Below, in pieces: positions 1 to 64,000 of a stretch of DNA of 64,000 bases. The notes below the pieces were generated by a model that was not told where the DNA came from, made no database searches, and saw nothing but the letters and a program-made list of their open reading frames with translations. Origin of the DNA: a virus; the IMG/VR virus record IMGVR_UViG_3300050821_018577, positions 96,001 to 160,000 of that record; one strand, written 5' to 3'. Position numbers and translations under genes: made by a program. Numbering within the stretch: position 1 is the first letter of the stretch; each line of letters starts with the position of its first letter.

Positions 1-2
1 GG

Positions 3-452
3 ACCCCATTCGGCGGGCCGTGTTTCCCGCGGGACAACCGGATGTTTCAGTACGTCGCGGAAAAAGTGAGTGTTAAAGCCCATCTGGCGTTGGCCACGGA
101 CAAAATCAACGAAGATATCCTCTGGCATATCATCTCTTCCCTTCCGAAGAACGAGGAGGTCGGAATTCTGGGAGCCAGTTATAAAGCAGGCACAAATGTC
201 ATTGAAGAATCGGCAGGGATGGCGCTATGTAAAAAACTAACAGCGCTCGGCCGCATCGTAAAACAGCATGACCCTCTCGTTGCCACGCCCGACAAGCTCG
301 AGAACGTAATTCAGTGTCCGGTTGTCATTGTCACTCTCGATTGCCCGGAATACCGCGGGCTACAATTCCAACCAAGCCAATTTGTAGTTGACCCATGGCG
401 CATCACCGGAAAACAAGTAGCGAAGGAGATTCCATGCCCAGTCTCATGTTGA
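3..452 (+). CDS. ugd: UDP-glucose/GDP-mannose dehydrogenase family, C-terminal part (5' truncated by window edge)
   Basis: Frame is open to the window edge and reads TPFGGPCFPRDN (catalytic GGxCFPxD motif), followed by the UDP-binding domain VGILGASYKAGT..EES..HDP. Confidence 0.85.
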   Translation, partial: TPFGGPCFPRDNRMFQYVAEKVSVKAHLALATDKINEDILWHIISSLPKNEEVGILGASYKAGTNVIEESAGMALCKKLTALGRIVKQHDPLVATPDKLENVIQCPVVIVTLDCPEYRGLQFQPSQFVVDPWRITGKQVAKEIPCPVSC

Positions 453-895
453 TGATGATGTCCATGACTCCCGAACACAAACAGGACCTAATGCTCCTGC
501 TCCCTTTTCTGCTTGGCCAGCTTGTTTATATTATGAAACGTGCAAGTTTTTCGATGCGCGCCGGAAGGGCCCCCACGCGATGGCAGTACGTGTATCGCAA
601 TTGGGACATCCTTGTCTTTAGGTCGGTGCTCGAATTCCTTTTAATCTACATGCCGATTCGACATTTTTCTCCGGACCAACTTCTCAATGTGTTCCACATC
701 GATGTAAGCCACATTGAGAGTCTTGATTTTTTGTATAATCCAGTGAGTTCACCGGTGAGCATTTTTGGGGCGGGAATCGCGTCCGACGGATTATTTGATT
801 GGCTGGTCGATTGGGCATCCCGGTCGACAAAGATTCCGGCACCTATAAAGGCGTGGCTCACCGAGAATGTTCCGCCGATGCCGATGGCGCAATAG
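434..895 (+). CDS. hypothetical membrane protein (possibly holin-like)
   Basis: GAAGGAG RBS before ATG 434; several hydrophobic segments. Confidence 0.5.
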   Translation: MPSLMLMMMSMTPEHKQDLMLLLPFLLGQLVYIMKRASFSMRAGRAPTRWQYVYRNWDILVFRSVLEFLLIYMPIRHFSPDQLLNVFHIDVSHIESLDFLYNPVSSPVSIFGAGIASDGLFDWLVDWASRSTKIPAPIKAWLTENVPPMPMAQ

Positions 896-896
896 A

Positions 897-1772
897 ATGA
901 GCCTGAACGGCAAAAAGCTGTATGTGCTGACGCCAATGTATGGCGGAAATCTTTCCGTCAACTATCACAGTTCCTTTTTCCAGCTGGTCCATGCCTTTGA
1001 AGAATTGAAACGCAAAGGCCTCGAAGTAGATTTGGAATCCCGTAGCGTGTGGAATGAGTCTTTGATTTCCCGGGCCCGCAACCGGCTGGCAGATTGTTTT
1101 CTAAAAGAAAGCTCCTTCACTCATGCCTGCTTTATCGATGCCGATATTGGTTTCGAGCCGGTGGACATCATTAGCATGCTCGAAATGGACAAAGACATCC
1201 TTGGTGTTCCTTGTTCCAAAAAATCCATCCGCTGGGACCGGATCCAAATGGCAGTCGCGCGTCGCGTTCTCGAATGGTCCAAAAATAGCCCAGCCTGCCA
1301 AAATGGATTCGACCCGGCCGCACTCGCGCAGCAGTTCGTAAGCTCCCAGGCGGCTTTCCCTCCTGACGTTATTTCCAGAATCGCCGGCGACTTTGTCCTA
1401 AACTTCCCTTTAGATGAGCAAGAAAAAATCATCAAATTCGATACACCAGAGCCAATGCGCCATGTTGGCACAGGCCTGTTGATGGTCAAGCGGGAAGTGT
1501 TTCTGAAATTCATGAAATGCTATCCCGACCGCTGGTATGAAGCGCGTTCTGATAATGCATCAAATCCCGGTCGCATCCATGATTTCTTCAAAGTTGGCGT
1601 CAATCCGGAAACTCGTGAGTACGATTCCGAGGATTACTGGTTTTGCCACGACTGCATCGCCATGGGCTACAAGATTCTAATTGCGCCATGGGTAAAAACC
1701 ACCCACATGGGCACCAATACGTTCATTGGCGACATGCCGGCCGCCCTGGCCTGTGCCGGCAGCATCTTCTAA
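897..1772 (+). CDS. phage GT-A fold glycosyltransferase-like protein
   Basis: Motifs VLTPMYGG, ESLISRARN, FIDAD (DxD), GTGLLMVKREVF, SEDYWFC. Confidence 0.75.
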   Translation: MSLNGKKLYVLTPMYGGNLSVNYHSSFFQLVHAFEELKRKGLEVDLESRSVWNESLISRARNRLADCFLKESSFTHACFIDADIGFEPVDIISMLEMDKDILGVPCSKKSIRWDRIQMAVARRVLEWSKNSPACQNGFDPAALAQQFVSSQAAFPPDVISRIAGDFVLNFPLDEQEKIIKFDTPEPMRHVGTGLLMVKREVFLKFMKCYPDRWYEARSDNASNPGRIHDFFKVGVNPETREYDSEDYWFCHDCIAMGYKILIAPWVKTTHMGTNTFIGDMPAALACAGSIF

Positions 1773-1773
1773 C

Positions 1774-1791
1774 AAACCTCTTCCATGTGGT
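1774..1791 (+). promoter_or_regulatory. 18-nt intergenic motif, second copy at 13729-13746
   Basis: AAACCTCTTCCATGTGGT vs AAACTTCTTCCATGTGGT (1 mismatch); both copies are intergenic, upstream of structural genes. Confidence 0.35.
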
Positions 1792-1877
1792 CTGTTTATC
1801 GGCTAAGGTTTTTTACGAAATGGTTGAGCACATTGGAACCGTTTTTGGCCGGTCGTGTGCGACCACCGACCTCTGGA

Positions 1878-2720
1878 ATGAAGACATTACTCAAGGCGCT
1901 TCTGCTGACCGTTTTGTTCCCGTTCTTCTGTTTTGCCCAGAATAAGACGATTGTCTCGGACTTTCTCTCCACTGCTGGCGGATCCGCCGTCACCGGAACC
2001 CTTACGGTCACGAATAACTCCACGATGATTACGGCGGATGGGTTCACTGTCCCACAGGGACAGGTGGTGACCGCACAGATTACCAGCGGCCAATTCTCTA
2101 TTTCCCTTGTTCCTAACGTTGGCGCGGCGCCCTATGGGTCTGTGTATTACGCGGATTATGTGACGAAGACCTCGCGCTACCGCGAAATCTGGAATGTGCC
2201 GAACAGCGCGACGGCCGTAAATCTTCTGGCTGTGCGGGTGGTTTGGCCGCAAGCGCCCAACGTCCTGATTCCCGCCTCGCAAGTCGTTCCACCACCCACC
2301 TGCACTCCCATCGCCGCCGGCAACAACAATCTGGTATTGCGCTACACAACCAATCCTGCCGGATGGATCTGTGCGCCCGATAACATCGGTGCCGTCACCA
2401 TGGACTTGGAGAATCCGACTCCAGTCGATGCCGGGAAATTCAATTGGGAACCGAAGAACGGCCTCAACCTAACGCGGATTTCCTGTTCAGTCGACAGTGG
2501 TTCAGTTTCCGTCAATCTGGACATACGCACAGAAGCTGCTCCGAATTCGCCAGGTACGCAGGTTCTTTCTGTGCCTTTAGTTTGCACGCCTACGACCGGA
2601 GCAACGACGGCTATTACGTTTCCCGCCGTTCCGCCTCAGTCGCCTGTGGCGCTGTTGATTACATCGACTGTCGGTAGCCCGGGAATTGTTCGAGTTCACG
2701 CAGAGTACATCCTCAACTAA
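1878..2720 (+). CDS. beta-rich putative structural/accessory protein with Sec signal peptide
   Basis: MKTLLKALLLTVLFPFFCFA|Q N-terminus; beta-rich composition. Confidence 0.55.
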   Translation: MKTLLKALLLTVLFPFFCFAQNKTIVSDFLSTAGGSAVTGTLTVTNNSTMITADGFTVPQGQVVTAQITSGQFSISLVPNVGAAPYGSVYYADYVTKTSRYREIWNVPNSATAVNLLAVRVVWPQAPNVLIPASQVVPPPTCTPIAAGNNNLVLRYTTNPAGWICAPDNIGAVTMDLENPTPVDAGKFNWEPKNGLNLTRISCSVDSGSVSVNLDIRTEAAPNSPGTQVLSVPLVCTPTTGATTAITFPAVPPQSPVALLITSTVGSPGIVRVHAEYILN

Positions 2721-2733
2721 GGAGAATTACGTT

Positions 2734-3369
2734 ATGAAATCAGTGAAGGGAATTTTCAAGCATGGAATGCTGTTGCTGAGTTTGCTGGCGATCGGTGCGC
2801 TCGGCTACGGTGGCAGCGTCGAGAACCTGGTGTCGAAGAACCGCGTCAACATCCAGGCCAGGCACTGTCAGAAGTATATTGTCAACGACAAACACAAGCT
2901 GCCGGTCGGCACTCCGGACATCGGAGCGGCCGCCACGCACATCGATTACAAGGCCTGCGCCGCGGACCCGTCGACGCTGTTCTTTAATGAAACCAACCAC
3001 AACCTGCGCACGACTGCGGGCGGTGATTGGCAAGCCTCGGTGATGGCCAACACGTCGGCCCCGCCAGCGACGATGAACTATATCGCCCTGTCGAACGACG
3101 CGACTGCGCCGGCCGCCGGTGATACCTCGGTAGCTTCGGAGATCGTATCGAACGGCCTGAGCCGCGCCCAGGGTGTCTATGCCCACACGGCATCGACGGC
3201 CTCGCTCACGGTCCAGAAAGTGTTCAACGCCACCGGCACGCAGGCTAGCCAAAAGACCGGTTTACTTAATGCATCATCGTCCGGAACCCTCGGATTTGAA
3301 AACACTTACACCCAGGTGACCGTGAACAATGGCGACACTCTCACAGTCACATGGACAATAAACTATTAG
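2734..3369 (+). CDS. phage minor tail / fibre-anchor-like protein with N-terminal hydrophobic leader
   Basis: GGAG RBS; YIALSNDATAPAAGDT..E..R..F..GLLNASSSGTL..VNNGDTLTVTWTI pattern typical of phage tail-associated proteins. Confidence 0.55.
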   Translation: MKSVKGIFKHGMLLLSLLAIGALGYGGSVENLVSKNRVNIQARHCQKYIVNDKHKLPVGTPDIGAAATHIDYKACAADPSTLFFNETNHNLRTTAGGDWQASVMANTSAPPATMNYIALSNDATAPAAGDTSVASEIVSNGLSRAQGVYAHTASTASLTVQKVFNATGTQASQKTGLLNASSSGTLGFENTYTQVTVNNGDTLTVTWTINY

Positions 3370-3382
3370 CCTATGTCCGTTG

Positions 3383-3411
3383 TTGACAACCCATACTTCC
3401 TTCTGTATTAT
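3383..3411 (+). promoter_or_regulatory. sigma70-type promoter for the HNH gene
   Basis: TTGACA (3383-3388), 17 nt spacer, TATTAT (3406-3411); AGGAGG RBS follows. Confidence 0.7.
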
Positions 3412-3428
3412 TCGGGCAGGAGGAAGTT

Positions 3429-4031
3429 ATGGAACAAGGCAACTGTTCTGATTGCGGGGTATTCAGGAGATGGCTTCATGGACATCACTTGAAACCGCGA
3501 ATCGAAGGCGGACAAGATGCTGATGGGAAAATTCGAATCTGTGCAAATTGCCACGAGGATCGCCATGGTGGCCCGTTTGGTGGAATTCTTCGCGGCAGAA
3601 CGTCAGCCACGCCCGCAGCTCGACGCAAAAAATCCAAGACGCTTCGGAAACTTTGGCAAGACCCCGAATACCGCCGTAAAACTCTGGCAGGACAGGAAAA
3701 AGCTCGACCGAATCGCGACAATCAAGCCATCGGCGCAAAGATTGCTGCGACTTGGACTCCAGAACGTCGCGCTGCCCAGTCCAAGCTCATCACTGAAATC
3801 AAAGCTAATGTGCTCGGTGACCGGTGGTCCTTGCATCATGATTGCTGTAAAGAATGCAAGCGAACTGACCGCCCGCATCAGGCAAACGGTTTATGCTCTA
3901 CTTGCTACACGAGCCGTTATTATAAAAATAAAAGGAAAAGGTCGCGTCGTCGGAAGTATCTCCGGGAATATATGCGCAAGCGTAGAGCCGACGAAAAGGC
4001 GGTATCAATTTCACCGACAGAAGTTTCATAG
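3429..4031 (+). CDS. HNH homing endonuclease-like protein with basic NUMOD-like tail
   Basis: CxxC..HGHHLKP..GG..ICANCHEDRH; a second CxxC/CxxC pair; R/K-rich repeats. Confidence 0.75.
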   Translation: MEQGNCSDCGVFRRWLHGHHLKPRIEGGQDADGKIRICANCHEDRHGGPFGGILRGRTSATPAARRKKSKTLRKLWQDPEYRRKTLAGQEKARPNRDNQAIGAKIAATWTPERRAAQSKLITEIKANVLGDRWSLHHDCCKECKRTDRPHQANGLCSTCYTSRYYKNKRKRSRRRKYLREYMRKRRADEKAVSISPTEVS

Positions 4032-4043
4032 AGACTAATTTGC

Positions 4044-5831
4044 GTGCGACGACTAACAAATACGGTGCGCTGGACGCTAGGATTCCTGGCGATGCTGGCG
4101 TTTTGTTCAGTGGCGCGCGCCGTGAATCAAAATGGTTCGGTCACCGAGAATCTAACCACCACGGCCAGCGCCACAGCGGTCAAGAATTGCCGGCCAGTCG
4201 GGATCGTCGAGTCGTACACGGTCGTCGATTCTGCCGCGGCGAACGCTGGCAGGGCTCCAACACCCACGGTAAACTTAACAGAATCCGATTCGGTGCAGGC
4301 CGCGCAGTCCGGGCACGCCTCTCCGTCGGTGACACTGACGGAATCGGATTCCGTAGCGGCGCCGGCGTTGCATCCGCGCGGAGTAGCGGAATCGTTGACC
4401 GAATCCGATTCCGTCGCTATCGCGAGCACGCACGCACGCGGCGCCGCGGTAACCGAATCCTTGACGGAGTCCGACGCAGCAGGAACCTCGCACTGCGCGG
4501 CCTGCGGGCTGACCGAAACCCATACCACCGCCGACTCCGTGGCGACGCAAATCTTTCACAACTTTTCTGCTTTGCCCACGCAAACACTTACGACCACCGA
4601 TTCACCGACGACCAATCTTGGTCGCAATGGACCGACCACCGAAACCTTGACGGAATCCGATTCGACCGCAGCTGTGCAACAGACTGGAGCGCATTCGGTG
4701 GCGGTTACCGAATCATTGAGCACAGTAGGCCTAGTTACGGGGATCGCGGCCCATTCAGCAACAGTGACCGAATCACTTACCACCAGCGATGCTGTGTCCG
4801 CGGTTCGCTGCGGAGCGGTCACGGAGAACCTGACGACGACGGATGTCGTCTCGGTGCATCACGTCCTCGTCGTTTCCATATCCGAGAGCGTTGTAGAGTC
4901 GGACAGCGCAGCGACGCAGCGCAGCGTTCACGCGGCCGCATCCCAAGTCTTGACGGAATCGGATTCGGCGGCGACTACGCATGCGGCGGTCGGGAACGTG
5001 ACCGAAACCTTGACCACGACGGCTTCCGTATCGACCTTGCGGAACGGCATCGCCAATCCGACGGTAACGCTAACGGAATCGGATTCTGTGGCTACGACGC
5101 ACGCGGCGGTTGGAAGAGTCTCAGAGATATTAAACGAATCGGATTCGACCGCTGGCGTGAGCTCCAGCATCCACACGGCGAGCGTCACAGAGAATCTTTC
5201 GCCGACGCAGACGGTGACGGCCACGGCCGTTCACCAGGTTGCCGTATCAACGTCGCTGACGGAATCGGATTCGGCGGCGGCCGTCCATGGAGCCATCGGC
5301 AACGTATCCGAGACGCTCACCGAGAGCGATTCCGTCGCCACGCTGCGCACGTCCATAGGTTCGGTATCGGAATCTCATTTAACCGTAGACAGCGTGACCG
5401 GGCATATTGTGACATCCGGATCTGCGACAGTTTCATTACTAGAATCAGATTCAGTCACAGCAAAGCTTTTCCATGCAGCATCGGTTACCGAAAGCCTGAC
5501 AACTGGCGACGTGGTCTCCACCGTATCTTCGCCGCATCTGCTCTTCGTCAACGTTACGGAAGCCTTATTCGAAACGGATTCGGTGACCAAGGTATCGCCG
5601 GCCCATCTATCCAGGTTCGTGACGGAAACCTTGACCACTGCAAGCGGCGTCAATACATCCTCACCGGGGCATGTGAGCGTAACCGAAACCCTGGCGGTCA
5701 GAGACAGTGTAACTGGCATATCGCCCAACCATTTCAGTATTACGGAGGTATTGACCGAATCCGACGCGGTTGGTGTTTTCGCGGTCCGGTTTGGGCAGCG
5801 CAGACGTTTTATGGTGGTCGACAGTCAGTGA
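4044..5831 (+). CDS. signal-peptide protein built of ~19-aa V(T/S)E(S/T)LTESDS repeats
   Basis: More than 20 imperfect repeats visible in the translation; signal peptide ending VARA. Confidence 0.7.
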   Translation: MRRLTNTVRWTLGFLAMLAFCSVARAVNQNGSVTENLTTTASATAVKNCRPVGIVESYTVVDSAAANAGRAPTPTVNLTESDSVQAAQSGHASPSVTLTESDSVAAPALHPRGVAESLTESDSVAIASTHARGAAVTESLTESDAAGTSHCAACGLTETHTTADSVATQIFHNFSALPTQTLTTTDSPTTNLGRNGPTTETLTESDSTAAVQQTGAHSVAVTESLSTVGLVTGIAAHSATVTESLTTSDAVSAVRCGAVTENLTTTDVVSVHHVLVVSISESVVESDSAATQRSVHAAASQVLTESDSAATTHAAVGNVTETLTTTASVSTLRNGIANPTVTLTESDSVATTHAAVGRVSEILNESDSTAGVSSSIHTASVTENLSPTQTVTATAVHQVAVSTSLTESDSAAAVHGAIGNVSETLTESDSVATLRTSIGSVSESHLTVDSVTGHIVTSGSATVSLLESDSVTAKLFHAASVTESLTTGDVVSTVSSPHLLFVNVTEALFETDSVTKVSPAHLSRFVTETLTTASGVNTSSPGHVSVTETLAVRDSVTGISPNHFSITEVLTESDAVGVFAVRFGQRRRFMVVDSQ

Positions 5832-5838
5832 GGCAACT

Positions 5839-6585
5839 ATGAATTTCCGACAATTCACAAGAGCGGCCATCGCATTTTTCTGTTCTCTGCTTCTCATCGC
5901 ACAGGTTGTACCGCAATCGTGCATAGTGCCGGCCAATGGCGCGGTGGTGAAGACAACCAGCTATTCGGCGCTGGCCGCCGACGCCGGCAAGCTCATCGTG
6001 ATGAACTGCGCGAGCGCCTGCACGTTGACACTACCTGCAACGCCGCAAACTCCCGTATGGTTGATTTTTGTCGAGACTATCGGTGCGGGTCAGGTCACAA
6101 TCGCACCGAACGGCTTGAATCTTAACGGTTCGGCTAGCAGTCTTGCCATGCCGTTGACCGCCGGAAGCACATTTCAGGTTTGGACAGATAATTCCAATTA
6201 TTTTGCCGCAGGCGTCACATTAAAGACTCGTGTGCTAGGTTGGGCATTCGGCGATGTAGCCACTGGCGCGGCGCTGACGACCAATGAGGTTGGCTACATT
6301 ACTGTCCCATTCGCATGCACAATCACAGGCTGGCACATCATGGCCGACGCCGGGACGGTTACGATTAAGACGGCACGCGTGAATAGCGGGACCGCTTTGC
6401 CAACCATCGGCTCAAACTCAATCTCAACCAGCGGCGTATCTTTGGCGAGCGGTACAAAAATAGATTCTACGACAGTCACTGACTTTACATCTACGGCGAT
6501 TGCGGCAAATGACACACTCGGATTCTTTATTACGACTGTTGCTACGGCGAAACAAATCACGTTCCAACTGGACTGCTCGCAATGA
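5839..6585 (+). CDS. signal-peptide fibre/accessory protein (paralog of 14563 and 50241 genes)
   Basis: N-module ~90% identical in DNA to the 14563 gene; C-module GxAFGD..VGYxTVPFxCTIxGW shared with the 50241 gene. Confidence 0.65.
   Translation: MNFRQFTRAAIAFFCSLLLIAQVVPQSCIVPANGAVVKTTSYSALAADAGKLIVMNCASACTLTLPATPQTPVWLIFVETIGAGQVTIAPNGLNLNGSASSLAMPLTAGSTFQVWTDNSNYFAAGVTLKTRVLGWAFGDVATGAALTTNEVGYITVPFACTITGWHIMADAGTVTIKTARVNSGTALPTIGSNSISTSGVSLASGTKIDSTTVTDFTSTAIAANDTLGFFITTVATAKQITFQLDCSQ
5885..6048 (+). repeat. dispersed direct repeat, second copy 14618-14781
   Basis: Aligned by eye at offset 8733; about 90% identity. Confidence 0.85.
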
Positions 6586-8804
6586 AATATCTAGTTTTTC
6601 TCATCGCGATACTATGCTTGTCGGTCCCGGCGTTCGCAGCCAACCCTGCATGGGTGCAGTCTGATGGCAGCTTTTCCGTAACCACTACCGCAACTTCCCA
6701 CACATATACTCTGACGCACACTCCTACAGCCGGTAACACGCTCGTTGCCTTTGTTTCCACGCACATTTCAGCGAATCAACAAATCAATTACGTGTGCGGC
6801 GGAACGAGTTGCACAAGCATCACTTCTACCGGAAAGTTCTTCCCGTACACATGGATTTATTGTCCGAACGGGAACAACTGTCCGGAAATCTGGATCGCCC
6901 GAAATGTCCCGGCTTCGATGTCCACCGTTACCATCAACTGGGCCGTAACTACTGTTTCTGACGTTCAGTTTGAAGAATACTCCAACGTCTCAGCAATCGG
7001 TCAGATAGTGCAGGCGACCGGGACTTCTACCGCTCCGGCCATCACCATCACGACGCAAGATGCGAACAACATCATCGTGATGGCGACATCTTCCCAAGGG
7101 AATGACGGGATACCAACTTCCAGCACTGGCAACCTGAGAGATGCTAGCCGGTCAGGGACGACCTCATCGTTCGACGCAGGCGCGGCCTGCGACAACAGTT
7201 CGGCAACGGCTGCCTCGGTTACGTGCCAAGTCACGATTACATCGAGTGCGTGGGCGGCGCTCGGCGTGGAACTTCGCAGCACGACCAGTACCGATACATC
7301 TAATTTCGTGTCGGCTTATCAGAGCAACTCCCCAGCCAGCGAGAACGTGGCGATGCCTTCTATCGCCGGAGTGTTTGTTCCCGACGCTTTCCTCCCTGGC
7401 AACACGGGTATCTGTTGGGGGGTGTGGCCATACAGCGCATCAGGGCAGACGCCGACAGTGACGACGCGGAACACGTTAACTGGCGCGACCGTCGATACGT
7501 TCACCAAAGACGTGCAAGTAAACGACACCAGTAATATGTCTACTGGAATATTCCGTGTCGCCGCGACCGCTGGAACTCAGTACATAAATTGGGCATGGGG
7601 AACGAGCATCAATAGCCAGCCTGGATTTGTTTACGGCTGCACGGAGATGAAGGGGATCACGACCAGTTCGCCCTTGGACGGTACGCCAGCCTCAGCGTCG
7701 GGGCTCTCAGGGGGAACCCTCAGCACCAGTGCCATGACGGTTACTGTCGGGGACATCATCGTTGTGGCCACTTCCATCGATACCATCGTACAGAATACAA
7801 ACAACCAGAATCAGGGAGTAGGCTATTGCGCGGCGGGGCCGGGATTCATTCTGCTGACGCCTTCTCCGGTGAGCGGCACATGCACCGAGTATCAGGTAGC
7901 GACCTCGACATCCGTGACCCCATCTATGTACGAAACCCCGGCCACTCCAAATAGCGCCTATGGTAGCGGTTACGTTTTCAATATCGTTGCCGTCGCGTAT
8001 AAGGCCAACTCCAGTCAAGGGACAGCCGCGACAGGCATCCACATTGGACGGCAATTTACCCCGGTAATCAGCGGTGGCAGCGGGGCAGTTGACAGTGGAA
8101 ATATTACTTGGACTCAGTGCCCAGCGGCAGGGAACTTCAACAGTTTTTATATCAGCAATTCATTGAGTGGAAGTCCTGAGACTGGCGTTTTCAAAATTTG
8201 GGACAGCAACCAAGTCGCTTATTCGATTAACGACCCCAGCAAGAACGCCAGCACCAACTCAGGGCCGTTTCTGCTGTATTCAGCAAACCAATCTCTCGAT
8301 AACTCCGCAATGTGCGAGTTGTATCAGGCTAGTTCCAACGGTAGCAACTCCGAGATGTTGCAGCGGGACATTTACAACGTAGCGACCTCGAACTTCTTCG
8401 ACACGATGAGCACCACTTGTCCCTCAACTTCGAGCTACAACGCAACTGGATGCATTGGTGACAATCAACCGTTCGGCTCTACCTACGCGCAATCTCCAAA
8501 CATTCAGCCAAGCGCCGCTGGCGAACTCGTACTCGCCAGTCTTTCAAATGGGGTAGGACCGGAAGCAGGTCTATCTTCCCCCAGCGGAGCCATCTACGAT
8601 TGCCCTTACTTCTCGGCTATGACGGATGGTGGCTCTACCTGTTACGGCGAGGGTCACGCTCATTTCTATACTACCGGGTCATCCTCGCTGAACTTCACTT
8701 GGACAGCGGGAACAAATGCCACTGGAACTTCGGTTTCGAGCGCCATCGCCATCAAAGCGGCTCCGGCCGCCGCAGCTAAGAGCGGGAAGACGGTAATCTT
8801 TTGA
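6582..8804 (+). CDS. large S/T-rich beta-sandwich protein with signal peptide
   Basis: MKYLVFLIAILCLSVPAFA|A; repeated beta-rich domains; ATGA overlap with upstream gene. Confidence 0.6.
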   Translation: MKYLVFLIAILCLSVPAFAANPAWVQSDGSFSVTTTATSHTYTLTHTPTAGNTLVAFVSTHISANQQINYVCGGTSCTSITSTGKFFPYTWIYCPNGNNCPEIWIARNVPASMSTVTINWAVTTVSDVQFEEYSNVSAIGQIVQATGTSTAPAITITTQDANNIIVMATSSQGNDGIPTSSTGNLRDASRSGTTSSFDAGAACDNSSATAASVTCQVTITSSAWAALGVELRSTTSTDTSNFVSAYQSNSPASENVAMPSIAGVFVPDAFLPGNTGICWGVWPYSASGQTPTVTTRNTLTGATVDTFTKDVQVNDTSNMSTGIFRVAATAGTQYINWAWGTSINSQPGFVYGCTEMKGITTSSPLDGTPASASGLSGGTLSTSAMTVTVGDIIVVATSIDTIVQNTNNQNQGVGYCAAGPGFILLTPSPVSGTCTEYQVATSTSVTPSMYETPATPNSAYGSGYVFNIVAVAYKANSSQGTAATGIHIGRQFTPVISGGSGAVDSGNITWTQCPAAGNFNSFYISNSLSGSPETGVFKIWDSNQVAYSINDPSKNASTNSGPFLLYSANQSLDNSAMCELYQASSNGSNSEMLQRDIYNVATSNFFDTMSTTCPSTSSYNATGCIGDNQPFGSTYAQSPNIQPSAAGELVLASLSNGVGPEAGLSSPSGAIYDCPYFSAMTDGGSTCYGEGHAHFYTTGSSSLNFTWTAGTNATGTSVSSAIAIKAAPAAAAKSGKTVIF

Positions 8805-11218
8805 GACGCTTATTTCTATGTGTCTTATTCCTTCTTGCCATGCCTACGCTTGCGCACGCACAATTATGGTCAGGAATTCTCGACCCCAGCCGAGGCATTG
8901 ACTGGACGCAGGCTGGTGTCGTCGGAGGTATTCCTTCAGCTACGTGGACGCAATGCGGTTCGACTCTTCCCTCTACGTCAACAGTTGCACAAGTACAAGC
9001 TGCAATAAATGCTTGTGGGACTAATCAATTCGTACAACTTGGATCTGGGAATTTCAGTTTCTCAACCTTTCTGAACATGAAGTCCAACATGGTCCTCCGA
9101 GGCTTGGGTGCCAATCAGACAACCCTTACCTTTGGCAGCAACGCCATTGGTGGAGGTTGTTTTTTAGGAGGGTCAACAATCTGCTTCACCAACGATGGCG
9201 GCACCTACAACAACTCTTTTGACAGTGCTCCGGGTCAATCGAATGCGGCGAATTGGACGGCAGGATTCTCGCAGGGAACGACTTCGATTACCGTGGGCAG
9301 TGTCGGTTCTGTCGGCATCAGAAACGGTCAGTATATTTATCTCGACCAGGCTAACGACACGGCACCGAATAGCAACCTGTTTATCTGCGACATCATAACG
9401 ACTTGCGCCATCGAGGGTGCTTCTCCTGGTCGCACTATTGGCGGCGTCAGTCACAGTCAGTTGCAGGCCGTAAAGGTCACTGCGGGATGCGCGACGCTCT
9501 GTACAGGTGCAGGACCATTTACGCTTACGATTACCCCGGGACTTTATGGAATAAATTGGAGTAGTTCTAAGGCCCCTGGTGCGTGGTTCCCGACGATTCC
9601 AATTTCAAACGCTGGGGTAGAAAACCTAACTATAAATAATCAGACCGCGACCGGAGACAACGGTTCCACTATTAACTTCATGAACGCATTTAACTGTTGG
9701 GTGACTGGAGTAGCCTCTCTTCATGGCGGACGAGCGCACGTTTGGATTACGAACGGGGCGCACATCACGGTCCAAAACAATTATTTCTATCAGACCCAGG
9801 ACGCGGCTTCCCAGAGCTACGGAATAGAAGTGGAACTAGCCAGCGATACCATGGTCGTAAATAATATTTTTCAGCAAGTGACCGCTCCAAATATCGGTGG
9901 CTCCGAGTTTGGAAACGTTTATGCATACAACTACTCGATTAACCATTTTCAAACTGGGTCCGTAAACTGCATGTACCCAAACGGAATCGCTCACGACGCA
10001 GCCGCAGAATACAACCTTTGGGAAGGCAACTTTTCCGAGAACGTTGAAGGAGATGATGTCCACGGAACTAGCGGACTTAACACGCTCTTTCGCAATATTT
10101 TCACGGGATACGAACTTGGCAAGATTTGCTCGACGATTGCCATCGTGTGGGATCCCTACAACCGCGATGAGAACGTTGTAGGAAACATCCTGGGGACGCC
10201 GGGGATTACGACGCTATACTACATTACGGACCCATTTAACGCTGGCGGTGTGTACGACTCCGGCTTGGTTCACGGCGGGATAGGTCCTGATTCAGTTGTT
10301 GGCACTACTATGCTTCGCTGGGGTAACTACGACAACGTGACAGGGTTCGTTAGATGGTGCGGCAATAGCAGCGACACGGGATGGTCCAATGTCAACGGCT
10401 GCAACAGCACATCTGAAGTTCCGACTAGCGGGGTCGGCTCACCCAGCTATGCTAATGCTGTCCCAAGTAAGGGCGATACAGGGATTGGGCAGAGCGCGAT
10501 GCCTGCGTCTTTCATATACGCCTCGCAGCCTAGCTGGTGGCCTAGCGGGAAGCCCTGGCCCCCGGCAGGCCCCGACATAAGCAGTGGGAGTATCGGTCAA
10601 TGTACTAGCGGAACTTATTCAGGGCTCATGGCTACGGCTTCGGGCCAGTGCGCGGGAGGGACATTCTCAGCGCATATTAACGCGGGCCATGCCAACAGCA
10701 ATCCAGCGATGGATTGTTTTTTGACCACGATGGCTGGGCCTCCGGACGGGTCAGGAAACGCGCTGAGTTTCAACGCTGCGACATGTTATTCCGCCCCGGC
10801 CAACGCGCCGACGGTCTCCTTGAATCCAACGAGTTTGAGCTTCGGTGCGGTGAACGTTGGAAAGGTTTCTGCGGCGCAGACCGTGACGTTGACCAACACA
10901 GGCACGGCCACGCTGAACATCACCAGCATCGCGCCGAGCGACGCGACCAACTACGCGATTTCGGCGAACACCTGTGGCGCAACCTTGACCATCGGAAATA
11001 ATTGCATTGTGAGCGTCACCTTCAATCCGACAACGCCTGGGGTGCACAACGCGAACTTGATTTTCATGACGAACGCTTCGACCAGCCCGAACAACGCGCC
11101 TCTATCCGGAACCGGGGTCAGTGTCACTCCAGTCTGTTTGGAAACACTGACAGAGCTCGATGCCTCGACCGGTCTGCGCGCTACTATACCGCAGCAAAAA
11201 TATGCGTGCCATCCATGA
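8801..11218 (+). CDS. pectin-lyase-like beta-helix protein with C-terminal ASH (choice-of-anchor D) Ig-like domain and signal peptide
   Basis: DWTQAGVVGGIP..MVLRGLGANQTTL and Asn-ladder repeats; LSFGAVNVG..QTVTLTNTGTATLNITSI..CxVxVTFNPT..LSGTG. Confidence 0.7.
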   Translation: MRRLFLCVLFLLAMPTLAHAQLWSGILDPSRGIDWTQAGVVGGIPSATWTQCGSTLPSTSTVAQVQAAINACGTNQFVQLGSGNFSFSTFLNMKSNMVLRGLGANQTTLTFGSNAIGGGCFLGGSTICFTNDGGTYNNSFDSAPGQSNAANWTAGFSQGTTSITVGSVGSVGIRNGQYIYLDQANDTAPNSNLFICDIITTCAIEGASPGRTIGGVSHSQLQAVKVTAGCATLCTGAGPFTLTITPGLYGINWSSSKAPGAWFPTIPISNAGVENLTINNQTATGDNGSTINFMNAFNCWVTGVASLHGGRAHVWITNGAHITVQNNYFYQTQDAASQSYGIEVELASDTMVVNNIFQQVTAPNIGGSEFGNVYAYNYSINHFQTGSVNCMYPNGIAHDAAAEYNLWEGNFSENVEGDDVHGTSGLNTLFRNIFTGYELGKICSTIAIVWDPYNRDENVVGNILGTPGITTLYYITDPFNAGGVYDSGLVHGGIGPDSVVGTTMLRWGNYDNVTGFVRWCGNSSDTGWSNVNGCNSTSEVPTSGVGSPSYANAVPSKGDTGIGQSAMPASFIYASQPSWWPSGKPWPPAGPDISSGSIGQCTSGTYSGLMATASGQCAGGTFSAHINAGHANSNPAMDCFLTTMAGPPDGSGNALSFNAATCYSAPANAPTVSLNPTSLSFGAVNVGKVSAAQTVTLTNTGTATLNITSIAPSDATNYAISANTCGATLTIGNNCIVSVTFNPTTPGVHNANLIFMTNASTSPNNAPLSGTGVSVTPVCLETLTELDASTGLRATIPQQKYACHP

Positions 11219-11793
11219 AAAATGTGCTCTGCTTCACGGTGCTTGCCTCGTTCGCCATGGGCGGTTGTCCGCGCAATCAGCCGAAGGCGCACAGTGTCGC
11301 GGTGACGCAGACTTTGCCGTCGGCCAGTTTGAATTGTGTGACGGTCCGGCGGAATCCTAAAACCAACGAAGCGGAAACCCTCGACTGCATTGATTCGGTC
11401 ACGGTCAGCGCTCCACAGCACGCGATGGCCACCGTAGCAGAGGTCCTCGCCGAGAGCGATGTCAATATGTCCGTACACGGAGCCGTAACTTCCGTGTCCG
11501 AGACCACCATGGTCAACGACATTATCCTGGCGGGACGGCTGCCGGTCTTCGCTGCGGAGAACGTCTCCGAGGTTCTAGCTGAGCAGGACCTCGCTGTAAA
11601 TCGGTCCGACCACGGCTCGGCCATCCAAGAAGGAGTTGCGGAGGCCGATTCGACCGACAGGAAGCGCAAGGTACGCGTTTCAATTTCGGAAACCGTTTTG
11701 ACCGTTGACAGCTTATACTGTCCCTTGCATGCTATCGCGCAGGTCATCGAAACGCTTACGACGACTGACCAGTTGACGTGCAGCGGAATTTAA
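11215..11793 (+). CDS. putative lipoprotein with VxEVLxESD repeats
   Basis: Lipobox-like MGG|C after a hydrophobic core; repeats resemble those of the 4044 gene. Confidence 0.5.
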   Translation: MKNVLCFTVLASFAMGGCPRNQPKAHSVAVTQTLPSASLNCVTVRRNPKTNEAETLDCIDSVTVSAPQHAMATVAEVLAESDVNMSVHGAVTSVSETTMVNDIILAGRLPVFAAENVSEVLAEQDLAVNRSDHGSAIQEGVAEADSTDRKRKVRVSISETVLTVDSLYCPLHAIAQVIETLTTTDQLTCSGI

Positions 11794-11803
11794 TGGTGAG
11801 CGA

Positions 11804-12511
11804 ATGAGCACCCCGCCAACACCACCTGTTGATGGATCGTCGTCCCTTGACCTAACAGACTTGGGGACGATAAAGCAGTGGATCCCGGGTCTTGCGGGCA
11901 ATACGACCGACGACCAATTACTGCAAGCCTGCATTACCGCATGGGGATTTGAGTTTTTAAGCCGCACCGGTTTCGGCGACCAGAATGGAGACAATCTCCA
12001 GTCTCCCTTCAATGCCATCTGTAATTTCAATGAGACTTACAACGGATCAGGAACCTCACGACTTTATCTACGCAATCGGCCAATCCGTACTGTGACCTCG
12101 CTCACCATCAACGACATCGCGATAAATCCGTCCACCTCCAATTCTGCGGCAGGCTGGGTGGTCGACGGAAACGCAAGAAGCATTCATTTGCGCGGCGGTT
12201 CCAGCGGTTGGAGTGGAAGCCTCCCGCAGATGGCTTGGCAAGCCGGCGCGTACCGTGCATTCGGCGGTGGCATGAAATTCTTTGTAGGCGTGCAAAACGT
12301 CAATGTGCTATACACAGCCGGCTACTCCAGCACACCAGCGGACATTGTGCAATGCGCGAACAAGGTCGTACATCTAAACTACAAGCGACGGTCATACACT
12401 GACGAGGAATCTCGCGCTATGGCCGGCGGAGCCGGAACAATTCGCTATGCGCAATGGGACATCCCGCGAGAATGCCAGATAGTGGTCGACCGATATACAC
12501 GGACTTTGTAA
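11804..12511 (+). CDS. head-tail connector/adaptor protein
   Basis: LTxLxxxKxW..DDxLLQ..ETYNG..LxLRNRPI..NVxVxYTAGY..PADI pattern; position at start of the tail module. Confidence 0.75.
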   Translation: MSTPPTPPVDGSSSLDLTDLGTIKQWIPGLAGNTTDDQLLQACITAWGFEFLSRTGFGDQNGDNLQSPFNAICNFNETYNGSGTSRLYLRNRPIRTVTSLTINDIAINPSTSNSAAGWVVDGNARSIHLRGGSSGWSGSLPQMAWQAGAYRAFGGGMKFFVGVQNVNVLYTAGYSSTPADIVQCANKVVHLNYKRRSYTDEESRAMAGGAGTIRYAQWDIPRECQIVVDRYTRTL

Positions 12512-13023
12512 TGCTCAAAATTTCTTTCATCAATAATTCCGACCAACGCCTGGTAGAAACCTTGCGAACAAAGGGCCCGGCGATTGTGCGGGCCATCGTG
12601 AGCAAACTAAATGAGCTCATGATTAGCCTGCAAAGCTACATCGTATCGAGCAAGCTGTCCGGACAAGCCCTACAGAGGCGCACGGGAACGCTTGCCGGAA
12701 GCGTTCGTTACATTCCCGCAGTCCTTGAGGGAACAACAATCACTGGAGCCGTCGAAGGGGCAGGAGGACCCGCCTGGTACGGGTCGCTCTATGAGGACAC
12801 AGATGCTGGCGGTACCGGTGGCGTGCCCCATTCCTGGCTGATTACGGCCAGCAAGGCCAGGGCCCTCTCGTTCCTCGTGGACGGCAAGCGCGTGTTCGCG
12901 CGCAGTGTCATGCATCCTCCTTTGGTTGCGCGGCCATTTATGACTCCTGCGCTCGACGAAAACGCTGCGGATATCGAAGCGCAGTTACGCGCGGCCGTTG
13001 ATGCCGAGGTACTCAAACCGTGA
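12511..13023 (+). CDS. neck / tail-completion protein (HK97 gp10-like)
   Basis: RTGTLAGS, and ARPFMTPAL near the C-terminus; synteny. Confidence 0.6.
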   Translation: MLKISFINNSDQRLVETLRTKGPAIVRAIVSKLNELMISLQSYIVSSKLSGQALQRRTGTLAGSVRYIPAVLEGTTITGAVEGAGGPAWYGSLYEDTDAGGTGGVPHSWLITASKARALSFLVDGKRVFARSVMHPPLVARPFMTPALDENAADIEAQLRAAVDAEVLKP

Positions 13024-13496
13024 GAGGTACCCGTGAGGCCATTAGTGTCGCACTTTTCAATCTGCTCTCTGGCAACCAACAGCTCACCAGTCTCTGCAAG
13101 ACCATCACGCGCACGCCGCGGATCTGGACGTCCGTTAATGACGCCGAAAAGCCTTTCCTGCTTTTATTTAAAGGAGGCCCGGCAACAGAGCATTTTGACC
13201 AGCCGCAGGCCGGCAGGATTGCGCTAACAAAATACATCATCCATTACAATTTATGGCTGTACCTTACGGCAGACCCATCCGGGCAGAACAACGCAGAAAC
13301 GGTCGTGAATAACATCTCCGATGCCCTTGACGCCGCAATGCAAGTGAACGCGTCGCCACCTGCATTTGGCGAGCGGCAGACCCTAGGAGGCCTTGTCAAT
13401 AACGCCTGGATCGATGGCGGGTCGGAGTGGGGCCGGGAATTTGAAGACCAAAACTTGGTTGTTTTTTGGAGGATCAGCGTGGAGACTGGAATTTAG
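13020..13496 (+). CDS. tail terminator-like protein
   Basis: Synteny before the tail tube; QTLGGLV..W motif. Confidence 0.55.
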   Translation: MRGTREAISVALFNLLSGNQQLTSLCKTITRTPRIWTSVNDAEKPFLLLFKGGPATEHFDQPQAGRIALTKYIIHYNLWLYLTADPSGQNNAETVVNNISDALDAAMQVNASPPAFGERQTLGGLVNNAWIDGGSEWGREFEDQNLVVFWRISVETGI

Positions 13497-13721
13497 ATGG
13501 ACGGACCAAAAACAGCGAAGCAGTTCAATGCGCCATTAACCGGCGAATTAACGATTATGGCCCAGCCCGGGAATTTTACGATGGCCAGCGGCTATGCACA
13601 CCAGTTGGCCATGGACGCGGAACTAGCCCGATACCGCAAACTATTCGATGCACTAGCCAATCTGGTTCAGGACCCTGAGCTCCCGCTCGCGATTGTCATG
13701 CGCATCATTGAGGTTGATTAG
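13497..13721 (+). CDS. hypothetical protein
   Basis: ORF abuts the upstream stop codon. Confidence 0.4.
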   Translation: MDGPKTAKQFNAPLTGELTIMAQPGNFTMASGYAHQLAMDAELARYRKLFDALANLVQDPELPLAIVMRIIEVD

Positions 13722-13787
13722 ACCAAAAAAACTTCTTCCATGTGGTGCATTTCTTCTATACGGTTTTGGTGAGATGCAGGAGTCCAC

Positions 13788-14558
13788 ATGCGCATAGCTT
13801 TTGGAGCCGGCCAGCTCTTTGCGTTGCCCGGGCCATTCTTCGGCGGCACTTTCAATGCCTCTCCTGTCTGGTTCGCCACCCTCCAGGACGTCGACGTAAC
13901 AATCGACGCGACCATCAAAGAACTGCGCGGCAACCTTCAGTTTCCAGACGACACGGCCATCAGCGACAAGAAAATCACCTGGAAGGCAGGTACCGGCCGG
14001 TTCTCGATCGATACCTGGAACAATCTTTATTTTGGCGACGTCATTAGCACTGGCAGCAACTCTGGAGGCAGCGGCGCCGGCGGTGGCGTTCCACAAGTCC
14101 AGGAAGCTGTCACGCTCAATGCCACGACTTATACGGTTGCGCATTCTGCAAACTTCACCCAGGATATGGGCGTCATTTACGGCTCAACGCTCCAGCTTTT
14201 ACAGAAAGTCACCGGCGTACCCACCCTAGGCCAGTACAATGTGTCCGCCGGTGTGTACGGTTTCAGCACTTCCGATAACAACAAAGCGATTTTGGTTTCC
14301 TACCGCTACGGGATCACCACCGGCCGCGTGCTCGTTGTCCAAAACCACGTTCAGGGATGGGGGCCACAATTTGAAATGTTGCTTTCGCAGCCCTATCAGG
14401 AATTGACCGCGGGCATCCCAAACTATTTGGACCTGTATGCTTGCAAGTGCGGAAAACTCACTGCCCCGCTAAAGCGCGCCGACTATTTGATTTCCGACCT
14501 CGAGGGCCAAGCGTTCGCTAACAGCGCCGGATTCATCGGCGAGTTTTACGAAGATTAA
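13788..14558 (+). CDS. major tail tube protein
   Basis: FGAGQLF..LQDVDVTIDATIKELRGNLQFP pattern; GGAG RBS; synteny. Confidence 0.7.
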   Translation: MRIAFGAGQLFALPGPFFGGTFNASPVWFATLQDVDVTIDATIKELRGNLQFPDDTAISDKKITWKAGTGRFSIDTWNNLYFGDVISTGSNSGGSGAGGGVPQVQEAVTLNATTYTVAHSANFTQDMGVIYGSTLQLLQKVTGVPTLGQYNVSAGVYGFSTSDNNKAILVSYRYGITTGRVLVVQNHVQGWGPQFEMLLSQPYQELTAGIPNYLDLYACKCGKLTAPLKRADYLISDLEGQAFANSAGFIGEFYED

Positions 14559-14562
14559 AAGT

Positions 14563-15828
14563 GTGTTGGCCCAAAGGCGCGCCGCCATCCCGAGAATAGC
14601 CGCAGCGTTCGCTTGCTCTCTGCTGCTCATCGCACAGGCTGTACCGCAATCGTGCATAGTGCCGGCGAATGGCGCGGTGGTAAAGACGACCAGTTATTCG
14701 GCGCTGGCCGCCGACTACGGCAAGCTCATCGTGATGAACTGCGCAAGCGCCTGCACGCTGACCCTACCTGCAACGCCGCAATCTCCGGTGTGGTTCATCT
14801 GGGTCGAGACCGTCGGCGCAGGTCAGGTCACGGTCAGCCCGAACGGCCTCAACTTCAACGGATCTTCCGCGAGCATCGTCCTACCGGTCAGTGCCGGGGC
14901 CGGGGTCTCGGTTTGGACCGACAATCTAAACTATTTTGGCAGCCAGGTCTCTTACTTCACGACTACCGGCTCTCCTTCATCTGGAAACCTCGCTAAATTT
15001 TCCGGTGCAACCTCCGTCACGAATGCCGACCTGTCCGGAGACTGCACGACCTCTGGCACTGCGGCGATGACCTGCACGAAGACCAACGGCACGGCGTTCG
15101 CCACGAGCGCGACCACAGACACAACGAACGCCTCGAACGTCTCCAGTGGGACTTTGGGCGCGGCGCGCGTGGCGCAAATAAACCTCGCTGCGTCCGGCAA
15201 CGGCGGAGTCGGAGGAAATCTTCCGGTCGGAAACTTGAACAGCGGCATCGGCGCCAATTCCTCGACTGCTTGGCGTGGAGATGGAACATGGGGCCCTACG
15301 CCAGCAATGGTTGGTATCCCGAATACGACCACGGTTGTCGTCAGTGGAAATGTGTCGACACCTCAAAATATGCAATCGGCGTCCTCGGCCATAGTGGCGG
15401 GCGCTTTAAATACTCTAGGTAAAACCGTCAGAATTACTTCTTATGGCTCGTTTTTCCCGGTCAACAATTCAGAGACTGTATCTCTAAGGTTTACACCAGG
15501 TCCCGCAAGCCTTACCGCAGCCGTCCTGTTTGGCACTTTCGTTCCAACATTGGCCAACGCCAACTACGTTTGGAAGATGTCTTTTATATGCACAACGACC
15601 ACGACTGGCGCAAGCGGGACCCTGACGTGTATCGGGGATCTAAGTATCCAACTTCCGGGCGCAGCGACGCTGGAAGCCACCTACTTCATGGGCGTTCCTC
15701 CTAGTACGTTGTTTACTGGCCTTGACCTAACCTCGGCCCTTACACCTCTCAATGCCATTGCTTTTGGCACTGCATCGACGACGAATCAGGCATCGAGTAC
15801 TTACTTTCTTGTGGAACAACTAAACTAA
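14563..15828 (+). CDS. signal-peptide fibre/accessory protein inserted between tail tube and chaperone
   Basis: Paralogous N-module; WRGDGTW fibre-like motif. Confidence 0.6.
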   Translation: MLAQRRAAIPRIAAAFACSLLLIAQAVPQSCIVPANGAVVKTTSYSALAADYGKLIVMNCASACTLTLPATPQSPVWFIWVETVGAGQVTVSPNGLNFNGSSASIVLPVSAGAGVSVWTDNLNYFGSQVSYFTTTGSPSSGNLAKFSGATSVTNADLSGDCTTSGTAAMTCTKTNGTAFATSATTDTTNASNVSSGTLGAARVAQINLAASGNGGVGGNLPVGNLNSGIGANSSTAWRGDGTWGPTPAMVGIPNTTTVVVSGNVSTPQNMQSASSAIVAGALNTLGKTVRITSYGSFFPVNNSETVSLRFTPGPASLTAAVLFGTFVPTLANANYVWKMSFICTTTTTGASGTLTCIGDLSIQLPGAATLEATYFMGVPPSTLFTGLDLTSALTPLNAIAFGTASTTNQASSTYFLVEQLN

Positions 15829-15850
15829 AGCTCTCGGCGTGCATTTAACC

Positions 15851-15879
15851 TTGACACTGGTACGGACCAGAATTATTCT
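15851..15879 (+). promoter_or_regulatory. sigma70-type promoter upstream of tail chaperone
   Basis: TTGACA (15851-15856), 17 nt spacer, TATTCT (15874-15879). Confidence 0.55.
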
Positions 15880-16080
15880 TTCATCGGAAATAGTGCTCCG
15901 TTCTAACCTCACGGTTCCGGCTCATTGTTTCTCCCTTCGGGGCTGCGTCTCGCGGTTTTGGCGTGGCCCCTACAAAATCTTCGAAGAGCAGTTCAAAGTA
16001 GCGTCGGTTGCCCCGTGGGAAAGCCCACAAGCCGACAGCACAGAAAAAAAATCAAAAATTTGCAAATCAGAAAGGCATTT

Positions 16081-16434
16081 ATGCCACGAGTCCGTGAAAT
16101 CACCCTGGACAACATCAAGGTGAAAATTTCCCCGTTCAGTTACGACGAGTTTGAGAAGTATGTCATTGAAAGCAAGGAACTATTGGCGCGCGACCCCAAG
16201 CCAACGCTTGAGGAATGGGGCGTTCGTACACTCAACACGGTGGTGTTGGCTTTGAACAAAGGCGCTGCGGCCAGCGGAGCGACCAACGGGAATGCTATGC
16301 AATGGGACGTCAAAAGACTCACCGCGGAATTCGACATGGTGACGATCAACGACATCTATGAAGAGTTCATGAAGATGAGTGGCTTGCGAGCTCCCGTATC
16401 GGGGGAAGCTCCGGCGACATCGATTTTGCCCTGA
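16081..16434 (+). CDS. tail assembly chaperone (gpG-like)
   Basis: AGAAAGG RBS; position before tape measure; slippery site near the end. Confidence 0.75.
   Translation: MPRVREITLDNIKVKISPFSYDEFEKYVIESKELLARDPKPTLEEWGVRTLNTVVLALNKGAAASGATNGNAMQWDVKRLTAEFDMVTINDIYEEFMKMSGLRAPVSGEAPATSILP
16401..16407 (+). other. programmed -1 frameshift site G GGG GAA
   Basis: In-frame heptamer TCG GGG GAA; the -1 frame is open from 16401 to 16808. Confidence 0.75.
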
Positions 16435-16808
16435 TTCGGTGTCGCGTCGTAACGGAGTTGGGCAAGACCCCGGAAGAAGTTGGTGCGATCGACCTTCCGG
16501 ACATTGTGGCCTTGCTCGAATATTGGCTCGATTATCCGCCAGTGCATCTGCTGTTGCGGTCCTGGACGGGATTTGAAAGGAAAGGGAGTCGTCAGCCAGA
16601 CACTTGGCGCGCGAAAAGAGCGCACGAAATGGGCGACGAAACCTACAGGCCGGAAATGGAAGCAATGACAGACAAGGATCTGCGCATCAAGGATGATTTC
16701 CTGCGGTCAACTGGCGCAAGGCATCTGGACTGTGCGCCGCCGCATATTCAGTTGGCGGTTGAACGCTCGAAAAAGGGCGAGCATTTCGCGATTGCTAAAC
16801 CGGAGTAA
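16401..16808 (+). CDS. frameshifted chaperone extension (gpT-like)
   Basis: -1 frame reads SSGDIDFALIRCRVVTELGKTPEEV..LLEYWLDYPPVH and ends just before the tape measure gene. Confidence 0.7.
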   Translation, partial: GGSSGDIDFALIRCRVVTELGKTPEEVGAIDLPDIVALLEYWLDYPPVHLLLRSWTGFERKGSRQPDTWRAKRAHEMGDETYRPEMEAMTDKDLRIKDDFLRSTGARHLDCAPPHIQLAVERSKKGEHFAIAKPE

Positions 16809-16810
16809 GC

Positions 16811-19324
16811 ATGGCTGATTTAAGGATCGGCGCAGAAGTTGATGTATCCCAACTCGGCAAATTAGCCGAAGGATCGGAGCGGGTCGCCGCCAGCACCAGG
16901 ACCGCAGGTTCGTCCTTTGCCTATGCTAGCGAGGAAGCTGCAAATCTTGCTACGAAGCTGATGGCCCAAGGCGTATCGGCAAAAGAAGCCGAGGGCGCGC
17001 TTATCAACATGGGCATGTCGGCCAGGAACGCGGCCGCTATCATGGCCCAACTCACTGGTGCGACCGCAGCCTTGGGAACGGAAGTTGTCGCGACAACCAC
17101 AAAGGTGGACGCCTTCACCCGGCAGATGGCGAATTCCGCAGTCCGTATCGCTGCCAGTGAAGCAGGGTTGGGACAACTTGGATTCGCGTTTGGTCGCTTG
17201 GGTGCCATGAGCAGCGCTTTGGCGCCAATTCTTGCATCCACATTTGCTGTCTTTGCCGCCGTAGCCTTCGTTGAAATCGTCAATCGCGCCATCGATGCCT
17301 ACGAAAAATGGACGCGCCTTGGTGAAGAAACAGTTCACAAAATCGATGACCAAACGCTTTCTCTCGCGCATGAAAGCGACCAGCTTGATGTAGTGAATAT
17401 TCGACTGCAAAACCAAATCGACAAGTTGGAACACAAGCCTGAAAATCATCTCGCCTTAGCCCTAGCGGAAGTCAAAGTTCAAGCAGATGCTCTTTCCAAG
17501 TCCTTGGAAGATGCTCTTATCAAATCCATCGAGCTCCTCAAGGCTGGCCCTGGACTCGCTTCTGAGATTTTCCTCGGCAAAGCAAACATGAAAGCGGTCG
17601 GAGATTTACTGGAACCGCTGAAACGTGAGATGGAATTTGCCCAAATGCGTAATGACGCCGAAGGGCAAAGAAACATACTGCTCAAAGAGCAGGCAATCCT
17701 ACAAAACGCACTGGTAGAAGAACAGGCGAAGCATCTGACGAAAATTCCGGCCGGCCCTCGTGGAATGGGAGAGAGAACCATCGGCAGCTTGCCCGACCAG
17801 GATGCGCTTAATGCGTACAGGTCATTGCTCGCAGGCATCCAGGACCAATTGTCCAAGATTACTAAGACCGGCACAGAGGGTGAACTGGAAATCAAGAAGG
17901 CCCAGGTACAAACAGCCGAAGACAGGCTAAAAGCAGCTGAAAAGTTTTTCAAGACCATGGCGGATTGGGAGGATGAAGAGGCGAAGCGTTCAAAGTCAAA
18001 TCTTGATGCAGAGCTTGAGATGGTTGAAAAGCTGCAATCCGTTGGCCTCCCACTTTCTTTATTGGCCACCACCACTGACAGAAAGACGCTTGAATTGTTA
18101 GTCAGCGATGAACGAAAGGCGCAAGAAGAACTGGCCCGTGTCCAAAAAAAGAACGAAGAAGATGAAAAGAGAGCCGCTAAAGAAGTCGAAGAAGCTTGGC
18201 AACGCGCGGCCGAAGAACGGATCCGCAACGAAGAAGAAGCCTATCGGGTATCGCAACACGCCGCGGAAAATCGGATGCGCGATATCAAAGCCCAGGAATC
18301 GTTTACGACCGCCGGAATCGGCAAGGGGCCTATTACCACCGTCCTGGAAGGAACCTCCCTTGCCGAACAGGGCGCGGTCGCCTCGGCGGCGATGAAGCAA
18401 GCCCGGGACGCAGCCGCCGATTATCAGAGTCAGCTGGATATCGTGAACTCTGTAATGGCTGAAACAAATCGAGAGTCGGAGGAGGGCCGCAAGACCTTTA
18501 ACGACCTGAGCAAGCAAGCGGACCAATTGCGGCATGCGCTCGATGGAGCTGTAGCTGCCGGCGAACATTGGAACAGCACGGTCAAGCAAATCGATGCCCA
18601 ACAGAAAGCTCTACAGTTGGGATTCACTTGGGAGAATCTAAAAACCAGCATGGAGTCGGCTGCGAATGCGGGTTTCAATTCCTTTAACTCCGCGTTCGTC
18701 AAGATGCTCAATACCGGAACAAGTTTCATTAAGGTGATGCAACAGTTGTGGTTGGGCATGGTTGATACGTTCGTGACATCGATTCTGAAAATGGCCGAAC
18801 AGTGGGTTGTGCAGCATGTCATCATGATGGCCATCAGCAAGATATTCGGTGCGACTTCGTCAGAAGCCAGTGCCACCGATATCACGGCCAAAGAATTAGG
18901 CAGACAGGCAGCGATCGGGGATGCAGCGGCTACCGCTGCAATTGAAGCGGCATGGCTCGGTCCTGCAGCGGCCATTGCCGCAGCTGGTGCGGTAGAGGGA
19001 GCTCTGCAGGGGATCACGACATTTGAGGGCGGCGGTATCGTTAAAGCTGGCCTCCATGAAGGTGAAATGGTGTTGCCTGCGCATCTTTCTACCTTCGTTC
19101 AGACAGCGGCCGCAGAAGCAGGCCGGGCCGGGCCGCCAGGTCCACAAGGGGCCAGCGGCGGCCGCGGCGGTGATATGCACTTCCATCTCCCAACACATAT
19201 CGGCGAGTTGAAGGCCTGGGATGGAGCTTCTGTGCGCTCCGCGCTCATGGAACATGGGGATCTGGTTGGAAGCATCGCGATTGCTGCGGTTAAACGCCAT
19301 TTCAGAAGCAATGGAGTGGATTAG
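16811..19324 (+). CDS. tail tape measure protein
   Basis: 837 aa, Ala-rich and coiled-coil; C-terminal GGIV..LHEGEMVLP motif; synteny. Confidence 0.85.
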   Translation: MADLRIGAEVDVSQLGKLAEGSERVAASTRTAGSSFAYASEEAANLATKLMAQGVSAKEAEGALINMGMSARNAAAIMAQLTGATAALGTEVVATTTKVDAFTRQMANSAVRIAASEAGLGQLGFAFGRLGAMSSALAPILASTFAVFAAVAFVEIVNRAIDAYEKWTRLGEETVHKIDDQTLSLAHESDQLDVVNIRLQNQIDKLEHKPENHLALALAEVKVQADALSKSLEDALIKSIELLKAGPGLASEIFLGKANMKAVGDLLEPLKREMEFAQMRNDAEGQRNILLKEQAILQNALVEEQAKHLTKIPAGPRGMGERTIGSLPDQDALNAYRSLLAGIQDQLSKITKTGTEGELEIKKAQVQTAEDRLKAAEKFFKTMADWEDEEAKRSKSNLDAELEMVEKLQSVGLPLSLLATTTDRKTLELLVSDERKAQEELARVQKKNEEDEKRAAKEVEEAWQRAAEERIRNEEEAYRVSQHAAENRMRDIKAQESFTTAGIGKGPITTVLEGTSLAEQGAVASAAMKQARDAAADYQSQLDIVNSVMAETNRESEEGRKTFNDLSKQADQLRHALDGAVAAGEHWNSTVKQIDAQQKALQLGFTWENLKTSMESAANAGFNSFNSAFVKMLNTGTSFIKVMQQLWLGMVDTFVTSILKMAEQWVVQHVIMMAISKIFGATSSEASATDITAKELGRQAAIGDAAATAAIEAAWLGPAAAIAAAGAVEGALQGITTFEGGGIVKAGLHEGEMVLPAHLSTFVQTAAAEAGRAGPPGPQGASGGRGGDMHFHLPTHIGELKAWDGASVRSALMEHGDLVGSIAIAAVKRHFRSNGVD

Positions 19325-20020
19325 ATGTCAAACGTCGTATTTCCAACGCTAAAAGGTTTGACATGGGGCCTGAAATTTAGAGATGAGTTCTTCACTCTTA
19401 TGCAAGCGTCGACTGCTCCGGGCTTTGAAACTCGCGTCTTGCTCGGACCGGACCCGATTATTCATTTTGAGTTGGTCTACAATTATTTGCGGCAAAAAAG
19501 TTATACCACTAGCTTTGGTATCTATCAAAATTCAAGCGATGAGATTGCGATTTTGCGCGGATTCTTCCGTGCCCGAAACGGCGATTTCGATTCGTTTCTT
19601 CTGTCACTCCCGACCATCACTCAAAATAATGCCGACGGAACCATAACGGGACAGACGCTCACGCCCGATGCCAACAACATCGCGCCACTAGTGGTGATCC
19701 GGGAAACCTACAGCGAAAGCATTTATGAAGCGTTCGGGGTGAACAGTAATCCAGGAACAGCGCCTGTAGTCAAAAAAGACGGAACACCGCTGCTATCAGG
19801 CACGGATTATAACTTCGTCGGACCAGGTTTTTCGCTTGCCGGCGTCACCTATCCTGGATTGGCAGTACAATTCATCACGGCTACAGGTGGCCACGTCATG
19901 ACTGCCGATTTCAGTTGGTACTATCGCGTGCGCTTCGAACAGGGCAACCAGGAATTCGAGTTATTCCTCGCGCTGTTATATTCGGCGCAAAAAGTTCAGC
20001 TTGTGACCACGAGGGTTTGA
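19325..20020 (+). CDS. distal tail protein (DUF2460/GTA-like)
   Basis: FPTLKGLTW..FFRARNGDFDSF..TADFSWYYRVRF. Confidence 0.7.
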   Translation: MSNVVFPTLKGLTWGLKFRDEFFTLMQASTAPGFETRVLLGPDPIIHFELVYNYLRQKSYTTSFGIYQNSSDEIAILRGFFRARNGDFDSFLLSLPTITQNNADGTITGQTLTPDANNIAPLVVIRETYSESIYEAFGVNSNPGTAPVVKKDGTPLLSGTDYNFVGPGFSLAGVTYPGLAVQFITATGGHVMTADFSWYYRVRFEQGNQEFELFLALLYSAQKVQLVTTRV

Positions 20021-20956
20021 ATGCGGGCATTCACTGCGGGAGACGGAAGCAATTCTACGGCGGCGGTCCTGACGTACTTGGCCGCGCATCGCCAATTGCA
20101 TATCACCGACCTTTTCGTGATTTCGACGGCTCCCAACTATGCTAGTTTTTATCTTGGGCAGACTTTCTATGTGACTTCCTATCCGTCATCGCTGACGTGG
20201 AATTTCCGCGGCACATTCAAAACGGGTGTGATTGAACGCAATGAAGTTGAATCAAAAATCGGTTTGGAAGCCGACAAACTCGAAGTGACTTGGGCCCCAC
20301 AGAATACCGACATTCTCGATGCATCGCTGACAGTATTGGCAGGATTTCATTCCGGAGTCTTCGACAACGGAACGCTCGAACTGTGGCGCTGTGTGATGCC
20401 GACGATTGGCGATTGCAATACCCTCGGTGCTTGCCTGCTTTTCAGTGGCCGCATTGGAAACATCGAGCCGGACCGGCTAAAGGTCAAGATGACGGTAATG
20501 AGCAGGCTGGAAGTTCTGAACCAAATGGTTCCCACCAATCTAATCGAACCCACCAACATCATTGCCCAATACACGACTGGACAGGTTCTGAAAAACGGGC
20601 CATCGGCATTCAGTTTGGTCGCCGGTACCACGGCGCAAGTGCTCGTTGCGGATCCGGTAGCGGCGCCTGGAGGCTACACGCCGCAAAATGATACGTGGGA
20701 TTTTGGCTATGTGATGATGACGGGAGCCGGCAAGACCGGAGGGTCGTTCCGTGGAATTCAGCAGCAGACCTATAACGGAACGCATCATCTCTTTTATCTT
20801 TACGAAGCGTTGCCCATAACTCCGTTGGTCGGCGATACGTTCAACGCTTTCATTCTAGTGCCGCGCGACCAAGGCGGGGCCGTGACGCAAGGAAGTATCT
20901 ATCAAGGATTTCCATTTGTTCCGCAACCCATCAATTCTCCTATAGGGCTTGGATGA
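20021..20956 (+). CDS. baseplate hub / gpL-like (DUF2163) protein
   Basis: GLEADKLEV..G.FDNGTLELWR..LFSGRIG..FxGFPFVP. Confidence 0.7.
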   Translation: MRAFTAGDGSNSTAAVLTYLAAHRQLHITDLFVISTAPNYASFYLGQTFYVTSYPSSLTWNFRGTFKTGVIERNEVESKIGLEADKLEVTWAPQNTDILDASLTVLAGFHSGVFDNGTLELWRCVMPTIGDCNTLGACLLFSGRIGNIEPDRLKVKMTVMSRLEVLNQMVPTNLIEPTNIIAQYTTGQVLKNGPSAFSLVAGTTAQVLVADPVAAPGGYTPQNDTWDFGYVMMTGAGKTGGSFRGIQQQTYNGTHHLFYLYEALPITPLVGDTFNAFILVPRDQGGAVTQGSIYQGFPFVPQPINSPIGLG

Positions 20957-21444
20957 CCATCGATATTCGAGAACAACGGCAGGCTGTGGTACGCGAGGCT
21001 CTTACCTGGCTCCGCACGCCATTCATGTACGACCAATGCGTTAAGGGTGTGGGAGTGGACTGCGGCCGATTCCTCGCTGCTGTATTCAACAATGCCGGAG
21101 TCAAGAGAATCGATATCGCGAAATTGCCGCATATCCCGCCGGGCTGGTTTCTGCACAAACAAAAGGATGCACCGAGTCCTTACCTCTCGGCAATTTTGAC
21201 CTACTCCGTTGAATACAATCTCGCACCTGGGCAAATTCCGGAAGTCGGAGACATCGTGCTTGCAAAAGAAGCTCGCGATTGGGCACACGGGGCGATCGTG
21301 GTGGCATGGCCTAAAGTTATCGGGTCGGCCTACGAGCACTGCGTCACGTTGTGGGAAAACATTCATACCAGCCCACAATATTCCCATCGTGAATTGAAAT
21401 TCTTGAATCCTTGGGACCTGGCTGCCGGAGGAAATAATGATTAA
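20953..21444 (+). CDS. tail-associated NlpC/P60 peptidase (gpK-like)
   Basis: WLRTPF..GVGVDCGRF..HGAIV. Confidence 0.8.
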   Translation: MTIDIREQRQAVVREALTWLRTPFMYDQCVKGVGVDCGRFLAAVFNNAGVKRIDIAKLPHIPPGWFLHKQKDAPSPYLSAILTYSVEYNLAPGQIPEVGDIVLAKEARDWAHGAIVVAWPKVIGSAYEHCVTLWENIHTSPQYSHRELKFLNPWDLAAGGNND

Positions 21445-24400
21445 AGCAGGCACGCCAGGGGCCTCCTTGGCGTCGCAGTATCATGGAATTCAAGTAAGCA
21501 ATTCCGTCTACGGCAAGACCGTCAAATTGCTGTACGGGCTTACGCAAGCAGCTCCCGACTTGATTTGGTACAACGATTGGAAAACTGGAAGCTCGCCAAG
21601 CAATCAACTGCTGGCATCGCTCTTGCAGGGCGGAGGCAAGAAAAGTTCAAAAGGAAGCAAAAAAGGTAGCGTCAAATATTATTCCGCAGCGGTCGACCTA
21701 TTGATTGGACACGCTCCGATTCTTGGAGTGTTTTCCGCGTGGTACAACAACCAGAAATTGGCAGTGGTCATCAACAGCGCCTCCGGCTTGATTAGCGGTG
21801 GCTCGTTTACCTTTGTTCCAGCGAATCAGCCAAGCCAAATCGTTGTCGGTTTCACAGTCGGAGGCTCCCCGTATCAGGTGACCGAGCCGAATTTCGTTGC
21901 CGACCGCCGCGTACGTGACGCCACGCTTGGAGATAATTTCTACCTTGGACGCGCCAATCCATCCGGTTTACCAGGTCCAAATCAATACACGGTCACAAGC
22001 GGTGGCCTGTACACTTTCAATGCCGTACAGTCCGGTCATTCGCTCAGGATCACCTATTTCACTTCCGCTTCCGGAAGTCCTTCGACTTTAGTGGGCATTC
22101 TAGCCGTCAGCATTCACGAGGATTTTACTGCGGCGTTTAACGATTATGGCGCGCCAGGTTCCATAACACAGTATGGAACTTGGGAACGCCCGCTATGGAA
22201 TGCGGCCTTTGCTGTGCCAGGCCGCATCGATTTGGGCGCGCCGCATGCCCGCGACCCCTACACATGGGCTTGGGACGGCGTGACCCCGGCTGTGACTCTC
22301 CCGACCGCGCTAAACGGAAAAGCTATCACCGTCTATTACGGAACGCCGGTTATCTTGCGGTCAGACGGCACATTGTTCTCGGCGACGCATACGCCGCTCA
22401 ATGTTCTGAACTTGCAATTTGAACAGATACTGGGCTCCGGATCCGAATACACGAATTTTATCGCCCAACAAATACTTCAAAATTGGGCGGCCGGCGCCGG
22501 GTCGGTCCGTTTCGACCTTGGCGTGTCGAACAGCATGCCGAATTTGAATTTGGAATGTATCGGAGCATTCACGCAATGGCCGAACGGAGACTGCGATGTC
22601 GTGGATATGATTGCCGACATTGTAGCGAGCGGTCCGTTATTCCTCACCCCATCTGGCGGAAACAGCGATTTAGACCATGCAACCACGAAGACTGGTGCCG
22701 GGTTATCGCAAGCCGGAGGCGTGCTTCCAACCGTAGTGGATGCGCCTTCTGGCACGCCTGAACTCGAAGTGATGGTCACTACGACAAGCCAAGGCCAGCC
22801 ACAATCCCCTGGCACGTTTTTTGCTTTAACGCAAGTCGTGGGCGCTACCCGCGTCTACAGTTTTTCTTCGTTCGTCGGTCCTGCTCCAGTAGCCGGGCAA
22901 ACGGTCAGCATTGCGAATTTTGCCAACGCCGCCAACAACGGCCTCTTTACCATAACGGTGGTAACTGGTAACTCGAGCGGAGGAACCTTTACCGTTGGTA
23001 GCGGATCGCAAGTAAATGAAACGACGGCTGCGCAAGGATACTCTCCGGACGCTACTGCATTCGTGTTGACTCAAGTAGTCGGCTCCACGAAGACGTATTC
23101 TTTCTCTTCCTACACTGGGTCAGTTCCCGTCGGCGTTGGACAGTATGTAACGATTACCGGATTTACTAACACTGCCAACAATGGCTTTTTCCCCATAACC
23201 GCATTTACCGGAACATCCACCGGAGGAACGTTCACCGTCGGAAGCGGGTCGCAGGTAAATGAAACACACGCCGCGACGGCTTCGACTGGCTGGCAAGAAG
23301 TCACCAGTCTTCCGATTTGGTATCAATTATTGAATTCCACTGCTCCTGTCAGCGTGGTTCAGCCCTATTCGTCCAGCCTCGGGTTCCCGACAGCAAACGT
23401 AAACTTTGCGCAAGTTCTTGCATGGTTTGGCGCAACTGGCGGCAATCCCATTTGGACACAACATTCCAGTCGTACCGGGTCCAATTCAGCTTCTTACACA
23501 TTAGGACCTTTCACGCCGACTGCAGGCGAAACTCTATTGTTGATGTTCAGATTGCGCGACCTGGGCTTCGGCTTGTTCACGAGCCCATGCGTATATTCGG
23601 TAACGGATGACCAGGGGAATCTTTGGAATCTGATTGCCAACGTTTCCACTGTGGCCGGCGGTGGCAGCAATCCTGGCGCGCAGACAATGCTTTTCATGTG
23701 TCAAGGACCAGCCCTAGTATCTACAACCGTCACCTGCCAACAAACCTCCGGACCAACTGCTGGCAACGTGAGCGACATAAATTATTTATTTGGCATTACG
23801 AATTTCGCGTCCGCCACGGTCACACCCATCGGTCATGGAGTGAACTGCAACACGTATGGAGCGGTCCAAAGTTCAGCGGGCTCCACGACTTCTCCGGGGA
23901 ATGGCCTTCTACTCACAGGGCTTGAGCAAGTGCGGGCTTGGTGTCGGGCGAACGGAATTTCTGGCGCGCTCACACAGGATGCACAGCGGTCGGCAAAGGA
24001 TATGGTCGACGAATTACTGACCGTTGCAAACGCAGCACCAGTCTATTCCGGCGCTACGCTTAACACCATCCCTTACGATGAGGTCAGCAATGCCGGTGGA
24101 GGGTTGGTCTACACCGCATCCACAGCAGCAGGTCCGGTTGCAAATCTTGCCGACCAGGATTTCGAGAACGATGATGGCAAGACGCCTCCAGTATCGTTTT
24201 TGCGGAAGCGCCGTGCGGACTGCGATAATGTGGTCTCTATCGAATTTCTTGACCGTTCGCTCGATTATTCCAAGAACACGATTTCCGAGGTTGACCAAAA
24301 GGCAGTCACGCTCTATGGCCCGCGAAAAGGTGGAACGCTTTCGGCGGCCGAACTTGGCGTCAATGTCCCAAGCGGTTCGAAATCATTGTCCAGCATCCGC

Positions 24401-25360
24401 AGCACAACGGTGGCCCAAGCCATTGCTTCCATCCTGGTGAAACGTGGCGCTGCCGGCGTCAACCAATTTCAATTCACCGTCAAGCAAGAATGGCTTGGCC
24501 TCGAGGCCATGGACCTGGTAACGATTACCGATAGTCGTCTTGGAATATCACAATTGCCCGTCAGATTACTTAGCGTCAAAGAAACGCCGAAGCGCACCCT
24601 GAAATGCGTTGCTGACCAATTCGTCTATGGCTTGAATCATCCGAGCGTGCTGCAAACTACCGCTCAAACAGGAACCATTATCGTCTCCAATGTGGATCCA
24701 GGTTTGGTCAATACGCCCATCATTTTCCAGCCCACGGCAGCGATGCTTGGTCCAGGCGCTGCTCCAGAATTGTGGTTTCTGGTTTCCGGCGCTGACACAA
24801 ACTATGGCGGCTGTATAGCGAATCTGTCATTGGACGGTGGTGTGAGTTATCCAACCGTTCTCGGAACGATTGGCCCCGCCACGACTGGTGTGCTGACAGC
24901 GAATTTTGCGGACCACGTTGACCCTGACACAACCAATACATTGGCTATTGACCTGACAGAATCCGGAGGGGCGCTCTCCACGCAATCACAGCCAGTCGCG
25001 GATAGTTTTGGCGACCCTTGCTATCTTGCGGGATCTGACGTCTACCATTGGGAAGTGATTTGCTATACCGCTGTGACCCTCACGAGTGCGGAACATTATT
25101 CTCTGGCAACCTACATACGCCGCGGTGTCTTGGGAACTGCGCACACCGCACATACCACGGCGCAACGATTTGCGGCAATCGATGGAGCGCTGTTCCGAGT
25201 TTCCATGCCGTCGACGTGGGTTGGTCTCACGCTATATTTCAAATTTCAGGCATACAACAAACTGGGCGGCCAAATAAATTCGCTGGCCAATTGCACTGCG
25301 TATACATTCACTCCGTTGGCAGCCTATCTGCCCGGCGGGTTTTATGTGAACGGGAGCTAA
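21437..25360 (+). CDS. tail tip / host-specificity protein (gpJ / GTA megatron-like)
   Basis: 1307 aa; YGKTVKLLYG N-terminus; LEAMDLVTITD; RRGVLGT..YFKFQAYN C-terminus. Confidence 0.8.
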   Translation: MIKAGTPGASLASQYHGIQVSNSVYGKTVKLLYGLTQAAPDLIWYNDWKTGSSPSNQLLASLLQGGGKKSSKGSKKGSVKYYSAAVDLLIGHAPILGVFSAWYNNQKLAVVINSASGLISGGSFTFVPANQPSQIVVGFTVGGSPYQVTEPNFVADRRVRDATLGDNFYLGRANPSGLPGPNQYTVTSGGLYTFNAVQSGHSLRITYFTSASGSPSTLVGILAVSIHEDFTAAFNDYGAPGSITQYGTWERPLWNAAFAVPGRIDLGAPHARDPYTWAWDGVTPAVTLPTALNGKAITVYYGTPVILRSDGTLFSATHTPLNVLNLQFEQILGSGSEYTNFIAQQILQNWAAGAGSVRFDLGVSNSMPNLNLECIGAFTQWPNGDCDVVDMIADIVASGPLFLTPSGGNSDLDHATTKTGAGLSQAGGVLPTVVDAPSGTPELEVMVTTTSQGQPQSPGTFFALTQVVGATRVYSFSSFVGPAPVAGQTVSIANFANAANNGLFTITVVTGNSSGGTFTVGSGSQVNETTAAQGYSPDATAFVLTQVVGSTKTYSFSSYTGSVPVGVGQYVTITGFTNTANNGFFPITAFTGTSTGGTFTVGSGSQVNETHAATASTGWQEVTSLPIWYQLLNSTAPVSVVQPYSSSLGFPTANVNFAQVLAWFGATGGNPIWTQHSSRTGSNSASYTLGPFTPTAGETLLLMFRLRDLGFGLFTSPCVYSVTDDQGNLWNLIANVSTVAGGGSNPGAQTMLFMCQGPALVSTTVTCQQTSGPTAGNVSDINYLFGITNFASATVTPIGHGVNCNTYGAVQSSAGSTTSPGNGLLLTGLEQVRAWCRANGISGALTQDAQRSAKDMVDELLTVANAAPVYSGATLNTIPYDEVSNAGGGLVYTASTAAGPVANLADQDFENDDGKTPPVSFLRKRRADCDNVVSIEFLDRSLDYSKNTISEVDQKAVTLYGPRKGGTLSAAELGVNVPSGSKSLSSIRSTTVAQAIASILVKRGAAGVNQFQFTVKQEWLGLEAMDLVTITDSRLGISQLPVRLLSVKETPKRTLKCVADQFVYGLNHPSVLQTTAQTGTIIVSNVDPGLVNTPIIFQPTAAMLGPGAAPELWFLVSGADTNYGGCIANLSLDGGVSYPTVLGTIGPATTGVLTANFADHVDPDTTNTLAIDLTESGGALSTQSQPVADSFGDPCYLAGSDVYHWEVICYTAVTLTSAEHYSLATYIRRGVLGTAHTAHTTAQRFAAIDGALFRVSMPSTWVGLTLYFKFQAYNKLGGQINSLANCTAYTFTPLAAYLPGGFYVNGS

Positions 25361-25363
25361 AGC

Positions 25364-26605
25364 GTGCCGATTACCGGAACAACATCAACAGAAGCGAATT
25401 TGAATGATACGACGCCGGCCGCACCAGCACTAGCGACAAACGTGAAATGGCAGGCAAGCGCGCCATACCCCGACCCCAACAATGCCGCTTTTCAAGTAAG
25501 GGACATCAGCGCCTACATTATCGGTTTTTTCGCATGGGGCGGAGATGCTTCGGACGGTTCCGTCACTTTTGACGGCACGACCACTATCCTTGGATTGGTT
25601 CCATCCAGCAGCGTGTACACGATGACCCGGGATATTTTCTGTGTGAATATCACCGTCAATTCCGGCGTCACTATCAAGACGGGGAATTATGCGATTTTTG
25701 CCACTGGCATTGTGACCGTGAATGGCACGGTGATGAATGATGGCCAAGCCGGAGGCGTTGGTGGTGCCGGTGGACCAGGAGGAAGCGGATCGGGTGCCGG
25801 AGGCAGCGCCGGAAGCGCAGGCGCCACAAGCTCCACCGGGTCCGATGGCCATTTTACGCGTCCTACCTCAGCAGTAGCTGGTGGAGTAGGCGGCGCTGGC
25901 CAAACAACCATAGGCTCGCAAGCGCCAGGCGCTACAGCCGGCAATGGCCCTAGTTCCGGGAATGCTTTAGACAATTTGGGATCCTCCGGTACGACCGGCG
26001 CGTCTGGTGGCGCTGGCGGAGCTGGCGCGTCAGGAGCCGGTGGAGCTCTCCAAACAGGTGGAGCCGGAGGAGCTACGTCGACGAGCGCGCAAGCTGGCAG
26101 AAATCCATCCTCGGCTGTGCGGGGCGCCAGTTCAACCAATGGTACCCTCAAACCATATCAACCATCGAATGGCTGCGATGGAGGGTCTGCTGGCGGTTCT
26201 GGCGGCGGCGGCGATGGAACAAACTTGGGCGGCGGCGGAGGTGGCGGCGGGGGAGAAGGTGGCACTGGAGGGTTGCTGTTGATTGCCGCGCAATTTATCG
26301 TTGTCGGCGCGACCGGAGTAATTTCGTCGAAAGGCGGCGCCGGCGGGAATGGGGGTGCCGGTGGGTCTCCGCTGCAAGGCAATACCGGTGGTGGTGGCGG
26401 CGGAGCAGGCGGAAGCGGCGGTACCGGAGGCATCGTGTGGTTGATTTATCACACGTTGACCAACGGTGGGTCCATCACAGTTGCTGGCGGTGCGGCCGGA
26501 ACGCATGGCGCAGGAGGCACGAAAAATGGAACCGGAGTGAACGGGAATAATGGATCCGATGGTCCGGCTGGAACGACCGGAAATTTAGTTCAACTTGTAT
26601 GTTAG
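25364..26605 (+). CDS. glycine-rich tail fibre-like protein
   Basis: GGDASDG, GAGGGGGG and GGAGGNG repeats; synteny. Confidence 0.65.
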   Translation: MPITGTTSTEANLNDTTPAAPALATNVKWQASAPYPDPNNAAFQVRDISAYIIGFFAWGGDASDGSVTFDGTTTILGLVPSSSVYTMTRDIFCVNITVNSGVTIKTGNYAIFATGIVTVNGTVMNDGQAGGVGGAGGPGGSGSGAGGSAGSAGATSSTGSDGHFTRPTSAVAGGVGGAGQTTIGSQAPGATAGNGPSSGNALDNLGSSGTTGASGGAGGAGASGAGGALQTGGAGGATSTSAQAGRNPSSAVRGASSTNGTLKPYQPSNGCDGGSAGGSGGGGDGTNLGGGGGGGGGEGGTGGLLLIAAQFIVVGATGVISSKGGAGGNGGAGGSPLQGNTGGGGGGAGGSGGTGGIVWLIYHTLTNGGSITVAGGAAGTHGAGGTKNGTGVNGNNGSDGPAGTTGNLVQLVC

Positions 26606-26650
26606 CTTCTATATGGAAACTTTTTATGGAAGAATCGACTAGAGTGAAAC

Positions 26651-27211
26651 ATGAGCGTGGATGCGATTTCTCAATCAAGAGCGGACCAGCTGCATCCGGT
26701 AGCCCGTGCGCGTATTCTGGCAACGATCGAGGATTGCGCGGCGGCGGGCATTTACCTGCGGCTAACCCAAGGCCTACGTACTCAGAACGAACAGCACACT
26801 CTCTACATTCAGGGACGACAGCCGCTCGATGTCGTGAATGAGGCCAGGGCAGCAGTCGGATGGGCCTCCATCACCGAGGACCAGAATCGCGAAGTGACCA
26901 ACGCCGACTTTTTTCAGTCCATGCACTGCTACGGTCTCGCCGGTGACGTCGACCCATCCGAAGGCACGACCATGGCGCCATTCAATCCCGATTGGGACGT
27001 GCAAGACGCAGAGTGGCAGAAAGTGCTCGCAATCGCGGCATCCCACCAACTCGCCGAAGGCGCCAAATGGACTTCCGTGAAGCGCGACTATCCACACCTC
27101 TATCCACATGAGTTGGATGCGAATCCAACACAGGAAATGCAGCAGACTCTCAAGGATGCCGGGCTCGACGCCGTATGGGCTGAATTGGATACGGTGCTGC
27201 CGCGCCCGTAA
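26651..27211 (+). CDS. endolysin, M15 family (L-Ala-D-Glu peptidase-like)
   Basis: GLRTxxEQxxLYxQGR, VTNA..SxHxYGLAxD, DxPH. Confidence 0.8.
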   Translation: MSVDAISQSRADQLHPVARARILATIEDCAAAGIYLRLTQGLRTQNEQHTLYIQGRQPLDVVNEARAAVGWASITEDQNREVTNADFFQSMHCYGLAGDVDPSEGTTMAPFNPDWDVQDAEWQKVLAIAASHQLAEGAKWTSVKRDYPHLYPHELDANPTQEMQQTLKDAGLDAVWAELDTVLPRP

Positions 27212-27229
27212 AATAGCAAATTATTGTAG

Positions 27230-27258
27230 TTGACATGGATAAGGCACTGTCTTACAGT
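27230..27258 (+). promoter_or_regulatory. sigma70-type promoter of the early/recombination operon
   Basis: TTGACA (27230-27235), 17 nt spacer, TACAGT (27253-27258). Confidence 0.7.
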
Positions 27259-27268
27259 TCTTCGCGCC

Positions 27269-27421
27269 ATGCCAAAACAGGATGAGACGATTACCTTCCG
27301 GTGTGGAGCACAATTGAAAAAAGATTTGGAAAAAGAGGCCGAGCGCCAAGATTTGACGCTTACCCAACTTCTTCGCAGAATTATCCGCAAACATCTTGGA
27401 GCAAAAGACGGGAGAAACTAA
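27269..27421 (+). CDS. ribbon-helix-helix DNA-binding protein
   Basis: ITFRC..LKKDLEKEAERQDLTLTQLLRRII. Confidence 0.7.
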   Translation: MPKQDETITFRCGAQLKKDLEKEAERQDLTLTQLLRRIIRKHLGAKDGRN

Positions 27422-28522
27422 ATGGCGAATGAAACGACGGCGACCAAGAAGCAGGACGACCCCGTTGTCAGTATCATCCGGGTTGGCAAGCCCAATCTTG
27501 CGGCTCGGTTGCCGAAAGGGATTGACCCTGACCGTTTCATTCTCGGCATCCTCACGGCGATTCAAAAGAGTAAGGCCAATGCCCAGCCCGGCAAGAGCTT
27601 GGCGGATTGCGACCCGAACAGTGTGTTGCTAGCCGCTTACGATGCCGCCGAAATCGGTTGCAGCCTAAGTCCTGCCCTCCAACTTGGATGGATCATTCCT
27701 TACGGCAAGGAAGCACAATTCCAGCCGTCCTACCGGTTCTTTATCCAGAAGGCTTACGAAACGAAAGAAGTGAAAACGTTCTACGCCGAAGTGGTTTATG
27801 CTGGCGACAAGATTGAGCGCCAATTCGCGCCCAAGAGGAATCTGTTTCATGCGATAGGTGACGGCGAACGTTCCAAGAACACAGCGATTGGCGCTTATGC
27901 CTTCATTCAATTCAATGACGATACTGTCGATTGGGAATATATGACCGCCGAGCAGATTGGTCGGCATCAAAAACATTCCAAACAGCCAAATAGTTTGATG
28001 TGGACCACCTTCTGGGAAGAGGCTTGGCGGAAGACTACTGTGCGCGTATTGGCAAAACGTTTACCGCTCAAGAATCGCGACCTTGAAGGATTGGTCGAAA
28101 TGGTCAATCGAGACGCCGAGCGCGACCTGACTATCGATATCGACAAAATCGTTGAACCATCCATCCCGCGCCGGATGTCGGAAACAGAGAAGCCGGCAGA
28201 AAAAACGGCTGCGGCCGAGTCCAACCAGCCAGTCGACGAAAAACCCAAAGAGGATCAAGGCAAGACCGCAGAGGCTGCCGCCGCACCTGCGTCTGCAGCC
28301 GGCGCACCCGCAGCTGGCTCTATGTTCGATGACGACAAAGACCCTTACGCGACGCCAGCGGCAATTTCCGAATTTTGGGATAAGGTGTTTGCCGCCAACT
28401 GGAAGAAAAACGATGTGATGGAATTTCTCAAGAAAACCTTCGACGTGACGGCGGTGAAAGACCTGCGAGTATCTCAACTTAACAGCGCCGCAGAGGCTAT
28501 GGTCAAAGAGAAGAAGAAGTAG
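27422..28522 (+). CDS. recT: RecT family single-strand annealing protein
   Basis: LADCDPNSVLLAAYDAAEIG.SL..LGWIIPYG..QFQPSYR..W.TFWEEAWRKT..R.LAK.LP. Confidence 0.85.
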   Translation: MANETTATKKQDDPVVSIIRVGKPNLAARLPKGIDPDRFILGILTAIQKSKANAQPGKSLADCDPNSVLLAAYDAAEIGCSLSPALQLGWIIPYGKEAQFQPSYRFFIQKAYETKEVKTFYAEVVYAGDKIERQFAPKRNLFHAIGDGERSKNTAIGAYAFIQFNDDTVDWEYMTAEQIGRHQKHSKQPNSLMWTTFWEEAWRKTTVRVLAKRLPLKNRDLEGLVEMVNRDAERDLTIDIDKIVEPSIPRRMSETEKPAEKTAAAESNQPVDEKPKEDQGKTAEAAAAPASAAGAPAAGSMFDDDKDPYATPAAISEFWDKVFAANWKKNDVMEFLKKTFDVTAVKDLRVSQLNSAAEAMVKEKKK

Positions 28523-29190
28523 TGCTCCCGCGCGGTTGCAGCTTCGTTGAGTCGACGCACGCGTACACGATGGAAGGCCGCTCCGTCCCGTCGTGCACAA
28601 GAATTTTAGACCATGCCGGACTCGTTTCCTACGACATGGTTAGAAAAGATATTTTGGAGAGGAAGTCCACCATCGGAACCCTAGTTCATCAGGCGACGCA
28701 TTATTACGACGATGGGGATTTGGATTGGTCTTCTTTCAAGGAAGATAATCCGGCCGACCAGGAGACCAAAGGCCGCGTCGAGGCCTGGGCCAACTTCCGC
28801 TCCGATACCGGTTTCGTTCCACGGCTTAAAGAAGAACGCTACATGGCCATGCTCAACGGCATGACATACGGATTGACGGTCGACCGCGAAGGTTTGATGC
28901 ATGGACAGGAAGCCATCATCGAAATCAAGAACGCGGCAACAAAAGAGGACTGGTGGGCAATCCAGCTCGCCGGCTATGCGCTCGGCGTGCCGGATGTTGG
29001 TAAGACCGGCCGTTCGCCACGCGCGCTTTTCGCCCGTCGGCGCCGTATGGCCGTACAGCTTTTCCCGGACGGTCGTTATAAGAAATACGATTTCGTCGAC
29101 CCGCAGGATGCCGAAGTGTTCATCTCGACTCTTCACATCACCACCTGGAAATTAAACAAGGGCAGTGAATTGCGGAAGATAGAGGAATAA
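28522..29190 (+). CDS. PD-(D/E)XK exonuclease (RecE/Cas4-like partner of RecT)
   Basis: VPSCTRIL, IGTLVH, GLTVDR..IIEIK..QLAGY. Confidence 0.75.
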   Translation: MLPRGCSFVESTHAYTMEGRSVPSCTRILDHAGLVSYDMVRKDILERKSTIGTLVHQATHYYDDGDLDWSSFKEDNPADQETKGRVEAWANFRSDTGFVPRLKEERYMAMLNGMTYGLTVDREGLMHGQEAIIEIKNAATKEDWWAIQLAGYALGVPDVGKTGRSPRALFARRRRMAVQLFPDGRYKKYDFVDPQDAEVFISTLHITTWKLNKGSELRKIEE

Positions 29191-29191
29191 C

Positions 29192-29890
29192 ATGGCCACC
29201 CAAATGCCAGTGGTAGTGCTCGACCGCAAGAAAATCGAAGAGATACAGACGAGCGTACCGCAATTATTGATACAGGCCCAAGAGCTCACGGTGGAGAACG
29301 TGGAGGATTTCGTGGCCGCTGGTAGCCTGTTGAATGTCATCGATGCGCGCAAAAAAAGCATATTCGAGTTTTTTGAGGAGCCGGCGAAACAGGCAAACAA
29401 CGTCCACAAATTCATTACCTCGCTGCGCACCACACTGGTCTCACCGCTGCTTAAAGCAGAAACACTTATGAAGGACCGGCGCCGCTACTTTCGCGCCGAA
29501 GAGGAGCGCAAGCGGCTGGAAAAAGAAGAAGCGGAACGCCAAGCCGCCAAAGCAGAACAGGAACAGAGAGCCTTGCAGCATGCTGCGGAGATGGAATCGA
29601 TCGGGGAACACGAAGCCGCCGATTTCATCATTGACCAAGCGGCGGCCGCGCCGCCGCCGCCCGTGGTTGTCCCGAGCACGATTCCGAAAGAGCAAGGCCA
29701 TTCCTTTCGCAAGGTCTGGAAATTCCGAGTCACCAATCCAGCCCTTCACAAAAAGGAGTTTTTGATTCTGGATGAATCCAAGGCGCAAGCTATCGTTTCT
29801 AAGCTCGGGCCGGATGCTGCGGCGATTGTCGGCGGGATCGAAGTTTACTCCGAAGAGCAGGAAATTGTGCGAGGGAGAAAGAATGGCTGA
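29192..29890 (+). CDS. conserved phage coiled-coil protein (Gam-like neighbour of RecT)
   Basis: Coiled coil, Pro linker, WKFRVTNP..GGIEVY. Confidence 0.5.
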   Translation: MATQMPVVVLDRKKIEEIQTSVPQLLIQAQELTVENVEDFVAAGSLLNVIDARKKSIFEFFEEPAKQANNVHKFITSLRTTLVSPLLKAETLMKDRRRYFRAEEERKRLEKEEAERQAAKAEQEQRALQHAAEMESIGEHEAADFIIDQAAAAPPPPVVVPSTIPKEQGHSFRKVWKFRVTNPALHKKEFLILDESKAQAIVSKLGPDAAAIVGGIEVYSEEQEIVRGRKNG

Positions 29891-30251
29891 GGAACGCTGT
29901 CCAGAATGCTTAGGCCATCGCGGGCTTCCTAGAATGCTCCACGACAGGGATGAGCCGCGGGAATGCGCCAATGAATTTCATAAGACGTTGGCGCCTGTCA
30001 TAGAAATGCCTTTGTCCGTGACAGAACCTACAACGGAGCCAGTGCCATCCGCGCAGCCGCCTGGCACCAAACCAATCTGCCCTTATTGTAGCTGCGAGGG
30101 TAAAGTTGTTGGTTCGATGACGACGCTTGGGTCGGCGGCAGCATCTTTCAAGGTCATGGCTGTTTATTGCGCCAGTTGCCACAAGTATCTAGGGTTCTTC
30201 CAGCCACTGAGTTTGGAAATGATGCCACCGCCAACACCGGGAGTACATTGA
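29883..30251 (+). CDS. Zn-finger hypothetical protein
   Basis: CPEC, CPYC and CASC motifs. Confidence 0.5.
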   Translation: MAEERCPECLGHRGLPRMLHDRDEPRECANEFHKTLAPVIEMPLSVTEPTTEPVPSAQPPGTKPICPYCSCEGKVVGSMTTLGSAAASFKVMAVYCASCHKYLGFFQPLSLEMMPPPTPGVH

Positions 30252-30913
30252 TGGCCGTAAAAGGTAAGACGTTTGATGGGCCGTTGGACCCTGTAGAAGA
30301 TTTCAACCAGCCGACAACTGTGCCGGGATCTCCTGCCTCGGAGCAGATAGGCAAATCGATTGAAGAACAAGCGCAGGACTTTGCGGACAAAGTCGCCGGC
30401 CCGCGTGAGCCGGAACAGCAAATGCTTCCAGGTGTCGAGTCGGTTCCCGACACTCCGCAATTCATTCGCAACAAGCAAATGTTCGCGGATTTTGTCGAGG
30501 CAGTCCTGGCGCGCGATAAGGATGATGGACCGCTCCTGAAACTCAAGTTTTCCTTTATGCTCACGCCGGAACATGAAGCCTATCTCCCGGGAGAAGTTGT
30601 CGGCGCATGGAGGATCGTGAAGATGGGAGGCTGTAAGCGATACGACATCATCGACATGCCGCCGCAGACTATCACTATCAACGAGGTTCCAGACGACGAG
30701 GAAGTAACGGACGTCAAAATCGTGAGCGCGGTAATTGAAAAGCCGTCGCTACAGTTCATCGAGGAATCTGGCAGCGGCAAGAATAAATCCGGTATTCGCT
30801 TCTCGTTTACGGCGGTCACCGGCCGCGATGATGACCCCATGGAATTTGCTATTCAGCACGATGGCGATGGCGTGTGGATCACGCTCGCAGCAACGGAGCC
30901 TAAACTTTTATGA
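30251..30913 (+). CDS. hypothetical acidic protein
   Basis: GGAG RBS; TGATG coupling to upstream gene. Confidence 0.5.
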   Translation: MAVKGKTFDGPLDPVEDFNQPTTVPGSPASEQIGKSIEEQAQDFADKVAGPREPEQQMLPGVESVPDTPQFIRNKQMFADFVEAVLARDKDDGPLLKLKFSFMLTPEHEAYLPGEVVGAWRIVKMGGCKRYDIIDMPPQTITINEVPDDEEVTDVKIVSAVIEKPSLQFIEESGSGKNKSGIRFSFTAVTGRDDDPMEFAIQHDGDGVWITLAATEPKLL

Positions 30914-31074
30914 AGAGCGAGCCCAGTTTCGTAACAACTCACACCTGGACGTCGGCCTACAGGCTGGCGAAATGCGAATGCGGAAAGCAAACAACGGGCA
31001 TCCTGAAAAATTTGGCAACCGGAAAGAAGAGGCCGTTCTGCTCGGAGTGTGCTTTTAAAAAAGGGTTTCGATGA
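30910..31074 (+). CDS. small Zn-finger protein (not in ORF track)
   Basis: ATGA overlap; MKSEPS..KCECG..FCSEC..FR*; its stop overlaps the next ATG. Confidence 0.45.
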   Translation: MKSEPSFVTTHTWTSAYRLAKCECGKQTTGILKNLATGKKRPFCSECAFKKGFR

Positions 31075-31289
31075 AAAAGAAGCGTCGCAGATTTTCAGCC
31101 ATGCGGTTTCGCAAAAACGACCCGGGCCACAACGTCTTGGTTGCAGTGAATCGTTGGGTACGCGCCAACGGTGGAAATCTTGTCGTCATCGGCGGTATCG
31201 AAGTTCAGGATTGGGCCGAAGGATTAGGAAAATTCAAAGTTGCAATTCCGTGCTTGGGCAAGAAACCAGTCAAGAAGGAGGGAGAATGA
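31071..31289 (+). CDS. hypothetical protein
   Basis: ATGA-coupled ORF. Confidence 0.45.
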   Translation: MKKKRRRFSAMRFRKNDPGHNVLVAVNRWVRANGGNLVVIGGIEVQDWAEGLGKFKVAIPCLGKKPVKKEGE

Positions 31290-31951
31290 AAATTGAACCA
31301 TATCCGTTGACCTGGCCCGAAGGTTGGCCACGAACACTGCTTCGGGACCGCCAGAAAAACGGCCAATGGAAAGACACGCTACTGCAAAGCCTCGATAAAC
31401 TCAGGAAGGAAATGGCAAAAATGAAGTCGTTGTCATTTGTAATTTCCTGCAACATCCCGCCGAGCGGTCCAGTAGTGGATGACGCTACCGGAAAACCATT
31501 GAACTACAAATTCCAGGACGTGCCCGCACCCGCGGATACCGGAGTCGCGGTGTGGTTTTCGCGCCAGCAAAAGGATGACTACTCCTGGCAAGAAACCCTG
31601 CACATCCCATCCCCGGCTCCGTCCGAGAAGGAAATATGGGATGCCTTCAAAAAATATGCCGCGCAGTACCACCCCGACAATCTACGCACTGGCGATGTCA
31701 ACATCTACATGCGCTACGACGAAGCAAAAAAAAGAGCGTTACGCTTCATCGCCCGCAAGACCGGAGCCGAGTTTCAGCAGTGCGTGGCAATCGATGTCTT
31801 TGAAGAAGTAAAGTGGAACCTGCGCGCCGTGCAGATGTCGCTCGGTTATATGCGCGGGTTAGAGAACTGCGGAGGAGCGGCGATCCTCGAGCGCGCCATG
31901 GAATCTTTTATCGCCATCCCGGAGAAAGCCAGTGCCACATCCACAACTTGA
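31286..31951 (+). CDS. phage J-domain (DnaJ-like) protein
   Basis: YPLTWPEGWPRT N-terminus; FKKYAAQYHPD J-domain. Confidence 0.7.
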   Translation: MKIEPYPLTWPEGWPRTLLRDRQKNGQWKDTLLQSLDKLRKEMAKMKSLSFVISCNIPPSGPVVDDATGKPLNYKFQDVPAPADTGVAVWFSRQQKDDYSWQETLHIPSPAPSEKEIWDAFKKYAAQYHPDNLRTGDVNIYMRYDEAKKRALRFIARKTGAEFQQCVAIDVFEEVKWNLRAVQMSLGYMRGLENCGGAAILERAMESFIAIPEKASATSTT

Positions 31952-32441
31952 AGCTCCCAAAACTCAGCCATCGGTCGAGGAGGTGATTGAGGAGCGCGAT
32001 GACCTACGGAGGCAACTCCGCGGCCTCAAGGAAGAACTCCGCGAAAAAGAGGAGCAACTGGAAGCAGCACGCTCTGGCTCGGTCGCTGCAGTGAAGGCGC
32101 TAAAGAGTCTACGTATCGTGTTAGAACCAATACACAAGGCGCTCAAGATGGTGTTCGGTGAACTGGATGCCGCTGGAATCGAAACCGAGGGCCAATCTGA
32201 ATCTATCTCCTCTTCTCCCGGCACCCGCTCAAATCTCAAGTGGGAATCTTGGAGGCAACGCCTCGGAGGCCGTAAGGCAGAATTTATTGACCTCCTGTTA
32301 GTGCATGGAGAGATGAGTCATAAACAATTGGGGGCAGCGAATCATTGCAGCTACCAAACGTCCGTGGATACCATTGCGGCCTTGAATAAGGCTGGGATCA
32401 TCCACAAAAGCGGTGGTAAGTTTTCCCTGAAAGATTTATAA
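31932..32441 (+). CDS. coiled-coil protein with C-terminal winged-helix-like domain
   Basis: Heptad N-terminus; FIDLLLVHGEMSHKQLG..LNKAGIIHK. Confidence 0.5.
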   Translation: MPHPQLEAPKTQPSVEEVIEERDDLRRQLRGLKEELREKEEQLEAARSGSVAAVKALKSLRIVLEPIHKALKMVFGELDAAGIETEGQSESISSSPGTRSNLKWESWRQRLGGRKAEFIDLLLVHGEMSHKQLGAANHCSYQTSVDTIAALNKAGIIHKSGGKFSLKDL

Positions 32442-32590
32442 GCCTCATGGATTCATAGGATTAAAAGTGTTCCGCGGGAAGAAGTGGCTAAAGAAAAGGA
32501 AAACGGTCGAGCAGATAATACACATTCGTTCCGAGGCGTCCAAGAAGGGCTGGCGGACACGAAAGCGGATGATTACAGCCAGGAGAAACA

Positions 32591-32872
32591 ATGGAACTAG
32601 AAATCCTTCATAACATGCAGGGCGACAAAAAGCGTGCGTTTGACACCACGACGCCGGAAGGGCGTCGGCAGACCCAGGCCGGCATCCGGAAGATGATTCG
32701 CGAAGGCACGGCGGTCTTCCTGGAACGCGGAAAGAAAACCTATCGCGTAACCGGTTTCGACGACGCCAAGAATCGATTGCTCGTTCGGGTCGAGGCGCGG
32801 GGCAAAGAGGCTGTGCGTGCTCATCCGGAGAAAGGCCGAAAGACTGCTGTGCCGCCTAGGGCCGGAGGCTGA
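32591..32872 (+). CDS. small protein ending in -AGG (ubiquitin/ThiS-like tail)
   Basis: AGGAG RBS; C-terminus AVPPRAGG*. Confidence 0.6.
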   Translation: MELEILHNMQGDKKRAFDTTTPEGRRQTQAGIRKMIREGTAVFLERGKKTYRVTGFDDAKNRLLVRVEARGKEAVRAHPEKGRKTAVPPRAGG

Positions 32873-32874
32873 CC

Positions 32875-33243
32875 GTGCGACCAGCATCCGAAAGACGGAG
32901 AGCTCGCCATCCCACCAAGATGTTGAAGAATATGCAGCGTCTCGGAATCGATGGCGACCGCAGAAGTGATGTAGTGGACCCAATGCCGCTGATGGTCCGT
33001 TACTTGGATGGCAAGCCCGCCTTGACGAATGACGAACGTGAAATCTTACTGTTTGCACTTTACATGGAGAGCATTAAGAAAAAAAACGGACTGGCTTCCA
33101 AAGCTCTAAAGCAATTAAAAAAAGGGACATCGTGGCTGAGAATATCGAAGAACTCCGGCAAGAAGTTGCAGAGAGCCAGAAGTTTGACGTGGACGCTTTT
33201 CAATTCCCACCGAACGTCCCGCTCGCGCTACAGGAAGAACTGA
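32875..33243 (+). CDS. hypothetical protein
   Basis: ORF directly after the GG protein; overlaps the next gene. Confidence 0.35.
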   Translation: MRPASERRRARHPTKMLKNMQRLGIDGDRRSDVVDPMPLMVRYLDGKPALTNDEREILLFALYMESIKKKNGLASKALKQLKKGTSWLRISKNSGKKLQRARSLTWTLFNSHRTSRSRYRKN

Positions 33244-34037
33244 AAAGAGATTTCAAATTCTCCCAAGAAGTACAACGCATGGTTTTGGACCTCGCCGAAA
33301 AAATACACACCGGCGAGAACACGATGACTTGGGAAGATTTGCAGAATGCCATCAATCAACTGGCCCTAGAGAAACTTGGGACCGAATACGGATTACCACT
33401 GCCTTCCATGTATGCGATGAACAGACAGATGGTGATGGCCAAAGGCGTTCCGCTTCGCCACGTTATCGAACGGCCGGCCAGAACGGAATTGGAAGAAAGC
33501 CTCGCTGGCAAAATCAAGGTTCGTAATTCCTGGAGTAAACTCGGCGACGCAGAAATCGCTATCGTCGAAACGGAGGAAGGCCCATTTGCTTTCCCGCGCT
33601 ACCACGCCGGCTGGCGCTTGCAAAAACTTCTCGATACCTCTTTTCTTCGTTCCGGAACGTCACAAACCGCCGAGGCTGAACTGCGCGCAATGGAATCGCT
33701 TAAACAGCGAATCAATAATCGCCAATGGGAATCGTACATCCTGAGCGGAATTTTCCCAGAAAAATCGGAGAGGTCGGACATCCATTATTTTTTTCGCAAA
33801 GGCTATCCCACAATCGCTGCCAGCTATCACGAGGGAATCAAACCAGGTTATGACCAGGGCCATATACTCGCTTGTTTGTGTCTCCATCCAATTGGCTACT
33901 ACCAGGGCTCCTACTGCGGCATGATGTGCCCGACCGACGAAGTGATTTGCCATCTCCTTCTTATGAGGTCAGACGAACGCAAGTATTGGAGTCAATGCGG
34001 TCAATGGTCCGCATCTGACCCACGCAGCGGCATATGA
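33132..34037 (+). CDS. conserved phage protein with CxHPIGYY..CPTD..HLL motif
   Basis: AAAGGG RBS; Cys/His-rich C-terminal motif. Confidence 0.6.
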   Translation: MAENIEELRQEVAESQKFDVDAFQFPPNVPLALQEELKRDFKFSQEVQRMVLDLAEKIHTGENTMTWEDLQNAINQLALEKLGTEYGLPLPSMYAMNRQMVMAKGVPLRHVIERPARTELEESLAGKIKVRNSWSKLGDAEIAIVETEEGPFAFPRYHAGWRLQKLLDTSFLRSGTSQTAEAELRAMESLKQRINNRQWESYILSGIFPEKSERSDIHYFFRKGYPTIAASYHEGIKPGYDQGHILACLCLHPIGYYQGSYCGMMCPTDEVICHLLLMRSDERKYWSQCGQWSASDPRSGI

Positions 34038-34261
34038 GAGAAAAACTTCTACAGTTCCTCAGAATGCTTGAGCGTGCCATGGTTCCGCCGGTCGGCTGCC
34101 ACCATTCGCTTACGTACAGCCTGTATGAAGGCGAAGAATTTTTGTGTCTGCAAGTGTGGATGCCTGGACCGCGCACATTTTTTCTCGTTGACGGCGACCT
34201 GGAAAGACCAGCCGAGGATCTCGTTTCGGAAATCCTAGAACTGTGCAAGGAGCCGGCATGA
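34034..34261 (+). CDS. hypothetical protein
   Basis: ATGA-coupled ORF. Confidence 0.45.
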   Translation: MREKLLQFLRMLERAMVPPVGCHHSLTYSLYEGEEFLCLQVWMPGPRTFFLVDGDLERPAEDLVSEILELCKEPA

Positions 34262-34461
34262 GCGAAGAACGAGACTTTTCTGTATATGTGACGGAGCAAT
34301 TTTCATTACCAGAAGGCGTAATTTATATGCACTGGCCTGACCGAATGAGCGAGGAAAGTTTCAAGGATGTTCGCAAATGGCTAAAGCTCATTGAGCGAAA
34401 AATGAAACGGCGAAGCCTTATGGAAACATTCGTGGAAAAGGTAAGTCATGCAGAGCGATAA
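34258..34461 (+). CDS. hypothetical protein
   Basis: ATGA-coupled; GGAG RBS. Confidence 0.45.
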   Translation: MSEERDFSVYVTEQFSLPEGVIYMHWPDRMSEESFKDVRKWLKLIERKMKRRSLMETFVEKVSHAER

Positions 34462-35002
34462 GTCAACATTTCCTGTTGGCGTCTCCATTTTGCTCGTCAA
34501 TCGAGATGGCCGCGTAGCCCTCGGATGGCGACCGGTGAACATACCGGCTGGCGGATTCCTGTCAACGCCTGGTGGACGGATCGAAGAAACCGAACATCTC
34601 GAAGAGACGGCGGCGCGAGAGCTCGAGGAAGAAACTGGCGTGCAACTCTTGCCGACACAGTTCAAGATTCTTGGATTCAAAGAACATTTCCGGTTCACTG
34701 GCCACTACTTCATGATTTATGTTGCCGCCTACTACGATGGACAACTCAAACTCAAAGAGCCCGATAAATGTCTCGGATGGGATTGGTGGAAACTAGAAGA
34801 GATTCCGGCTGACCGTTGCACGGAACCACCTGACATCCTCGCCATGCTTGCCAAACCGGTAGAGACTGCAACGTTACTGGATTTTATACAGGAATCTATC
34901 GCGGTATTTCGGAAACAGCCTGATGGCACGCTGACGTGTAAAGCATGCGCCGACTTGTTGGATAGGATCATCGGTCGCGCGCGCCAAGCTGAAAGTATAT
35001 GA
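34448..35002 (+). CDS. Nudix hydrolase
   Basis: Complete Nudix box GGRIEETEHLEETAARELEEETGV. Confidence 0.9.
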   Translation: MQSDKSTFPVGVSILLVNRDGRVALGWRPVNIPAGGFLSTPGGRIEETEHLEETAARELEEETGVQLLPTQFKILGFKEHFRFTGHYFMIYVAAYYDGQLKLKEPDKCLGWDWWKLEEIPADRCTEPPDILAMLAKPVETATLLDFIQESIAVFRKQPDGTLTCKACADLLDRIIGRARQAESI

Positions 35003-35379
35003 AAACCTACGAAGTGACGCGGAGCACGTCCGGGCAAATCGGCGTGCTCGTTCATCATCACGAAAACAGGATTCGCAACGCCACACTGCTCAAGCATTGC
35101 GTGCTGCATTCGCCTGACGGCTTCGAGACGGGATATTCAGGGTCCGGCCCGAGCGATTTAGCGGTATCGATTCTCGCCGACCATTTCGGCGTTGCTCCTG
35201 AACGCATCGAACGAGTCTATAAACAATCGTGGGGCGTTAGCGACAATCTTGCCGGCAAAGTGTTTCATCTCCATCATCATTTCAAGGCACATTTCATCGC
35301 GCCGCGAAAATTAGAAAAAGGCGAATCCTATCAAATTTCTGGTGACGATATTGCTGCCTGGATTAGCGACCAACAATGA
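34999..35379 (+). CDS. DUF6166-like protein
   Basis: HSPDGFETGYSGSGPSDLA.SILAD motif (family assignment from memory). Confidence 0.6.
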   Translation: MKTYEVTRSTSGQIGVLVHHHENRIRNATLLKHCVLHSPDGFETGYSGSGPSDLAVSILADHFGVAPERIERVYKQSWGVSDNLAGKVFHLHHHFKAHFIAPRKLEKGESYQISGDDIAAWISDQQ

Positions 35380-36149
35380 CATCCTTTGCAATCAAAAATA
35401 TGAGCCCGACAATCGTTTGTGCGGACTGCGGCAATGAAGCACAGAGGACTGGTCCTCGCCAAAAATATTGCAAGTCATGTTCAGATACGAGAAATGAAAA
35501 ACGCCAAACTAAATGGGCAAGAGAACATCGGCCTTCTAAAGAACAGATGAATGCACGGACTGCAGCTCTCGCACCAGAAATTCGCAATCGCGGTCTTGAA
35601 GAGAATAGGAAAAACGCTACAGGGTCCTGGACACCACAACAGCCAGAGCTCGCCTGGGTTGTGCGAGTAGCTATTCCATTCGACCCTGCGTTTTCAAAAA
35701 ATCGTGTTTATTCCAATAATGGCAAAGGACACGTTTCTTTGCGAGATGAAGCGCGCAGAGCTCGCGAGTCTCTCATGTGGACGTTAAAAGAAGCTCTCCG
35801 TGGAGTACAAATCGCACAGCGCAAGACGTGGCTGGATATTTTTGTCCAGAAACCACACCATCTCGGTGACGCTATAAATTTTATCGATAACGTGTGTGAT
35901 GCCGTAAAGGATTCGATTGGAGTAGACGACAGATGGTTTTCGATTCGAATGCTTGATTGGGAAATTGTCTATGAAAACCCAAGAATCTTTGTTGGTATCG
36001 GTCAAGAATCTAACGTAGCGACCAGAATTTGTTCGACATGTGGACAACCGCGTACTTTTGAAGAATTTACGCGGAATGCGCATGACAAACTATTTGGTAC
36101 AAGCAGAATATGTAAGATTTGCATGAACAGTCCTAATGCACGCACTTGA
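35376..36149 (+). CDS. RusA-like Holliday junction resolvase with flanking Zn fingers
   Basis: DAINFIDNVCDAV..DDRW acidic motif; CxxC pairs at both ends. Confidence 0.6.
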   Translation: MTSFAIKNMSPTIVCADCGNEAQRTGPRQKYCKSCSDTRNEKRQTKWAREHRPSKEQMNARTAALAPEIRNRGLEENRKNATGSWTPQQPELAWVVRVAIPFDPAFSKNRVYSNNGKGHVSLRDEARRARESLMWTLKEALRGVQIAQRKTWLDIFVQKPHHLGDAINFIDNVCDAVKDSIGVDDRWFSIRMLDWEIVYENPRIFVGIGQESNVATRICSTCGQPRTFEEFTRNAHDKLFGTSRICKICMNSPNART

Positions 36150-36257
36150 GCCGGCTGTAGAGATTCTGGTATGGGAATTACCAAAAAAGGACTATGATGG
36201 CAACGCCCAGAGCGGAACCCCTATTACACCGGCCATGGCAAGACCAAAGGAGAAACC

Positions 36258-36884
36258 ATGATTCTAATGAACCGCCGAAAGATGTTACTTGCGACTGGCA
36301 CGGGTGGACTCGCGCTCGCGACAGTCGGACTTAGTGAAGGATGCAACGCGAGCAGTTGGATCACGACAGCTATCAATGACCTTCCGACGATTCTTTCCAT
36401 CGTGGAAAGCATCATCGGGATCGTTGGCGCGGCACAAGGGTCCGCGGACCCCGCAGCTTTGGCGCTAGCGCAAAAGCTGGCCGGCGAAGCGAACACGGAT
36501 CTGCAAACCCTGCAGGCCATCATCAATGGCTACAACGCCAGCCCGACCAAGACCACCGACCTACAGAAAATCGATGCGCTGCTTCTGTCTGTGCAATCAA
36601 ACCTGGCAGGTGTCGAAGGTGCATTGCACATCACCAGTCCGGCAATTCAAGCAGCCATTTCCGCGGGGATCAGCGCGGCGCTGGTCATCATCGTTGCCTT
36701 GCAGTCGCTCATCCCGCCTCCGGCCGTTCCGGCTCCTGTGCCGGCACCGGCGGGCGCAATACGCCAGAATCGTCACGCGGAGCTCTATGCCGCGGCAAAG
36801 TCTGGCTCGCAAGCTGCGGTCATCAAGGCCGGCTACAACACGGCTTTGGCGGCTGCCGGAGCATCGCAGTTTGCCGTACGGTAA
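36258..36884 (+). CDS. Tat-type signal (possible lipoprotein) helical protein
   Basis: MNRRKMLL..LSEG|C; Ala-rich amphipathic helices. Confidence 0.55.
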   Translation: MILMNRRKMLLATGTGGLALATVGLSEGCNASSWITTAINDLPTILSIVESIIGIVGAAQGSADPAALALAQKLAGEANTDLQTLQAIINGYNASPTKTTDLQKIDALLLSVQSNLAGVEGALHITSPAIQAAISAGISAALVIIVALQSLIPPPAVPAPVPAPAGAIRQNRHAELYAAAKSGSQAAVIKAGYNTALAAAGASQFAVR

Positions 36885-36969
36885 CGAACCTGGGTAAAAA
36901 TTGCGCTAGTTTGCACGCGCCTATCGGGAGCGCGGCCCAATTCCCGAGAGAATTTAATAGGAGGAGCGC

Positions 36970-37815
36970 ATGCTCGCACTGAGTCCGGCAGGACGTCGCT
37001 ATGGATATCTCCGGGACGTTCCGGACCATCGCGACTTTGGCATCTCCAATCTTGAAGGTTTCAAATCCGCCCTTGGAGTATCAAACGTCGACCTGGAATC
37101 GTTCTGCGGCCCTGTGCTCGACCAAGGCCAGGAAGGATCCTGTACGGCGCATTTCGGAGCTGGCGTTCGCGCTTTCCTTGCGAACAAGTATCAAACGCAA
37201 TCAGTCGAGTTTTCGCCGGCCTTTCTTTACTACCTGGCCCGGCAGATGGACAATTTCTATTCGGCCAACAATCGCTGGGCGACCAATGATGAGCTCAAGG
37301 CTTTCATTGCGGCCAATCCAGCCGTCGATGATGTAGGCAGCTTTGGCCGAACGATTTGTCGCGTCTTGAATCAATTTGGCGCATGCACTCGCGCCACTAT
37401 GCCCTACACTCCTGGCGATTTTTCAACGGCGCCCAACGATGCGCAGTATGCCGAAGCATTGACCTACAAAGGCGGCGCTTATCATCGGCTGAACACCGTG
37501 GCGGACATGAAGTCCTGTCTCGCGTCCGGCTACACGTTTGGCATCGGATTCACGGTCTATGAATCCTTTGAAAGTGACCAGATGGCCAAGGACGGCTTGT
37601 GGACGCCAGACGCAGCCAACGAGCGAGTCCTAGGCGGTCATGAAGTGGAAGCGATCGGTTTCGATGATTCCGTGAACAGCGGCTCGTTCAAGGTCCGAAA
37701 TTCCTGGAGCGCGACCTGGGGCGCGAAAGGAAACTTTTTCTTGCGCTATGTCGACGCGGCCAATTCCAATATTTTGCAAGACGCGTGGCTTCCGCATCTC
37801 GGAAAAGCATGGTGA
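36970..37815 (+). CDS. papain-like cysteine peptidase (C1 family)
   Basis: DQGQEGSCTAH, GGHEV, RNSWSATWGAKG. Confidence 0.9.
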   Translation: MLALSPAGRRYGYLRDVPDHRDFGISNLEGFKSALGVSNVDLESFCGPVLDQGQEGSCTAHFGAGVRAFLANKYQTQSVEFSPAFLYYLARQMDNFYSANNRWATNDELKAFIAANPAVDDVGSFGRTICRVLNQFGACTRATMPYTPGDFSTAPNDAQYAEALTYKGGAYHRLNTVADMKSCLASGYTFGIGFTVYESFESDQMAKDGLWTPDAANERVLGGHEVEAIGFDDSVNSGSFKVRNSWSATWGAKGNFFLRYVDAANSNILQDAWLPHLGKAW

Positions 37816-37967
37816 AGAAGTTCATTGAATTATTGCGACAACTTTTTCGTGGCGAACGCATCTGTCCGGCATGTAAAGTTACCGTTGACGGCCACGGCGA
37901 TGCCCGCCATGAATCTAGTTGTCCAAACGTGAAGGAGTGGAATTATGGACGCGACTGCAACTTCTGA
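37809..37967 (+). CDS. small Zn-binding hypothetical protein
   Basis: CPAC..H..C. Confidence 0.4.
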   Translation: MVKKFIELLRQLFRGERICPACKVTVDGHGDARHESSCPNVKEWNYGRDCNF

Positions 37968-38433
37968 ACAGCGGCAAATCGAGATAAGAAACATAGCTGC
38001 CCTCATCATCAACGCTGGAACAGTCTCGGTCAACGAAGCGCGCGAACTGCTGGACCTCTCTGAACGGCCGGCTTTATTCGGTCAGCCGAACTGGAATAAT
38101 TATTCCAGTTCTGTTTCGATACCGAATGTTACGACAGGCGATTGGATGGTCGACCCTCCAGGCATGACCGTTATCCCTAGTGCTGGGCCAGTGACCACCG
38201 TTCCTGCGTTGCCCAATGGCTTTACGGTTTGGCCTGTCAATCCTCCAGCGACTCTTCCACCACCGCGGCCGCCGGTCTGGAATGAGCAAATAGATTTCGA
38301 GAGAATGCAAGCCTTGCTGGCTGGCATCAATCAATCTCCCGCAAAGCCAAAAAGAAAAAGAGCTCCAAGGCGCAAGGTGGCGATAGAGGTTGTTCCACTC
38401 GATGCCAAGCGCAGGATCCGGCTCGAGGACTGA
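37945..38433 (+). CDS. hypothetical protein
   Basis: ORF with RBS; Pro-rich middle and basic tail. Confidence 0.45.
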   Translation: MDATATSEQRQIEIRNIAALIINAGTVSVNEARELLDLSERPALFGQPNWNNYSSSVSIPNVTTGDWMVDPPGMTVIPSAGPVTTVPALPNGFTVWPVNPPATLPPPRPPVWNEQIDFERMQALLAGINQSPAKPKRKRAPRRKVAIEVVPLDAKRRIRLED

Positions 38434-38472
38434 CCCTTTCCCACAGCGAAACTTAGCCTCTAAAAATAAGTC

Positions 38473-38502
38473 TTGACAAGCGATTCCGTAACCGTTTACG
38501 CT
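38473..38502 (+). promoter_or_regulatory. sigma70-type promoter of the ncRNA array
   Basis: TTGACA (38473-38478), 18 nt spacer, TACGCT (38497-38502); 8 nt upstream of unit 1. Confidence 0.65.
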
Positions 38503-38510
38503 GATTTTGC

Positions 38511-38631
38511 TCCTGGTACTGTGTTGCTTACATGTTAGCTCAATGGTAGAGCAACTGCCTTCAAAGCAGTCGGTTGCCGGTTCAAATCCGGTACACGATT
38601 CCCCGTAAGGGGAGCAGCGCGACATCCAGGA
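38511..38631 (+). ncRNA. Y-RNA-like unit 1 (tRNA-like insert, UCA anticodon)
   Basis: Stem TCCTGG/CCAGGA; TACTG..TACATG; D, anticodon and T arms; CGACAT. Confidence 0.7.
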
Positions 38632-38714
38632 ACACTTTTCGGTGCGTTTCGTTTGTTGCGACCAATTCGACCGGATTGTCTCATACGCCGGACTACAAAT
38701 TATGAGACAGCTTT

Positions 38715-38858
38715 TGACCGTTACTGCAAGCGGATACATGCGTGGCGCAAGCCACATCAAGGTTCGACTCCTTGGTCCCGCTCCATCTATGCGGGACTGG
38801 CCGAATGGTAGAGGCACATGCTCCCGAAAGGGAACATTCCGCAGGCGACATACGGTCA
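38715..38858 (+). ncRNA. Y-RNA-like unit 2 (permuted class II tRNA mimic)
   Basis: Stem TGACCG/CGGTCA; variable arm, T arm, GTCCCGC-TCCA, linker, GCGGGAC, D arm. Confidence 0.75.
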
Positions 38859-38865
38859 TTGATTT

Positions 38866-38979
38866 TGGCTGTTACTGAACTGAGGCTACATGACTGTGGG
38901 CGAATAGCCCACCCCCCTCCACCAACGATGGGGGGGCCGTGCAAGCGGGACTATTGAAACCTCAATCGACATACAGCCA
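38866..38979 (+). ncRNA. Y-RNA-like unit 3
   Basis: Stem TGGCTG/CAGCCA; core motifs present; multi-hairpin insert. Confidence 0.7.
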
Positions 38980-38988
38980 TTCTTTCTT

Positions 38989-39129
38989 GGACGGTTACTG
39001 AACGAAGCCTACATGACATCCCGGGGCGGATAGCCTCGGCCCCCGCCAACTATCGGGGGCCTCGGAAAGCCGGCGCTAAACACGCCGGTCGGATGAGGAT
39101 CTATTGCAAGCTTGGTCGACATACCGTCC
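38989..39129 (+). ncRNA. Y-RNA-like unit 4
   Basis: Stem GGACGG/CCGTCC; core motifs present; insert related to unit 3. Confidence 0.7.
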
Positions 39130-39137
39130 TCGGTTGT

Positions 39138-39283
39138 GGCGGTTACTGTTTCGGGCTACATGTCAATACAACGTTGAAGTCGTGAGTTCGAATCTCACAT
39201 TCGCCGCCAAGAAGTTTTGGCGAATTAGCTCAGTTGGTAGAGCGCAACGCAAGACAGCAGTACATCCCGAACGACATACCGCC
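39138..39283 (+). ncRNA. Y-RNA-like unit 5 (permuted tRNA mimic)
   Basis: Stem GGCGG/CCGCC; T arm, ATTCGCC-GCCA, linker, GGCGAAT, D arm; CAACG/CGTTG stem. Confidence 0.75.
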
Positions 39284-39291
39284 CTTAGAGA

Positions 39292-39430
39292 TTGGCGCTT
39301 ACTGTGTTCGCTTACATGTCCATTGGAGACCGAGGTCGTTGGTTCGAATCCAACCGCCACCTTCGGGTGGCGTAGCTCAGCGGTAGAGCGCGTAGGCCGA
39401 AAGGCCACTAGCGGATCGACATAGCGCCAA
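39292..39430 (+). ncRNA. Y-RNA-like unit 6 (permuted tRNA mimic, acceptor closed by UUCG)
   Basis: Stem TTGGCGCT/AGCGCCAA; T arm, CGCCACC-TTCG-GGTGGCG, D arm. Confidence 0.75.
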
Positions 39431-39436
39431 CTAATC

Positions 39437-39509
39437 TTGGCCTTTACTGTGTTGGGCTTACATGACTGTTAATCATTCCCGAAAGGGAGCCCAGCCGATA
39501 TAAGGCCGA
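39437..39509 (+). ncRNA. Y-RNA-like unit 7 (minimal)
   Basis: Stem TTGGCCTT/AAGGCCGA; TACTG..TACATG; CGATAT variant of the 3' motif. Confidence 0.6.
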
Positions 39510-39552
39510 CTGAATTTACGACGCGCATAGCGCAACCCGTAAATCGCAGTAC

Positions 39553-39587
39553 GGCGCCGGGCCCAGTTAGGCCCGGCGTCTTGTTTC
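39553..39587 (+). terminator. rho-independent terminator after the array
   Basis: 11-bp GC-rich stem GGCGCCGGGCC/GGCCCGGCGTC followed by TTGTTTC. Confidence 0.6.
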
Positions 39588-39602
39588 AAAGGGAGAAAAA
39601 CG

Positions 39603-39839
39603 ATGGGTGGCAACAAAACCGATGTGGATGTGACGAAAGTATCTCCTCCAATTGCAACATTGTCCGACAAATACGCACAAGCACAGCTTGCGCTGCGGGA
39701 TCTCCTGAACTTTTTCGACCATCCGGATATCGGCCAATGGACACCGACCGACATTTCGCGGCTGAAAGAGATTCGAGAAATCGCCGGCCAAACTGAGCAG
39801 GCTCCTGCGGTCGAAGCGACTCCAGTTTCAGGCGAATAA
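39603..39839 (+). CDS. hypothetical protein
   Basis: GGGAG RBS. Confidence 0.45.
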   Translation: MGGNKTDVDVTKVSPPIATLSDKYAQAQLALRDLLNFFDHPDIGQWTPTDISRLKEIREIAGQTEQAPAVEATPVSGE

Positions 39840-39846
39840 TTTCTGT

Positions 39847-39922
39847 GGTAGGAGAAGCCAAACGGCGCGGCTCGTGACTGTGAATCACGGTTTAGCGGGT
39901 TCGACTCCCGTTTCCTACCCCA
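39847..39922 (+). tRNA. tRNA-His(GTG)
   Basis: Cloverleaf, G-1:C73, encoded CCA. Confidence 0.85.
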
Positions 39923-39929
39923 ATTTTCT

Positions 39930-40004
39930 GGCGTCATCGTCTAGTGGCTAGGACGTTGGCTTCTCATGCCGAAAACGCGGGTTCGACTCCCGTTGGCGCC
40001 TCCA
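39930..40004 (+). tRNA. tRNA-Glu(CTC)
   Basis: Cloverleaf, loop TTCTCAT, CCA. Confidence 0.85.
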
Positions 40005-40016
40005 AAGGTAAAGCAA

Positions 40017-40598
40017 ATGCCGAAGTCTGACGACAGATTTTATCTGATGGAGATGTCGAATCGCCCTGCGATGTGGGGCGACATCGGCTCGCTTTTGAAG
40101 CTCGAAGGCGTAGTCATCGGCGGTGGCGGCGCGCGAGAGATTTTGCTTTTACCGTGCAGCGAGCCAATGAAGGCAGAGACGTTGGACTATTCCGTTCACG
40201 AATTGTCCATCGAGGAGTGGTCAGATTGGTTGCAGCGCAGCGACAATCCAGAAGTTCTTGTCGGCCCAAGTTTGACCGGTCCGCAAGGCGCAACGCTGCC
40301 GAAGATTTGGCATCGCAAACTGCGTTACGAGATTTCCGGCGCGGTCCAGCAAAAGGTTTGGGCTGCGGACCATTTCCGATGCTGCTATTGCGGAGTGGAG
40401 ATGGGAAAAGCCTTGATGACCATCGACCATTTTGTTCCATTGGAACAAGGCGGCAAAAACGATGTGACAAATTATCTGTCGAGTTGCAAGCCGTGCAACA
40501 AAGCAAAAGGTTCACTGGCTCCAGATGTTTTTCTGGCGGGTCGGCCGAATCTGTTCGAGACATTGAAAAACTATTTGGCGAATCGAAAAATTTCCTAG
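40017..40598 (+). CDS. HNH endonuclease domain protein
   Basis: CCYCG..TIDHFVP..GG.N..N..SCKPCNKAKG. Confidence 0.85.
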   Translation: MPKSDDRFYLMEMSNRPAMWGDIGSLLKLEGVVIGGGGAREILLLPCSEPMKAETLDYSVHELSIEEWSDWLQRSDNPEVLVGPSLTGPQGATLPKIWHRKLRYEISGAVQQKVWAADHFRCCYCGVEMGKALMTIDHFVPLEQGGKNDVTNYLSSCKPCNKAKGSLAPDVFLAGRPNLFETLKNYLANRKIS

Positions 40599-40608
40599 GA
40601 GAAGAAAC

Positions 40609-40926
40609 ATGCCGGATAAAATCACAGTATCGGAAGCGTTGACGTGGCAAAAGACGTTGAAGGAACGCCATGCGGAACTGGTGAACCTGCGCAATTCCAA
40701 CGCGTACCGCGAGCGGACCTTTTACGGCAAGGATAGCGACAAAGAGCGCGTGACCGAGCCGCTGTATGACCCGAAGGCCCTGGATCGGACGGTCTCGACC
40801 CTGGCGCGCGAGATGCGTTTGCTTGATGAGGCCATCAAGCGCAGTAACGCCTCGACCGAACTTGCCGGGTACCTGCGTGATGACGCGGTGCTCGGGGAAC
40901 TCGAAGCTCCGGCTACGAAGTCGTAG
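40609..40926 (+). CDS. small coiled-coil protein (possibly DIP1984-like)
   Basis: AGGAG RBS; ITVSEAL..K.L..R..EL..L..IKRSNAST pattern (family recalled, unverified). Confidence 0.5.
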   Translation: MPDKITVSEALTWQKTLKERHAELVNLRNSNAYRERTFYGKDSDKERVTEPLYDPKALDRTVSTLAREMRLLDEAIKRSNASTELAGYLRDDAVLGELEAPATKS

Positions 40927-40940
40927 CCGATTCCGTGCTG

Positions 40941-41146
40941 GCGTAATGCGATATGTGGGTAGTCTAGCGGACCGGAGACGCGATAAACATTCCGGCGCTG
41001 TGGCGACGATTCGCTGCTCAGTACAACTCGCTCTGAAAAGAGCTAAACGGTTCATACCGACACTTGTTGATTCTGAGTAGTTGGTTGTTCGTTGTCACCG
41101 TAATTTTTAATTGATTGACTCTACCGACTATCGGGTTGCATTACGC
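40941..41146 (+). ncRNA. candidate ~205-nt structured RNA
   Basis: Nested closing helices GCGTAATGC/GCATTACGC, GATA/TATC, GGTAG/CTACC; no RBS-led ORF. Confidence 0.5.
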
Positions 41147-41172
41147 TGGCGCCAAAAAGAAAGCGGTGAGAA

Positions 41173-42414
41173 ATGAAAGCATTCCATTGGGCCTTTGTGG
41201 TTTTGCTGTTTGCGATGCCGGTGCGAGCGCAGGACTGCGGCAGCATTGTCGTGGACCAGGCTGGTGTGTTCAAGCCGACAGAATTTGCAGCAGTCGTCGA
41301 TGCCAGTAACAATCTCATTGACAATGGCGCGGATGTCCGCGTGCGGACAGTTGGCCCCACGTCGAATCTCGATATCGACGAGAAAAATTTAGAGCGCGTT
41401 TGCCAATCGTGGCAGTCTCCGAACGGAGGCCGAAAGAGCACGCTCATTGTGCTGATGGTGTCGCCGCAAAGCCACAAGGCTGGCATCTATATCGGTGAAT
41501 CGTGGAAGCCGGCGCTGGCTGCTCATTGGAATCGAATCAAGACCGACTACATGAACCCGCATTTCAAGACTGGTGACTTTGCGGGCGGCTTCATTGCGAC
41601 GGAACAGCAACTTGCGGCTAGGATCACGGCCTCACGAGATGAAGCGATTCATCCGGCGGTCACGACCACTACGACCGTGAATCAAGCGGAGGACCTGTCT
41701 GGACTCTGGAGGGTATTCGGGTGGCTCATTGTTCTCGGCGCTATCGGTGTTGCTATTTGGATGGCCGTTAGCTTTTTGAAGCAGAGACGCAAAAGCGACC
41801 AGGAACTAAGAGAAGCACAACGTCGTGCGATTGACACCAAGGCCCGGGCAGCGGAGTTGCTTAAAACAAAGGCCAGCGACTATCCGAAGCTGGATGAAGC
41901 GTCCCAGGAATTTGCGCGACTGAATACTTCTATCCGTAATGACCCGTACGCGGATGATTTAGCGGTCGAGGAGTATAACGTCATCGCATCGCAGTACCAG
42001 AACGTGGTGGACATGCTGAGTGGACAATCAGAAAAACCGTATGTTCCACCGCCTGGCATGGGAGCTGATTTTGTACGGCAGAAGGCTACCAAGACTACCA
42101 AGAAGCATCGGCCAGCCTCCAGCGATACAGCGGCTTCACAAACCGCAGCGCCCTCAACGGCTGGCGGCTTCCCGGTACCCATTATTATAGAAGAGCCGAC
42201 AATCATCGAAGAACCGCGAAGGCGTGAACCGGACCCGGAGCCACAGCCAGAACGAAGCTCGCGGCGCAGTTCAGATGACGACGGCGGAAGCGGCGGCGGG
42301 TCGAGCAGTTGGGCCGATACATCCAGTTCGAGCGATTCCGGCTCCAGTGACAGCGGTGGCTCATCGGATTTCGGCAGCAGTGATAGCGGCGGTGGAGGCT
42401 CTTCGGATTATTGA
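41173..42414 (+). CDS. TPM-domain membrane protein with G/S-rich tail
   Basis: Signal peptide, VVDQAGVF.., TM helix, low-complexity SSDSGGG C-terminus. Confidence 0.75.
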   Translation: MKAFHWAFVVLLFAMPVRAQDCGSIVVDQAGVFKPTEFAAVVDASNNLIDNGADVRVRTVGPTSNLDIDEKNLERVCQSWQSPNGGRKSTLIVLMVSPQSHKAGIYIGESWKPALAAHWNRIKTDYMNPHFKTGDFAGGFIATEQQLAARITASRDEAIHPAVTTTTTVNQAEDLSGLWRVFGWLIVLGAIGVAIWMAVSFLKQRRKSDQELREAQRRAIDTKARAAELLKTKASDYPKLDEASQEFARLNTSIRNDPYADDLAVEEYNVIASQYQNVVDMLSGQSEKPYVPPPGMGADFVRQKATKTTKKHRPASSDTAASQTAAPSTAGGFPVPIIIEEPTIIEEPRRREPDPEPQPERSSRRSSDDDGGSGGGSSSWADTSSSSDSGSSDSGGSSDFGSSDSGGGGSSDY

Positions 42415-42422
42415 GGCAGTAA

Positions 42423-42854
42423 ATGGAACGCAGAATTCAACTACAGAATGCCGACAAGAGAACGGTGAGCACGGATGCCCTAGAAACCTTGGGGACCATC
42501 ATCGACGAAACTGCCGGACGCGACGCCATTCATTTGGCGGTTGAGCCCGTTGTGGCCGCGCATATGCTGCGGCCCGGCGACGATGTTGGTTTCGTTGAGG
42601 GTGGAGTTGGCTACTGCGAAAATCCCGTAGGCATCGTTGACCCATTTCTAAAAGAGCGATGGGTTCAGAAAGGCCAGAGATTCTGGCTGGTAGTGTATCC
42701 GCGTCAGATTACGTCGCTGCGCCATGTCTGGACGCATCCAGCGTTTGAGGAACACAAGAACGCACCTACGCAGTCAAAAGCAGAATCAGAAGCATGGCTG
42801 CGGCATAACAGGTCGTGGCATCGATTGACCGGCTCGCCTTTCCCAAAAGCCTAG
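42423..42854 (+). CDS. conserved phage protein, N-terminal part (apparently split)
   Basis: RDAIHLAVEPV..GIVDPFL..FWL..YP..ITSLRHVWTHPAF; ends at TAG. Confidence 0.6.
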   Translation: MERRIQLQNADKRTVSTDALETLGTIIDETAGRDAIHLAVEPVVAAHMLRPGDDVGFVEGGVGYCENPVGIVDPFLKERWVQKGQRFWLVVYPRQITSLRHVWTHPAFEEHKNAPTQSKAESEAWLRHNRSWHRLTGSPFPKA

Positions 42855-42929
42855 GACGTGGGCTGGCGTGCGCCAATGCGACCACTCTTTCAGAGCTAGG
42901 ACGATGCAGTTTCAGTTTCATGCACCAAG

Positions 42930-43244
42930 ATGCAGGATGCCAAACCGCAGTTCACTTTCAATTTCGAGAAAGGAGACACGCATGAGGCGACCACCAGGTC
43001 CACGAGTCGGGCGGCCGTCCGACCTGCCGCCAGCGTTCGTACTCGGCCTTCGCCACAAACACGGCACAAAAATGCGGTATCTTATGGCGCTCCTGAGTGG
43101 AGCCTTGAAGAAGGCTATCTGAACTTTGTAGGCAGAGACGCCCATGGCGAAATTCCGCCTGAATTTTGGGACCATGTAGAAGTTGTAACTGAAAAAAAGA
43201 TTCCAACGAACAAACGGGCCAGTTATTTTTCATGTGGTTGCTAA
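42930..43244 (+). pseudogene. in-frame C-terminal remainder of the 42423 protein family
   Basis: Same frame; DAHGEIPPEFWDHVEVVT..YFSCGC resembles the recalled C-terminus of this family. Confidence 0.4.
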
Positions 43245-43261
43245 AAAAAGGAGAATCGAAA

Positions 43262-43939
43262 ATGTCTTTCTTGGCAAAACTTAGAGTAGTCACTCTGGCA
43301 AACGTCCACGATTTGTTGGACAAGGCCATTGACTTAAACTCGCCCTCGGTCATCCGGCAGTACACCCGGGACCTTGAAGATGCCCTGGACCGCATGAAAA
43401 ACGAAGCGGCGGTCCAGGCCGGCACAGTGCGCACGTTGCAGCGCGAGAAAATAGAACTCGACGGGCGGATCAAGACCACCGAAGTCACCATCCAGCATCT
43501 TGTGGAAGGTGGCCATTCCGACCTGGCGCGACCGAAAGCGGCCGACCTTGTGCGTATGCGCGCCCACTTTGCGGAAGCGGACGGCAATATCGCCACGGCT
43601 CAGAAGTCCTCGCATGATATCGACGTGGCGGTCGCCAACCTCGAGGCCAAACATGCTGAGATGGTGGACCATGTGCGCCAGCTCGAAAGTCTCGACCGGG
43701 ACACCAAGGCCAAAGAGGATTCCAAGCGAGCTCTGGCCGCAGCTGGCCGGCTCGTTCAAGGCGGAGCGGACGTCTCGGTCGACGATGTGGAGTCCAGAAT
43801 GAAGCGCAGGAACGATATTGCCACCGAAGGATTCAATCGCGCCCTCGGCGATGCTGCTGTGCAGGAGAATCCGGAAACCAGCGCGGCGGTCGATGATGTG
43901 TTGGCAGAATTCACCAAGAAGAAGGATGCCTTCGCATGA
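43262..43939 (+). CDS. pspA: PspA/IM30 (ESCRT-III-like) protein
   Basis: [21 protein letters not shown]; long coiled coil; AGGAG RBS. Confidence 0.8.
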
Positions 43940-44193
43940 AAAAAATCGCCAAGGAATTGAACATCGACAAACGCGTCAAGGAAATCATCGTCGAGCACCT
44001 CGGCGTTGGCGTTAACGAAGTTACCGACAATGCATCCCTCGTGGACGACCTTGGCGCCGATTCTCTCGACCAAGTAGAACTCGTGATGGCGATCGAGGAG
44101 GAATATGACATCGCCATACCCGATGAGGAAGCAGAGGAAATCAAAACCGTTCAACAGGCGGTGTCCTGTGTGAGCAAGAAAGTTGGCAAATAG
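43936..44193 (+). CDS. acpP: acyl carrier protein
   Basis: [45 protein letters not shown]. Confidence 0.9.
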
Positions 44194-44195
44194 TC

Positions 44196-45809
44196 ATGAA
44201 GAACGAAAGTGGGCTAAGTAAGAATCAAATTATTGCTGAGCTAACGAAGAGTCCGCACGGCGCGTTGCACGAATACATTCCGACCGCCAAAGCGGCCGCG
44301 GAACAGCATGGCGAATTTTTCGCACACCTGATTTCCTGGAACCGCGTCAAGGGCCAGGTTGACGACGCAAAACTGGCGTTGCCGGCTGTGTCCTTGTTCG
44401 CATCCGGATATCCCGAGGAGTTTGTAGAAAACTCGCTGGCCCATCTGACCATGCTCAATCCGCGCGACATGCTCAAGGTCCTGCGTTTTGTTCTCGACCT
44501 TCGCGCTGGCAAGGCAGCGGTTATCGAGAAAACGACAACGGTTCGCGGCGGCAAAAAACAGCTACAGAAGAAATTGACCTACGTGGCTGTGCCGGCCATG
44601 CGTCTGCGCAGTTTGACGCGATTCTCGGACGTGCTTGCCATTTCCTTGCTCGAACGCGAGAAGAACTGGCCGCGCTGGGAACGCACTATGCTCCAGCACC
44701 GCAGAGTGCTCCAGGAGTTGTTTGGCATCCTGCACGTCAAGCCGAATAACCAGAAAACCAAGGCATGCTTGTACCGTTCGGACAAAGTCGACGGCAAGCG
44801 GATCGATTTGCCGTATCCCCAGGGCGGTCTGTTTGAGGCCGTCAGCCATCTCAAAGACATGAGCGCCGCAGAAGCGGCCGGAACCATTATGACACGCAAG
44901 ATTCCGTTCCTGGTTGCGCTCGGAGCACTCGGCCCGAAGTCCAAGGAACCGGATCTCGTGTTGGCGCTCATCAAATCGATGACGGCAACCGAGCTCGTCA
45001 CCAACACCAAGATGCTCGAGGATTTGGGCATCAAGACCAATCCGGCATTGCGCGGCGCTTTCCAGGAAGCTCTCGAAAAGGCCGGCAAGAGCAAAGCGAA
45101 TTTGCTCAAGACCACAACGGCCGCAGAAGCCATGGACGATGAAGATTTGAAAGCGCGTCTACAAGGTCTGCAAGAGAAGCAGATTCAGGCGCACGGCGGA
45201 ATCGATGGCAATTGGCTTGTGCTCGGCGACAAATCGCCAAGCATGGCTCACTCCGTTGAATTCGCCAAAGAAGTTGCCGGCACACTGACCAAGATGGTGA
45301 AAGGTCGCGTATGGCTGGTGTTCTTCGACAGCCTTCCAATGACTGTCGATGTCACCGGCCTGACCTTGGACCAAATCAAGAAGGCCACGAAGCACATCGG
45401 AGCCGGAGGTTCAGGCACATCGATCGGAGCCGGCTTGCAGCGTATGCTTGATGAAAAAGCGGAAGTCGACGGCATTGCAGTTGTGAGCGACGGTGGGGAA
45501 AACGGCACTCCGTACTTCGCTCAAACGTATCAAAAATATTGCAAGCTATTCGACAAGGAGCCAACGGTGTATTTTTATCAGTGCTCCGGCGACCACGATG
45601 TGTTCAGCAATTCGATGAAGTCTGCCAATTTGGACATGCAGACTTTCGACCTGCGCAATGCGTCACCGGCTGACCGCTACAGCTTGCCGAATTTGGTCAG
45701 CACTATGCGTTGCAATCGGTACAGCATGGCCGACGAAATTATGGCCACAAAACTTTTGCAGTTGTCCGATGCTTACAAGCACGGCACTGTGAAAACAGCC
45801 AGCGCATAA
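44196..45809 (+). CDS. TROVE/Ro60-like protein with C-terminal vWA domain
   Basis: Helical N-region; MIDAS-like DKSPS, GTSIG, VSDGGEN; size and architecture match Ro60/Rsr. Confidence 0.65.
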   Translation: MKNESGLSKNQIIAELTKSPHGALHEYIPTAKAAAEQHGEFFAHLISWNRVKGQVDDAKLALPAVSLFASGYPEEFVENSLAHLTMLNPRDMLKVLRFVLDLRAGKAAVIEKTTTVRGGKKQLQKKLTYVAVPAMRLRSLTRFSDVLAISLLEREKNWPRWERTMLQHRRVLQELFGILHVKPNNQKTKACLYRSDKVDGKRIDLPYPQGGLFEAVSHLKDMSAAEAAGTIMTRKIPFLVALGALGPKSKEPDLVLALIKSMTATELVTNTKMLEDLGIKTNPALRGAFQEALEKAGKSKANLLKTTTAAEAMDDEDLKARLQGLQEKQIQAHGGIDGNWLVLGDKSPSMAHSVEFAKEVAGTLTKMVKGRVWLVFFDSLPMTVDVTGLTLDQIKKATKHIGAGGSGTSIGAGLQRMLDEKAEVDGIAVVSDGGENGTPYFAQTYQKYCKLFDKEPTVYFYQCSGDHDVFSNSMKSANLDMQTFDLRNASPADRYSLPNLVSTMRCNRYSMADEIMATKLLQLSDAYKHGTVKTASA

Positions 45810-45850
45810 AAGCTGGCATGGAACTAAATCTAAGAAAGGAGAATAAGAGC

Positions 45851-46156
45851 ATGCTCAGTGTATTGAAGTCTTTTACCTCGAATGCACGGTTTGAAACGGA
45901 AGAGCTTGTTGAGCTCTCCGCCTTCGGCCGGCTGCTTGAGGCAGAATTCAAACAGCTGGGCGTTGAAACTCCCGAATGGCTTGGCAATCAATTGAAAGCC
46001 GTCACTCGGGAAATCAAGACGCGAAACGCTGATGCCATTGCGAACAAAATTCGCTCGGCAAAGGCTCGTCTTGCAGCGCTCGCAACACCCGATGAGCGTC
46101 GTGCCGCACTCAACGACGAAATCAAGAAACTCGAAGAACAATTCGCTCAGGCGTAA
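45851..46156 (+). CDS. small coiled-coil protein
   Basis: AAGGAG RBS; directly after the TROVE-like gene. Confidence 0.55.
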   Translation: MLSVLKSFTSNARFETEELVELSAFGRLLEAEFKQLGVETPEWLGNQLKAVTREIKTRNADAIANKIRSAKARLAALATPDERRAALNDEIKKLEEQFAQA

Positions 46157-46287
46157 GCACCGCCTGACGTGTCCATGTCCCTGTGGTCGCAAGTTTTGGC
46201 CACGCCTCCACAGGGACGGGACACCCATGCAAACGTATTTTTCCGACTCCTGCAAAAATCGAATGGCCCAGGCCAGGTTTCGCAAGA

Positions 46288-46836
46288 ATGGCAAAAAGCG
46301 ACAAGGTCTTAATCATAGGTCCCATGCTCTCCCCAGGCATCATCCTCATTAGCCCCAAATATCCGCATAATGTGGCGGCCACTATCCGTGCGTGTTCCTG
46401 CTTCGGTATTCCCTCCTTGTTCTGGACCGGCTCCCGCGTGAACCCTAGCCAATATGACCGGCTTCCGCGCGAAGAACGCATGAAGGGCTATCGGGATGTG
46501 ACGTGGATCCACAGCGACAGGCCATTCGACCATTTTAAGAATATCTGGCCAGTCTGCGTTGAGATTCACGAAGGATCGGTCGCACTTCCTGATTTCGTTC
46601 ATCCCAAAAATGCAGTGTACGTTTTCGGTCCGGAGGATGGCGGCGTTCCCCAGGTGATGCGGCGCCTCTGTTTTTCCTTTGTGCACATTCCATCATTCCA
46701 TTGTCTGAACTTGGCTGCCGCAGTCAATGTAGTGCTCTACGACCGGGCGATGAAGGAACATCCGGCGGCGAGCATGAACGTCGCTAAGCACGAGGTCCGC
46801 GGAGAGATTCCAATGCCCGGATGGGATGGAAAGTGA
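46288..46836 (+). CDS. SpoU/TrmH-family RNA 2'-O-methyltransferase
   Basis: PHNVAATIRACSCFG, VFGPEDGG, CLNLAAAVNVVLYD. Confidence 0.85.
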   Translation: MAKSDKVLIIGPMLSPGIILISPKYPHNVAATIRACSCFGIPSLFWTGSRVNPSQYDRLPREERMKGYRDVTWIHSDRPFDHFKNIWPVCVEIHEGSVALPDFVHPKNAVYVFGPEDGGVPQVMRRLCFSFVHIPSFHCLNLAAAVNVVLYDRAMKEHPAASMNVAKHEVRGEIPMPGWDGK

Positions 46837-46968
46837 AGTTTGTTTTAACATAAGCGTTACTAGAATAAGTACAAAAGATTTATAGAATATGGTTTATTTT
46901 TCCGTTAGCCTTGCCGTAGTCGGCCGAGTCCGGAGAAGTTCCCGGAGCGAGAGCGGCTTGTTACGAGC

Positions 46969-47202
46969 AAAATCAAACGCATCTTCTATGCCATCTGGCT
47001 CTTCCTATTAGTTCTTCTGTCTGGATGTTCTGCTGCCAAACGTCCTCTTGCTGCCCACGTCGTGGTACCGCGTCCGTGTCTCATCAAAATGGAGTTGACT
47101 GACCAGAGTGAATGCCACGGTCCGGATTCGGCTCATCTGATTTGTGGCAACGTCACCATCACCCGCAAAACCGATTGCGAGCAATTGGCGGTGGAGCGAT
47201 GA
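46969..47202 (+). CDS. putative lipoprotein, start codon unclear
   Basis: Open frame KIKRIFYAIWLFLLVLLSG|C..; in-frame TAG upstream and no ATG/GTG/TTG before the lipobox. Confidence 0.35.
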   Translation, partial: KIKRIFYAIWLFLLVLLSGCSAAKRPLAAHVVVPRPCLIKMELTDQSECHGPDSAHLICGNVTITRKTDCEQLAVER

Positions 47203-47435
47203 ATTGCTGCGTCTGTAAAAAGAATCCCAAAGTTCAAGGGCTGCAGCTTTGCCAATCTTGCGTGCGCAAATTTATCAAACATGATTCGACCTCGAAACCG
47301 TTTCTGGATCCGCCGAAGCCTGAACCGACTCCCGACATTCGCGGCAAGAACAATAACGACAGCGGCCGCGGGCTCGAAATACCAGAAGCCACTTCCGCTG
47401 CAGGCGTACCTCTACCCAAACGCGCCCATGCCTGA
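47199..47435 (+). CDS. Zn-finger hypothetical protein
   Basis: ATGA-coupled; CCVC..LCQSC. Confidence 0.4.
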   Translation: MNCCVCKKNPKVQGLQLCQSCVRKFIKHDSTSKPFLDPPKPEPTPDIRGKNNNDSGRGLEIPEATSAAGVPLPKRAHA

Positions 47436-47446
47436 TACAATGCCGC

Positions 47447-47523
47447 TGCGCGGTGGAGCAGCCCGGTAGCTCGTTGGGCTCATAACCCAAAGGCCGTCAG
47501 TTCAAATCTGACCCGCGCAACCA
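47447..47523 (+). tRNA. tRNA-fMet(CAT)
   Basis: GGG/CCC anticodon stem; U1-A72; CCA. Confidence 0.85.
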
Positions 47524-47540
47524 AATTTTGGAGAGTAACA

Positions 47541-47825
47541 ATGCCCCACTACGCAGACGGTACGGTCGCAAAGGTTGGAGACCTGGTGCAGATTGTTGCC
47601 GCGAACCAATCGCAGAAAGTGCTTGGCGCTCTGGTTTCTATTACTCCGGGATCGACGAGCTGCAACGGCCAAGTGCTTCCGTTTGCGCGGAAGTACGGCG
47701 ATTATGCGTGGGTGCCAGTTGCCTCTCCGTATCTCGATTGCATCACAATCTCCGATTTGCTTCCGGTCGCGCCGGTCGATACCCGCGTGCCCGCGGAACC
47801 CGCCACAGCACCAGTCCCGGCATAA
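47541..47825 (+). CDS. hypothetical protein
   Basis: GGAG RBS; lies between tRNAs. Confidence 0.55.
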   Translation: MPHYADGTVAKVGDLVQIVAANQSQKVLGALVSITPGSTSCNGQVLPFARKYGDYAWVPVASPYLDCITISDLLPVAPVDTRVPAEPATAPVPA

Positions 47826-47832
47826 CAAACTT

Positions 47833-47906
47833 CGGGCCATAGCTGGAAGGTCAAGCACAGCGTTTGGGACGCTGCGAATCCCGTTCGATTCGGGATGGCC
47901 CGACCA
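47833..47906 (+). tRNA. tRNA-Pro(TGG)
   Basis: Cloverleaf, CCA. Confidence 0.85.
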
Positions 47907-47913
47907 ATCTTGT

Positions 47914-47988
47914 AGGGGAGTAGCCGAGTGGCAAGGCGCTCGTTTCGGGTGCGAGAGACCGGGAGTTCGATTCTCCTCTCCCCTACCA
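47914..47988 (+). tRNA. tRNA-Pro(CGG)
   Basis: Cloverleaf, CCA. Confidence 0.85.
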
Positions 47989-47991
47989 CTT

Positions 47992-48558
47992 TTAATTGAG
48001 CCCCGGCCGCGCATTGGCTGGAAGCCGCTTGGTCATCACAACCTGCAGGTCGGTCGCAGCATTGACGTAGTGTTTGAGCCAGAACGAGCGCGTCTCTTCG
48101 TTGCGGCCGGCCGTATCGGCTTCCACGCTGTACCCATAGGAAAAATCGAAGTCGCAGGCTACCTGGTATTCGATCCGGTTTGTTTCGCGCCATTGCTTGT
48201 TGAAATAGAGAAAGCTGGCCTCGCAAATCGGCGGCCAAGCGTGCATGAAATCCTGGACGGCACGCATGTGATTGTAGTAGGGCACCGAAAGAGACAGCTT
48301 GCCGGTCGGAATCAGAAGTCGGTAAATCTCGTCCATAAATTTTCCGCGCAAGTGGCCCGGGACTAGATGGAACATATGCTCACAGACAATCTCTTCGACC
48401 GTTTCATCAGCATATTGAAAAGAAGGAAACGAAGATTTGTCGAGGCCTAGGTCAATCTTCGTGAAACCATCTGGCACGTTGCCACGGCCAAAATAGAGTT
48501 TGGATTTTACCAGTGGTAATACCGCCACGGCTTTTTGTTTGTGATTTCCCTTTACCAT
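47992..48558 (-). CDS. class I SAM-dependent methyltransferase-like protein
   Basis: LYFGRG..DLG..DETVEEI.CEHMFHL..EIYRLL.PTG..VPY; D.TH-like DFMH. Confidence 0.65.
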   Translation of the reverse strand: MVKGNHKQKAVAVLPLVKSKLYFGRGNVPDGFTKIDLGLDKSSFPSFQYADETVEEIVCEHMFHLVPGHLRGKFMDEIYRLLIPTGKLSLSVPYYNHMRAVQDFMHAWPPICEASFLYFNKQWRETNRIEYQVACDFDFSYGYSVEADTAGRNEETRSFWLKHYVNAATDLQVVMTKRLPANARPGLN

Positions 48559-49241
48559 ACGATTCCTGTACTTGGGTCATAATGACCGACGCGCACGCGC
48601 GTATCGCAAGCGAATCGGAAACCGTGGCCGGCTGCAGTGTTGTAGAACCAGAGGTCTTGCGAAAAGCATTTATCCTTTTCCTGCACGGTCTTGAACCAGG
48701 GCTTTGGCATCTTCTTGAACATCGCAATCTTAAAGAGGTTGAAGCCCATTCCGAGGCCGTTGCAATGCTGCAAGGTATCGGGCCGCGGAACTTGCGGAAT
48801 GAAATTACGCGGCATGACTGTAGGATCTCCATAAATCATTGGCTGGCCGGCCTCGCCTTTGGTCCAATAGAGCCCGCCGACGCCATCATACTGTTCCATG
48901 CCTTCGTATAATTTAATGAGGCCGTCCGGAGGTGGAATGTTGTCGTGCTCTACGGTGAGCAGATATTTGAATTTTGCGAGCGCAGGATTATCGAGGATCA
49001 TTTCGACCGCTTTGTTATAAGCATCGCCCACTTCCATATCGGTTAGGAAGATGGGCCCCACAAATTGCTGGTTCATCGGCCGTTGCAAACCAATCCAGGA
49101 CGAAACCACTTTGGCATCGAGTTTTCCGGTGGGGCTTGGCGTGACCCAAACCGTGGAAAGGTCCTTGTAGCTCTGGCCTTTGACCAGCCGGTTGATGGAC
49201 TTGTCCAACTGCTGATTGTGAAAACCGATGTCGCCGCTCAT
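48552..49241 (-). CDS. GT-A (GT2-like) glycosyltransferase
   Basis: YLLTVEHDN (DxD-like), CNGLGMGFNLF, SQDLWFY..DTRVRVGH. Confidence 0.7.
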   Translation of the reverse strand: MSGDIGFHNQQLDKSINRLVKGQSYKDLSTVWVTPSPTGKLDAKVVSSWIGLQRPMNQQFVGPIFLTDMEVGDAYNKAVEMILDNPALAKFKYLLTVEHDNIPPPDGLIKLYEGMEQYDGVGGLYWTKGEAGQPMIYGDPTVMPRNFIPQVPRPDTLQHCNGLGMGFNLFKIAMFKKMPKPWFKTVQEKDKCFSQDLWFYNTAAGHGFRFACDTRVRVGHYDPSTGIVW

Positions 49242-49759
49242 TCTTCGTCCTTAATTTGGATCCGGCGCTTGCCATCCAGGACAAGCGTAGCCCATTCCTC
49301 GGATGGTTTGACAATATCTTTCGCAGCTTTGTCCTGCATGCACCGGCGGCATTCACAATCCGCCCCGTGAGCCAAGACGAACGATGTTCCGGGATGGCTT
49401 GACCCTACAAACGGAAATGGAAATGTGGTCGCCGTAGCTGCATAAGACATCGTTGAAAATTGCTGTGGCAACCCTGTCACCGTTCGTAATGGTCCCCAAC
49501 AACCGTCGACGGAAACTGCACTAAGTGGCGGGTCGGGAACAACGCCGAAGCCAGCGCCGAAGCCGCTCGCCGCTCGCTGGTCAGGAACTATGTTGTAGTC
49601 CTCTGTCGGCCTAACCGGAAGTGGCACGTCTCCAGGAGTATTTGTTCGTGCAGGTCTTAAAAACGGATTGCGTGCGATAGGTGCGACCTCGGGGCTGTGA
49701 ACATTTGCAGTGTCTGGAGGATTTACTCGTCTCGGTCTGCGTTTCCAGAATGCTGTCAT
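49238..49759 (-). CDS. hypothetical Pro-rich protein
   Basis: ATGA-coupled in the minus-strand operon; C-terminal LDGKRRIQIKDE resembles the end of the 37945 protein. Confidence 0.45.
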   Translation of the reverse strand: MTAFWKRRPRRVNPPDTANVHSPEVAPIARNPFLRPARTNTPGDVPLPVRPTEDYNIVPDQRAASGFGAGFGVVPDPPLSAVSVDGCWGPLRTVTGLPQQFSTMSYAATATTFPFPFVGSSHPGTSFVLAHGADCECRRCMQDKAAKDIVKPSEEWATLVLDGKRRIQIKDEE

Positions 49760-50253
49760 TTAGCGACCAGTTCCACGCCGTATTGCAAACAAAGAGCTGT
49801 CCAAGGTTCCAATACTTGCTGGGTAGGATACCACGAACCATCCTCTTCGCGGTCAAGGGGCATAGCGACTCTGACCCATTTTGCGTCAAGGATAATAACA
49901 GCGAGAATGCTTCTGCTTTCGCAGACCAGCCGGACGGCCCTTTGCACGGGGACGCTTCGTGGGATCGACGGAATGTAGTTGCCGATGTTCCCTCCCAATT
50001 CCTCAAGTACGGACTGAAATGTGTCCGGCCGGTGAATATCCTCGCCATCGAGATAGGGGCAGCGGAATACGCGGCAATTGTGTGGATATTGTTCGTCATT
50101 GTGAATGGCGCAACCTTCAAGCTCAAAGTCGCAATGTGTTTGGGCAGGTTTCAGAATTTTTAGGTCGGGATGTTGCGGAATGTCCTCGACCGCGAACGAC
50201 CAGCAGCAGAATGAACAACCATCGCATTTAGACATCTCGTTCACTGCGCACAA
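49756..50253 (-). CDS. YkgJ-like CxxCxxCC Zn/Fe-chelating protein
   Basis: CDGCSFCC..C..GC.IH..P..CR.F.CP; the start may be 50244 or 50235. Confidence 0.6.
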   Translation of the reverse strand: MCAVNEMSKCDGCSFCCWSFAVEDIPQHPDLKILKPAQTHCDFELEGCAIHNDEQYPHNCRVFRCPYLDGEDIHRPDTFQSVLEELGGNIGNYIPSIPRSVPVQRAVRLVCESRSILAVIILDAKWVRVAMPLDREEDGSWYPTQQVLEPWTALCLQYGVELVAK

Positions 50254-50978
50254 AATAACTGAATCGTAGCCTGTTTAGGAGTTCCGTTCGTCACGGTGAT
50301 TTTGAATCCAAGGATGTCGTAGGCCGCGACTGAGGTAGTCCATCCAGTCAGTGTCGTACTATAGATTGCCGTTCCTGTCGAAATGGCCGGGGTGGCTGAC
50401 GCCGTGATTGAGGCCGTAGGAACCGCAGTGCCAGTCGCTATTTTTAATACGTCAATCGTCAACGTACCAGCGTCAACCATGATGGCCCAGCCCACAATGG
50501 TGCACGAAAATGGCACGGTTAGGTATCCGACTTGGTTCACAACAAGCGCGGAAGCGCTCGTGGCGTTCGCGTCTCCAAACGCGAATCCGATTGCGCGGAC
50601 CGCTCCGACGCCGCCTTGCGTTGTGTAGTTTGTTCCGTCGTCGTAGACTTCCACCGCCATGTTGGTCGTCAGCGTGATAGACGCTGCGCCGTTGACCGTT
50701 CCCGAGGATGGGCTGAGTGTCAGCGTACCAAGGCCGATATTCTTAAGCTGGAACACCGTGCCAGTCGGGCAGGTCGACGCCGTCGGCAGGGTATAGGTGT
50801 ACGCGCTCGCGCTGTTGACAACAACCAGCTGCAACGATTCCGCGCACGTGCCCGAATGCGGCGAACCAGCAGTTAACGTCGTCACGCCATTGACCATACG
50901 CGAGACATTCTGTGCAAATAGCGATGGCGCAGCGAGAACACACAATAGTAGAAACTTCAAAGCGTTTTTCATTTTCAT
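50241..50978 (-). CDS. signal-peptide fibre/accessory protein, paralog of the 5839 gene
   Basis: GGAG RBS; MKNALKFLLLCVLAAPSLFA|Q; same two-module layout. Confidence 0.65.
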   Translation of the reverse strand: MKMKNALKFLLLCVLAAPSLFAQNVSRMVNGVTTLTAGSPHSGTCAESLQLVVVNSASAYTYTLPTASTCPTGTVFQLKNIGLGTLTLSPSSGTVNGAASITLTTNMAVEVYDDGTNYTTQGGVGAVRAIGFAFGDANATSASALVVNQVGYLTVPFSCTIVGWAIMVDAGTLTIDVLKIATGTAVPTASITASATPAISTGTAIYSTTLTGWTTSVAAYDILGFKITVTNGTPKQATIQLFCAQ

Positions 50979-53900
50979 CAACTCCCTGCCAAACAAAACC
51001 ACGGCTGGTTGAAAACCTGCGACCCGCTTATCGTGATATTTGTCGAAGTCAAAGTGATGGCTGCCGGGATGCCTCCGGTGGACATGATGCCAGCTAAGAA
51101 CTGCGATGGGAAGGCGGTACTGAAAACACTTCCGGTATTTTGAACGCTAAAAACCGTATCGGCAGGATTAATCCCGGTCAGCGTCGTGCTTCCGAGAGCT
51201 GCAAGACCTACGTTGGTTACGGCCGACAACGACCCGCTTGCGGTAAAGAACGACCCCGCGAGCAATCCGCCTGAGCTGAGAACGTTGATTCCTAATGTCC
51301 CGGCATTGCTCAAGACAGAAACCGTGGTCGTGCCGGTGATATGAGAACCGGCCACTGTTCCGAGGGTCGATACGATATTAGAATTTGCGCTAGCACCGAC
51401 CAGCGCGATAGTTTCCGATTTTGCCGTGCCCGTTGCGGAAATGGATGCGGCCGAATTGAATGACGACAACGAACCAGAGGAAGCACTGATAGTGAAAGCG
51501 CTGGCGTTTCCGGAAGTCGATAAGGCCAAGAACGCGGCGCCATAAGAACTGATTCCGGTCACAGCCGAACCGGCGACCAATCCGCCAGACGTATTTACGC
51601 TGGCAACCGATGGCGCAACTGTGAAAGCGGTAATCGCTGTCGAAGTCGAGGCGGTGAGGGCCGATGCTGCCAGCAAGCCGCCAGAGGACATAGCACCCAA
51701 GGTGGCCGAAGTGACGCCGGTGGCCGCGGCGACCTGCGTGGTGCTGGTGAACAATCCATCTGCGCCATACAGCGATACCGACCAATTGGTGCTCGACGCC
51801 GAAAAATTCAATAAGTGCCCGACAACATATTCGCCAGCAGTTGTGCTAGTGGAACCAAAGGTCATCGGATGGACCAGCGGTCCCGACCAGCCACCTTGGA
51901 ACTGCGTTAGCGATGTCGCTCCGGCCGTTGTAGACGTACCGCTCGACCAGGACCACGAACTGGAGATGCTAAGCACGGAAGTCAATTGCGTGCTGTTCAC
52001 AAAGGAATAGAGCACAAGCGATTGACTCATTTGGCCGGCGCCGGAGTTGGTGACGGCGAACGAGATGTTATGCGCCAGGTCCACTTCGGTCAGTGTCATA
52101 GCTGCGGGTAAGAAGACTCGCTGGAGCAAGAGCGAGCTCCCGAAGCTGTTGGCTGTCGAAGTCGCTCCGGATGTGACCACCCCGCTCACCTGAACGTTAT
52201 TGACCATGCCAAAGCTATGATTTTGGAAAATACTAATCTTGGATGCCAGCGAATCGTTCAGTCGTCTGGTTGTCAAAGCCCCGGCAGAGGTAACTCCAAT
52301 AGTCCAGAGATACGATGGACTTTTGATTATGAAGCCGGTTGGATTCGCACCGCTGAACGTGGTGGAGGTTGTTGTCAGTGCTCCCGCAATGCTGACGCCA
52401 ACAATCCAAGATGTGGTAAGGCCGGCATCGTCCAGTGTGAGCGTGCTCAGATTGCCGTATGTAACGGTAGCGGTGTGCAACACGCCGTTGTCGTCAATCG
52501 TCACCGACCAGAGAACGCTGTTGGAATCCTGCAATATGAGGGAAGTCGGGACCGTCGGAGCAGGACCGATGACCGTCACGGCAGGGTTGGTGCTGAGTTG
52601 TGACAATGTGATGTTGCTGCCGGCCACAAGCGCGAATGCGGAAGAGGAAGCTGTATTCGCGGTGCCGCTTGTGGCTCCTCCGCTGGTCGTTGTAACCGAC
52701 ACTAGCGTCGAGTAGCTGCTGGCCGACACAGAAATAGTCATCGAGTTCACAGCTGTAGCTGTTTGCAAACTGACATTGGCACCCGCCGCAAAGGCCAAGG
52801 ACAATGCTGTTCCGGCGATACTCGTTCCCGATGCACTGAAAGTGTTTGTTCCTGCCGCCCCGGCGCCAGGGGCTGGCCCGATAATCGTGATGGAAGGATT
52901 TGTGCTCAATTGGCTCAACGTGATGTTGCTGCCAGCCACCAAAGCGAACGCCGATGAAGAAGCCGTGTTTGCGGTACCGCTCGAGGCTCCGCCCACCGTC
53001 GTACTAATCGAAACCAAAGTTGAATAGCTGCTGGCGGAAATTGTAATGGTGCTGGCCGCTTGGCCGATGCCAATGTTGGCGCCTGCGGAAATCGACATCG
53101 CGCCTGTCGACCCGTTGAGACTCGACACAACGCTCGACCCGGAAATGGAAACAGTCATGGCTCCTACGGCCGTGGCAGTTTGCAAGCTGATGTTCGCGCC
53201 AGCCGCCAGGGCTAGAGAAATAGCCGTCCCCGTAATGCTCGTCCCGGATGCGCTTATCGTTTGCGTTCCGAGCGGAACGGCAGTCTGCGAATAAGAAATC
53301 ACCCCGCCGGTCGTACTCAGTCCGAGGCCTCCACCGGCCGAATAGGTTGGCCCCAAAATAGACAGTACGCTGCTGGTAGTCGATGCCGTTCCAATGGTGG
53401 TGCTTTGAGAAAGAACGAATGGGGAGATAGCCTGAAAAAATACCGTGCCATTGGTGATGACAGAGCTGGTGCCCGAAGTATTTCCCGAGATTTGAATCGC
53501 GGAGATACCAGGTTGTATTGTTTGCGCAGCGTCGGGTGCTACTGAAAGTTGCAGCACTCCAGCGCCGTTTGAGGAAACAGTTAGATTTACCCCAGACACG
53601 GTGATCGGTCCCGAACTCAGCGAGCCGCTAGGGCCGATACTGCTTACGATGTTGCCTTGCAATGTTTGTGAATAGGAAATCGTGCCGCCAGTGGTGCTCA
53701 AGCCCAGACCGCCGCCTGCGGAATATGCTGGCCCGAAAATAGACAGCACGCTGCTGGTAGTTGACGCCGTTCCCGTGGTAGTGCTCTGCGACAATCCAAT
53801 CGGAGAAACGGCTTGGACAAATACGGTGCCGTTGGTAATGACTGAACTGGTGCCGGATGTGTTGCCAGACATTTCGATAGCTGAAATGCTCGGCTGAATG

Positions 53901-56113
53901 GTTTGCGCGGCGGCACTCAATTGAAGAACGCCAGCGCCATTTGAAGAGACGGTCAAATTCACTCCGGATACAGTAATTGGACCGGAGCTTAACGAACCCG
54001 ATGGTCCGATACTGCTGACGACGCTTCCCGAAGTAGCGTAGGAAATCGACCCGCCGGTCGTACTGACCAGCAATCCAGCACCAGCACTGAAAGCCGGCGC
54101 GAGGATCGACAATATATTGCTGGTAGTCGAATTGGCTCCTACGGTTGTGCTTTGCGACAGCACCATAGGGCTGACGGCCTGCAAAATCAGCGTGCCAGTC
54201 GCGATAACAGAAGATGTTCCGGAAGTGTTGCCGGACATCTCTGCGGCCGAAAGGACAGCCGGCGTGGTTGCTGCATAGCTGATGGTGCCGCCCGTCGTGC
54301 TGACGCTGAGGATCCCGCCGGCGCTGTAAAGCGGGCCAGCATAGCTAATCGTTCCACCAGTCGTGCTCACGGCCAGTGGCGAGGCCGCAGAATAAGCCGG
54401 GCCAAACACCGACAGCACGTTGCTCGTCGTCGAATTGGCGCCGATAGTGGTGCTTTGCGACAAGCCAATTGGTGAAATTGCCTGGAGATAGAGCGTGCCC
54501 GTCGATACAGCGGAGCTTGTCCCGGAGGTGTTGCCGGAAATCTGTACAGCAGAGATGACGGTCTGCGGAGACGGTCCGACAATCGAGACGGTGAGCGAAC
54601 CAACACCTGTCGCGGTTTGCAAGGTAATGTTCGCGCCCGCTGCCAACGCCAGGGAGACGCCGGTTCCGGTCACGTTGGTGCCGGCGGCGCTCAAAGTTTG
54701 CGTGCCAGCCGCACCCGCGCCACCAGCACCGCCAATAATCGTGACCGAATTTAGGCCCGCGCCAGTTGTCTGTGACAGCGTGATATTGCTGCCAGCGCAA
54801 AGGATCAATGCCCCGGAAGCGATAAGCCCCGACGCTCCGGAGGTTGCGCCGCCACCGGACGCGCTAATTTCCGCAGCCGACAAAAACACCGAAGAAAGGG
54901 AAAGACTGACCGAACTGGCGCCAGTGGTTAATCCAAGTCCAGCGCCTGCTGCCAGCACCATCGTTCCCGTGCTCGAGGCCAAACCGCTTGGCGAAACGGC
55001 ATTCTCGCCGCTCACAGAAACAGTCATGGCTCCTACGGCCGTGGCAGTTTGCAAGCTGATGTTCGCGCCAGCCGCCAGGGCGAGAGAGATACCCGCCGCA
55101 GTGACGCTGGTTCCGGACGCGCTTATCGTCTGCGTTCCTGGAGCGACAGTCGTGTTCCCGCTAATCCCGATGACGTTTGCGCCGCTACTGGAAATCGTGA
55201 TGCCCGGGCCGGCCGAAAATGAAATCGACCCCGCGCTAGTGGACGTCCCGGCTCCCACCGCGTTGACGAGATTAGCAGGCGCGCTGATGCCGATGACACT
55301 GGCTCCGCTGCTGGAGATGGTGATATTGTTGCCGCCGGAAATCGAAATCGAGCCAACACTTGTGGACGTTCCTGCGCCCAGGGCGCTTACGCCCGCTCCG
55401 CCACCGCCTGCCGCGCCGACAATCGTGATGGATTGCGAATTCTGACTGAGTGAGATATTGCTGCCGGCGACCAACTTTAAGGTCGCGATTTGCGCGGAGG
55501 TTCCACCGATGACACTTCCGCCGACTGCGGAATCTGCGGAAACGTAAATCGACGCGGCCGATGGAGATGGGCCCAAGACCGTAATTGAATTCGCGCTGGT
55601 GCCAGAATTCTGAGAAAGCGTAATGTTGCTGCCGGCGCAGAGGATCAGGCCACCCAACGCAATGCTGCTGGCGCCTAGTGTTGTGCCTCCGCCGGATGCC
55701 GATATGGCGAAATCGGTGATTAGTTCGAATACCGAGCCGCCCACCAATTGTTGCGTTACGGAAAATAACAGAGGAGCGGTTACAGGAGACGCGAGCCAAA
55801 CTTCACCGACTACGCTGCTGGCCGGAAATAATTCACCGGACCGCCATCGATAGGTTTCCCCGGCAGAAACCAGCGTGGTTACACCATTATCGAGAACGTA
55901 GAAGGAAGATGGCGCAGTCTCGTCCTCAATGACCTGTTTGATGTCGACGAAATTACACGGGACGCTAGCGACGACCAGTTCTGGTTCGTTTAGGACGGCG
56001 AGATAGAAGGTATCTGCCACATATGGATGATTGCAAAAAAAGCATTCACTGGCGAGATTTTTTGCTACCATCGGTGACGTGAAAGAAGCAGTCAACGCGG
56101 CGGCAATAGCCAA
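50978..56113 (-). CDS. giant S/T/G/A-rich repetitive fibre/adhesin-like protein (start uncertain)
   Basis: Recurrent LxAGxNIxLSQ and SGNTSGTSS repeats over about 1200 aa; distinct C-terminal head. Confidence 0.7.
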   Translation of the reverse strand: MAIAAALTASFTSPMVAKNLASECFFCNHPYVADTFYLAVLNEPELVVASVPCNFVDIKQVIEDETAPSSFYVLDNGVTTLVSAGETYRWRSGELFPASSVVGEVWLASPVTAPLLFSVTQQLVGGSVFELITDFAISASGGGTTLGASSIALGGLILCAGSNITLSQNSGTSANSITVLGPSPSAASIYVSADSAVGGSVIGGTSAQIATLKLVAGSNISLSQNSQSITIVGAAGGGGAGVSALGAGTSTSVGSISISGGNNITISSSGASVIGISAPANLVNAVGAGTSTSAGSISFSAGPGITISSSGANVIGISGNTTVAPGTQTISASGTSVTAAGISLALAAGANISLQTATAVGAMTVSVSGENAVSPSGLASSTGTMVLAAGAGLGLTTGASSVSLSLSSVFLSAAEISASGGGATSGASGLIASGALILCAGSNITLSQTTGAGLNSVTIIGGAGGAGAAGTQTLSAAGTNVTGTGVSLALAAGANITLQTATGVGSLTVSIVGPSPQTVISAVQISGNTSGTSSAVSTGTLYLQAISPIGLSQSTTIGANSTTSNVLSVFGPAYSAASPLAVSTTGGTISYAGPLYSAGGILSVSTTGGTISYAATTPAVLSAAEMSGNTSGTSSVIATGTLILQAVSPMVLSQSTTVGANSTTSNILSILAPAFSAGAGLLVSTTGGSISYATSGSVVSSIGPSGSLSSGPITVSGVNLTVSSNGAGVLQLSAAAQTIQPSISAIEMSGNTSGTSSVITNGTVFVQAVSPIGLSQSTTTGTASTTSSVLSIFGPAYSAGGGLGLSTTGGTISYSQTLQGNIVSSIGPSGSLSSGPITVSGVNLTVSSNGAGVLQLSVAPDAAQTIQPGISAIQISGNTSGTSSVITNGTVFFQAISPFVLSQSTTIGTASTTSSVLSILGPTYSAGGGLGLSTTGGVISYSQTAVPLGTQTISASGTSITGTAISLALAAGANISLQTATAVGAMTVSISGSSVVSSLNGSTGAMSISAGANIGIGQAASTITISASSYSTLVSISTTVGGASSGTANTASSSAFALVAGSNITLSQLSTNPSITIIGPAPGAGAAGTNTFSASGTSIAGTALSLAFAAGANVSLQTATAVNSMTISVSASSYSTLVSVTTTSGGATSGTANTASSSAFALVAGSNITLSQLSTNPAVTVIGPAPTVPTSLILQDSNSVLWSVTIDDNGVLHTATVTYGNLSTLTLDDAGLTTSWIVGVSIAGALTTTSTTFSGANPTGFIIKSPSYLWTIGVTSAGALTTRRLNDSLASKISIFQNHSFGMVNNVQVSGVVTSGATSTANSFGSSLLLQRVFLPAAMTLTEVDLAHNISFAVTNSGAGQMSQSLVLYSFVNSTQLTSVLSISSSWSWSSGTSTTAGATSLTQFQGGWSGPLVHPMTFGSTSTTAGEYVVGHLLNFSASSTNWSVSLYGADGLFTSTTQVAAATGVTSATLGAMSSGGLLAASALTASTSTAITAFTVAPSVASVNTSGGLVAGSAVTGISSYGAAFLALSTSGNASAFTISASSGSLSSFNSAASISATGTAKSETIALVGASANSNIVSTLGTVAGSHITGTTTVSVLSNAGTLGINVLSSGGLLAGSFFTASGSLSAVTNVGLAALGSTTLTGINPADTVFSVQNTGSVFSTAFPSQFLAGIMSTGGIPAAITLTSTNITISGSQVFNQPWFCLAGS
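53148..53212. repeat. 65-bp identical repeat, second copy 55017-55081
   Basis: Exact match by eye at offset 1869 within the giant gene. Confidence 0.85.
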
Positions 56114-56510
56114 GAAGCTCCGGTCTCGGCCGGCTCCTGAGTGCGAGGAGTGTCAAGCCAAAACCATGCAGCTTGTTGGGGATGGAACGCTTCGTTGTAC
56201 TTCTTGCGGACACCAACAAGGTCCTACACCGCAAGTGTTGCTCACAACCGATGCAGCTAGCGCCGAGAATTATCAGCAGCCGCATACTGGAGCTCCGGTA
56301 AGAACACCCAGCGTAGGCGGGCTGCCCATCGGCATCAACGCATTACAGATTGGCCCGACCGTCGCGCATTTCGAGCAACCCGATTACCGCGCGCCGGCTG
56401 CCGTGAAAGGCGTTGCAGACTATCCCATGTACGCCAACGCCAATGCGTTGCAAATCGGTCCGACACCAGCTAAACGCTACGTGCAGCCTGGCGGGGATCC
56501 GCGGGGGTAA
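56031..56510 (+). CDS. Zn-ribbon protein with QPDYRAP repeats
   Basis: CEEC..CTSC; two internal NALQIGPT repeats; ends PGGDPRG. Confidence 0.5.
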   Translation: MQKKHSLARFFATIGDVKEAVNAAAIAKKLRSRPAPECEECQAKTMQLVGDGTLRCTSCGHQQGPTPQVLLTTDAASAENYQQPHTGAPVRTPSVGGLPIGINALQIGPTVAHFEQPDYRAPAAVKGVADYPMYANANALQIGPTPAKRYVQPGGDPRG

Positions 56511-56511
56511 T

Positions 56512-56724
56512 ATGAGTTTCAACCCGAATCCGATGGGGATCACTGGTCCGACGTCGCCGGCCTGGAAAGAGCAGAACGATTACCGCGCGCCGGTCGTTAA
56601 CGCCAACGTTGTCAGCTATCCGATTGCCACCAATGTACTGCTGTTGACTTGGCCGTTGCCAATTTACGTGAATCCCGTGAGCGTCAAGGACGACCCGCAA
56701 GGAACCATTCGCGGCGGTAGATAA
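56512..56724 (+). CDS. small QxDYRAP/DDPQG family peptide
   Basis: EQNDYRAP..KDDPQG. Confidence 0.55.
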   Translation: MSFNPNPMGITGPTSPAWKEQNDYRAPVVNANVVSYPIATNVLLLTWPLPIYVNPVSVKDDPQGTIRGGR

Positions 56725-56770
56725 TGCTTGACGTGCGGCGCAAGAATCGTTCATCATAGGGGGTAAGTTT

Positions 56771-56962
56771 ATGGCGAATTACATACAGCCCGACTTCCGC
56801 ATTCCGGCAGGCGCCGGCGTGTCTGTATTGATTGAAAAAGCGGAACTCAATCTTGACCCAGGGCCGATACCACCGCCGCATTTTATCGACCCGGTGACAA
56901 GCAAAGATGACCCACAAGGAACGGTCGTTGCAGGAAAGAGCGGAAAGGGAGGACCAGGATAA
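56771..56962 (+). CDS. small QPDxR/DDPQG family peptide
   Basis: MANYIQPDFRIP..KDDPQG. Confidence 0.6.
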   Translation: MANYIQPDFRIPAGAGVSVLIEKAELNLDPGPIPPPHFIDPVTSKDDPQGTVVAGKSGKGGPG

Positions 56963-57177
56963 TGGCAAATTACGTACAACCCGACTACCGCGCACCCGTC
57001 AACGGCGCTTCGGTCCAGGTCGAAAGCATCGTCAATGCCCTAATCGCGAGTCCTGTGCAGTCGCCTGCCTTTATTGAACGCGTCACACCGCTAGACGACC
57101 CCCAAGGAAACATTAGGGTCGGTAAAAGCGGCAAGAAGCCCATCACCGGTGCGACGCGAGCTCAAGGCGTCAATTAA
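56962..57177 (+). CDS. small QPDYRAP/DDPQG family peptide
   Basis: MANYVQPDYRAP..LDDPQG; GGAGG RBS; TAATG coupling. Confidence 0.6.
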   Translation: MANYVQPDYRAPVNGASVQVESIVNALIASPVQSPAFIERVTPLDDPQGNIRVGKSGKKPITGATRAQGVN

Positions 57178-57188
57178 AACAAATTTCC

Positions 57189-57265
57189 GGGCTCGTAGCT
57201 CAATTTGGGAGAGCGCCTGCCTTGCAAGCAGGAGGCAGCCGGTTCGAGACCGGCCGGGTCCACCA
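57189..57265 (+). tRNA. tRNA-Ala(TGC)
   Basis: Cloverleaf, G3:U70, CCA. Confidence 0.9.
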
Positions 57266-57274
57266 TTTTTATCT

Positions 57275-57398
57275 TCGCGGTGCTGCGAACGGTAACGTCG
57301 CAGGGTGAACAAAACCTCTCAGGGACAAAGGGCGGGCAACCGTCAAATGGCGTAAACTGAGAGAAAAGTAGCCGAGATTTAATTACCCTTCACCGCGA
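57275..57398 (+). ncRNA. candidate structured RNA between tRNAs
   Basis: TCGCGGTG/CACCGCGA, CTGCGA/TCGCAG, CTCTCAG/CTGAGAG, GCAA tetraloop hairpin. Confidence 0.45.
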
Positions 57399-57419
57399 TA
57401 GTTCTTCGTAAAGAAGAAA

Positions 57420-57495
57420 CGCCCTGTGGTGCAACGGCTTAGCACACAGGCCTTTCAAGTCTGAGATGCGGGTTCGATTCCCGTCGGGGCGACCA
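57420..57495 (+). tRNA. tRNA-Glu(TTC)
   Basis: Cloverleaf, CCA. Confidence 0.85.
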
Positions 57496-57508
57496 ATTAA
57501 GTTTCTGC

Positions 57509-57584
57509 TGGGGCGTGGTCCAACTGGTAGGGCAGGACACCGTTAATGTCTAGGGTGAAGGTTCGAATCCTTCCGCCCCAGCCA
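57509..57584 (+). tRNA. tRNA-Asn(GTT), C33
   Basis: Loop CCGTTAA; G73; CCA. Confidence 0.8.
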
Positions 57585-57733
57585 ATTTTACGGAGGTTGT
57601 ATTGAGCAGGCCGCGAGATGCAATGAGCAACTGGCTGAAAATTACTTTGGCCGTATCGGGAGGATTCATCCTGGGAATGTTTTGGGCCATGCTGGGCTGC
57701 CGATATTCGATGCATCACTAACTGGAGGACGTC

Positions 57734-57907
57734 ATGGCTGTTATTCTGAATTCGAAATTTGCAACCCCAGAAGATGTTGCAAAAGCATTAGGCGTATCAA
57801 AGACCCGGCTGAAATGGTTGCTGCGCTTGACGGACAGGAAGCGGATCTCGGAAACAGAACGCCGCAGACGAAACGCAAAACAGATGCGCAGGCGGCGCCG
57901 GCTTTGA
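57734..57907 (+). CDS. small HTH-like basic protein (not in ORF track)
   Basis: GGAGG RBS; TPEDVAKALGVSKTRL. Confidence 0.5.
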   Translation: MAVILNSKFATPEDVAKALGVSKTRLKWLLRLTDRKRISETERRRRNAKQMRRRRRL

Positions 57908-57944
57908 GCGCGAAGTATGGCCGAAGATAGTAAAAAAGTTTCTT

Positions 57945-58020
57945 GGGACTGTAGCTCAGTCGGCAGAGCCTCCGCCTTTTAAGCGGAACGTCGCGCGTTC
58001 GATTCGCGCCAGTCCCACCA
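57945..58020 (+). tRNA. tRNA-Lys(TTT)
   Basis: Cloverleaf, CCA. Confidence 0.9.
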
Positions 58021-58025
58021 AGTTC

Positions 58026-58101
58026 GGGCGCGTAGCTCAGTGAACAGAGCCTTCGGCTCTTAACCGAAACGTCGTGGGTTAGATTCCCACCGCGCCCACC
58101 A
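58026..58101 (+). tRNA. tRNA-Lys(CTT)
   Basis: Cloverleaf, CCA; T loop TTAGATT. Confidence 0.85.
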
Positions 58102-58108
58102 AGTTTGT

Positions 58109-58183
58109 TGGCGAATCGTCCAACTGGAAGGACCTGAGATTTTGGATCTCAGTATCGGGGTTCGAATCCCTGTTCGCCAACCA
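58109..58183 (+). tRNA. tRNA-Gln(TTG)
   Basis: Cloverleaf, U1-A72, CCA. Confidence 0.85.
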
Positions 58184-58185
58184 AC

Positions 58186-58260
58186 TGCCCGGTCGTTTAA
58201 TTGGTAGGACGTCGGCCTCTGGAGTCGACTATGAACGTTCGAGTCGTTCCCGGGCAGCCA
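58186..58260 (+). tRNA. tRNA-Gln(CTG)
   Basis: Cloverleaf, U1-A72, G73, CCA. Confidence 0.85.
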
Positions 58261-58274
58261 AATTTAGGAGGCAG

Positions 58275-58487
58275 ATGCCTGAGCAGAAACTTCAAATGAT
58301 TCTTGAGCGGGTTCATCCTGGAAGCGAGCCTCGATGCTTTAGGCTGTGGGCTTGCCGCGGAGAAGGGCATGGATGTAAGCGGAACGAATTTCGTAAGAGC
58401 AAAGTGCATTGCGATGATTGTGTTCAAACTCGGGACGAAGAAACTATAAACGCCCTACTTGCTCGAATGAGTAGAGGAGATGCATAG
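58275..58487 (+). CDS. small Cys-rich protein
   Basis: AGGAGG RBS; C..C..HC..C..CDDC. Confidence 0.5.
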   Translation: MPEQKLQMILERVHPGSEPRCFRLWACRGEGHGCKRNEFRKSKVHCDDCVQTRDEETINALLARMSRGDA

Positions 58488-58496
58488 GATTGGAAG

Positions 58497-58820
58497 ATGA
58501 GCGACGAAAAGAAACCACTAACCGAGGAGCAGCTAAAAAAGAAGTTGCGAAACATTCGGCCGGAGAATATTGTTCCTGCCGATGACACAGAGGTTCTCAA
58601 ACACGAGAAGTCGCTGGACCGTATCCTTCGCGCAATGGGCGAGATTGCTGAATGCGATTGGCGCTTCGATACTGTGTTCATCAGCGACCTGTCGAGTGTC
58701 GGAGATTTTCTTCACGAGGAAAGTGAGCTGGCAACGCTTTCAACGAAGCTCGGTGTCGCAGGGATCAGCAGAAGGGATAGCCTGGTGGACATCGCGATGC
58801 GTGTCGAACCGAAGCAGTAG
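58497..58820 (+). CDS. hypothetical protein
   Basis: ORF with RBS. Confidence 0.5.
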   Translation: MSDEKKPLTEEQLKKKLRNIRPENIVPADDTEVLKHEKSLDRILRAMGEIAECDWRFDTVFISDLSSVGDFLHEESELATLSTKLGVAGISRRDSLVDIAMRVEPKQ

Positions 58821-59013
58821 CCATGCTTGAATTTTTAGGCTCGCAACCGGATGGCAGGAGAGAGTATAAATGCTCCGAGTGCAAACGCGATTTCGAGATT
58901 CGTGGATGGAAAGAAACAGTCGATGCGGACGACCCGGCAGACGAAGAATTGGAGGATCCAACCTGGTGCCCGTTTTGCGGAACAGGTGGAACGAAATGAA
59001 CAAGAGATTCAAA

Positions 59014-59089
59014 GCCGCCGTAGCTCAGATGGCAGAGCACTCCATTCGTAATGGAGACGTCAGTGGTTCGATTCCACTCGGTGGCCCCA
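59014..59089 (+). tRNA. tRNA-Thr(CGT)
   Basis: Cloverleaf, CCA. Confidence 0.9.
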
Positions 59090-59105
59090 ATTTAGAGGCG
59101 ATGCC

Positions 59106-59399
59106 GTGAGTACCCTCTCCAGCCCCAGAATTGGCGACGTTGTAGAGGTGACGACCGGCAGTCCGCCACTGACAGTTGTGGCTCTTGGAGAAACAGATTT
59201 TACAGCCCGGTGGCTCACGTACAATACCGAGGCGCAGCGCCAGGAGCGAATCAAAAAGGATTGGCCGCTTTTCGGGGAAGCATCGTTTGCTTACGACCGC
59301 ATCAAGAGAATTTGTGGGAGGAACGATGGCCAAAAAGCCAATCAAAATTGGAACCGTTGTGCGATTGAACAGCGGCGGCCCGCCAATGACTGTCGTTAG
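59106..59399 (+). CDS. DUF2158/YodC-like protein
   Basis: IGDVVEVTTGSPPLTV..W..F. Confidence 0.55.
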   Translation: MSTLSSPRIGDVVEVTTGSPPLTVVALGETDFTARWLTYNTEAQRQERIKKDWPLFGEASFAYDRIKRICGRNDGQKANQNWNRCAIEQRRPANDCR

Positions 59400-59496
59400 A
59401 TTCAACGATACGCATGTCGCGGTAATTTGGGTTAGCGGCGCGATGGTGCAAAAAGCAACATTTCCTCGGGAATGTATTAGGCTGGAGGAAAAATGA
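59326..59496 (+). CDS. DUF2158/YodC-like protein (tandem paralog)
   Basis: GGAGG RBS; IGTVVRLNSGGPPMTV..W..FP. Confidence 0.7.
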   Translation: MAKKPIKIGTVVRLNSGGPPMTVVRFNDTHVAVIWVSGAMVQKATFPRECIRLEEK

Positions 59497-59501
59497 AATT
59501 A

Positions 59502-59576
59502 GCCGGGATAGCTCAACGGGTAGAGCAGCGCATTGGTAATGCACAGACAGCGGTTCGAGCCCGCTTCCTGGCCCCA
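59502..59576 (+). tRNA. tRNA-Thr(GGT)
   Basis: Cloverleaf, CCA. Confidence 0.85.
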
Positions 59577-59820
59577 AAGTTCGAGAGGGTGAAGCGCAGA
59601 CTGCATTATTGCATCGGCTGGGTCGGCGTGAAGCTGTGCAATTTCTCGCGGTATCGGCCGATAACCGAAATGGAATGCGCAAGCTCAATTCAGTATGCGA
59701 GCGCCATGATTGCCTACATGGAGATGCACGGCCAGAAGTCAGCCGGCGAATGGCAGTTGCGCCAATTTCACAGCTGGATGAACGACATCAAGCAAGGCGC
59801 ACTGGTCAACTGAGTTTCGA

Positions 59821-59895
59821 GCTAGGCTAGTTCCAATGTAGAACGACACATTTGTAATGTGTGCGATCGGGGTTCAAGTCCCCGGCCTAGCCCCA
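59821..59895 (+). tRNA. tRNA-Thr(TGT)
   Basis: Cloverleaf, CCA. Confidence 0.8.
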
Positions 59896-59955
59896 AAGTT
59901 TGCAGTAAGCGGGCCGGCGGCGCTAAGGAGGCGCGACAGCGACACCCGCTGAAAA

Positions 59956-60031
59956 GGGCGCGTAGCTCAGTGGGTAGAGCACGCGGTCGATAACCGCGCG
60001 GTCCCAGGTTCGATGCCTGGCGCGCCCACCA
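59956..60031 (+). tRNA. tRNA-Ile(GAT), C33
   Basis: Loop TCGATAA; CCA. Confidence 0.85.
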
Positions 60032-60041
60032 AAAAGTTTCC

Positions 60042-60116
60042 GGCCCTGTAGCTCAATGGAAGAGCGGCTGAGTTCTAACCAGCGCGTTGAGAGTTCGAGT
60101 CTCTCCGGGGTCACCA
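60042..60116 (+). tRNA. tRNA-Arg(TCT), atypical G32
   Basis: Loop GTTCTAA; CCA. Confidence 0.75.
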
Positions 60117-60121
60117 CTTTC

Positions 60122-60195
60122 GCGGGTGTCGTCTAGTGGTAAGACACGTGGTTGCCATCCACGAAACGCCGGTCCGATTCCGGTCGCTCGCTCCA
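60122..60195 (+). tRNA. tRNA-Gly(GCC)
   Basis: Cloverleaf, U73, CCA; T loop TCCGATT. Confidence 0.85.
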
Positions 60196-60205
60196 GATTG
60201 GAGGC

Positions 60206-60433
60206 ATGATGTTCATCGTGGTCACAAGGATCCTGAAAGGGCGCACGCCGCAAGAGCGCACGGTCAAGTGTGCGGTCAACACCGAATTGGTGGCATGGGC
60301 TGAACAGACCGGGTGCGGATTTATTCTTGTGAAGATGGCAGGGGACCTTCCGGACGTTGAAGTCGTAGACGATGAATGGGCCAGTTTAGTTGACAAGCTG
60401 GCCGGCCCTGACCATACGGGAGTCAGGCCGTAA
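60206..60433 (+). CDS. hypothetical protein
   Basis: GGAGG RBS. Confidence 0.5.
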   Translation: MMFIVVTRILKGRTPQERTVKCAVNTELVAWAEQTGCGFILVKMAGDLPDVEVVDDEWASLVDKLAGPDHTGVRP

Positions 60434-60440
60434 AAAGTTT

Positions 60441-60513
60441 GCGGGTATGGCCGATCGGTAAGGCGTCGGTCTTCCAAGCCGACTAAGGGGTTCGACTCCC
60501 CATATCCGCTCCA
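60441..60513 (+). tRNA. tRNA-Gly(TCC)
   Basis: Cloverleaf, U73, CCA. Confidence 0.85.
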
Positions 60514-60519
60514 AATGTT

Positions 60520-60724
60520 CTCGGTGCCTAGCGTGGTCAGGCACGGACTCGGGAGGAAATGACTGGTGGAACTGTGGGAGGGTCGGCGGATGCAAGCCTT
60601 GGGCCGAGGAGCCGTCCGAAGTACAAAACTCCGTAGAGAGGCTTGGTCAGACTTCCGCAAACGTTCTGTACCCACGCACTGGACAGGCCGCTATAATGCC
60701 CGAGGGTTATAACTAGGCACCGGG
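60520..60724 (+). ncRNA. 6S RNA-like rod-shaped ncRNA
   Basis: CGGTGCCTAG/CTAGGCACCG closing stem; CTCGGG/CCCGAG, GTGG/CCAC, CAAGCC/GGCTTG; about 200 nt. Confidence 0.5.
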
Positions 60725-60796
60725 ACAAATTTAGGGTATAAGTATAGAATCAGCCATGTCGAGAAGATGCGGTCGTATCGACGTGGACATTACCGC

Positions 60797-60871
60797 AGGA
60801 GAGTAAGATAACGGTAGTCGCCGGGTCTCCAAAACCTTGGAGTGGGGGTTCGAATCCTCCCTTTCCTGCCA
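60797..60871 (+). tRNA. tRNA-Trp(CCA)
   Basis: Loop CTCCAAA; G73; CCA. Confidence 0.8.
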
Positions 60872-60889
60872 AAGTTATTTGGTGCCGTG

Positions 60890-61108
60890 ATGGAGGTTAC
60901 GAACAAGAAGCCATGTTCGAGCGGAAAGCGAAAGATTCTTGACAGGCCTTCCGCAGAAGCTTCGGCTGAGCGGCGCACTGAGGCATTCGGACCCAGATTC
61001 GTTTATAAGTGTGGGGAATGCGGCTATTATCATTTGACAAGCCGCCGCCAGCCACGGAGTCGCAATGAGCAACGTGCGGATCACGAAAGAAGGGCTGAAA
61101 TATTTTGA
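60890..61108 (+). CDS. small phage Zn-binding protein
   Basis: YKCGECGYYHLTS. Confidence 0.5.
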   Translation: MEVTNKKPCSSGKRKILDRPSAEASAERRTEAFGPRFVYKCGECGYYHLTSRRQPRSRNEQRADHERRAEIF

Positions 61109-61703
61109 AGGTGACAGCGTCGAGCTGGTTCGCACGTTTCTCGGTAAGTTGCGTTGTACCTGCGCGATTGACCTGGGCGTGACGCTTGGCGATATCTTTG
61201 CGGCCGTTGAACGAGACAGGCCGTTGAAACATTTTATTGGCGGCTACTCCTGGTGCGATATGGACGCATTCCACCAGGAGGCCAAGCTGCCATCGGCGAA
61301 ACCTTCGGACTTGTTGTACATCGATGTTTCATCGCATTTTGAGTTCGGAGAAGGTTGGATTATCGACGTGCATGGAATCGGCAAAGATGAGCACGCTATG
61401 GGAAACCGTTCTTACGCAATCGATTTCACGCCGGTCAACGATTTAGCGCATTTGGAGGTACGATTGACTGAGGAATGTGCCGTCTTTGACGAGAATTTAA
61501 AAGAGATTGGCAAATCCAAGGTTTATTTTTCCTTGCTCGACGTTCTTGGCGAGATTTATTTTGAGGTCAGCTTCCATGGCAATCCGCGAGACAGGAACGA
61601 AAAGTCCGCAGAACTATTGCAAGCGGTAAAAGAGATAGAATCCGGCGAAGCGAAGCTTACGCCATGGGAGGATCTGAAACCCAGCAAGACGACAGTAAAT
61701 TGA
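61065..61703 (+). CDS. conserved hypothetical protein
   Basis: GGAG RBS; LLDVLGEIYFEVSFHGNP. Confidence 0.55.
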   Translation: MSNVRITKEGLKYFEGDSVELVRTFLGKLRCTCAIDLGVTLGDIFAAVERDRPLKHFIGGYSWCDMDAFHQEAKLPSAKPSDLLYIDVSSHFEFGEGWIIDVHGIGKDEHAMGNRSYAIDFTPVNDLAHLEVRLTEECAVFDENLKEIGKSKVYFSLLDVLGEIYFEVSFHGNPRDRNEKSAELLQAVKEIESGEAKLTPWEDLKPSKTTVN

Positions 61704-61707
61704 GTTC

Positions 61708-61793
61708 GGGCCCTTGGCGTAATTGGCAGCCGCAGCTGGCTCAAAATCAGCCGCCCTAGTGGCGTGAAGGTTCGAGTCCTTCAGGGCCCACCA
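61708..61793 (+). tRNA. tRNA-Leu(CAA)
   Basis: Long variable arm, A73, CCA. Confidence 0.9.
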
Positions 61794-61944
61794 AATTCAG
61801 GAGAAGCAATGGTCAAGAGAGTTAACGAGCAAGCCAAGAAAAAAGCGGCAAGGCAAATCGCTGAAATCGCATACAGTTACTTGGCACAACTTCCCGAGGC
61901 GGAACAGGAGCGCCGAATAGAACGTATTGAGAAAATAAAGATTC

Positions 61945-62020
61945 GGTCCCGTCGTCCAACTGGATAGGACATCGGCCTCCGGAGCCGACGACCGCGGTTC
62001 GACTCCGCGCGGGACCGCCA
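61945..62020 (+). tRNA. tRNA-Arg(CCG)
   Basis: Cloverleaf, CCA. Confidence 0.9.
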
Positions 62021-62040
62021 TGAATTTGCGGAGGATAACG

Positions 62041-62289
62041 ATGACGAAACGGCCAATCGAACCGAGGGACCGATACCAGGAGGGCCAATCGGCTGAGCCG
62101 CAACCAGATGTTCATGACACCATCACTGGCGGTGTGCCTGGCCAACAAGTCATGCAAACCACGGAAGTGAAGGCTCCTGAACCTGAGACGAAATCAGTGC
62201 AGCCAGCGTGTGGCGAATGCGGGAGTACGGCCATCGAGATTAGCGGCGGGATCCGCCATTGTACGAAGTGTGGCCATGCATTCGCTTAA
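62041..62289 (+). CDS. Zn-ribbon hypothetical protein
   Basis: GGAGG RBS; CGECG..CTKCG. Confidence 0.5.
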   Translation: MTKRPIEPRDRYQEGQSAEPQPDVHDTITGGVPGQQVMQTTEVKAPEPETKSVQPACGECGSTAIEISGGIRHCTKCGHAFA

Positions 62290-62298
62290 AAGAGATTT

Positions 62299-62373
62299 GC
62301 TTCCGTCCCGTAATGGATAACGGCCCTGACTACGAATCAGGTCATGGAGGTTCAAGTCCTCTCGGGAGCACCA
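62299..62373 (+). tRNA. tRNA-Arg(ACG)
   Basis: Cloverleaf, CCA. Confidence 0.85.
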
Positions 62374-62382
62374 GATTGTCAT

Positions 62383-62458
62383 AGGGGATTCGCCAAGCGG
62401 TCTAAGGCACTGGTCCTACAAACCAGCATCCCGAGTTCGAATCTCGGATCCCCTACCA
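62383..62458 (+). tRNA. tRNA with TAC anticodon (Val), C33, atypical body
   Basis: AGGGGAT/ATCCCCT acceptor; loop CCTACAA; A73; CCA. Confidence 0.7.
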
Positions 62459-62465
62459 AAAGTTT

Positions 62466-62550
62466 GCGCGAGTGGCGTAATGGCAGCCGCGGCAGTCTTA
62501 GGAACTGCTGTCCTTGTGACGTGGAGGTTCGACTCCTCTCTCGCGCACCA
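62466..62550 (+). tRNA. tRNA-Leu(TAG)
   Basis: Long variable arm, CCA. Confidence 0.9.
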
Positions 62551-62681
62551 GTTTAGGAGCAGAAAATGAAACCGCAGAACAAAGCAGAAATCCGGAAAGA
62601 AATTGCAGCGCGTAAACGGATCAACCGGAAAGCGGAACGCAAACAATTCGGATGCACCGTTCGCGTGACCGTGAAAACGGC

Positions 62682-62993
62682 ATGAGCTACATCATTCCGA
62701 TTCTTCTTGCGGTTCTGGTCGCGCGCATCGGGAGATTCTTCGCTTCAACCGGTAGCACGCGCCCTGAGCATTGGGAGAAAACGTGGCGGTGCGATTCGAC
62801 AACCGAAGTTTCTTCGTGTGGCGCGATATGTCATCGCATTCGTGGCCATTGGGGCTCGCATCGTACTGCATCGAGCGGAGCGTTGGGCTGGTATCATGAA
62901 TGGAAAGGTGAAGGCAAAGTCGTCCGCGTTATAGGGCTCGGGAAAACATATGAGGTCAGGGACCGTCACTACGGCGGAGGCACTTGCGTATAG
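62682..62993 (+). CDS. hypothetical membrane-anchored protein
   Basis: Hydrophobic N-terminus; C..H..H motifs. Confidence 0.45.
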   Translation: MSYIIPILLAVLVARIGRFFASTGSTRPEHWEKTWRCDSTTEVSSCGAICHRIRGHWGSHRTASSGALGWYHEWKGEGKVVRVIGLGKTYEVRDRHYGGGTCV

Positions 62994-63150
62994 AACCTTA
63001 CTTGCGCTGGCATCCAGTGACGGGCGGTTATGTGGGGCAAGCCGAAATTTGTGTCATGGCCTCGCGCATTCCTGATTCTGATTGTTATCACGAATTGAAT
63101 CGGCTTACGATGGAGAGGGTCCACGAAATTGCGTTGGAAGATAAAGTTTC

Positions 63151-63238
63151 GGGAAAGATGGACGAATCGGCTAAGTCCACCAGTCCGTAAAACTGGCGCT
63201 CTGCGAGCATGTGAGTTCAACTCTCACCTTTCCCACCA
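63151..63238 (+). tRNA. tRNA-Tyr(GTA), C33
   Basis: Long variable arm; loop CCGTAAA; CCA. Confidence 0.85.
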
Positions 63239-63252
63239 GTTGGAGGTTTGTT

Positions 63253-63426
63253 ATGAGCCATGAAGTTTTAATCAGGCGCACGATTTACGTTTCGGAATGC
63301 GAATGCGGCAGCCGCGAAGAACGCACAGAGAATCCGCCAAAAGAGCGCCTGTGCCCATGCGGCAAGTGGGTGCCGTTCCAAGAAGTTTCTTACACCGGCC
63401 CGGAATTGGCGAAAATCAAACTTTGA
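63253..63426 (+). CDS. small Zn-binding protein
   Basis: GGAGG RBS; CECG..CPCG. Confidence 0.5.
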   Translation: MSHEVLIRRTIYVSECECGSREERTENPPKERLCPCGKWVPFQEVSYTGPELAKIKL

Positions 63427-63501
63427 CCCAGGTTAGCTCAACGGCAGAGCTCCGGCTTGAAGCACCGGCGATTTTCGGTTCGACTCCGAGGCCTGGGACC
63501 A
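63427..63501 (+). tRNA. tRNA-Phe(GAA)
   Basis: Cloverleaf; loop TTGAAGC; CCA. Confidence 0.8.
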
Positions 63502-63639
63502 TTTTACTCGCGCACCGTTCGCCGTTCGAGTGCGCGGGCATTAACGGCGCGTTGAGCAACCAACGACATTGGCCAACCACAAACCTCGTGATATGTAGGG
63601 GTGACAGTCGGGAGAGACCGGCAAACGATTGGAGGATCG

Positions 63640-64000
63640 ATGCTCAAACAAATTAGCGCCGGATTCCTGTTTTTGTTTCTGGCCGGCAGCGCCTATGGCC
63701 AAGCGATGCAACTGCCTCCGGCTGGCGACCCATGGTGGGATTCCGATGCAGGCCAAGGGTTCATTGCCAGTTATGAAGGCACGCCGTGGTTTGAAGCGCT
63801 GGCATCCATGTCGAACTGCGACCAATCGTTGTGGAAGCATGTCTACAAGCCGAAGCGCCTGGTCGTAAAAGCTGCGTGCGTCACGGTGACGGGAACGATC
63901 GAGGACGCCACAGCCACAGAAAAGACCCATCACAAGGATGGCCAGCGCCACGAAGGGGATGGTGACGGCCACGGATGGCTGAAACTAGACCCCGGCCAGG
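63640..64000 (+). CDS. secreted protein (3' truncated by window edge; not in ORF track)
   Basis: GGAGG RBS; MLKQISAGFLFLFLAGSAYG|Q; frame open to the end of the window. Confidence 0.6.
   Translation, partial: MLKQISAGFLFLFLAGSAYGQAMQLPPAGDPWWDSDAGQGFIASYEGTPWFEALASMSNCDQSLWKHVYKPKRLVVKAACVTVTGTIEDATATEKTHHKDGQRHEGDGDGHGWLKLDPGQ

What the first reader, a model, noticed from the sequence alone, without database searches (positions are those of the whole stretch)
38511..39509. Tandem array of seven modular ncRNAs with a shared core and swappable cargo (candidate new Y-RNA class)
Seen: between a TTGACA-18-TACGCT promoter and a GC terminator lie seven units with the layout [stem a]-(T)TACTG-N5-9-TACATG-[cargo]-CGACAT(A)-[stem a']. 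Each unit has a different closing stem that is complementary within the unit: TCCTGG/CCAGGA, TGACCG/CGGTCA, TGGCTG/CAGCCA, GGACGG/CCGTCC, GGCGG/CCGCC, TTGGCGCT/AGCGCCAA, GGCCTT/AAGGCC. This is covariation within one locus. ATG(TC) can pair with (GA)CAT, leaving the conserved TACTG..TAC element as a bulge. Established: bacterial Y RNAs (YrlA class) join a Ro60/Rsr-binding stem to a circularly permuted tRNA-like module. Inference: this is a polycistronic set of adaptor RNAs sharing one protein-binding site, each with a different effector. The core does not match the GNCGAANG Rsr-binding motif as I recall it, so it may be an undescribed class.
Basis: partly seen in the sequence, partly recalled or inferred. 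Interest (0 to 1): 0.95.

Follow-up and report, generated by a model that had tools for sequence, protein, structure and literature searches.

The report
Phage Y-RNA-like array with Ro60-like partner
A soil phage carries seven small RNAs in a row that share one conserved double-stem "handle" but carry different tRNA-like payloads; the same RNAs sit next to a hidden relative of the Ro60 RNA-binding protein in dozens of phages, so they look like a new, undescribed branch of the Ro60/Y-RNA system.

Summary
Seven units lie at 38511-39509 (+). Each has TACTG-N-TACATG ... CGA(C/T)AT closed by its own complementary stem.

The fold needs revising. The "N5-9" spacer is the 5' strand of a second covarying helix, P2. 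Each unit reads P1 - NACUG - P2 - (U)ACAYG - cargo - P2' - CGAYNN - P1'.

No Rfam family matches the handle. Only the tRNA-like cargo gives sub-threshold YrlA or tRNA hits.

The 537-aa protein at 44196 has no Pfam TROVE hit. Its AlphaFold model nevertheless matches Ro60 structures over its full length (Z 16-18).

Homologous genes in 73 viral contigs almost all have arrays of the same RNA upstream on the same strand, usually 20-250 nt away. A reciprocal RNA-pattern scan of all IMG/VR gave 22 contigs with foldable hits, and all 22 carry the gene.

The last three handle bases are uniform within a phage but differ between phages. This fits one shared phage-encoded partner.

Cargo modules are tRNA mimics: a tRNA body, permuted T-acceptor-D modules, and an Ala-type acceptor hairpin with ACCA.

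Best reading: a new Y-RNA-like class for a divergent phage Ro60. Binding is inferred, not shown.

The parts
38473..38502 (+). Promoter-like site: TTGACA, 18-nt spacer, TACGCT. It ends 8 nt before the first base of P1 of unit 1.
   Evidence: Read directly. It was not called by the consensus scan because the -10 is weak. In relatives, TTGACN-16..19-TAnnnT lies within 150 nt upstream of the first detected unit in 9 of 44 loci, against 1% of control windows. It often ends 4-9 nt before P1.
38511..38631 (+). Unit 1. P1 38511-16 / 38626-31; UACUG; P2 38522-29 / 38612-19; ACAUG; CGACAU. Cargo is a tRNA body (D arm, anticodon arm with loop CUUCAAA, T arm) with a weak acceptor (4 of 7 pairs), plus a UCCCC-GUAA-GGGGA hairpin.
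   Evidence: Rfam tRNA 56 bits, model positions 5-66 only. ARAGORN calls 'tRNA-SeC (tca)'. Fold and parse.
38632..38714 (+). 83-nt spacer between units 1 and 2. It holds an A+U-rich hairpin (UGUCUCAUA ... UAUGAGACA) followed by GCUUUU. No handle motif. Function unknown; it may be an attenuator or a processing site.
   Evidence: Read directly. The other inter-unit spacers are only 6-9 nt.
38715..38858 (+). Unit 2. P1 UGACCGU / ACGGUCA; P2 GCGGA / UCCGC. Cargo is a permuted tRNA-like module: hairpin, T arm (GGUUCGACUCC), acceptor 3' strand followed by UCCA, linker, acceptor 5' strand, D-like arm, then a GAAA hairpin.
   Evidence: sequence.
38866..38979 (+). Unit 3. P1 UGGCUGU / ACAGCCA; P2 UGAGG / CCUCA. 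The cargo includes a hairpin that copies a tRNA-Ala/tmRNA-type acceptor end: GGGGGGG pairs with CCCCUCC (giving G3.U70), followed by A-CCA in the loop.
   Evidence: The same cargo type occurs in L009, L010, L020, L024 and L039. CM R1 scores 23 bits with filters off.
38989..39129 (+). Unit 4. P1 GGACGGU / ACCGUCC; P2 AAGC / GCUU, the weakest P2 of the seven. Cargo is G+C-rich hairpins, including an 8-bp stem whose loop starts with CCA.
   Evidence: My strict parser missed this unit because 4 nt are unpaired after ACUG.
39138..39283 (+). Unit 5. P1 GGCGGU / ACCGCC; P2 UUCGGG / CCCGAA. Cargo is a YrlA-type permuted tRNA-like module: T arm, acceptor 3' strand plus GCCA, linker, acceptor 5' strand, UA, D arm.
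   Evidence: Rfam YrlA 31.2 bits, model positions 23-85, below the gathering score of 69. Also.
39292..39430 (+). Unit 6. P1 UUGGCGCU / AGCGCCAA; P2 GUUCGCU / AGCGGAU. Cargo is a YrlA-type permuted tRNA-like module with a 7-bp acceptor stem capped by UUCG, plus a GGCC-GAAA-GGCC hairpin.
   Evidence: Rfam YrlA 36.8 bits, model positions 23-86. Also.
39437..39509 (+). Unit 7, a minimal unit. P1 UUGGCCUU / AAGGCCGA; P2 GUUGGGCUU / GAGCCCAGC; 3' core CGAUAU. The 22-nt cargo is ACUGUUAAUCAU followed by a GAAA hairpin.
   Evidence: Found by CM R1, which was built without it: 33.3 bits, E 1.9e-7 in the window. The same cargo type is the last unit in L009 and also occurs in L015.
39553..39590 (+). Intrinsic terminator-like hairpin (11 pairs, 10 G-C) followed by UUGUUUC.
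39966..40598 (+). HNH-domain protein, 210 aa. Full-length orthologues (48-63% identity) lie between the array and the Ro60-like gene in about 29 of 73 related loci.
   Evidence: Pfam HNH 4e-9. Synteny.
44196..45809 (+). Ro60-like protein, 537 aa: a helical HEAT-type ring plus a vWA domain with the MIDAS motif D345-x-S347-x-S349. It is the proposed partner of the handle.
   Evidence: No Pfam TROVE hit in 0 of 38 family members. AF2 pLDDT 85.6. The top 12 Foldseek hits are all Ro60. VIA-align gives Z 14.5-17.9 over 416-443 residues to Xenopus, human, Deinococcus and Thermus-phage Ro60. Invariant MIDAS residues.
45818..46156 (+). Small helical protein of about 100-112 aa directly downstream of the Ro60-like gene. 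It is conserved at that position in 56 of 73 loci. Function unknown.
   Evidence: No Pfam or PHROG hit. The protein atlas gave nothing informative.

Best explanation
The array encodes seven Y-RNA-like non-coding RNAs. They are probably made as one precursor from the promoter at 38473 to the terminator at 39553.

Each RNA has a constant handle built from two variable, covarying helices, P1 and P2. These helices hold a small conserved internal loop: 5'-N-A-C-U-G on one strand and 5'-C-G-A-Y-N-N on the other. The U-G of the first strand and the C-G of the second can extend P2. A conserved (U)ACAYG strand sits at the top of P2.

I propose that this handle is the docking site for the phage's own Ro60-like ring protein, encoded at 44196-45809. 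The small conserved downstream protein may take part as well.

The variable cargo presents different mimics of tRNA parts: a whole tRNA body, permuted T-acceptor-D modules as in YrlA, and an alanine-type acceptor hairpin with ACCA. By analogy with Y RNAs, which tether Ro60 to PNPase and gate its cavity, each cargo would couple the Ro60-like protein to a different tRNA-binding protein, or would act as a decoy for one.

What is shown: the anatomy, the covariation, the protein fold, the two-way genomic linkage and the phage-specific uniformity of the handle. What is inferred: binding, processing into single units and the role of the cargo.
For: Structure. An unfitted MAFFT alignment of 17 minimal units shows 87% of cells paired against 58% after shuffling. 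P1 has double-sided changes in 6 of 6 pairs and P2 in 6 of 8, with 0 of 500 shuffles as high. In 74 CM hits, 88.8% of cells pair against 53% after shuffling, and 13 of 14 pairs show double changes. All 74 hits are on the gene's strand and none on the other.

Invariant core. A 74/74, C 68, U 70 and G 70 in the 5' loop strand; ACAYG 73/74; C 71, G 73 and A 74 in the 3' loop strand.

Protein. Full-length Ro60 fold.

Linkage. The motif lies upstream on the same strand in 55 of 73 loci under the strict scan, and by eye most of the remainder carry variant units. 142 of 161 units lie within 3 kb upstream of the gene, and many end 20-60 nt before its start codon.

Reciprocal test. An RNA-pattern scan of all IMG/VR returned 29 stretches. 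The 22 that sit on Ro60-like contigs include every structurally valid hit. The other 7 lack P1/P2 pairing and lack the gene.

Shared partner. 109 of 124 units carry their phage's majority 3' hexamer, against 62 expected. The hexamer changed at least 15 times on the protein tree of 34 phages.

Cargo. YrlA-type modules. ARAGORN calls tRNAs in 23 of 132 units, with unconstrained and odd anticodons (A34, stop, 2- or 4-nt), which suits mimics rather than decoders.

Expression. Exact contigs inside the array occur in three soil metatranscriptomes, with none in the 180 nt upstream of the promoter.

Precedent. Y RNAs are encoded next to Ro60 in bacteria and phages (PMC4201824). Yrl1 and Yrl2 lie upstream of the phage phiLo Ro60 and bind it (PMC12135203).
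Against: There is no experimental or computational test of binding. The related loci were fetched through the Ro60-like gene, so the HNH protein (about 40% of loci) or the small downstream protein (77%) could be the true handle binder. The canonical Ro60 contact motif GNCGAAN0-1G on the 5' strand is absent. The handle does not reach any Rfam Y RNA or YrlA score. In the window itself the array is 4.7 kb from the gene, with unrelated genes in between. The RNA evidence is contigs only, so DNA carry-over is not excluded. Uniformity of the 3' hexamer within a phage could partly reflect homogenisation inside arrays.
Confidence: 0.65

Rival explanations
1. Processing cassette. The P1-loop-P2 duplex is a leader-trailer stem, like the stems that flank rRNAs. 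A nuclease cuts it to excise tRNA-like RNAs from a polycistronic precursor. The nuclease could be host RNase III or RNase E, or the adjacent phage HNH protein. On this reading the Ro60-like gene is only a neighbour acting on tRNA metabolism.
For: Units are packed 6-9 nt apart. P1, the two extra pairs and P2 give a 16-20 bp imperfect duplex. In some relatives the first unit encloses a complete tRNA by Rfam, model positions 1-71, 49-67 bits (for example L020 8142-8214 and L039 8626-8698). An HNH protein is conserved between the array and the gene in about 29 loci.
Against: The loop bases that vary (3' positions 4-6) are uniform within a phage and switch between closely related phages. That is not expected for a conserved host RNase. 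The minimal units carry almost no cargo to excise. The handle is as conserved as the cargo is variable. This reading can also coexist with Ro60 binding rather than replace it.
Confidence: 0.15
2. Real but unusual tRNA genes. Class-1 units would be pre-tRNAs. The permuted units would be permuted tRNA genes matured through a circular intermediate, as in Cyanidioschyzon. The handle would bring the ends together for cutting and ligation, after which RNase P and 3' trimming open the acceptor loop at the encoded NCCA.
For: Several acceptor loops begin with N-CCA directly after the 3' acceptor strand (units 2, 3 and 5). Anticodon loops keep the Y-U-NNN-R-A form. M. smegmatis YrlA is cut by RNase P and receives CCA in vivo (PMC4201824).
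Against: The anticodons are erratic: A34 forms, stop anticodons, 2- and 4-nt 'anticodons'. In the window, the unit 1 acceptor pairs only 4 of 7. Permuted units have no anticodon arm in the right place, because P2 takes its position, as in YrlA. Many units have no tRNA features at all. The phage already has 27 normal tRNAs. No RNA ligase was seen in the locus.
Confidence: 0.07
3. The conserved core is an undescribed self-cleaving or self-ligating ribozyme that cuts the array into units.
For: About 14 near-invariant unpaired nucleotides sit between variable helices. This is a pattern typical of small ribozymes, and some ribozymes accompany phage tRNAs.
Against: No match to any Rfam ribozyme even at E up to 10. 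The core does not resemble the hammerhead, twister, pistol, hatchet, hairpin or HDV-like cores (my comparison from memory, not a test). The phage-specific variation of three core bases is unusual for a catalytic core.
Confidence: 0.04
4. DNA-level repeats, for example target or recombination sites for the HNH endonuclease, or chance repeats among degraded tRNA genes.
For: HNH genes often sit among phage tRNA genes. An HNH gene lies next to many of these arrays.
Against: Strict strand asymmetry: 74 CM hits against 0, and 161 parsed units against 3. Two helices show compensatory changes, with G.U outnumbering A.C by 50 to 29. A promoter and a terminator frame the array. Metatranscriptome contigs cover it.
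Confidence: 0.02

Closest known systems
YrlA-type bacterial and phage Y RNAs (Rfam RF02553; Chen et al. 2014, PMC4201824)
   Same: Encoded near a Ro60-fold gene on the same strand, sometimes several per locus. The 5' and 3' ends pair into a stem-internal loop-stem rod that carries a circularly permuted tRNA-like module (V hairpin, T arm, capped acceptor stem, D arm). Units 2, 5 and 6 have exactly that module, and units 5 and 6 give partial YrlA hits. Size is 73-146 nt.
   Different: The rod is a different sequence family, and the handle reaches no Rfam score. The hallmark GNCGAAN0-1G on the 5' strand is missing. Here an invariant CGA lies on the 3' strand, opposite an invariant ACUG on the 5' strand. 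In the YrlA consensus, CGA-AUG is on the 5' strand and ACUUG on the 3' strand. The local two-strand motif therefore looks similar, but cargo and termini are swapped. This is inferred from comparing consensus sequences and was not tested. The same handle is also joined to non-YrlA cargo: a tRNA body through its acceptor end, an Ala-type minihelix, or a bare hairpin. Arrays reach 7 units.
Ro60 / Rsr (TROVE + vWA) proteins, including Thermus phage phiLo Ro60 with Yrl1 and Yrl2 (PMC12135203; PDB 9KOP, 9L5Y)
   Same: The 44196 protein has the same two-domain ring fold over its full length (Z 16-18) and an intact MIDAS motif. As in phiLo, the candidate RNAs lie upstream of the phage gene.
   Different: Identity is 12-16%. 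No family member matches Pfam TROVE, and a family profile finds no Ro60 in the PDB by sequence. The family is almost confined to uncultured phage contigs. Among 185,579 species genomes it appears only in five MAG contigs, four of them Acidobacteriota. It is followed by a conserved small helical protein.
Metazoan and Deinococcus Y RNAs (Rfam RF00019; GGUCCGA / UUGACC bulged helix)
   Same: Terminal stem with a conserved protein-binding internal loop or bulge, and a variable distal module that recruits other proteins.
   Different: No sequence match. Cargo here is tRNA-like. The units are arranged as a tandem polycistronic array.
Two-piece (permuted) tmRNA and permuted tRNA genes
   Same: Order T arm - acceptor 3' strand - (N)CCA - linker - acceptor 5' strand - D region. 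Unit 3 copies the G3.U70/A73/CCA alanine identity set used by tmRNA.
   Different: No mRNA-like part and no tag reading frame. No Rfam tmRNA hit lies in the array. A true permuted tmRNA exists elsewhere in relative L039.

Membership tests
YrlA (RF02553) | Reaches the Rfam gathering score (69 bits) over the whole model | tested here: not met
   Best hits are 36.8 and 31.2 bits, over model positions 23-86 only, which is the tRNA-like part. No YrlA hit at gathering threshold in six related loci.
YrlA (RF02553) | GNCGAAN0-1G motif near the 5' end (proposed Rsr contact; PMC4201824) | tested here: not met
   The 5' strand is N-ACUG in 74 of 74 aligned units. CGA is invariant but sits on the 3' strand.
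YrlA (RF02553) | Permuted tRNA-like domain (T arm, capped acceptor-like stem, D arm) | tested here: met
   Units 5 and 6 through the partial YrlA alignments. Unit 2 by reading. 18 or more of 132 units across the family. Other units carry other cargo.
YrlA (RF02553) | Encoded close to, and on the same strand as, a Ro60 orthologue | tested here: met
   4.7 kb away in the window. Mostly 20-250 nt upstream in relatives, and always on the same strand. Reciprocal scan.
Y RNA (functional definition) | Bound by Ro60 in vivo or in vitro | not testable with these tools
   Needs EMSA, RIP or a structure of the complex.
Y RNA (functional definition) | Stem formed by the 5' and 3' ends that carries a conserved protein-binding site, plus a variable distal module; about 80-130 nt | tested here: met
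   P1 and P2 covary and enclose a conserved loop. Units are 73-146 nt.
Ro60 / TROVE protein family | Pfam TROVE (PF05731) sequence match | tested here: not met
   0 of 38 family members at E up to 1. Only weak VWA_CoxE and VWA_2 hits, and one member gives vWA_Ro60 at E 0.047. No PDB Ro60 found by sequence or by family profile.
Ro60 / TROVE protein family | HEAT-repeat ring closed by a vWA domain with a MIDAS site | tested here: met
   The AF2 model (pLDDT 85.6, pTM 0.81) aligns over residues 5-512 to ten Ro60 entries at Z 14.5-17.9. vWA-only proteins align to residues 334-510 only. D345, S347 and S349 are invariant.
Functional tRNA | Seven-pair acceptor stem and a sensible anticodon | tested here: not met
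   Window unit 1: the Rfam tRNA hit lacks acceptor positions 1-4 and 67-71, and only 4 of 7 pairs form. Anticodons across the family are erratic. Some relatives' first units do score as complete tRNAs.

The most novel reading that the evidence does not exclude
These RNAs are a circularly 'flipped' Y-RNA class. The Ro60 contact motif (helix-CGA-loop opposite loop-ACUG-helix) is kept, but cargo and termini have changed sides. A phage Ro60-like ring would therefore hold a library of up to seven tRNA mimics: a tRNA body, permuted tRNAs with encoded CCA, and an alanine-identity minihelix. The phage would use this library either to capture host tRNA-binding proteins or as Ro-tethered decoys for tRNA-targeting defence enzymes. 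Candidate targets include AlaRS, RNase P, the CCA-adding enzyme, EF-Tu and anticodon or acceptor nucleases. That would make it the first programmable multi-adaptor Ro60 RNP.
Probability: 0.2. Interest if true: 0.88.

Novelty: new variant of a known kind. Interest (0 to 1): 0.74.

Why it matters
Ro60/Y-RNA particles are known from animals, from about 5% of bacteria and from a few phages. Their RNA partners have been hard to find outside the YrlA family.

This locus adds three things. It defines a large Ro60-fold protein family (more than 800 clusters) that sequence models miss. It defines a matching RNA family with a clear two-helix handle supported by covariation. It also shows natural 'cargo swapping' on a constant handle.

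That gives a direct test of the tether model, one handle with many adaptors, using seven ready-made variants. It also points to tRNA mimicry, including an alanine-type acceptor end, as the currency of this phage system. The handle model can be used to annotate hundreds of soil-phage contigs.

Tried and rejected
1. Rejected: most relatives have CGACUU or CGACUC, with no CAU, while ACAYG stays invariant. The spacer forms the covarying helix P2 instead.

2. A loose RNA pattern, ACTG-N5-10-TACATG-N15-45-CGACTT, scanned over IMG/VR. None had P1/P2 pairing at the match and none had the gene, so all were chance hits. It was replaced by a tighter pattern.

3. CM R1 finds minimal units well but misses most long-cargo units, even with filters off. 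I used a descriptor-style parser instead. That parser misses unit 4 and units with variant cores such as ACGG, ACUUG or UAAUU.

5. GenBank phages hold only one distant relative of the protein, at 27% identity in an uncultured 595-kb phage. No cultured host system was found.

6. The protein atlas gave nothing informative for the small downstream protein.

7. K-turn, sarcin-ricin and known small-ribozyme cores were compared from memory and do not fit. This was not a formal test.

8. The eighth motif copy at 33047 has no complementary flanks and lies in coding-looking sequence, so I treat it as chance.

9. RNA runs: parts of the array without contig cover (39284-39336, 39398-39600) are not evidence of absence.
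Full report
**Setting.** The window is bases 96001-160000 of a 178,858-bp IMG/VR virus record rated complete. It carries 27 ordinary tRNA genes plus one odd call inside the finding. DNA holders are soil metagenomes. The few cellular-genome relatives of the key protein lie in Acidobacteriota MAG contigs.

**Observation.** Seven units lie at 38511-38631, 38715-38858, 38866-38979, 38989-39129, 39138-39283, 39292-39430 and 39437-39509, all on the + strand.
- TACTG-N5-10-TACATG occurs 8 times in the window against 0.05 expected. Seven copies are in the array, and there are none elsewhere in the genome.
- TTGACA-18-TACGCT ends 8 nt before unit 1 (the -10 is weak).
- A strong terminator-like hairpin follows unit 7.

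**Revised anatomy.** Minimum-free-energy folds showed that the 'spacer' after TACTG pairs with the bases just 5' of CGACAT. The unit is therefore P1 - N-ACUG - P2 - (U)ACAYG - cargo - P2' - CGAYNN - P1'.
- The G and U of ACUG can pair with the C and G of CGA. That leaves a small loop, 5'-NAC over 5'-AYNN, between two helices.
- On a MAFFT alignment of 17 short units from 16 phages, not fitted to any structure, 87% of cells pair against 58% after shuffling. P1 varies on both sides in 6 of 6 pairs and P2 in 6 of 8. Sliding the partners by one to three columns drops pairing to 33-49%.
- A covariance model from these 17 units found 74 units in 65 sources. All are on the strand of the Ro60-like gene and none on the other strand. 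They include window unit 7, which was not in the seed.
- On that alignment 88.8% of cells pair, and 13 of 14 pairs show double changes.
- Near-invariant positions are A-C-U-G, a G-C and a C-G pair in upper P2, U-ACAYG, and C-G-A.
The 3' core is CGACUU or CGACUC in most phages, so I drop it.

**Not a known RNA family.** No Rfam family reaches its gathering score in the array except tRNA on the body of unit 1. At E up to 10 the only relevant hits are YrlA at 36.8 and 31.2 bits (gathering score 69). They cover model positions 23-86, the tRNA-like module of units 6 and 5, and not the Rsr-binding stem. Six related loci also give no YrlA hit.

**The protein.** The 537-aa product of 44196-45809 has only a weak vWA hit in Pfam and no sequence match in the PDB.
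- It belongs to a family of more than 800 clusters, none annotated as TROVE. 0 of 38 members match Pfam TROVE.
- An AlphaFold2 model from a 38-sequence alignment (pLDDT 85.6, pTM 0.81) has Ro60 structures as its 12 best Foldseek matches. These include the Thermus phage phiLo Ro60.
- VIA-align gives Z 14.5-17.9 over 416-443 residues spanning model residues 5-512 for ten Ro60 entries. vWA-only proteins align only to residues 334-510.
- The MIDAS residues D345, S347 and S349 are invariant.
- It is thus Ro60-like by fold, though not by detectable sequence.

**Linkage, forward.** A scan of IMG/VR with the protein alignment gave 73 loci.
- The 5' motif is found almost only on the gene's strand, clustered upstream.
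- A descriptor-style parser found 161 units on that strand against 3 on the other. Fifty-three of the 73 loci have at least one unit.
- 142 units lie within 3 kb upstream, and in many loci the last unit ends 20-60 nt before the start codon. That would put a handle in the gene's own 5' leader, so feedback control is possible; this is inference.
- Loci scored as empty mostly carry units with variant cores, such as ACGG, ACUUG or ACAUA.
- The window and its closest relative L009 differ in having 3.6-5.5 kb of other genes inserted between the array and the gene.

**Linkage, reverse.** A tight RNA-only pattern scanned over all 2.9 million IMG/VR contigs returned 29 stretches.
- Twenty-two are contigs already known to carry the gene.
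- The other seven lack P1 and P2 pairing and lack the gene, which is about the number of chance hits I estimated for this pattern.
- Every foldable hit therefore co-occurs with the Ro60-like gene.

**A shared, phage-encoded partner.** Units within one phage differ in P1, P2 and cargo, yet share the last three bases of the 3' core.
- 109 of 124 units carry their phage's majority hexamer, against 62 expected and a maximum of 75 in 2000 shuffles.
- Phages differ from each other: CGACAU here, and CGACUU, CGACUC, CGACUA, CGACAC, CGAUCU, CGAUUU and CGAAUC elsewhere.
- The hexamer changed at least 15 times on a tree of 34 Ro60-like proteins (FastTree).
- The same cargo type, for example the Ala-type hairpin or the ACUGUUAAUC minimal unit, carries different hexamers in different phages.
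- This concerted switching is what a single co-evolving binder would produce. Homogenisation within arrays is the alternative.

**Cargo.** Four recurrent classes appear.
1. A tRNA body (D, anticodon and T arms) joined through its acceptor end. It is usually the first unit. ARAGORN calls tRNAs in 23 of 132 units, with erratic anticodons including A34 forms, stop anticodons and 2- or 4-nt loops. In some relatives Rfam scores this unit as a complete tRNA.
2. Permuted modules as in YrlA, joined where the anticodon stem would be. The acceptor loop often starts with N-CCA (units 2 and 5).
3. A hairpin in which GGGGGGG pairs with CCCCUCC, giving G3.U70, followed by A-CCA. This is the alanine identity set of tRNA-Ala and tmRNA (unit 3; conserved in L009, L010, L020 and others).
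4. Minimal hairpins (unit 7).

The same handle is thus grafted onto different points of different tRNA mimics.

**Comparison with canonical Ro60 sites.** Known sites share GGUCCGA (vertebrates) or GNCGAAN0-1G (YrlA) on the 5' strand (PMC4201824). The Rfam YrlA consensus shows CGA-AUGC on the 5' strand and ACUUG on the 3' strand. Here CGA is invariant on the 3' strand and ACUG on the 5' strand.
- Read locally, both are 'helix-CGA-loop' facing 'loop-AC(U)UG-helix'.
- In YrlA that helix holds the RNA termini. Here it leads to the cargo.
- I offer this 'flipped' relation as an inference. It was not tested.

**Neighbours.** A small helical protein follows the gene in 56 of 73 loci. A full-length conserved HNH protein lies between the array and the gene in about 29 loci. 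Either could take part in, or replace, the proposed binding.

**Expression.** Three soil metatranscriptome runs from three studies hold exact contigs inside the array: 38527-38779, 38661-38815, 38725-38875, 38862-39038 and 39004-39283. Several bridge adjacent units. None covers 38300-38482, upstream of the promoter, where a DNA run has some cover. This is weak support for a polycistronic transcript. DNA carry-over cannot be excluded, and contigs do not give ends.

**Literature.** Chen et al. 2014 found YrlA RNAs next to annotated TROVE genes in 254 bacteria and 22 phages. The phiLo study showed two upstream Yrl RNAs binding a phage Ro60. A Listeria phage study suspected abundant RNAs upstream of an HHpred-detected Rsr-like gene (PMC12282133). 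None of the papers I found describes this handle, this protein family or arrays of this kind.

**Verdict.** The best reading is a new Y-RNA-like class partnered with a sequence-divergent phage Ro60 (confidence about 0.65). The main rival is a nuclease-processing cassette, which could also coexist with it.

Noticed in passing
window 33047-33066: An eighth exact copy of TACTG-N-TACATG on the + strand, in coding-looking sequence. It has no complementary flanks and no CGA partner, so it is probably chance.
   Followed up: partly
window 43936-44193: An 85-aa ORF directly upstream of the Ro60-like gene looks like an acyl carrier protein ([18 protein letters not shown] motif). Only 3 of 73 related loci have a similar ORF.
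   Followed up: partly
window 41173-43939: A TPM-domain protein, a phrog_11912 protein and a PspA/IM30-like protein lie between the array and the Ro60-like gene. Among the relatives they appear only in L009 (TPM, PspA), so they look like an insertion into an otherwise compact RNA-gene module.
   Followed up: partly
window 46183-46836: A SpoU-type RNA 2'-O-methyltransferase lies just downstream of the Ro60-like pair. It is shared with only one related locus, so it is not a core part of the module.
   Followed up: partly
L039:6063-6352: A related phage carries a circularly permuted (two-piece) tmRNA gene (Rfam tmRNA_permuted, 101 bits) about 2 kb upstream of its Y-like array.
   Followed up: no
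L020:8142-8214, L039:8626-8698, L072:12451-12523: In some relatives the first-class unit encloses a tRNA that Rfam scores as complete (positions 1-71, 57-67 bits), flanked by the handle as paired leader and trailer. Whether these are matured into working tRNAs is open.
   Followed up: partly
window 38529-38602: ARAGORN labels the unit 1 cargo tRNA-SeC (anticodon UCA). It would read UGA if functional, but its acceptor stem pairs only 4 of 7.
   Followed up: partly
L020:9884-10001 and many other loci: The last unit often ends 20-60 nt before the Ro60-like start codon, next to the ribosome-binding site. This would allow the protein to control its own translation.
   Followed up: no

What the first reader, a model, noticed from the sequence alone, without database searches (positions are those of the whole stretch)
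44196..46836. Phage TROVE/Ro60-like vWA protein next to a SpoU methyltransferase: likely protein partner of the RNA array
Seen: a 537-aa protein with a helical N-region and a MIDAS-like vWA domain (DKSPS..T..SDG), followed by a small coiled-coil protein and a SpoU methylase, about 5 kb downstream of the array on the same strand. Established: Ro60/Rsr forms a ring that binds Y RNAs and acts in structured-RNA decay and repair; Ro orthologs with YrlA occur in some mycobacteriophages. Inference: a phage RNP toolkit (one Ro, seven guide or adaptor RNAs, a methylase, 27 tRNAs) that may protect translation from host RNA-targeting defences.
Basis: partly seen in the sequence, partly recalled or inferred. 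Interest (0 to 1): 0.8.

Follow-up and report, generated by a model that had tools for sequence, protein, structure and literature searches.

The report
Hidden Ro60-like protein in a phage
A large soil phage encodes a very divergent relative of the Ro60 RNA-binding ring protein. In dozens of related phages it sits beside small Y-RNA-like genes and an unknown 100-residue partner protein, which extends a known RNA-handling system into a family that standard annotation misses.

Summary
ORF 44196-45809 (+) encodes 537 aa with a helical N-half and a vWA domain with a complete MIDAS motif. A small helical protein (45851-46156) and a SpoU methyltransferase (true start 46324, 170 aa) follow.

The link to the seven-unit RNA array (38511-39509) is supported by synteny. 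In 47 of 67 related phage loci, Y-like units with the same handle lie within 3 kb upstream on the same strand, about 40-fold denser than downstream.

New here:
- The 101-aa protein follows the Ro-like gene in 68 of 72 relatives.
- An HNH nuclease precedes it in 33.
- The module usually lies inside the phage tRNA island.

The SpoU link is not conserved. It occurs only in the window and its closest relative, and the gene looks host-derived. An earlier follow-up in this scan, on the RNA array of this same window, reached the same Ro60-like pairing.

Verdict: a divergent new variant of the Ro60/Y-RNA system. Its function is inferred, not shown.

The parts
44196..45809 (+). Ro60-like protein, 537 aa. 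It has a helical repeat N-domain (residues ~1-335, nt 44196-45200) and a Ro60-type vWA domain with a full MIDAS motif (residues ~336-510, nt 45201-45725). A lineage-specific ~30-aa beta-hairpin insert lies at residues 106-131.
45851..46156 (+). Conserved 101-aa helical partner protein ('p101'), with RBS AAGGAG at 45837. It has no known family.
   Evidence: Model with a short N-terminal helix followed by three long helices, pLDDT 91. Present directly after, or overlapping, the stop of the Ro-like gene in 59 of 72 loci by tblastn and 68 of 72 by iterated HMM. No match in Pfam, PHROGs, PADLOC, PDB, Foldseek or the Atlas.
46169..46226 (+). A 17-bp hairpin between p101 and SpoU. No U-tract follows it directly.
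   Evidence: region MFE -56.9 kcal/mol, z -2.5. Sequence.
46324..46836 (+). SpoU/TrmH-family SPOUT RNA methyltransferase, 170 aa. It is lineage-specific and looks host-derived.
   Evidence: Pfam PF00588, E 1.1e-15. Start set by 87% identity over 170 aa to P0244. Homologues of 54-60% identity are named TrmH family / TrmL in Terracidiphilus and in soil metagenomes. Linked to the Ro-like gene only in the window and L001.
38511..39509 (+). Array of seven Y-RNA-like units. Each unit has a closing stem with compensatory changes, a conserved 5' UACUG-N-UACAUG and a 3' CGACAUA, and a variable cargo that is often tRNA-like. This is the presumed RNA partner.
   Evidence: Folds with z -2.8 to -5.0. Sub-threshold Rfam YrlA hits at 39330-39394 (36.8 bits) and 39174-39247 (31.2 bits).
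39553..39580 (+). Terminator-like hairpin (11 pairs, then a T-rich tail) that ends the RNA array transcription unit.
40017..40598 (+). HNH endonuclease, 193 aa (HNH motif at residues 122-166; the N-terminal ~110 aa are unassigned). A frequent upstream neighbour of the Ro-like gene.
   Evidence: Pfam HNH 37 bits, E 3.7e-9. PHROG HNH families. Same strand, upstream of the Ro-like gene in 33 of 72 loci, often abutting or overlapping it.

Best explanation
The 537-aa protein is a highly divergent, phage-specific relative of the Ro60/Rsr ring protein, with a helical repeat domain closed by a Ro60-type vWA domain. It most likely binds the shared 'handle' of the phage's Y-RNA-like transcripts. That handle is a closing stem, an internal loop, a second stem, and the conserved UACUG...UACAUG / CGAC elements. 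The result would be a set of RNPs that differ in their cargo modules, which are tRNA mimics and hairpins. By analogy with Rsr-Y RNA-PNPase and with Thermus phage phiLo Ro60-Yrl-PNPase, the cargo would tether or decoy host or phage RNA enzymes, while the ring handles the ends of structured RNA. The likely service is to the phage's large tRNA set, because the module sits inside the tRNA island. The always-adjacent 101-aa helical protein is predicted to be a third subunit or cofactor. The HNH nuclease is a clade-specific accessory. The SpoU methyltransferase is an unrelated recent acquisition. Shown here: the predicted fold, the MIDAS motif, the synteny and the RNA structure signals. Inferred: RNA binding, subunit roles and biological purpose.
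For: Fold:
- The Foldseek PDB top 12 hits are all Ro60/TROVE and full length.
- BFVD hits include phage 'Ro-like RNA binding protein' and 'TROVE domain-containing protein' entries.
- The ESM Atlas places TROVE clusters at feature scores 0.94-0.97 and TM 0.62-0.70.

Sequence:
- hhalign of the diverse family alignment A4 against the canonical Ro60 alignment A2 gives 98.3%, E 1.3e-14, over 352 columns.
- 16 of 53 members hit Pfam vWA_Ro60.
- MIDAS D345/S347/S349/T408/D432 are invariant.
- The motif L-x-H180-x-K-P aligns with vertebrate L-S-H187-I-K-P in both hhalign runs. A review reports that H187S loses Y RNA binding (PMC11277228).

Linkage:
- Complete Y-like units number 172 on the gene's strand and 8 on the other.
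- Their density is 0.648 per kb in the 3 kb upstream, against 0.016 per kb downstream and 0.0056 per kb on the minus strand. 47 of 67 loci have at least one unit upstream.
- p101 is present in 68 of 72 loci and HNH in 33 of 72.
- The module is embedded in clusters of 20-34 tRNA genes in at least 10 relatives.

Precedent: Ro60 with upstream Y-like RNAs is known in mycobacteriophages (PMC4201824) and in Thermus phage phiLo, where the RNP binds host PNPase and attenuates it (PMC12135203).
Against: - No sequence method recognises a TROVE domain. Pfam PF05731 gives no hit in the protein, in 37 + 53 relatives, or in the whole phage genome.
- The N-domain-only profile against canonical Ro60 is not significant (E 0.066). 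Homology of the ring domain therefore rests on a predicted structure, with rmsd about 5 A.
- The RNA handle lacks the canonical 5' GGUCCGA / GNCGAAN0-1G motif. Rfam YrlA matches are below threshold and cover only the tRNA-like part.
- In this window the array and the gene are separate transcription units 4.7 kb apart.
- No binding or expression data exist.
Confidence: 0.82

Rival explanations
1. It is a generic vWA/MIDAS protein with an unrelated helical domain, for example a CoxE- or MoxR-cochaperone-like assembly factor. Its position near the RNA array would reflect only its placement in the phage tRNA island.
For: The only direct Pfam hits are weak vWA families: VWA_CoxE at E 0.0066 and VWA_2. 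The N-domain shows no significant sequence similarity to TROVE. Jumbo phages do carry MoxR-vWA chaperone pairs (PMC7824862).
Against: No AAA+/MoxR gene lies next to it. Only Ro60 structures match the model over its whole length; other vWA proteins match only residues ~335-510. The Y-like units track the gene itself, with 0.648 per kb in the 3 kb upstream against 0.04 per kb at 3-10 kb, not the tRNA island in general. 16 of 53 members hit the Ro60-specific vWA model.
Confidence: 0.08
2. It is a true Ro60-like RNP, but its job is offensive or defensive RNA decoying rather than RNA quality control. The tRNA-mimic cargos would soak up host anticodon nucleases or tRNA-targeting defence enzymes. The Ro-like ring and p101 would merely stabilise and protect the decoys, and the HNH nuclease, SpoU and RtcB would add repair or modification.
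For: Cargos are tRNA-like, including a UCA-anticodon tRNA body that recurs in relatives L016 and L020. The module sits in tRNA islands. This phage also has RtcB and a tRNA-type SPOUT methyltransferase. phiLo Ro60-Yrl attenuates a host RNase (PMC12135203).
Against: RtcB is absent from 22 of 22 related, mostly complete, phage genomes. SpoU is absent from 71 of 72 related loci. So repair and modification enzymes are not part of the conserved system. No nuclease target or host defence system has been identified, and the host is uncultured.
Confidence: 0.3
3. The Ro-like gene and the RNA array are functionally independent. The RNAs would be processed tRNA-cluster by-products or mobile elements that happen to insert upstream.
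For: In the window they are separated by 4.7 kb and by a terminator. 20 of 67 loci show no unit within 3 kb under my descriptor.
Against: Strand-specific, position-specific enrichment of 40- to 100-fold holds across proteins only 35-65% identical. The handle is conserved while the closing stem covaries. The arrangement matches the known Rsr-Y RNA gene layout (PMC4201824).
Confidence: 0.07

Closest known systems
Bacterial Rsr (Ro60) with Y RNAs (D. radiodurans Rsr-Yrn1-PNPase 'RYPER'; S. Typhimurium Rsr-YrlA/YrlB)
   Same: Same predicted architecture: a helical ring domain plus a vWA domain with MIDAS, about 500-540 aa. The Y-like RNA genes, with tRNA-like modules, lie upstream on the same strand. 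The RNAs have a stem-loop-stem handle formed by their 5' and 3' ends (PMC4201824).
   Different: No detectable TROVE sequence signature. The handle motif differs (UACUG...UACAUG / CGAC instead of 5' GNCGAAN0-1G). Arrays hold up to seven units. An obligate 101-aa partner gene is present; the gene downstream of canonical Ro in phage Bxz1 shows no similarity to it. There is no conserved RtcB link.
Phage Ro60 homologues: Thermus phage phiLo phiRo60 with Yrl1/Yrl2 (PDB 9KOP, 9L5Y; PMC12135203) and mycobacteriophage Bxz1 gp220 'Ro-like RNA binding protein'
   Same: Phage-encoded, with Y-like RNAs upstream and low identity to cellular Ro60. phiLo Ro60 is the best Foldseek match (E 6.6e-11). Bxz1-type phages also carry many tRNAs.
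   Different: phiLo and Bxz1 proteins are annotated as TROVE and are found by TROVE profiles, and their RNAs carry the CGAA motif. The present family has 339 clusters at E<=1e-30 and is annotated only as hypothetical or VWA.
Generic vWA/MIDAS proteins (VWA_CoxE, VWA_2, integrin I-domains, CLCA1 VWA)
   Same: The C-terminal ~175 residues form a standard vWA fold with DxSxS...T...D.
   Different: These match only residues ~335-510. None covers the N-terminal 330 residues.

Membership tests
Ro60/Rsr (TROVE + vWA ring proteins) | TROVE domain recognisable by sequence (Pfam PF05731) | tested here: not met
   No hit in P0001, in the whole phage genome (controls positive), or in 37 and 53 family members. 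The N-domain profile against canonical Ro60 gives E 0.066.
Ro60/Rsr (TROVE + vWA ring proteins) | Overall fold: helical-repeat ring domain closed by a C-terminal vWA domain | tested here: met
Ro60/Rsr (TROVE + vWA ring proteins) | Ro60-type vWA domain with MIDAS motif DxSxS...T...D | tested here: met
   D345, S347, S349, T408 and D432 are invariant. hhalign A4 against A2 gives 98.3%, E 1.3e-14. 16 of 53 relatives hit PF25045 vWA_Ro60, though P0001 itself does not.
Ro60/Rsr (TROVE + vWA ring proteins) | Conserved His of the ...L-S-H187-x-K-P helix needed for Y RNA binding | tested here: inconclusive
   L-x-H180-x-K-P is present (H in 28 of 37 members, P in 33 of 37). It aligns to canonical H188/H187 in two hhalign runs (numbering checked). 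The N-domain alignment is not significant on its own.
Ro60/Rsr (TROVE + vWA ring proteins) | Y RNA gene(s) encoded next to the protein gene | tested here: met
   47 of 67 related loci have at least one Y-like unit within 3 kb upstream on the same strand. In the window the array lies 4.7 kb upstream.
Ro60/Rsr (TROVE + vWA ring proteins) | Binding of Y RNA on the outer surface and of single-stranded RNA ends in the central hole | not testable with these tools
   Needs EMSA or RIP and a structure.
YrlA RNA (Rfam RF02553) as the partner RNA | Score at or above the family gathering threshold, and the 5' GNCGAAN0-1G motif | tested here: not met
   The best hits score 36.8 and 31.2 bits against a threshold of 69, and they match model positions 23-86 only. 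No GNCGAAN0-1G occurs at the 5' end of any unit.
SpoU/TrmH SPOUT methyltransferases (Pfam PF00588) | SpoU_methylase domain above the gathering score | tested here: met
   58.4 bits against a cut-off of 29.7.
TrmL (TIGR00185 equivalog) | Score above the equivalog cut-off | tested here: not met
   25.7 bits against 190.6. The name TrmL on homologues is an automatic JGI label.
HNH endonucleases (Pfam PF01844) | HNH motif above the gathering score | tested here: met
   37 bits against 21.4, at residues 122-166 of the ORF 40017-40598.

The most novel reading that the evidence does not exclude
This is a distinct, phage-borne branch of the Ro60/Y-RNA world with its own rules. The RNP would have three parts: a cryptic Ro-like ring, an obligate 101-aa helical subunit, and interchangeable Y-like RNAs with a new recognition handle. 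It would be expressed from the tRNA island, with tRNA-mimic cargos that recruit or decoy host RNA enzymes. In some clades an HNH nuclease would serve as a built-in effector in place of host PNPase.
Probability: 0.35. Interest if true: 0.8.

Novelty: new variant of a known kind. Interest (0 to 1): 0.62.

Why it matters
Ro60-Y RNA particles are conserved from bacteria to humans, yet their function is still only partly understood. So far, phage versions are known only where the protein is recognisably TROVE.

This family has 339 clusters (50% identity) at E<=1e-30 and is found almost only on viral contigs. It is invisible to Pfam, PHROGs and NCBIfam, yet it keeps the Ro60 fold and the gene layout.

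Three features set it apart:
- A different RNA handle.
- Arrays of up to seven RNAs with swappable tRNA-like cargos.
- A universally linked small protein that canonical systems are not known to have.

If the RNP forms as predicted, it offers a natural series of handle and cargo variants for working out how Ro proteins read Y RNAs and what the cargos recruit. It would also mean that Ro-type RNPs are far more common in large tRNA-rich phages than annotation suggests.

Tried and rejected
- Sequence searches gave nothing Ro-like for the 537-aa protein. This covers Pfam, PHROGs, NCBIfam, PADLOC, and phmmer and a family profile against PDB.
- Nucleotide megablast against phages found nothing. tblastn found one 27%-identical hit in a 595-kb uncultured phage.
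- hhalign of the first, shallow family alignment A1 against the single Bxz1 gp220 sequence gave E 0.24. Against the canonical alignment A2 it gave E 0.0015, probability 17%. Only the deeper alignment A4 reached significance, and the N-domain alone did not.
- The SpoU link was rejected as part of the system, and so was RtcB.
- The phage has no RNase PH/PNPase and no CCA-adding enzyme.
- p101 had no match in the PDB profile search, Foldseek (best E 0.4, Rrp47, taken as noise) or the Atlas. It shows no similarity to the gene downstream of Bxz1 Ro.
- The eighth motif hit, at 33047, lies inside a coding ORF and has no closing stem, so I rejected it as chance.
- The genome-contig scan gave only 3 hits, on short MAG contigs (Acidobacteria, WWE3) that are probably phage DNA.
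Full report
**What is there.**
The window is bases 96001-160000 of a 178,858-bp viral record. ORF 44196-45809 (+) encodes 537 aa. It is followed by a small ORF whose real start is ATG 45851, behind an AAGGAG site (101 aa). Next come a 17-bp hairpin (46169-46226) and a SpoU-family methyltransferase. The SpoU start, judged from an 87%-identical 170-aa homologue, is 46324 rather than the GTG at 46183.

D345-x-S347-x-S349, T408 and D432 are invariant in 37 close homologues and in 53 diverse ones.

**Is it Ro60-like?**
Sequence methods alone say no.
- Pfam gives only a weak VWA_CoxE hit (E 0.0066).
- PHROGs, NCBIfam and PADLOC give nothing.
- phmmer and a family profile against PDB find only a marginal CLCA1 vWA match.
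- Pfam TROVE finds nothing in the whole phage genome, although it fires in the control genomes. It also finds nothing in any of 37 + 53 relatives.

Structure says yes.
- An AlphaFold2 model built on 37 homologues has pLDDT 87 and pTM 0.83.
- In Foldseek against the PDB, its 12 best matches are all Ro60/TROVE entries aligned over the full length. They are Thermus phage phiLo Ro60 (9KOP, 9L5Y), human and Xenopus Ro60, and Deinococcus Rsr. E runs from 6.6e-11 to 1.6e-6 and TMq from 0.40 to 0.55.
- vWA-only proteins follow at E of about 1e-4 and TMq 0.21-0.25.
- BFVD returns phage proteins annotated 'Ro-like RNA binding protein' and 'TROVE domain-containing protein'.
- The ESM Atlas places TROVE clusters at feature scores 0.94-0.97 and TM 0.62-0.70.

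With a deeper family alignment, sequence evidence appears. I took the deeper set from an exhaustive search, which found 339 clusters at E<=1e-30 and 1058 at E<=1e-3 among 1.84 billion representatives.
- hhalign against an alignment of canonical Ro60 proteins (relatives of Bxz1 gp220) gives 98.3% probability, E 1.3e-14, over 352 columns.
- 16 of 53 members hit Pfam vWA_Ro60.
- The N-domain alone does not reach significance (E 0.066). Homology of the ring domain therefore rests on the predicted fold.
- One motif supports it. L-x-H180-x-K-P aligns in both hhalign runs with the canonical L-[AS]-H-P / vertebrate L-S-H187-I-K-P (numbering verified). A review reports that H187S loses Y RNA binding (PMC11277228).

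**Is it the partner of the RNA array?**
The array at 38511-39509 has seven units, each with the following features:
- A 6-8-bp closing stem with compensatory changes between units.
- A conserved 5' UACUG-N5-10-UACAUG. There are 8 hits in the window against 0.05 expected; the eighth, at 33047, lies inside an ORF and has no stem.
- A 3' CGACAUA.
- Variable cargo.
- Folds with z from -2.8 to -5.0.

Two cargos give sub-threshold Rfam YrlA hits restricted to the tRNA-like part.

I fetched 72 related viral loci through the protein (identities 35-65%) and scanned them with a descriptor for complete units.
- There are 172 units on the gene's strand and 8 on the other.
- Density is 0.648 per kb in the 3 kb upstream, 0.04 at 3-10 kb upstream, 0.016 downstream and 0.0056 on the minus strand.
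- 47 of 67 loci with enough flank have at least one unit upstream.

This is the gene layout known for Rsr and Y RNAs in bacteria and phages (PMC4201824; PMC12135203). The handle, however, differs from the canonical 5' GNCGAAN0-1G / CGAA motif. In relatives the 3' element reads CGACUU or CGACUC.

An earlier follow-up in this scan, on the RNA array of this same window, reached the same pairing. My test was made independently from the protein side.

**What else belongs to the module?**
- The 101-aa protein is the tightest partner. It lies directly after, and often overlaps, the Ro-like stop codon in 59 of 72 loci by tblastn and in 68 of 72 by iterated HMM. The missing loci are mostly truncated.
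- Its model has a short N-terminal helix followed by three long helices (pLDDT 91). It has a conserved P-E-W and a basic/acidic C-terminal helix.
- It matches nothing known, including the gene downstream of Bxz1 Ro.
- An HNH endonuclease (40017-40598) lies upstream on the same strand in 33 of 72 loci. In many it abuts the Ro-like gene, as in L004, where the gene order is RNAs, HNH, Ro-like, p101 with gaps of 10 nt or less.
- In the window and its closest relative L001, a block of TPM-domain, PspA/IM30 and acyl-carrier genes has been inserted between the HNH and Ro-like genes.
- The module lies inside tRNA islands. At least ten relatives have 20-34 tRNA genes within 10 kb, and two also have a tmRNA.

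**What does not belong?**
- SpoU accompanies the Ro-like gene only in the window and in L001.
- Its homologues at 54-60% identity sit on long bacterial contigs, some named Terracidiphilus. Together with Acidobacteria MAG contigs carrying the Ro-like gene, this points to an acidobacterial host and a recent host-derived gene.
- SpoU fails the TrmL equivalog cut-off, so its target is unknown.
- The phage has an RtcB ligase at genome positions 29069-30151. None of 22 related, mostly complete, genomes has one.
- There is no PNPase/RNase PH and no CCA-adding enzyme.

**Mechanism (inferred).**
The Ro-like ring binds the common handle of each processed unit. p101 is a third subunit or cofactor. The cargos, many of them tRNA mimics, tether or decoy RNA enzymes. 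This follows the way Y RNA tethers Rsr to PNPase, and the way phiLo Ro60-Yrl binds host PNPase and attenuates it (PMC4201824; PMC12135203).

Whether the outcome is quality control of the phage's own tRNAs or protection from host RNA-targeting defences cannot be decided here.

**Verdict.**
This is a divergent new variant of the Ro60/Y-RNA system, not a member of Pfam TROVE as now defined, and not a categorically new thing.

Noticed in passing
window 42423-42854 and 42930-43244 (+): Two adjacent ORFs both match phrog_11912, at profile positions 2-121 and 184-226 of 226. This looks like one phage gene family split over two ORFs, by a frameshift, a pseudogene or an insertion.
   Followed up: no
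window 41173-44193 (+): A TPM-domain protein, PspA/IM30 and an acyl carrier protein form a block inserted between the HNH and Ro-like genes. The block is present only here and in L001. The ACP stop lies 2 nt before the Ro-like start codon.
   Followed up: partly
G000:C1:29069-30151 (outside the window): The phage encodes an RtcB RNA ligase (Pfam E 2.7e-65). It is absent from 22 related phage genomes that carry the Ro-like gene.
   Followed up: partly
window 46169-46226 (+): A 17-bp perfect-stem hairpin lies between the p101 stop and the SpoU start, with no adjacent U-tract. It may be a processing or attenuation site.
   Followed up: partly
L016:8405-8475, L020:8702-8775, window 38529-38602: ARAGORN calls a tRNA-like body with a UCA anticodon ('tRNA-SeC') just upstream of the Ro-like gene in two relatives as well as in array unit 1. 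Other relatives show CUA or UUA stop-reading calls nearby (L005, L015, L016, L027, L063).
   Followed up: no
L026:2405-2820, L031:6031-6443: Phage-encoded tmRNA genes (tag AEDNALPMAA) lie in the same tRNA island as the Ro-like module in two relatives.
   Followed up: no
window 33047-33066 (+): An eighth exact match to TACTG-N-TACATG lies inside ORF 32875-33243 and has no closing stem. It is probably chance.
   Followed up: yes
window 36970-37815 and 35376-36149 (+): A papain-family cysteine peptidase domain (E 3.7e-9) and a weak RusA-like match (E 0.0055) occur in ORFs upstream of the RNA array.
   Followed up: no
LR756511.1:285810-287207 (595-kb uncultured phage): This is the only hit in the GenBank phage collection: a 27%-identical homologue of the Ro-like protein in an unannotated megaphage record.
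   Followed up: no
ESM Atlas clusters: Two unnamed clusters, mainly from Cyanobacteriota (TM 0.82 to the Atlas model; one is labelled 'putative VWA domain-containing protein'), resemble this family more than canonical TROVE does. A cryptic bacterial sister group may exist.
   Followed up: no
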